IMG/VR virus record: IMGVR_UViG_3300029557_000069
Span: 1 to 5,068 of that record
DNA: 5,068 bases
Strand: one strand, 5' to 3'
From: a virus
Under the pieces are notes generated by a model. That model was given only the letters and a program-made list of their open reading frames with translations, searched no databases and was not told where the DNA came from. Position numbers and translations under genes: made by a program. This document shows positions 1 to 5,068 of this stretch, one piece after another. Numbering within the stretch: the first letter of the stretch is position 1; every line of letters begins with the position of its first letter.

Positions 1-842
1 GGGTCTCTTCTATTACTGGTAACAGTGTTCCTAATGACGCCACAGCGTCCTCTTTTCAACTTTATGCCGATTTATCTAGCGTTAGTTCTGCCACTATTAG
101 CTCTTTGCGCACAGCTTTTCAGATGCAGAAATTCTATGAACGCCTTGCTCGAGGTGGTAGTCGGTATACAGAAGTGCTTCGCTCTTTCTTTGGCGTAGTT
201 TCTCCTGATGCTCGTCTTCAGCGCCCTGAGTTCCTCGGCTCTTTCACTAAAATGGTTAACATCAATCCAATAGCTCAGACTTCTGCAACCGACGTCACTT
301 CTCCGCAAGGCAATCTTTCCGCTTATGGTGTCACTGCTGCTAAATTCAATGGTTTTACAAAGTCTTTTGTTGAACATGGCTATGTTTTAGGTTTTGTCTG
401 TGCTCGTGCTGACCTCACTTATCAGCAGGGTATTAATAAAATGTGGCTTCGCTCTACTGTTTATGATTTTTATTGGCCTACGTTCGCTCATCTCGGCGAA
501 CAGGCTATTGAGCTTCGTGAACTTTATGCTCAAGGCAATGCAGCTGATACTACTGTTTTTGGCTATCAAGAGCGTTACGCTGAATATCGTTATAAGCCCT
601 CGCAGATTACTGGTAAATTTCGCAGTTCTGTAACTGGTGGCTCTTTAGATAAGTGGCATCTTTCGCAGTTCTTCAAAAATGCCCCTACCTTAAATGAGGA
701 GTTTATAGTCGAAAATCCGCCCATAGAACGTATTGTAGCTGTTACTAGCGAGCCTGAGTTTTTACTTGATGTAGGATTCCGTTATACAACAGTTCGTCCT
801 ATGCCCATGTTCGGTACACCTGGTCTTGTTGACCATTTTTAA
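1..842 (+). CDS. Major capsid protein (Microviridae F/VP1 family), 3' portion. The codon frame starts at nt 3 and the stop TAA is at 840-842.
   Basis: Same frame as the 4132.. portion once the 99-nt terminal overlap is taken into account. Contains LRTAFQMQKFYERLARGGSRYTEVLRSFFG, a conserved microvirus F-protein type motif, and a long C-terminal region ending ...MFGTPGLVDHF. The stop overlaps the SD of the next gene (ttTAAGGAG). Confidence 0.9.
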   Translation, partial: VSSITGNSVPNDATASSFQLYADLSSVSSATISSLRTAFQMQKFYERLARGGSRYTEVLRSFFGVVSPDARLQRPEFLGSFTKMVNINPIAQTSATDVTSPQGNLSAYGVTAAKFNGFTKSFVEHGYVLGFVCARADLTYQQGINKMWLRSTVYDFYWPTFAHLGEQAIELRELYAQGNAADTTVFGYQERYAEYRYKPSQITGKFRSSVTGGSLDKWHLSQFFKNAPTLNEEFIVENPPIERIVAVTSEPEFLLDVGFRYTTVRPMPMFGTPGLVDHF

Positions 843-854
843 GGAGCTGATTTT

Positions 855-1583
855 ATGTCATGGCTTTCTGATACTTTAGGTAGTGTTGCTGGTTCCTTGT
901 TTGGTTCTGCTGTACAAAATCACTATAATTCCGCCAACGCCGAGCAGCAGAATGAGTGGAATGTCGAAAATTATAAACACCGCTATCAATGGTCTGTTGA
1001 AGATATGCGCGCTGCTGGTCTTAATCCTATTCTTGCTGCAACCAATGGTATAGGCGGTTCTATATCTGGTGCTTCTGCCGCTTCTGTAGGCATGAGTGAT
1101 ATAGGTTCTACCATGAACTCTGCTAAAGCCGCTAGCGCCGCTGAGAGGCAGGCAAAGAATGCTGAGCACCTTGCAGTATCTCAAATTGATAAAAACGTCG
1201 CAGAAGCTGATTCTGTGCGTCAGAGCACCCACGGAACAGTACTTCAGAACGGTATCCTTGCAAACGATCTGAATTTGCGTGAGCAGACTTATGAGAAACG
1301 TCTTGGCTACGAACTTGAAAAAATGCGTTTAGAACTTGAAAACATGCGTCTTCAAGGTTCTTACCTTCAATCTGGTGTTTTAAGTAATATTGCCTCGGCA
1401 GGCAGGTCTAATAGTGCTTCTGCTTTTGACCAGATGCAGACTGAGATGCTTGGTATGGAGAGAGATTTTTATAAAGGTATCCAGGATAAAGTTGGTGGCA
1501 CTACTTCTTTCTATAAAGGTATTGGTTCAACTGTCAAAAATGTGCTTGGTTTCCTTGGTGGTCGTTATTTTGGAAGGAGATAA
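855..1583 (+). CDS. DNA pilot / minor capsid protein (VP2/H-like), 242 aa.
   Basis: ATG 855 with SD AAGGAG at 841-846. Position immediately after the capsid gene. Gly/Ala/Ser-rich segments plus a heptad-repeat coiled-coil region (EKRLGYELEKMRLELENMRLQ), as in gokushovirus VP2 pilot proteins. Confidence 0.8.
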   Translation: MSWLSDTLGSVAGSLFGSAVQNHYNSANAEQQNEWNVENYKHRYQWSVEDMRAAGLNPILAATNGIGGSISGASAASVGMSDIGSTMNSAKAASAAERQAKNAEHLAVSQIDKNVAEADSVRQSTHGTVLQNGILANDLNLREQTYEKRLGYELEKMRLELENMRLQGSYLQSGVLSNIASAGRSNSASAFDQMQTEMLGMERDFYKGIQDKVGGTTSFYKGIGSTVKNVLGFLGGRYFGRR

Positions 1584-1588
1584 TTTTT

Positions 1589-1828
1589 ATGTCTAACAAA
1601 ACTACTATGATTTTAACTTTTATTGTTTCTGTCGTTGTACCTTTTATCCAGGAGGTTGTTGACCTTATTGAAGCTCTTAAAGGTAGAGCTTCTTCGAATA
1701 CTGTTACTGCTAAAAAAGTTGCTTCGGACTTTCAAGCCGATGTTGCGCAGCTTGTTGAGCCAGTTGCTAATAAGAATGATTCTAAAAAAACTAGCCGTTT
1801 TTTCGGTTCTTGGAGGGATGCTAAATGA
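1589..1828 (+). CDS. Small protein with a single N-terminal transmembrane helix, 79 aa. Unknown function; candidate membrane/lysis protein.
   Basis: ATG 1589 with SD AAGGAG at 1574-1579. Starts 5 nt after the VP2 stop. The stop TGA (1826-1828) overlaps the ATG (1825-1827) of the next gene. N-terminus TMILTFIVSVVVPFI is hydrophobic (~17 aa, with Pro), followed by a charged hydrophilic tail. Confidence 0.6.
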   Translation: MSNKTTMILTFIVSVVVPFIQEVVDLIEALKGRASSNTVTAKKVASDFQADVAQLVEPVANKNDSKKTSRFFGSWRDAK

Positions 1829-1935
1829 GGCGACGTCGCTTATCTAAACGAGGTTCTCGCCGTCTTTTTCGGCGTACTTCCAGATCTCGTCGTAGAAATT
1901 TTAAAAGAGTAGGACGAGGTGGATTTAGGATTTGA
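1825..1935 (+). CDS. Arginine-rich small DNA-binding/packaging protein (J-like / gokushovirus ORF8-like), 36 aa: MRRRRLSKRGSRRLFRRTSRSRRRNFKRVGRGGFRI.
   Basis: ATG 1825 with GGAGG at 1812-1816. 17 of 36 residues are Arg/Lys, a composition typical of microvirus J-type DNA-condensing proteins. Translationally coupled to the upstream gene through an ATGA overlap. Too short to appear in the ORF track. Confidence 0.7.
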   Translation: MRRRRLSKRGSRRLFRRTSRSRRRNFKRVGRGGFRI

Positions 1936-1960
1936 CATTCTGATTTAATCCTGATACAAT
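1932..1960 (+). promoter_or_regulatory. Sigma70-type promoter: -35 TTGACA (1932-1937), 17-nt spacer, -10 TACAAT (1955-1960). Drives the replication initiator gene.
   Basis: Perfect -35 hexamer, optimal 17-nt spacing and a 5/6 -10 hexamer. The predicted TSS at ~1967 lies just before SD AGGTGA (1967-1972) and ATG 1978. Confidence 0.7.
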
Positions 1961-1977
1961 CGGTACAGGTGATTAAT

Positions 1978-2889
1978 ATGGTTTGTTATAATCCTGTTCT
2001 TATGTACCCGGTTGAAGGAGCGATTACTAAAAATGGGAAGCAACATTATAGTTTTTACGGTAGCCTTGCCTCTCATCCCGAACTTTCTGGTGATAGCCGT
2101 TTTATTCGTTGCGCTTGCAAGCAGTGTATTGGTTGTCGTCTCGAAAATAGCAGACAATGGGCTGTCCGTTCTGTTCACGAAGCCCGTTCTTCGTCTTCTG
2201 CTTATTTCGTTACTTGCACTTTTGATAATTTTCACTTGCCTAAAGATTTGAGTTTAAGCAAGAAATTTCATCAAACGTTCATGAAAAATCTTCGTCGTGA
2301 GTATGGTAATGGTATTCGCTTTCTTGGCTGTGGTGAATATGGTGAATTGCATGCTCGTCCCCATTATCATTACATTTTGTTTAATATTGATTTTGATGAC
2401 AAAATTTTTCGGTTCCGTACAGATGGTTATAATACTTATACTTCTGCTCGTTTTGCCAAGGTTTGGAAATATGGTATGCATCTTATTGGTGAGTTTAGTT
2501 TTGACGCTGCTGCCTATGTCGCCCGTTACATAGTTAAAAAGCAGACTGGCAAAAATGCTGAGTCTCACTATAAAGGTCGTACCCCTGAATTTATGGTTGC
2601 ATCTAATCGCCCTGGTATTGGTGGAAAATGGCTTGCTGAGCATGGTGAAGAATGTTATTCTAACGATTATGTTGTCATTAACGGTAAAAAGATGCGTCCG
2701 CCTCGTTATTACGATAAGAAATTCGATGAAACGCATCCTCACTGGATGGAGTTTATTCGCAATAACCGTATTGAGAAGATGCTGCATAACTTGGAGAACA
2801 ATACTTTCGAGCGATTGATTGATCGTTGTCGTGTTCAGGAAGGAAAGTATAAATACTTTCTTGGTAGAAAACTTGACAAGGTATTATGA
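1978..2889 (+). CDS. Rolling-circle replication initiator protein (VP4 / gene A-like, HUH endonuclease), 303 aa from ATG 1978. An in-frame GTG at 1969 is an alternative start.
   Basis: SD AGGTGA 5 nt upstream of ATG 1978. HUH motif in ELHARPHYHYILFN (HYH at 2362-2370). Catalytic two-tyrosine motif AAAYVARYIVKK (Tyr codons at 2515-2517 and 2527-2529, YxxxY spacing as in phiX174 A protein YVAKY). N-terminal Cys cluster RCACKQCIGCRLENSRQWAVR typical of gokushovirus VP4. Confidence 0.93.
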   Translation: MVCYNPVLMYPVEGAITKNGKQHYSFYGSLASHPELSGDSRFIRCACKQCIGCRLENSRQWAVRSVHEARSSSSAYFVTCTFDNFHLPKDLSLSKKFHQTFMKNLRREYGNGIRFLGCGEYGELHARPHYHYILFNIDFDDKIFRFRTDGYNTYTSARFAKVWKYGMHLIGEFSFDAAAYVARYIVKKQTGKNAESHYKGRTPEFMVASNRPGIGGKWLAEHGEECYSNDYVVINGKKMRPPRYYDKKFDETHPHWMEFIRNNRIEKMLHNLENNTFERLIDRCRVQEGKYKYFLGRKLDKVL

Positions 2890-2901
2890 CTGTGTTATCA
2901 T
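2873..2901 (+). promoter_or_regulatory. Sigma70-type promoter: -35 TTGACA (2873-2878), 17-nt spacer, -10 TATCAT (2896-2901).
   Basis: Perfect -35, optimal spacing, 5/6 -10. Sits at the 3' end of Rep, immediately upstream of SD AAGGAAG and ATG 2920. Confidence 0.6.
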
Positions 2902-2919
2902 TAAGTCAGAAAGGAAGTG

Positions 2920-3159
2920 ATGCTTATTAGCGAATTTGAAGCTGTTAAAAATTTTTGTCTTAATCGCGGTATTTCTTTTACTTTTAAATTTCGTGGTAGT
3001 AAATATGCCGCTTATCGACTTAAGTCTGATTGCGACAAAGTTATTCGTCTTGACAATGATTACTTTGTCATCAATAACACGTTGCATCTTATGATTCGTC
3101 GCTACTTAATTGCGTTTAGAAAAGGAGATGGTTCTTCTGAGACTTTATTCCATTTATGA
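2920..3159 (+). CDS. Hypothetical protein, 79 aa (MLISEFEAVKNFCLNRGISFTFKFRGSKYAAYRLKSDCDKVIRLDNDYFVINNTLHLMIRRYLIAFRKGDGSSETLFHL).
   Basis: ATG 2920 (GTG at 2917 also in frame) with SD AAGGAAG at 2909-2915 and an upstream promoter. Codon usage resembles the other genes. No recognisable motif. Confidence 0.5.
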   Translation: MLISEFEAVKNFCLNRGISFTFKFRGSKYAAYRLKSDCDKVIRLDNDYFVINNTLHLMIRRYLIAFRKGDGSSETLFHL

Positions 3160-3418
3160 TTCCAAGGCTGAACAGTTCAGCCCTCCACAAGCTTACCACA
3201 ATGACATGCTTGCTTTAAGAGGATTTGAGAGTATTGTTAATGATGATAAAATGCTTATTAAAAAGTATCCTGAAGATTTTAGTATTTATTATGTCGGTAA
3301 CCTTGGCGATACTGATGGCCGTTATTATATTGAGCATTGTGACGAATCCCGCATACCTGTATTGGTTGGTCGCGCAGTAGATTATGTCCAGGATATTGAC
3401 AATATTCCTACCAAATGA
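3128..3418 (+). CDS. Hypothetical protein, ~96 aa. The start is uncertain (ATG 3128, or TTG 3110). It overlaps the preceding ORF in the +1 frame.
   Basis: The ORF opens after the TAA at 3107-3109. ATG 3128 directly abuts AAGGAG at 3122-3127 (zero spacer, so poor initiation geometry). TTG 3110 has no SD. The coding-like composition continues to TGA 3416-3418, just upstream of the terminator. It could also be the downstream part of a frameshifted gene. Confidence 0.4.
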   Translation: MVLLRLYSIYDSKAEQFSPPQAYHNDMLALRGFESIVNDDKMLIKKYPEDFSIYYVGNLGDTDGRYYIEHCDESRIPVLVGRAVDYVQDIDNIPTK

Positions 3419-3424
3419 TAATCT
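3396..3424 (+). promoter_or_regulatory. Candidate sigma70 promoter: -35 TTGACA (3396-3401), 17-nt spacer, -10 TAATCT (3419-3424). Alternatively GATAAT (3417-3422) with a 15-nt spacer.
   Basis: Perfect -35. The -10 keeps the invariant T1, A2 and T6 positions. It lies within the 3' end of the 96-aa ORF and directly upstream of the terminator hairpin and the VP3-like gene. Confidence 0.35.
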
Positions 3425-3446
3425 AACAAAGAGCGTATCAGAAAAA

Positions 3447-3477
3447 GGACGGTCTCGAAAGAGATCGCCCTTTTTTT
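3447..3477 (+). terminator. Rho-independent terminator: stem GGACGGTCTC / GAGATCGCCC with a GAAA tetraloop, followed by T7.
   Basis: 10-bp GC-rich stem (8 Watson-Crick pairs, 1 G-U, 1 mismatch), GNRA-type loop, a run of 7 T at 3471-3477, and an A5 tract upstream at 3442-3446. Located in the intergenic gap after the stop at 3418. Confidence 0.75.
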
Positions 3478-3510
3478 GTACGCCACGCCCGCCGCGTCTA
3501 GGCGCGTACG
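3478..3510. promoter_or_regulatory. GC-rich dyad-symmetry island (GTACGC...CGCG TCTAGG CGCG...GCGTAC) between the terminator and the SD of the VP3-like gene. Candidate operator or origin element.
   Basis: About 30 nt at roughly 75% GC in an otherwise AT-rich genome. The outer arms GTACGC (3478-3483) and GCGTAC (3504-3509) are reverse complements. The inner CGCG/CGCG arms flank TCTAGG. Confidence 0.35.
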
Positions 3511-3525
3511 AAAGGAGGTGAAACT

Positions 3526-4008
3526 ATGAAATTTAAGACAGCTTATGATCCTGCAGAAGAACATGATCATTGTGGCATTGAATTTACTATGCCGTCTCTT
3601 GCAGTTCAGGACGAGAAAGATGAATCCGATATCAACTATATCGTTAATCGCTTTGCAGATGGTCAGAAAGGTATAGCTACTCTTGACCTGGGCGATAGCT
3701 CGCAGTACGCCTTCCTTCAATTTGGAGATGCAACGCTTCCTGGCGACTACAGCACTGCGCTCGAGCTTGTTTCTGGAGTTCGTGAAGAATTCTATAGTTT
3801 ACCCGCATACGTTCGAGCAAAATTTGGTCATGATCCTATGAATTTCATCAACCAATTGAACAATCCTGAAACGCTTGAATATCTCCAACGAGAAGGCTTG
3901 TACGATAGCGATTTATCTTTCAACGAACAACAACAGTCTGGTAGTAATAAACAAACAGAAGAAAAAAGTAACACTTCAACCCAAAATAAAGAAGAAACAC
4001 AAAAATAG
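3526..4008 (+). CDS. Putative internal scaffolding protein (VP3-like), acidic, 160 aa.
   Basis: ATG 3526 with a very strong SD AAGGAGGTG at 3512-3520 (5-nt spacer). Acidic composition (many D/E) and a low-complexity Q/S/N/K/E C-terminal tail. Its position immediately upstream of the capsid gene fits the gokushovirus VP3 size class (~150 aa). The product assignment is from position and composition only. Confidence 0.55.
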   Translation: MKFKTAYDPAEEHDHCGIEFTMPSLAVQDEKDESDINYIVNRFADGQKGIATLDLGDSSQYAFLQFGDATLPGDYSTALELVSGVREEFYSLPAYVRAKFGHDPMNFINQLNNPETLEYLQREGLYDSDLSFNEQQQSGSNKQTEEKSNTSTQNKEETQK

Positions 4009-4056
4009 GCGTCACCGAGCCAGTTACTTACTTGATGTAACTGGCGTAGGTGACGC
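4009..4056. other. Large two-helix hairpin: GCGTCACC-gag-CCAGTTAC-(loop ttacttgat)-GTAACTGG-cgta-GGTGACGC. Candidate origin / complementary-strand priming or packaging structure.
   Basis: Two perfect 8-bp helices (4009-4016 with 4049-4056; 4020-4027 with 4037-4044) separated by a small internal loop. A 9-nt apical loop contains ACTTGAT. Flanked by A-tracts on the + strand, which read as T-tracts on the minus strand. Confidence 0.6.
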
Positions 4057-4068
4057 AAAAATAATCTG

Positions 4069-4108
4069 AAACCTAATAATTGTTTGCTTTAGGTTAATTA
4101 TTAGGTTT
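4069..4108. other. AT-rich hairpin with a perfect 13-bp stem (AAACCTAATAATT / AATTATTAGGTTT) and a 14-nt loop, immediately upstream of the capsid gene SD.
   Basis: Exact reverse-complement arms at 4069-4081 and 4096-4108. The loop gtttgctttaggtt partly repeats the arm sequence (taggtt). Sits in the VP3-VP1 intergenic region. Confidence 0.55.
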
Positions 4109-4131
4109 ACACTTCAAAAGAAGGTGAAATA

Positions 4132-5068
4132 TTGGCTCGAAAAATTAGAGTTCGAGGTCATCGCTTTAGCGATGCTCCTGCAATGTACATGAGGAGAACA
4201 AAATTTGACCGCTCTCATGTTTATAAAACTACTTTTAATTCAGGTAAGCTTATACCTGTTTTTGTTGATGAGATTTTGCCTGGCGATACTACTCGTATGT
4301 CTGTTAATTACTTTGCTCGTCTTTCAACTCCTGTTAAGCCTATTATGGATAACATTTATCTTGATTGGTTTTTCTTTTTTGTTCCCAACCGTCTTGTTTG
4401 GGAACACTGGCAGAATTTTTGCTTTGAGCAGGAAGACCCTGATGACAGCACTGATTATGTCATTCCTACTGTTACCGCTCTTGGTAATACTGGTAACGCT
4501 TATACTGGCTCTCTTTGGGATTATTTCGGTTTGCCCGTAAACACTGATGGTAATCTGTCTGGAATTAACGCCCTTCCGTTTCGTGCCGTTTATCTTATTT
4601 GGAACGAATGGTTTAGAGATGAAAATTTACAGAAGTCCGTAAAGATTCAAAAAGGCGATACTAACGAAGTTTTGGATTCCTCTCGTTCCTCTGATCAGCC
4701 TTCTTGGGTGTTTACCTCAGACACTAGTGTAGTTCCTGGTCTTGCTTGTCCGCCTCGCGGTAAGCGTCATGACTATTTTACTTCTGCGCTTCCCTGGACC
4801 CAAAAGGGTCCTGGAGTAGAGATTCCTCTTGTTGGTAATGCTCCTGTTTATGCTCCTTCTTCTGCTAACGTGCAGAATCCTTCTACCGATGGTATACTAT
4901 ATACTTCTAATGCTGATATTTCTGGTTCCGCTCGCCTTGGTTATGCTCGTGCCGCTCGAGGTGGTAGTTGGGTCTCTTCTATTACTGGTAACAGTGTTCC
5001 TAATGACGCCACAGCGTCCTCTTTTCAACTTTATGCCGATTTATCTAGCGTTAGTTCTGCCACTATTA
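4132..5068 (+). CDS. Major capsid protein (Microviridae F/VP1 family), 5' portion. The gene runs across the circular junction, and 4970-5068 duplicates 1-99. The full protein is 559 aa (4132..4969 joined to 1..842).
   Basis: TTG start at 4132 with SD AAGGTG at 4121-4126 (5-nt spacer). A long ORF in frame 1 is continuous across the 4969/1 junction into frame 0 of the window start. Translation MARKIRVRGHRFSDAPAMYMRRTKFDRSHVYKTTFNSGKLIPVFVDE...LACPPRGKRHDYFTSALPWT...ARGGSW is typical of Microviridae capsid proteins. T-rich third codon positions match the other genes. Confidence 0.9.
   Translation, partial: MARKIRVRGHRFSDAPAMYMRRTKFDRSHVYKTTFNSGKLIPVFVDEILPGDTTRMSVNYFARLSTPVKPIMDNIYLDWFFFFVPNRLVWEHWQNFCFEQEDPDDSTDYVIPTVTALGNTGNAYTGSLWDYFGLPVNTDGNLSGINALPFRAVYLIWNEWFRDENLQKSVKIQKGDTNEVLDSSRSSDQPSWVFTSDTSVVPGLACPPRGKRHDYFTSALPWTQKGPGVEIPLVGNAPVYAPSSANVQNPSTDGILYTSNADISGSARLGYARAARGGSWVSSITGNSVPNDATASSFQLYADLSSVSSATI
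4970..5068. repeat. Terminal redundancy: 4970-5068 is identical to 1-99. This is the signature of a circular genome (unit length 4969 nt) linearised with an overlap.
   Basis: Exact 99/99 match by direct comparison of the two ends. The capsid reading frame is continuous across the implied junction. Confidence 0.95.

Follow-up and report, generated by a model that had tools for sequence, protein, structure and literature searches.

A conserved 79-residue, probably membrane-bound protein in one clade of gut gokushoviruses as a candidate lysis effector

Results

Gene order and expression signals around orf79

The window - by which we mean the whole 5068-nt stretch of DNA analysed here - carries a 99-nt terminal repeat and is therefore read as a complete circular genome of ~4969 nt, all genes of which lie on the plus strand. 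VP1 crosses the genome junction and ends at position 842; it is followed by the gene for the DNA pilot protein VP2 (855-1583; PHROG 8693, E 6.7e-90), by orf79 (1589-1828; 79 aa plus a TGA stop in the ORF list) and by a 36-aa gene for an Arg-rich, J/VP8-like DNA-binding peptide (1825-1935), whose match to PHROG 10695 is weak and whose homologues are labelled ‘DNA binding protein’ in PQ006421 and PQ006337. Further along are the replication protein VP4 (1969-2889), a second unannotated gene (orf80, 2917-3159) with conservation at the protein level and a soluble product devoid of strongly hydrophobic segments, VP5 (3110-3418) and the scaffold VP3 (3526-4008). The closest annotated relatives (~85% DNA identity) come from the faeces of humans, pigs and dogs and are labelled ‘Human gut gokushovirus’ or Microviridae sp. 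Directly 3' of the Arg-rich gene, a consensus scan picked up a promoter-like TTGACA-17-TACAAT site (1932-1960, plus strand; 11 of 12 matches and a TG extension), which would put orf79 near the end of a VP3-VP1-VP2 morphogenesis block; the total of such sites in the genome is not above the shuffled expectation.

The initial annotation had drawn attention to orf79 as a well-signalled gene tightly packed between VP2 and the Arg-rich gene, and on each of these points the sequence bears it out. The ORF at 1589-1828 on the plus strand indeed encodes 79 aa plus a stop, and the VP2 stop codon (1581-1583) lies 5 nt before its start. Its strong Shine-Dalgarno sequence, GGAAGGAG (1572-1579, plus strand), sits within the VP2 3' end, 9 nt 5' of the ATG, and is kept together with that ATG in 85 of 85 related genomes; with its optimal spacing, the ribosome-binding site is among the strongest in the genome. 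At the other end, the Arg-rich gene starts within the orf79 stop through an ATGA overlap (1825-1828, plus strand) that was noted initially and is retained by 84 of the 85 relatives. An SD-like GGAGGG for the Arg-rich gene can be read inside the orf79 3' end (1812-1817, plus strand), and the stretch TCTTGGAGGGATGCTAAATGA at this site is nearly invariant across the 85 relatives. This arrangement suggests that translation of the Arg-rich gene may be coupled to that of orf79.

orf79 is a genuine gene. Among the relatives, 84 different nucleotide sequences translate into just 22 proteins, codon positions 1, 2 and 3 contain 18, 9 and 60 variable sites, respectively, and the five other frames over orf79 contain stops in most or all genomes. 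The codon-position pattern and the stops in other frames, together with the dN/dS values given below, rule out a chance ORF of the T-rich strand. In GenBank genomes picked by whole-genome similarity (~85% DNA identity) the protein is 85-99% identical, and every clade genome examined has kept it without exception.

Three-part anatomy of the protein

When members of five subgroups (79-100 aa) are aligned, three modules stand out. The N-terminal helix MSNKTTMILTFIVSVVVPFIQEVVDLIEALKG (residues 1-32; 1589-1684, plus strand) consists of a K4 flank, a hydrophobic core (residues 5-20) and an acidic amphipathic juxtamembrane segment (residues 21-32), and follows the consensus M-S-x-K-T-T-x-I-L-T-F-I-x-S-x-V-x-P-F-I-Q-E-V-V-D-x-I-x-x-L-K-G, in which I8, L9, F11, P18, F19 and D25 are invariant. 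AlphaFold2 models one continuous helix over residues 3-32 (pLDDT 88-97 across residues 1-30), and does so from alignments of 14 as well as 108 sequences; beyond the helix, pLDDT drops to 46-59. The core, a candidate transmembrane span (1601-1648, plus strand), contains the invariant proline P18 (1640-1642). Next comes a polar linker (residues 33-66; 1685-1786, plus strand), which differs in length and sequence between subgroups and is, judging from its low pLDDT (46-59), likely disordered. The protein ends in a C-terminal motif, KTSRFFGSWRDAK (residues 67-79; 1787-1825, plus strand), with R70 and F71 invariant in all aligned subgroups, S69 kept in most members and a basic tail thereafter; an aromatic residue or proline usually precedes this SRF motif. 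So the description first given to the protein, a proline-containing N-terminal hydrophobic helix followed by a polar tail, stands and can be sharpened in that the proline is invariant and the tail net-positive.

How well the helix would serve as a membrane span is less clear-cut. The hydrophobic segment TMILTFIVSVVVPFI (residues 6-20) reaches a 19-residue Kyte-Doolittle maximum of 2.06 against the classical threshold of 1.6, and the uninterrupted core between K4 and Q21/E22 measures 15-16 residues only. On an approximate version of the Hessa biological scale, applied without position weighting, orf79 sums to -0.2 kcal/mol over 15 residues and +4.2 over 19; the same approximate scale gives -3.4 over 19 residues for phiX174 E and -5.0 for the 58-aa ORF of PP511348 (see below). 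Based on the brevity of the core and these marginal sums, the segment rates as just a short or marginal transmembrane candidate. On balance, orf79 is a probable membrane protein, and the residues beside its helix carry a charge of +1 at the N-terminal and about -1 at the C-terminal end, which weakly favours an N-in/C-out topology, the opposite of phiX174 E. A cleavable signal peptide seems unlikely: we sought a conserved signal-peptidase site in the family alignment and found none, the residue at the candidate -1 position (residue 29) being A, S, M or D in different family members, and no other part of the protein is as well conserved as the N-terminal segment.

Homologues and distribution

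orf79 matches PHROG 23638, a family of unknown function, over its entire length (E 3.3e-51; residues 1-79 against 79 of 79 profile positions), and by profile this appears to be its only family membership. A ‘hypothetical protein’ (ARQ16029.1) of KX513872 (Human gut gokushovirus) shares 98.7% identity with it and sits in the corresponding position behind VP2; neither this protein nor the PHROG has an assigned function. No family was matched in Pfam (E <= 1) or NCBIfam, a PDB profile search returned nothing below E 1.3, other PHROG matches were weak and confined to families of unknown function, and neither Pfam nor the PHROGs yielded a holin family. That the sequence is unrelated to phiX174 E, as the initial annotation had it, agrees with a BLASTP comparison to the E sequence (no alignment at E <= 100) and with the lack of a Pfam match. 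Homology to a known structural or assembly protein had been named as a finding that would speak against a lysis role; none emerged from Pfam, the PHROGs, NCBIfam, the PDB or a profile search of 1.84 billion representative proteins. The latter returned only the orf79 family itself, and homology to VP1, VP2, VP3, VP5 or J/VP8 was not seen.

Homologues among metagenomic gokushoviruses, which the initial annotation had proposed to look for, do exist: the same small protein recurs on ~5-kb microvirus contigs. Of the 30 clusters from the 1.84-billion search, ~20 are genuine and share one architecture, while the rest comprise truncations, frameshifts, chimaeras and a single spurious repeat protein; the matches P0213 (a 750-aa repeat protein) and P0220 and P0223 (chimeric proteins) were set aside as artefacts. 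In a word-indexed search, some 500-650 clusters at 90% identity came up; all measure 78-96 aa and, bar very few, sit on contigs no longer than ~5 kb. The assembly collection has the exact orf79 sequence in 493 blocks, with none on contigs >10 kb, and 185,579 species genomes gave one match, located on a 5.5-kb contig in the bin of a Clostridiales MAG. Neither the genome collection nor contigs >10 kb showed a prophage form, which fits a lytic or episomal, apparently non-integrating lifestyle.

In every family genome inspected orf79 follows VP2, with the Arg-rich gene next in most. Bajarodmic viruses 312 and 235, which are 59-64% identical in the VP1 C-terminal part, have VP2 directly followed by the DNA-binding peptide, and we found no convincing transmembrane ORF in such orf79-less sister genomes. 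orf79 is an accessory gene restricted to one clade of abundant gut gokushoviruses. An origin as a detached or fused piece of VP2 was considered and dismissed: records that list ‘VP2’ under the match reflect just an 8-nt overlap, the longer VP2s of sister clades lack a similar C-terminal part, and no fusion occurs in the records examined. An RYFG/RFFG likeness between the VP2 and orf79 C-termini of the window is not kept in other subgroups.

Selection on orf79 and its modules

With a dN/dS of 0.053-0.055 (0.055 on a common set of 50 genomes), orf79 is as constrained as the capsid protein and more so than VP4 and VP2, the same 50 genomes giving 0.057 for the VP1 C-terminal part, 0.059 for the Arg-rich peptide, 0.078 for VP4 and 0.126 for VP2; most loci were retrieved by similarity to the orf79 protein, which lowers its dN somewhat. 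Within the clade, the helix (residues 1-32) stands at 0.022 with a dS of 0.36, the linker at 0.099 and the C-terminal tail at 0.12. Synonymous divergence in that tail (residues 67-79) is just 0.019, so constraint acts there at the nucleotide level as well, probably imposed by the SD for the Arg-rich gene and by the coupled junction. Across subgroups, residues 1-32 remain 59-81% identical; in the same genomes VP1 reaches 52-60%, VP4 33-53% and VP2 30-60%. Conservation concentrated on one helical face, as for a single binding interface, could be dismissed, since the helical moment is not significant (permutation P 0.48); rather, the helix is conserved throughout.

Search for lysis-type genes in this and other gokushovirus genomes

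The premise of the initial annotation that gokushoviruses lack a recognised lysis gene agrees with the literature (PMC7062461, PMC3394797), in which we came across nothing on the orf79 family when looking for gokushovirus lysis, holin or amurin proteins. EC6098, with six core genes only, lyses E. coli (PMC7062461), and Kirchberger and Ochman note that the region between VP2 and VP8 is variable among enterobacterial gokushoviruses (PMC7062461). Neither Pfam nor the PHROGs revealed an endolysin, peptidase or lysozyme among the ORFs of the window, and the ORF lists of two larger family genomes, KT264821 and SFFE01000042, show no peptidase or lysozyme either. As the remaining ORFs are core genes apart from the soluble orf80, orf79 would be the only membrane-like accessory product of the genome, judged by its predicted segment.

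The window has many hydrophobic ORFs in alternative frames, which a T-rich strand would lead one to expect. Two of them, in the +1 frame inside VP4 (2012-2251, 2297-2533), are open in 76-78 of 76-80 relatives and were considered as overprinted, E-like genes. We reject them: after synonymous-codon shuffling of VP4 these regions stay open in 38-44% of cases, the observed stop count is typical and the stops shift in more distant genomes, and we take them as products of the T-rich strand. The alternative-frame ORFs at 394, 883, 1390, 1623, 2555, 3225 and 4205, and most reverse-strand ORFs, have stops in some or most relatives.

For comparison, we sampled 14 gokushovirus genomes down the VP1 similarity ranking. 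Three of them carry a small transmembrane ORF, non-homologous to orf79, directly after VP2 (PP511348, 58 aa with SD; PP511466, 49 aa with SD; PQ006703, 68 aa, where no SD-like motif was found). PP511348 also has an endolysin-like peptidase (PHROG 894, E 2.5e-37), and PQ006515 encodes a 145-aa holin-like protein with an N-terminal transmembrane segment (PHROG 6918, holin; E 1.6e-6); in about half of the 14, no convincing transmembrane ORF was found. Hence gokushovirus lineages do acquire lysis-type membrane genes: some clearly have lysis-type accessory genes, and the slot 3' of VP2 repeatedly takes up small membrane proteins.

Discussion

Our favoured reading, to which we assign a probability of roughly one in three, sees orf79 as a putative host-envelope effector for progeny release, i.e. 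for lysis independent of an endolysin; no other single role seems likelier to us. We infer membrane insertion, topology and lysis function from the features above. The protein would be a small single-pass (bitopic) membrane protein, co-produced with the morphogenesis genes, in which the first half of the helix forms a short hydrophobic span with the invariant proline and the second half an acidic amphipathic juxtamembrane segment, followed by a flexible, lineage-variable linker and the short conserved SRF-plus-basic motif. Late in infection it may build up in the cytoplasmic membrane, where the conserved helix could engage a conserved host membrane component, for example an enzyme of lipid-linked cell-wall precursors (compare phiX174 E and MraY). 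Alternatively, orf79 might self-assemble and depolarise the membrane. A helix that appears more conserved than the phage's own proteins is in keeping with a partner that evolves slowly, a host protein for instance, or with obligate self-assembly.

What speaks for lysis is that a phage without a visible lysogenic state needs an exit route and that orf79 is the sole membrane-like accessory product of a genome devoid of an endolysin, with unrelated transmembrane ORFs in the same slot elsewhere. Several observations pull the other way. Sister genomes do without orf79 and, given that EC6098 lyses its host with six core genes, lysis in the subfamily does not generally depend on such a gene. The hydrophobic core is short and weak, the gene lies in the morphogenesis block between two virion components, and the protein has no similarity to E, holins or any lysis family. 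Known single-gene lysis proteins (E, L and others) are typically overprinted, weakly expressed and poorly conserved; unlike these, orf79 is a stand-alone gene with a strong SD under purifying selection at capsid level. The bolder proposition, that this stand-alone, conserved, endolysin-independent membrane effector represents the first dedicated lysis family of the Gokushovirinae, with a helix that targets a host envelope function, is to our minds possible but doubtful.

Among characterised proteins, the closest function-like analogues of orf79 are phiX174 E and small holin-like proteins. E, the amurin of phiX174 (Microvir_lysis), inhibits MraY, depends on SlyD and lyses growing cells; it is overprinted in the +1 frame of the scaffolding gene, just upstream of J, and has a single N-terminal transmembrane helix with a functionally essential proline. 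Both proteins come from Microviridae, are shorter than 100 aa and combine one N-terminal hydrophobic helix with a conserved proline and a net-positive C-terminal part, and both genes lie directly 5' of one for a basic DNA-binding peptide. They differ, however, in that orf79 shares no sequence similarity with E, stands alone with its strong SD rather than being overprinted and is far more conserved; its core comprises 15-16 residues as opposed to ~20 in E and is, on the approximate scale used here, much less hydrophobic, and its charges weakly suggest the opposite topology.

The holin-like proteins of PP511348 (58 aa) and PQ006515 (145 aa) resemble orf79 as small membrane proteins of microvirus genomes, and the ORFs of PP511348, PP511466 and PQ006703 share its position directly after VP2. 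Yet orf79 is not homologous to them, matches no holin profile, has no endolysin partner in family genomes and possesses a much weaker hydrophobic segment. Holins have at least one TMD and a charged, hydrophilic C-terminus; orf79 offers a single short hydrophobic helix, a candidate for membrane insertion, followed by a net-positive tail. The lysis proteins of ssRNA phages (MS2 L, LysM of phage M) are likewise small, with one hydrophobic helix, and act in minimal genomes without a muralytic enzyme. L-type proteins have a basic N-terminus, a C-terminal TMD and an LS motif, and most lysis genes of ssRNA phages are overprinted and little conserved. By contrast, orf79 is stand-alone and highly conserved, its only hydrophobic segment is N-terminal (residues 5-20) and its C-terminal part is polar.

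An accessory role in morphogenesis or DNA delivery together with VP2 (the pilot) and/or VP1 - as a minor virion or procapsid component, a chaperone or a membrane tether of the pilot - is the rival we take most seriously, though we consider it unlikely. The hydrophobic helix would then be buried in a protein interface or penetrate a membrane at entry. In favour of such a role, the core is short for a membrane span. The gene lies inside the VP3-VP1-VP2 block, between VP2 and the packaged DNA-binding peptide with which it shares the stop/start overlap, its strong SD suggests an abundant product and its dN/dS equals that of the capsid protein; moreover, the linker is conserved within the clade and divergent between subgroups, as expected if it co-evolved with a phage partner. 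On the other hand, sister gokushoviruses with similar VP1, VP2 and DNA-binding proteins do without orf79, no phage protein that it might bind is as conserved as its N-terminal helix, no known microvirus structural or scaffolding protein or PDB chain is homologous, and the C-terminal motif that VP2 and orf79 share in the window is absent from other subgroups. The fallback offered by the initial annotation, a membrane-anchored assembly or entry factor, would be equally tenable.

Superinfection exclusion in the manner of T4 Imm or lactococcal Sie, or another host-modifying activity at the membrane such as interference with cell division, strikes us as rather improbable. In the exclusion case, the anchored protein would be made in the infected cell and stop related phages from getting their DNA in. 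T4 Imm, lactococcal Sie2009 and SPO1 Gp56 are small proteins with an N-terminal membrane anchor and a short effector tail, and superinfection-exclusion proteins are commonly small and bitopic; orf79 is of the same size class with a predicted N-terminal anchor and short tail, is accessory and clade-restricted, and its C-terminal motif would lie outside the membrane if the weak positive-inside signal holds. Exclusion genes, however, are usually sporadic and fast-evolving, whereas orf79 is uniformly retained under capsid-level constraint in every clade genome examined; no sign of lysogeny or prophage state was detected, and profiles reveal no homology to any such family. The layout of K4, hydrophobic stretch, variable spacer and short conserved C-terminal motif may also bring to mind a secreted pro-peptide, with a cleavable Sec signal and an exported motif that acts as, for example, a signalling or receptor-masking peptide. 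This we regard as highly improbable: signal peptides conserve physicochemical character only and residues 1-32 are the most conserved part of orf79, the -1 residue (A, S, M or D) marks no conserved cleavage site, the AlphaFold2 helix is continuous and confident through residue 32, and the genome has no room for a receptor gene. At least as far-fetched would be a membrane-tethered or secreted carrier of the conserved SRF peptide acting outside the cytoplasm. The remaining probability falls to functions other than those named.

Gokushoviruses rank with the most abundant ssDNA phages of guts and other environments, and no lysis gene is recognised for the subfamily (PMC7062461, PMC3394797). Being limited to a single clade, orf79 cannot account for gokushovirus lysis at large; it provides a testable lead on how these phages exit rather than the answer. 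With 79 aa, capsid-level conservation and a presence in hundreds of metagenomic assemblies, it lends itself to a cheap and concrete test. If orf79 lyses cells, suppressor mapping would reveal its target and, possibly, a new weak spot in cell-envelope synthesis, and a true lysis reading would mean a new ‘protein antibiotic’, unrelated to phiX174 E, from phages very common in human and animal guts. If it is not lytic, it would still be a strongly selected and frequently unannotated gene that merits an entry in microvirus annotation pipelines; several GenBank records contain the orf79 ORF without annotating it.

Results and Discussion

Our finding that the last 13 codons of orf79 (1787-1825), the 79-aa candidate membrane protein gene at 1589-1828 (+), have a dS of 0.019, compared with 0.22-0.36 in the remaining gene, together with the near invariance of TCTTGGAGGGATGCTAAATGA within this 3' end, suggests that, besides the protein motif, the Shine-Dalgarno sequence of the Arg-rich gene (1825-1935, +) and its coupled start are under selection here. 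Strong Shine-Dalgarno sequences precede not only the Arg-rich gene (GGAGGG, start at 1825) but also VP2 (AAGGAG, 855), orf79 itself (GGAAGGAG, 1589) and VP3 (AAAGGAGGTG, 3526). Given general patterns of Shine-Dalgarno usage, their presence at four gene starts argues against a Bacteroidetes host. Two contigs of the orf79 family, binned with Clostridiales and Ruminococcus MAGs, are weak evidence for a Firmicutes host.

Among the proteins matched in the orf79 profile search of 1.84 billion representative proteins, some are artefacts: P0205 is a frameshifted orf79 that continues in the +1 frame, chimeric assembly produced both P0220 and P0223, and P0213 is a 750-aa repeat protein matched only via eight weak repeats. 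Small TM ORFs unrelated to orf79 lie directly 3' of VP2 in PP511348 (2607-2783), PP511466 (2571-2720) and PQ006703 (2852-3058), each a gokushovirus-like genome; PP511348 additionally encodes an endolysin-like peptidase (PHROG 894). In a further such genome (PQ006515), an N-terminal-TM protein encoded at 3803-4240 matches a holin PHROG (E 1.6e-6). The small TM ORF of PP511466 is unannotated in its record.

Positions 1-99 of the window are identical to 4970-5068 (a 99-nt terminal repeat), which shows the window to be a complete genome in circularly permuted form, about 4969 nt in length. VP1 spans the genome junction, its frame being open from 4105 with the first ATG at 4183. On the plus strand, a consensus scan placed near-consensus promoter-like sites with an extended -10 before VP4 (TTGACA-17-TACAAT, 1932-1960) and before orf80/VP5 (TTGACA-17-TATCAT, 2873-2901), and a terminator-like hairpin (3450-3467, +) follows VP5. 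Together these signals suggest two putative transcription units, VP4-orf80-VP5 and VP3-VP1-VP2-orf79-J, a layout predicted by consensus scan only; the window-wide total of promoter-like sites shows no excess over shuffled expectation.

Synonymous codon diversity among about 70 relatives is roughly 0.12 in the 5' half of VP4 (1969-2508) as against roughly 0.24 in its 3' part (2509-2889). The low 5' value might mark an origin or a recombination boundary, might stem from structured RNA or DNA, or might reflect a genuine overlapping gene; overprinting is unsupported by ORF openness.

A second conserved gene, orf80 (2917-3159, +), lies between VP4 and VP5; the GenBank relatives examined carry no annotation for it. 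Its 80-aa product (79 aa according to gene callers in public assemblies) is 62-84% identical across 73 relatives, and the counterpart in KX513874, at 32% identity, is still recognisable. The product carries the motifs FRGSKYAAY, IRLDNDYFV and LMIRRYL and has no strongly hydrophobic segment, and searches against Pfam, PHROG and NCBIfam returned nothing significant (best E 0.06-0.08). At its 3' end, orf80 overlaps the TTG-started VP5 ORF.

Follow-up and report, generated by a model that had tools for sequence, protein, structure and literature searches.

The compound hairpin directly downstream of the VP3 scaffold gene (hairpin 1) is probably the double-strand (viral-strand) rolling-circle origin of this gokushovirus and of Gokushovirinae generally. 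This reading is favored because its loop motif is invariant, its stem covaries and the element occurs in a single copy on the viral strand, and also because the element spans gokushoviruses of unrelated hosts and the Rep has catalytic motifs like those of phiX174 A. By analogy with the phiX174 nick site over 7 nt, we infer that the nick would fall between G4034 and A4035 in the apical loop.

Few ssDNA phages in gut, marine, and freshwater viromes are as abundant as gokushoviruses, and no mapped gokushovirus replication origin was found in the searchable literature. An element of about 50 nt with a predicted nick can be tested in cultivable carriers, i.e., EC6098-type Escherichia coli prophages, Chp2, and phiMH2K. 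If confirmed, it would join the CTTG/AT cleavage chemistry of phiX174 and pC194 (slashes within nick motifs mark the cut) to the stem-loop design found in origins of CRESS-DNA viruses and plasmids. In practical terms, it would be a non-coding marker by which to find, orient, and circularize gokushovirus genomes, would account for assemblies that break or form chimeras at the hairpin, and would provide a cis element for gokushovirus-based vectors or for recognition of satellites.

Two hairpins in the VP3–VP1 spacer

The window, i.e., the whole 5,068-nt stretch of DNA analyzed, has a 99-nt terminal duplication and represents a circular gokushovirus genome of 4,969 nt. Its VP3–VP1 spacer is filled by two hairpins and has the length of 123 nt given in the preliminary description of this DNA, assuming that VP1 starts at TTG 4132, a start favored by in-frame indels and synonymous changes in relatives. 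The relevant features are as follows.

1978–2889, + strand: VP4 Rep, presumed trans-acting nickase (Pfam PF23343, 1.6e-15)
3526–4008, + strand: VP3 scaffold gene (Pfam Chlamy_scaf), whose stop codon adjoins hairpin 1
4009–4056, + strand: compound hairpin 1, candidate viral-strand (plus) origin element, from folding and covariance model R1
4019–4045, + strand: inner hairpin, with the upper stem CAGTTAC/GTAACTG conserved in sequence and covarying pairs beneath
4028–4036, + strand: apical loop TTACTTGAT, 9 nt, with the predicted Rep cut between G4034 and A4035
4049–4056, + strand: GGTGACGC, local form of a (C/G)TGAC(A/G)C(C) box and also the 3′ arm of the outer stem
4069–4108, + strand: hairpin 2, perfect 13-bp A/T-rich stem with a 14-nt loop, from folding; lineage-specific
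4120–4134, + strand: Shine-Dalgarno sequence GAAGGTGA and TTG start of VP1 (Pfam Phage_F), right edge of the spacer

Both hairpins are confirmed as real structures, at the positions first proposed for them. Folded as ssDNA, the 146-nt region reaches −29.5 kcal/mol, compared with −11.4 ± 2.6 for shuffled sequences (z = −6.9; 0 of 200 as good), and the value for the minus strand is similar (z about −6.9 on either strand). As RNA, the same region folds at −49.8 kcal/mol (z = −6.7). Folded singly, hairpin 1 has z = −8.4 and hairpin 2 has z = −6.0. An Rfam scan of 3900–4250 returned merely one meaningless sub-threshold snoRNA match.

Hairpin 1 consists of an 8-bp outer stem (GCGTCACC/GGTGACGC, 4009–4016/4049–4056), followed by an internal loop and then an inner stem (GCCAGTTAC/GTAACTGGC, 4019–4027/4037–4045) that has 9 bp and not the 8 bp previously counted. 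The sequence TTACTTGATGTAA formerly given as the apical loop does contain it, but extends 4 nt into the stem, the real loop being the 9-nt TTACTTGAT. The description of hairpin 2 as a 13-bp A/T-rich hairpin was accurate. The sequence CTTGATGTAACTG occurs once in the window, at 4031–4043. A second copy of the 12-mer TTACTTGATGTA, which had been put forward as a sign that the loop motif might be fortuitous, does exist at 762–773, where it encodes LLDV in VP1. This VP1 copy is itself a coincidence, because synonymous sites vary freely there in 144 relatives, and it poses no threat to the motif in hairpin 1.

The assignment of VP4 as a phiX-A-type two-tyrosine HUH Rep is borne out by its motifs. 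The HUH motif RPHYH (His129/His131, ~2362–2370) and the two-tyrosine motif YVARY (Tyr180/Tyr184, 2515–2529) are colinear with EYG..RLHFH (residues 254–269) and YVAKYVNKK (residues 343–351; Tyr343/Tyr347 region) of phiX174 A, and the catalytic motifs are conserved in A1. The VP4 gene contains no CTTGAT.

Conservation and distribution of hairpin 1

The 25-mer core CCAGTTAC-TTACTTGAT-GTAACTGG is present exactly in more than 120 IMG/VR viral contigs. An identical core is found in a second lineage whose proteins have only ~53% (VP1), 35–40% (Rep), and 34% (VP3) amino-acid identity to those of this phage; there, all 16 bp of the element's stem are perfect, and the element is preceded by a separate canonical terminator. 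Across 60 relatives sampled by Rep alone, identity to the window is 98.3% for hairpin 1, compared with 84% for the flanking genes and 67–70% for third codon positions. In an anchored alignment of 33 diverse sequences, motif positions C, T, G, A, and T are invariant, as are box positions T43, G44, A45, and C46 in anchored alignments, and the TGAC(A/G)C box begins at a fixed distance of 17 nt past the predicted nick.

The two parts of the stem behave differently. In the upper stem (CAGTT/AACTG), pairs 14-36 to 17-33 are nearly invariant, whereas lower-stem pairs covary, including pair 12-38 (AU 11, GC 10, CG 9) and pair 13-37 (AU 17, CG 15). Double-sided changes in the lower stem number 75, compared with 30 ± 4.5 in shuffles (0/500); 77% of cells are paired, compared with 26–43% when the partner is slid; and the covariation score is 0.293, compared with 0.121 for shuffled alignments, none of the 500 shuffles reaching the former value. 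The invariant loop, upper stem and box, together with the fixed nick–box spacing, thus suggest an architecture typical of a protein-recognized origin. The upstream arm GCGTCACC, complementary to the TGAC box, is lineage-specific, and constant base pairing of the box was rejected as a general feature, partner pairing being seen in ~6 of 23 lineages. Among the loci, the motif reads CTAGAT in five and CTTGTT in two; a search for co-evolution of Rep with these variants was uninformative, CTAGAT being present in at least two Rep clades.

In the window, covariance model R1 gives a single strong + strand match (64.9 bits, 4010–4061). Of 20 distant gokushoviruses chosen by Rep protein alone (Rep 40–45% identical), 19 also have a match to R1, always on the Rep-coding strand. 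Every oriented locus has the element on the Rep strand, with one element per genome unit, and contigs with two or three matches carry more than one genome copy. Further matches are found in the sediment gokushovirus L131, whose gene order differs, and in an E. coli gokushovirus prophage, where the element lies between VP3 and VP1 (59.8 bits). Motif and hairpin scans of the Chlamydia phage Chp2 reveal a hairpin with a 14-bp stem and the loop TCTACTTGAT, which R1 scores at only 11.8 bits. In phiMH2K, CTACTTGTTGTAA lies in the loop of an 11-bp hairpin, a weak match to the element; SpV4 and L184 gave no match to it.

The order of VP3 followed by the element is kept under other gene orders, as in L131, Chp2, the E. 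coli prophage, and others, and in typical gokushoviruses the element lies directly upstream of a small basic-protein gene. In dif-integrated prophages, it is internal and intact and thus independent of integration. A whole-genome megablast search of 5,426 E. coli genomes returned no match to this phage, which is therefore not an enterogokushovirus. The open-access literature searched yielded neither a description of the element nor any occurrence of CTTGATGTAAC; an earlier mention of the Chp2 stem-loop outside that literature is possible.

Among 185,579 bacterial species representatives, the hairpin 21-mer occurs only in L131 and in a Micavibrio chromosome (L132). L131 is a phage-sized contig binned into a metagenome-assembled genome (MAG). 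The Micavibrio copy is a complete element with no microvirus genes within 8 kb; the island also carries a second origin-like hairpin ~230 nt upstream of the element and a tyrosine integrase. The ~50-nt hairpin-plus-box might conceivably be a portable origin module for gokushovirus Reps, orphan chromosomal copies such as that of Micavibrio being Rep-less hitchhikers or satellites replicated and packaged in trans, but we consider this improbable. If it were true, the element would also mark breakpoints of gene-order rearrangement, since the linkage of VP3 to the element persists when the downstream content changes. Two long metagenome contigs (L214 and L250) have 20-nt pattern matches with neither the 5′ arm nor phage genes, and these are probably chance matches, as the database is very large. 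In GenBank KT264819, both hairpins are absent, which may be an assembly artifact, because contigs of this phage group often break or become chimeric at the hairpin.

Relation to known origins and a candidate mechanism

As the preliminary description had recognized, the loop motif ACTTG/AT equals the core of the phiX174 cleavage site CAACTTG/ATATT, here read from J02482 (rep_origin annotated at 4306). Compared with the cleavage sequence CAACTTG/ATA, 7 of 10 nt are identical on the viral strand and the flanking positions differ. The phiX174/Bullavirinae origin (30 bp, CAACTTG/ATATTAATAACACTATAGACCAC, gene A) belongs to the same virus family and is paired with a homologous two-tyrosine HUH Rep; like the element, it lies on the viral strand in a single copy and spans ~28 nt from the motif to a conserved 3′ box. 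Beyond ACTTGAT, the likeness to the 30-bp origin is slight, consisting of scattered matches and a GAC at +18 to +20, perhaps by chance. Neither the A/T-rich spacer nor the key sequence of phiX174 is retained here, where the 3′ box is TGAC(A/G)C. Moreover, the phiX174 origin is located within the Rep gene A and forms no hairpin, whereas here an intergenic hairpin after VP3, itself conserved and covarying, carries the motif in its loop. The first reading of this DNA had missed both this intergenic, hairpin-borne location and the identity of the 3′ arm of the outer stem with the conserved box.

The plasmid pC194 is cut at CTTG/ATA. Its origin carries TCTTGATAAT (PMC7072734), and origins of the pC194/pUB110 family (nick sequence CTTGATA) have CTTGAT in common with the element, in pC194 as TTCTTATCTTGATAATAAGG, and use an HUH Rep related to phiX174 A. 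Unlike the phage element, these origins belong to plasmid replicons with Rep_1 (one Tyr plus Glu) and copy-number control, and have other flanking recognition sequences, with neither the CAGTT/AACTG stem nor the TGAC box.

In stem-loop origins of CRESS-DNA viruses and plasmids, an inverted repeat presents a single-stranded nick site near a Rep-binding sequence (PMC5714925). The element shares this general design with the origins of circo-, gemini-, and nanoviruses and of the pT181 and pMV158 plasmids, although those have unrelated loop motifs (e.g., the nonanucleotide TAATATT/AC), different Rep families, and typically repeated iterons instead of a single box. Features of the HUH-Rep stem-loop class that are found here are an inverted repeat, a conserved strand-specific loop, compensatory stem changes, one copy per replicon, location on the displaced and packaged strand, and a Rep gene in cis. 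As for Rep-binding repeats, there is the single TGAC(A/G)C box at a fixed distance; the TTAGGTT repeats in hairpin 2 are poorly conserved, and were rejected as iterons, the copy in its loop being variable. Reekeekee- and roodoodooviruses likewise have intergenic hairpins in which the loop is conserved and the stem shows compensatory changes; the authors could not assign a function, discussed possible minus-strand initiation, and reported no nick-motif match (PMC9865509); these are other clades, with sequences other than that of hairpin 1.

The following mechanism may be proposed. The inverted repeat would extrude in the supercoiled replicative form, exposing the loop TTACTTGAT on the + strand, and VP4 would recognize the upper stem CAGTTAC/GTAACTG and the TGAC(A/G)C box. 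Rep would then cut between G4034 and A4035 and become tyrosine-linked to the 5′ end, while a host polymerase would extend the 3′-OH. After one round, the second tyrosine would cut the regenerated site, and the displaced strand would be circularized and then packaged. Divergence of Rep to 35–40% identity with an identical site would be explained equally well by a universally conserved host factor. This point counts against the origin reading, as do the CTAGAT and CTTGTT variants of the motif, the lack of a match in SpV4 and L184, the KT264819 record, the Micavibrio copy, and the differences from the phiX174 origin.

Alternative readings and hairpin 2

One or both hairpins could instead be complementary-strand (minus) origins at which host primase, PriA, or RNA polymerase primes the conversion of ssDNA to double strand, although this is unlikely. 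Stable hairpins on the packaged strand within the main non-coding region are a feature of that class, and paired adjacent hairpins recall the layouts of M13 and G4. Hairpins of other microvirus clades have been discussed in this way (PMC9865509), and hairpin 2 is structurally conserved and lineage-specific, as a host-adapted signal would be. For hairpin 1, on the other hand, phages of Chlamydia, E. coli, and gut, freshwater, and sediment bacteria have a loop and an upper stem that agree exactly or almost exactly, which argues against a minus origin because host priming signals are normally host-specific; its loop also matches the Rep cleavage motif. The CTG of the linker (a G4-type start site) is A in most relatives, inspection of both loops did not reveal TAGCGT (ssoA CS-6), and neither sequence similarity to the phiX174 n′, G4, and M13 origins nor a defining motif of these was found, nothing positive linking hairpin 2 to priming. 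Thus, of the origin or priming role first suggested for the spacer, the origin role of hairpin 1 is strongly supported by comparison, whereas complementary-strand priming has gained no positive evidence. The sequence invariance of hairpin 1 reveals recognition and not the recognizing protein. Instead of being the initiation nick site, the element might be bound by a different phage protein (the ORF8/J-like DNA-binding protein, VP5, or the procapsid) or serve it as a packaging signal, or might act in termination only, which would be compatible with its position just 5′ of the small basic-protein gene in typical gokushoviruses. The ACTTG/AT match and the Rep motifs nevertheless point to Rep, and phiX174 lacks a separate packaging site and couples packaging to the activity of the origin and Rep, so that a role of this kind is rated as having little chance of being correct.

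A function in RNA, either as terminators or 3′-end stabilizers of VP3 transcripts or as a 5′ structure controlling VP1 translation, is very unlikely. In its favor, the region folds just as strongly as RNA, 11 nt separate the end of hairpin 2 from the VP1 ribosome-binding site, and about half of the one-sided changes in hairpin 2 are G:T (G:U in RNA). However, in agreement with the earlier view that these are not canonical terminators, no T-run follows hairpin 1 (AAAAATAATCTG) or hairpin 2 (ACACTTC) on the + strand, and the terminator scan calls neither, finding instead a canonical intrinsic terminator at 3439–3478 plus T7. In addition, other lineages have a terminator immediately upstream of the element, and a loop invariant across lineages of 35–53% protein identity would be needless for a terminator. 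Integration at dif is known for some gokushoviruses (PMC7062461), and in enterogokushoviruses the phage dif motif lies between VP2 and VP5 (PMC7062461); in L237 and L240, the prophage end is ~110 nt from the element. A recombination site of the attP type, dif-like for XerCD or a target of another recombinase, is still extremely unlikely: no dif-like motif (28-bp, 11-6-11) occurs within 3 mismatches in the window, E. coli and gut prophages carry the element internally with the dif junctions elsewhere, its 21-mer is nearly absent from the bacterial species representatives scanned and the phage has no match in E. coli genomes, and the lytic Chp2 has the element. A promoter was also rejected, the only candidate being a weak 9/12 match at 4106–4133 from which transcription would begin inside VP1; the TGACAC box is similar to a -35 hexamer, but its spacing is kept to the nick motif and not to any -10.

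The two hairpins had been treated as one unit, which comparison does not uphold. The expected conservation in relatives applies to hairpin 1, with its conserved loop, covarying stem, and wide distribution, whereas hairpin 2 was not found in lineages other than that of this phage. Hairpin 2 thus stands apart as a structured element specific to this lineage, for which the candidate roles are a complementary-strand initiation signal, an accessory site for Rep or a host factor, and an mRNA element before VP1. The closest analogy is with complementary-strand origins of ssDNA phages (phiX174 n′/PriA, G4 oric, and the M13 minus origin), and hairpin 2 may possibly be a complementary-strand priming site. 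Comparison of G:T with other mismatches (17 against ~19) did not discriminate between action at the RNA and DNA levels. Among the 60 Rep-sampled relatives, hairpin 2 shows 91% identity; it has one covarying pair (T:A 35, G:C 17) and, in L168, a compensatory indel.

Genome organization and the VP3-VP1 spacer

The window holds the whole genome of a gokushovirus, assembled in circular form. Its ends share an exact direct repeat of 99 nt inside VP1 (window 1-99 and 4970-5068), which is an overlap from circular assembly, so the true genome length is 4,969 nt. The + strand carries every gene:

TTG 4132 across the ends to 842, + strand: VP1, capsid
855-1583, + strand: VP2
1589-1828, + strand: 79-aa ORF
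1978-2889, + strand: VP4, HUH Rep (Pfam PF23343)
3110-3418, + strand: VP5
3526-4008, + strand: VP3, scaffold

About ten GenBank genomes named 'human gut gokushovirus' or 'Microviridae sp.' are ~85% identical to the window, and no whole-phage similarity was found in E. coli genomes. An unannotated, arginine-rich ORF of 36 codons (window 1825-1935, + strand; product MRRRRLSKRGSRRLFRRTSRSRRRNFKRVGRGGFRI), whose ATG overlaps the stop codon of the 79-aa ORF (ATGA), resembles the DNA-binding protein of ORF8/J type encoded ahead of Rep in other gokushoviruses; the GenBank relatives examined carry no annotation for it. Near-consensus sigma-70-type promoters precede VP4 (TTGACA-17-TACAAT, window 1932-1960) and VP5 (TTGACA-17-TATCAT, window 2873-2901).

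TTG 4132, behind GAAGGTGA, is the apparent start codon of VP1, and window 4132-4188 adds a basic N-terminal extension, ARKIRVRGHRFSDAPAMY, before the usual MRR.. start. Between TTG 4132 and the first ATG, relatives differ by a 3-nt indel that keeps the frame and by synonymous changes. With VP1 starting at this TTG, the spacer length of 123 nt holds. The VP1 start differs between GenBank records.

Both hairpins recognized in the preliminary description are present in this spacer. Hairpin 1 (4009-4056) consists of an outer stem of 8 bp and an inner stem of 9 bp, the latter capped by a 9-nt loop, TTACTTGAT. In hairpin 2 (4069-4108), a perfect A/T stem spans 13 bp. The region is much more stably folded than its shuffled counterparts (z about -6.9 for DNA of either strand, -6.7 for RNA). 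Hairpin 1 is flanked by copies of an 8-nt direct repeat, CAAAAATA (window 4000-4007 and 4056-4063), which could have arisen by chance in A-rich sequence or could record how the element was acquired.

Conservation and covariation of hairpin 1

An exact search with the 25-nt core of hairpin 1 matches at least 120 viral contigs. When genomes are sampled by Rep protein alone, so that the hairpin does not bias selection, the exact 25-mer is present in 49 of 60 close relatives and 1-2-base variants, some of them compensatory (GACAGTTAC/GTAACTGTC), in seven; in the remaining four, the contig either stops at the hairpin or is a chimera there. Across these 60 genomes, identity to the window is 98.3% for hairpin 1 versus 84% for VP3 and VP1, with 67-70% at third and 91-95% at second codon positions.

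Assemblies of this group are often chimeric or broken exactly at hairpin 1. Three contigs (L139, L144 and L149) end at the hairpin, and a 5,210-nt IMG/VR contig (L140) is an inverted chimera with an Illumina adapter, AGATCGGAAGAGC, joined within the outer stem. It is therefore plausible that the absence of both hairpins from the GenBank 'complete genome' KT264819 (L009) is an assembly artefact.

About one-sixth of the 25-nt-core matches listed come from a second lineage, in which the flanks are quite different and the proteins have diverged (identity to the window ~53% for VP1, 35-40% for Rep, 34% for VP3 and 25-29% for VP5). The element likewise lies between VP3 and VP1 there, the core is identical, and the stem is a perfect 16 bp, with paired GGAA/TTCC where the window has an internal loop.

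Simple hairpin and motif scans detect the element in 17 of 20 more distant Rep-sampled genomes (Rep 40-45% identical), and R1, a covariance model derived from 33 diverse copies, detects it in 19 of these 20, every time on the Rep-coding strand. In Chlamydia phage Chp2, a hairpin with a 14-bp stem and the loop TCTACTTGAT lies between VP3 and ORF8; in Bdellovibrio phage phiMH2K, an 11-bp hairpin that lies between Vp5 and a DNA-binding-protein gene displays CTACTTGTTGTAA in its loop, a weak match of 14 bits. The element was matched in 6 of 5,426 E. coli genomes. In an enterogokushovirus prophage adjoining hipBA in the E. coli C5 chromosome (NZ_CP010122; locus L314, 4376-8662), it scores 59.8 bits between VP3 and VP1, in the gene order of the window (Rep-VP5-VP3-[element]-VP1-VP2). 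A bacterial-genome scan also found it in a 4.5-kb gokushovirus contig of a sediment MAG, whose genes are ordered differently (VP4-VP5-VP1-VP2-VP3-[element]-small basic ORF). Among the matches listed from a generic-pattern metagenome scan, most are phage-sized contigs (about 1-6 kb), whose names suggest gut and various environmental samples. No element was found in SpV4 or in one distant Rep-sampled contig (L184). Overall, these comparisons indicate that hairpin 1 is a feature of most of Gokushovirinae.

A complete copy (62 bits) also occurs in the chromosome of a Micavibrio sp. MAG (L132, 56-kb contig), and the same strand carries a second origin-like hairpin ~230 nt upstream (stem of 13 bp, loop TATTTCCTTGTCT, followed by TGACAG). 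The two hairpins (5962-6007 and 6218-6270) sit in an island with a tyrosine integrase, with no microvirus genes within 8 kb.

When all copies are anchored on CTTGAT, a gap-free consensus is obtained: ..CAGTT(AC) / (C/T)TAC-T(T/A)GAT / GTAACTG.., seven variable bases, then (C/G)TGAC(A/G)C(C). The loop motif, upper stem and TGAC box are invariant or nearly so; natural variants of the loop motif are CTAGAT and CTTGTT. The lower stem varies in a compensatory manner (pair 12-38: AU 11, GC 10, CG 9; pair 13-37: AU 17, CG 15), with 75 double-sided changes versus 30 +/- 4.5 in shuffles (0/500) and 77% paired cells versus 26-43% with the partner slid. In the window, the outer 3' arm, GGTGACGC, is the TGAC box, and the 5' arm that pairs with it, GCGTCACC, is an addition specific to this lineage; elsewhere the box is unpaired in most lineages and paired with a downstream partner in a few. 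The combination of an invariant sequence with a covarying stem indicates that selection acts on both structure and sequence, the latter in a strand-specific manner, which is the signature of a putative hairpin-presented protein recognition site.

A candidate Rep origin and its alternatives

The best reading of hairpin 1, as proposed in the preliminary description, is a candidate rolling-circle Rep origin, a reading well supported by the loop match, the Rep motifs, the conservation and the single copy, which lies on the viral strand. ACTTG|AT is common to the loop and the phiX174 cleavage site, which reads CAACTTG|ATATTAATAACACTATAGACCAC in J02482 (rep_origin at 4306), confirming the match first noticed. 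The pC194 origin is cut at CTTG|ATA. That origin contains TCTTGATAAT (PMC7072734). The assignment of VP4 as a phiX-A-type two-tyrosine HUH Rep is upheld by PF23343 and by alignment of its EYG..RPHYH and YVARYIVKK with EYG..RLHFH and YVAKYVNKK (residues 343-351, two catalytic tyrosines) of phiX174 A. By analogy, the nick would fall between G4034 and A4035. The element would thus be a rolling-circle origin with a phiX174/pC194-type cleavage motif on a stem-loop, beside a box at fixed distance, and this candidate gokushovirus origin is directly testable in cultivable systems.

Beyond the 7-mer, likeness to phiX174 is slight (GAC at +18 to +20). Because the phiX174 origin lies inside gene A without a hairpin, the hairpin-borne, intergenic element here is not a strict member of the phiX174 origin family. 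The initial caution that a second TTACTTGATGTA in VP1 (762-773) could make the loop match fortuitous does not hold: this copy encodes LLDV and its synonymous sites vary freely in 144 relatives, so it is itself a chance occurrence in this one genome.

A complementary-strand origin, the other function initially proposed, is possible in principle, but no positive evidence for a priming site was found for either hairpin. For hairpin 1 it disagrees with the conservation across hosts: phages with hosts as varied as Chlamydia, E. coli and uncultured bacteria of gut, freshwater and sediment share the sequence, and a phage-encoded partner would account for this more easily than a host priming factor would. 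Alternatively, hairpin 1 may act as a packaging signal or be recognized by a different phage protein. A terminator is unlikely; as originally remarked, no T-run follows either hairpin, an invariant loop would be needless, and genuine terminators are located elsewhere, the only canonical one in the genome in the VP5-VP3 spacer (3439-3478 plus T7, with an A-run and a G+C stem) and, in the second lineage, a separate textbook one (GATCGCCCGC..GCGGCGATC plus T9) upstream of the element. An attachment site is also unlikely: a dif-like motif was not found in the window, and the element is internal in dif-integrated prophages, lying between VP3 and VP1 in the E. coli prophage, where the phage dif motif is between VP2 and VP5 (PMC7062461). 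In the gut prophage of L237 and L240, a sequence like a Firmicutes dif site follows ~110 nt past the element.

A search of open-access full text found neither a gokushovirus origin nor the loop motif described, and CTTGATGTAAC occurs in none of the texts searched; the original Chp2, Chp4 and SpV4 papers, outside this search, may mention the Chp2 stem-loop. Conserved intergenic hairpins were described in 2022 in two other microvirus clades, with no function assigned by the authors (PMC9865509), and the E. coli gokushovirus EC6098 was revived without mention of an origin or hairpin (PMC7062461).

Hairpin 2 and neighboring sequences

Hairpin 2 is present throughout the window's lineage, where its identity of 91% is similar to that of first and second codon positions; it ends 11 nt before the VP1 ribosome-binding site. 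One pair clearly covaries (T:A 35, G:C 17, with intermediates), and one genome has a compensatory one-base insertion on both arms. The second lineage and all distant ones lack hairpin 2 and have other hairpins or none after the element, indicating that hairpin 2 is a separate lineage-specific element. About half of its one-sided changes are G:T, so that DNA- and RNA-level functions are indistinguishable; it may signal complementary-strand initiation, provide an accessory binding site or act as an element of the mRNA.

Two contigs from human-gut metagenomes (L237 1-3300, contig of 23 kb; L240 1-300, contig of 164 kb) contain the end of a gokushovirus prophage in the order VP3, candidate origin element, ~110 nt, TTATATATATTATGTAAA, then bacterial genes, and both stop inside or at this prophage; TTATATATATTATGTAAA resembles a Firmicutes dif site. 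In a second-lineage contig (L033, ~1590-1680), CGGGTAC-type direct repeats flank the hairpin on either side, and TGTTTGCTTT, located downstream of it, is also present in the loop of the window's hairpin 2.
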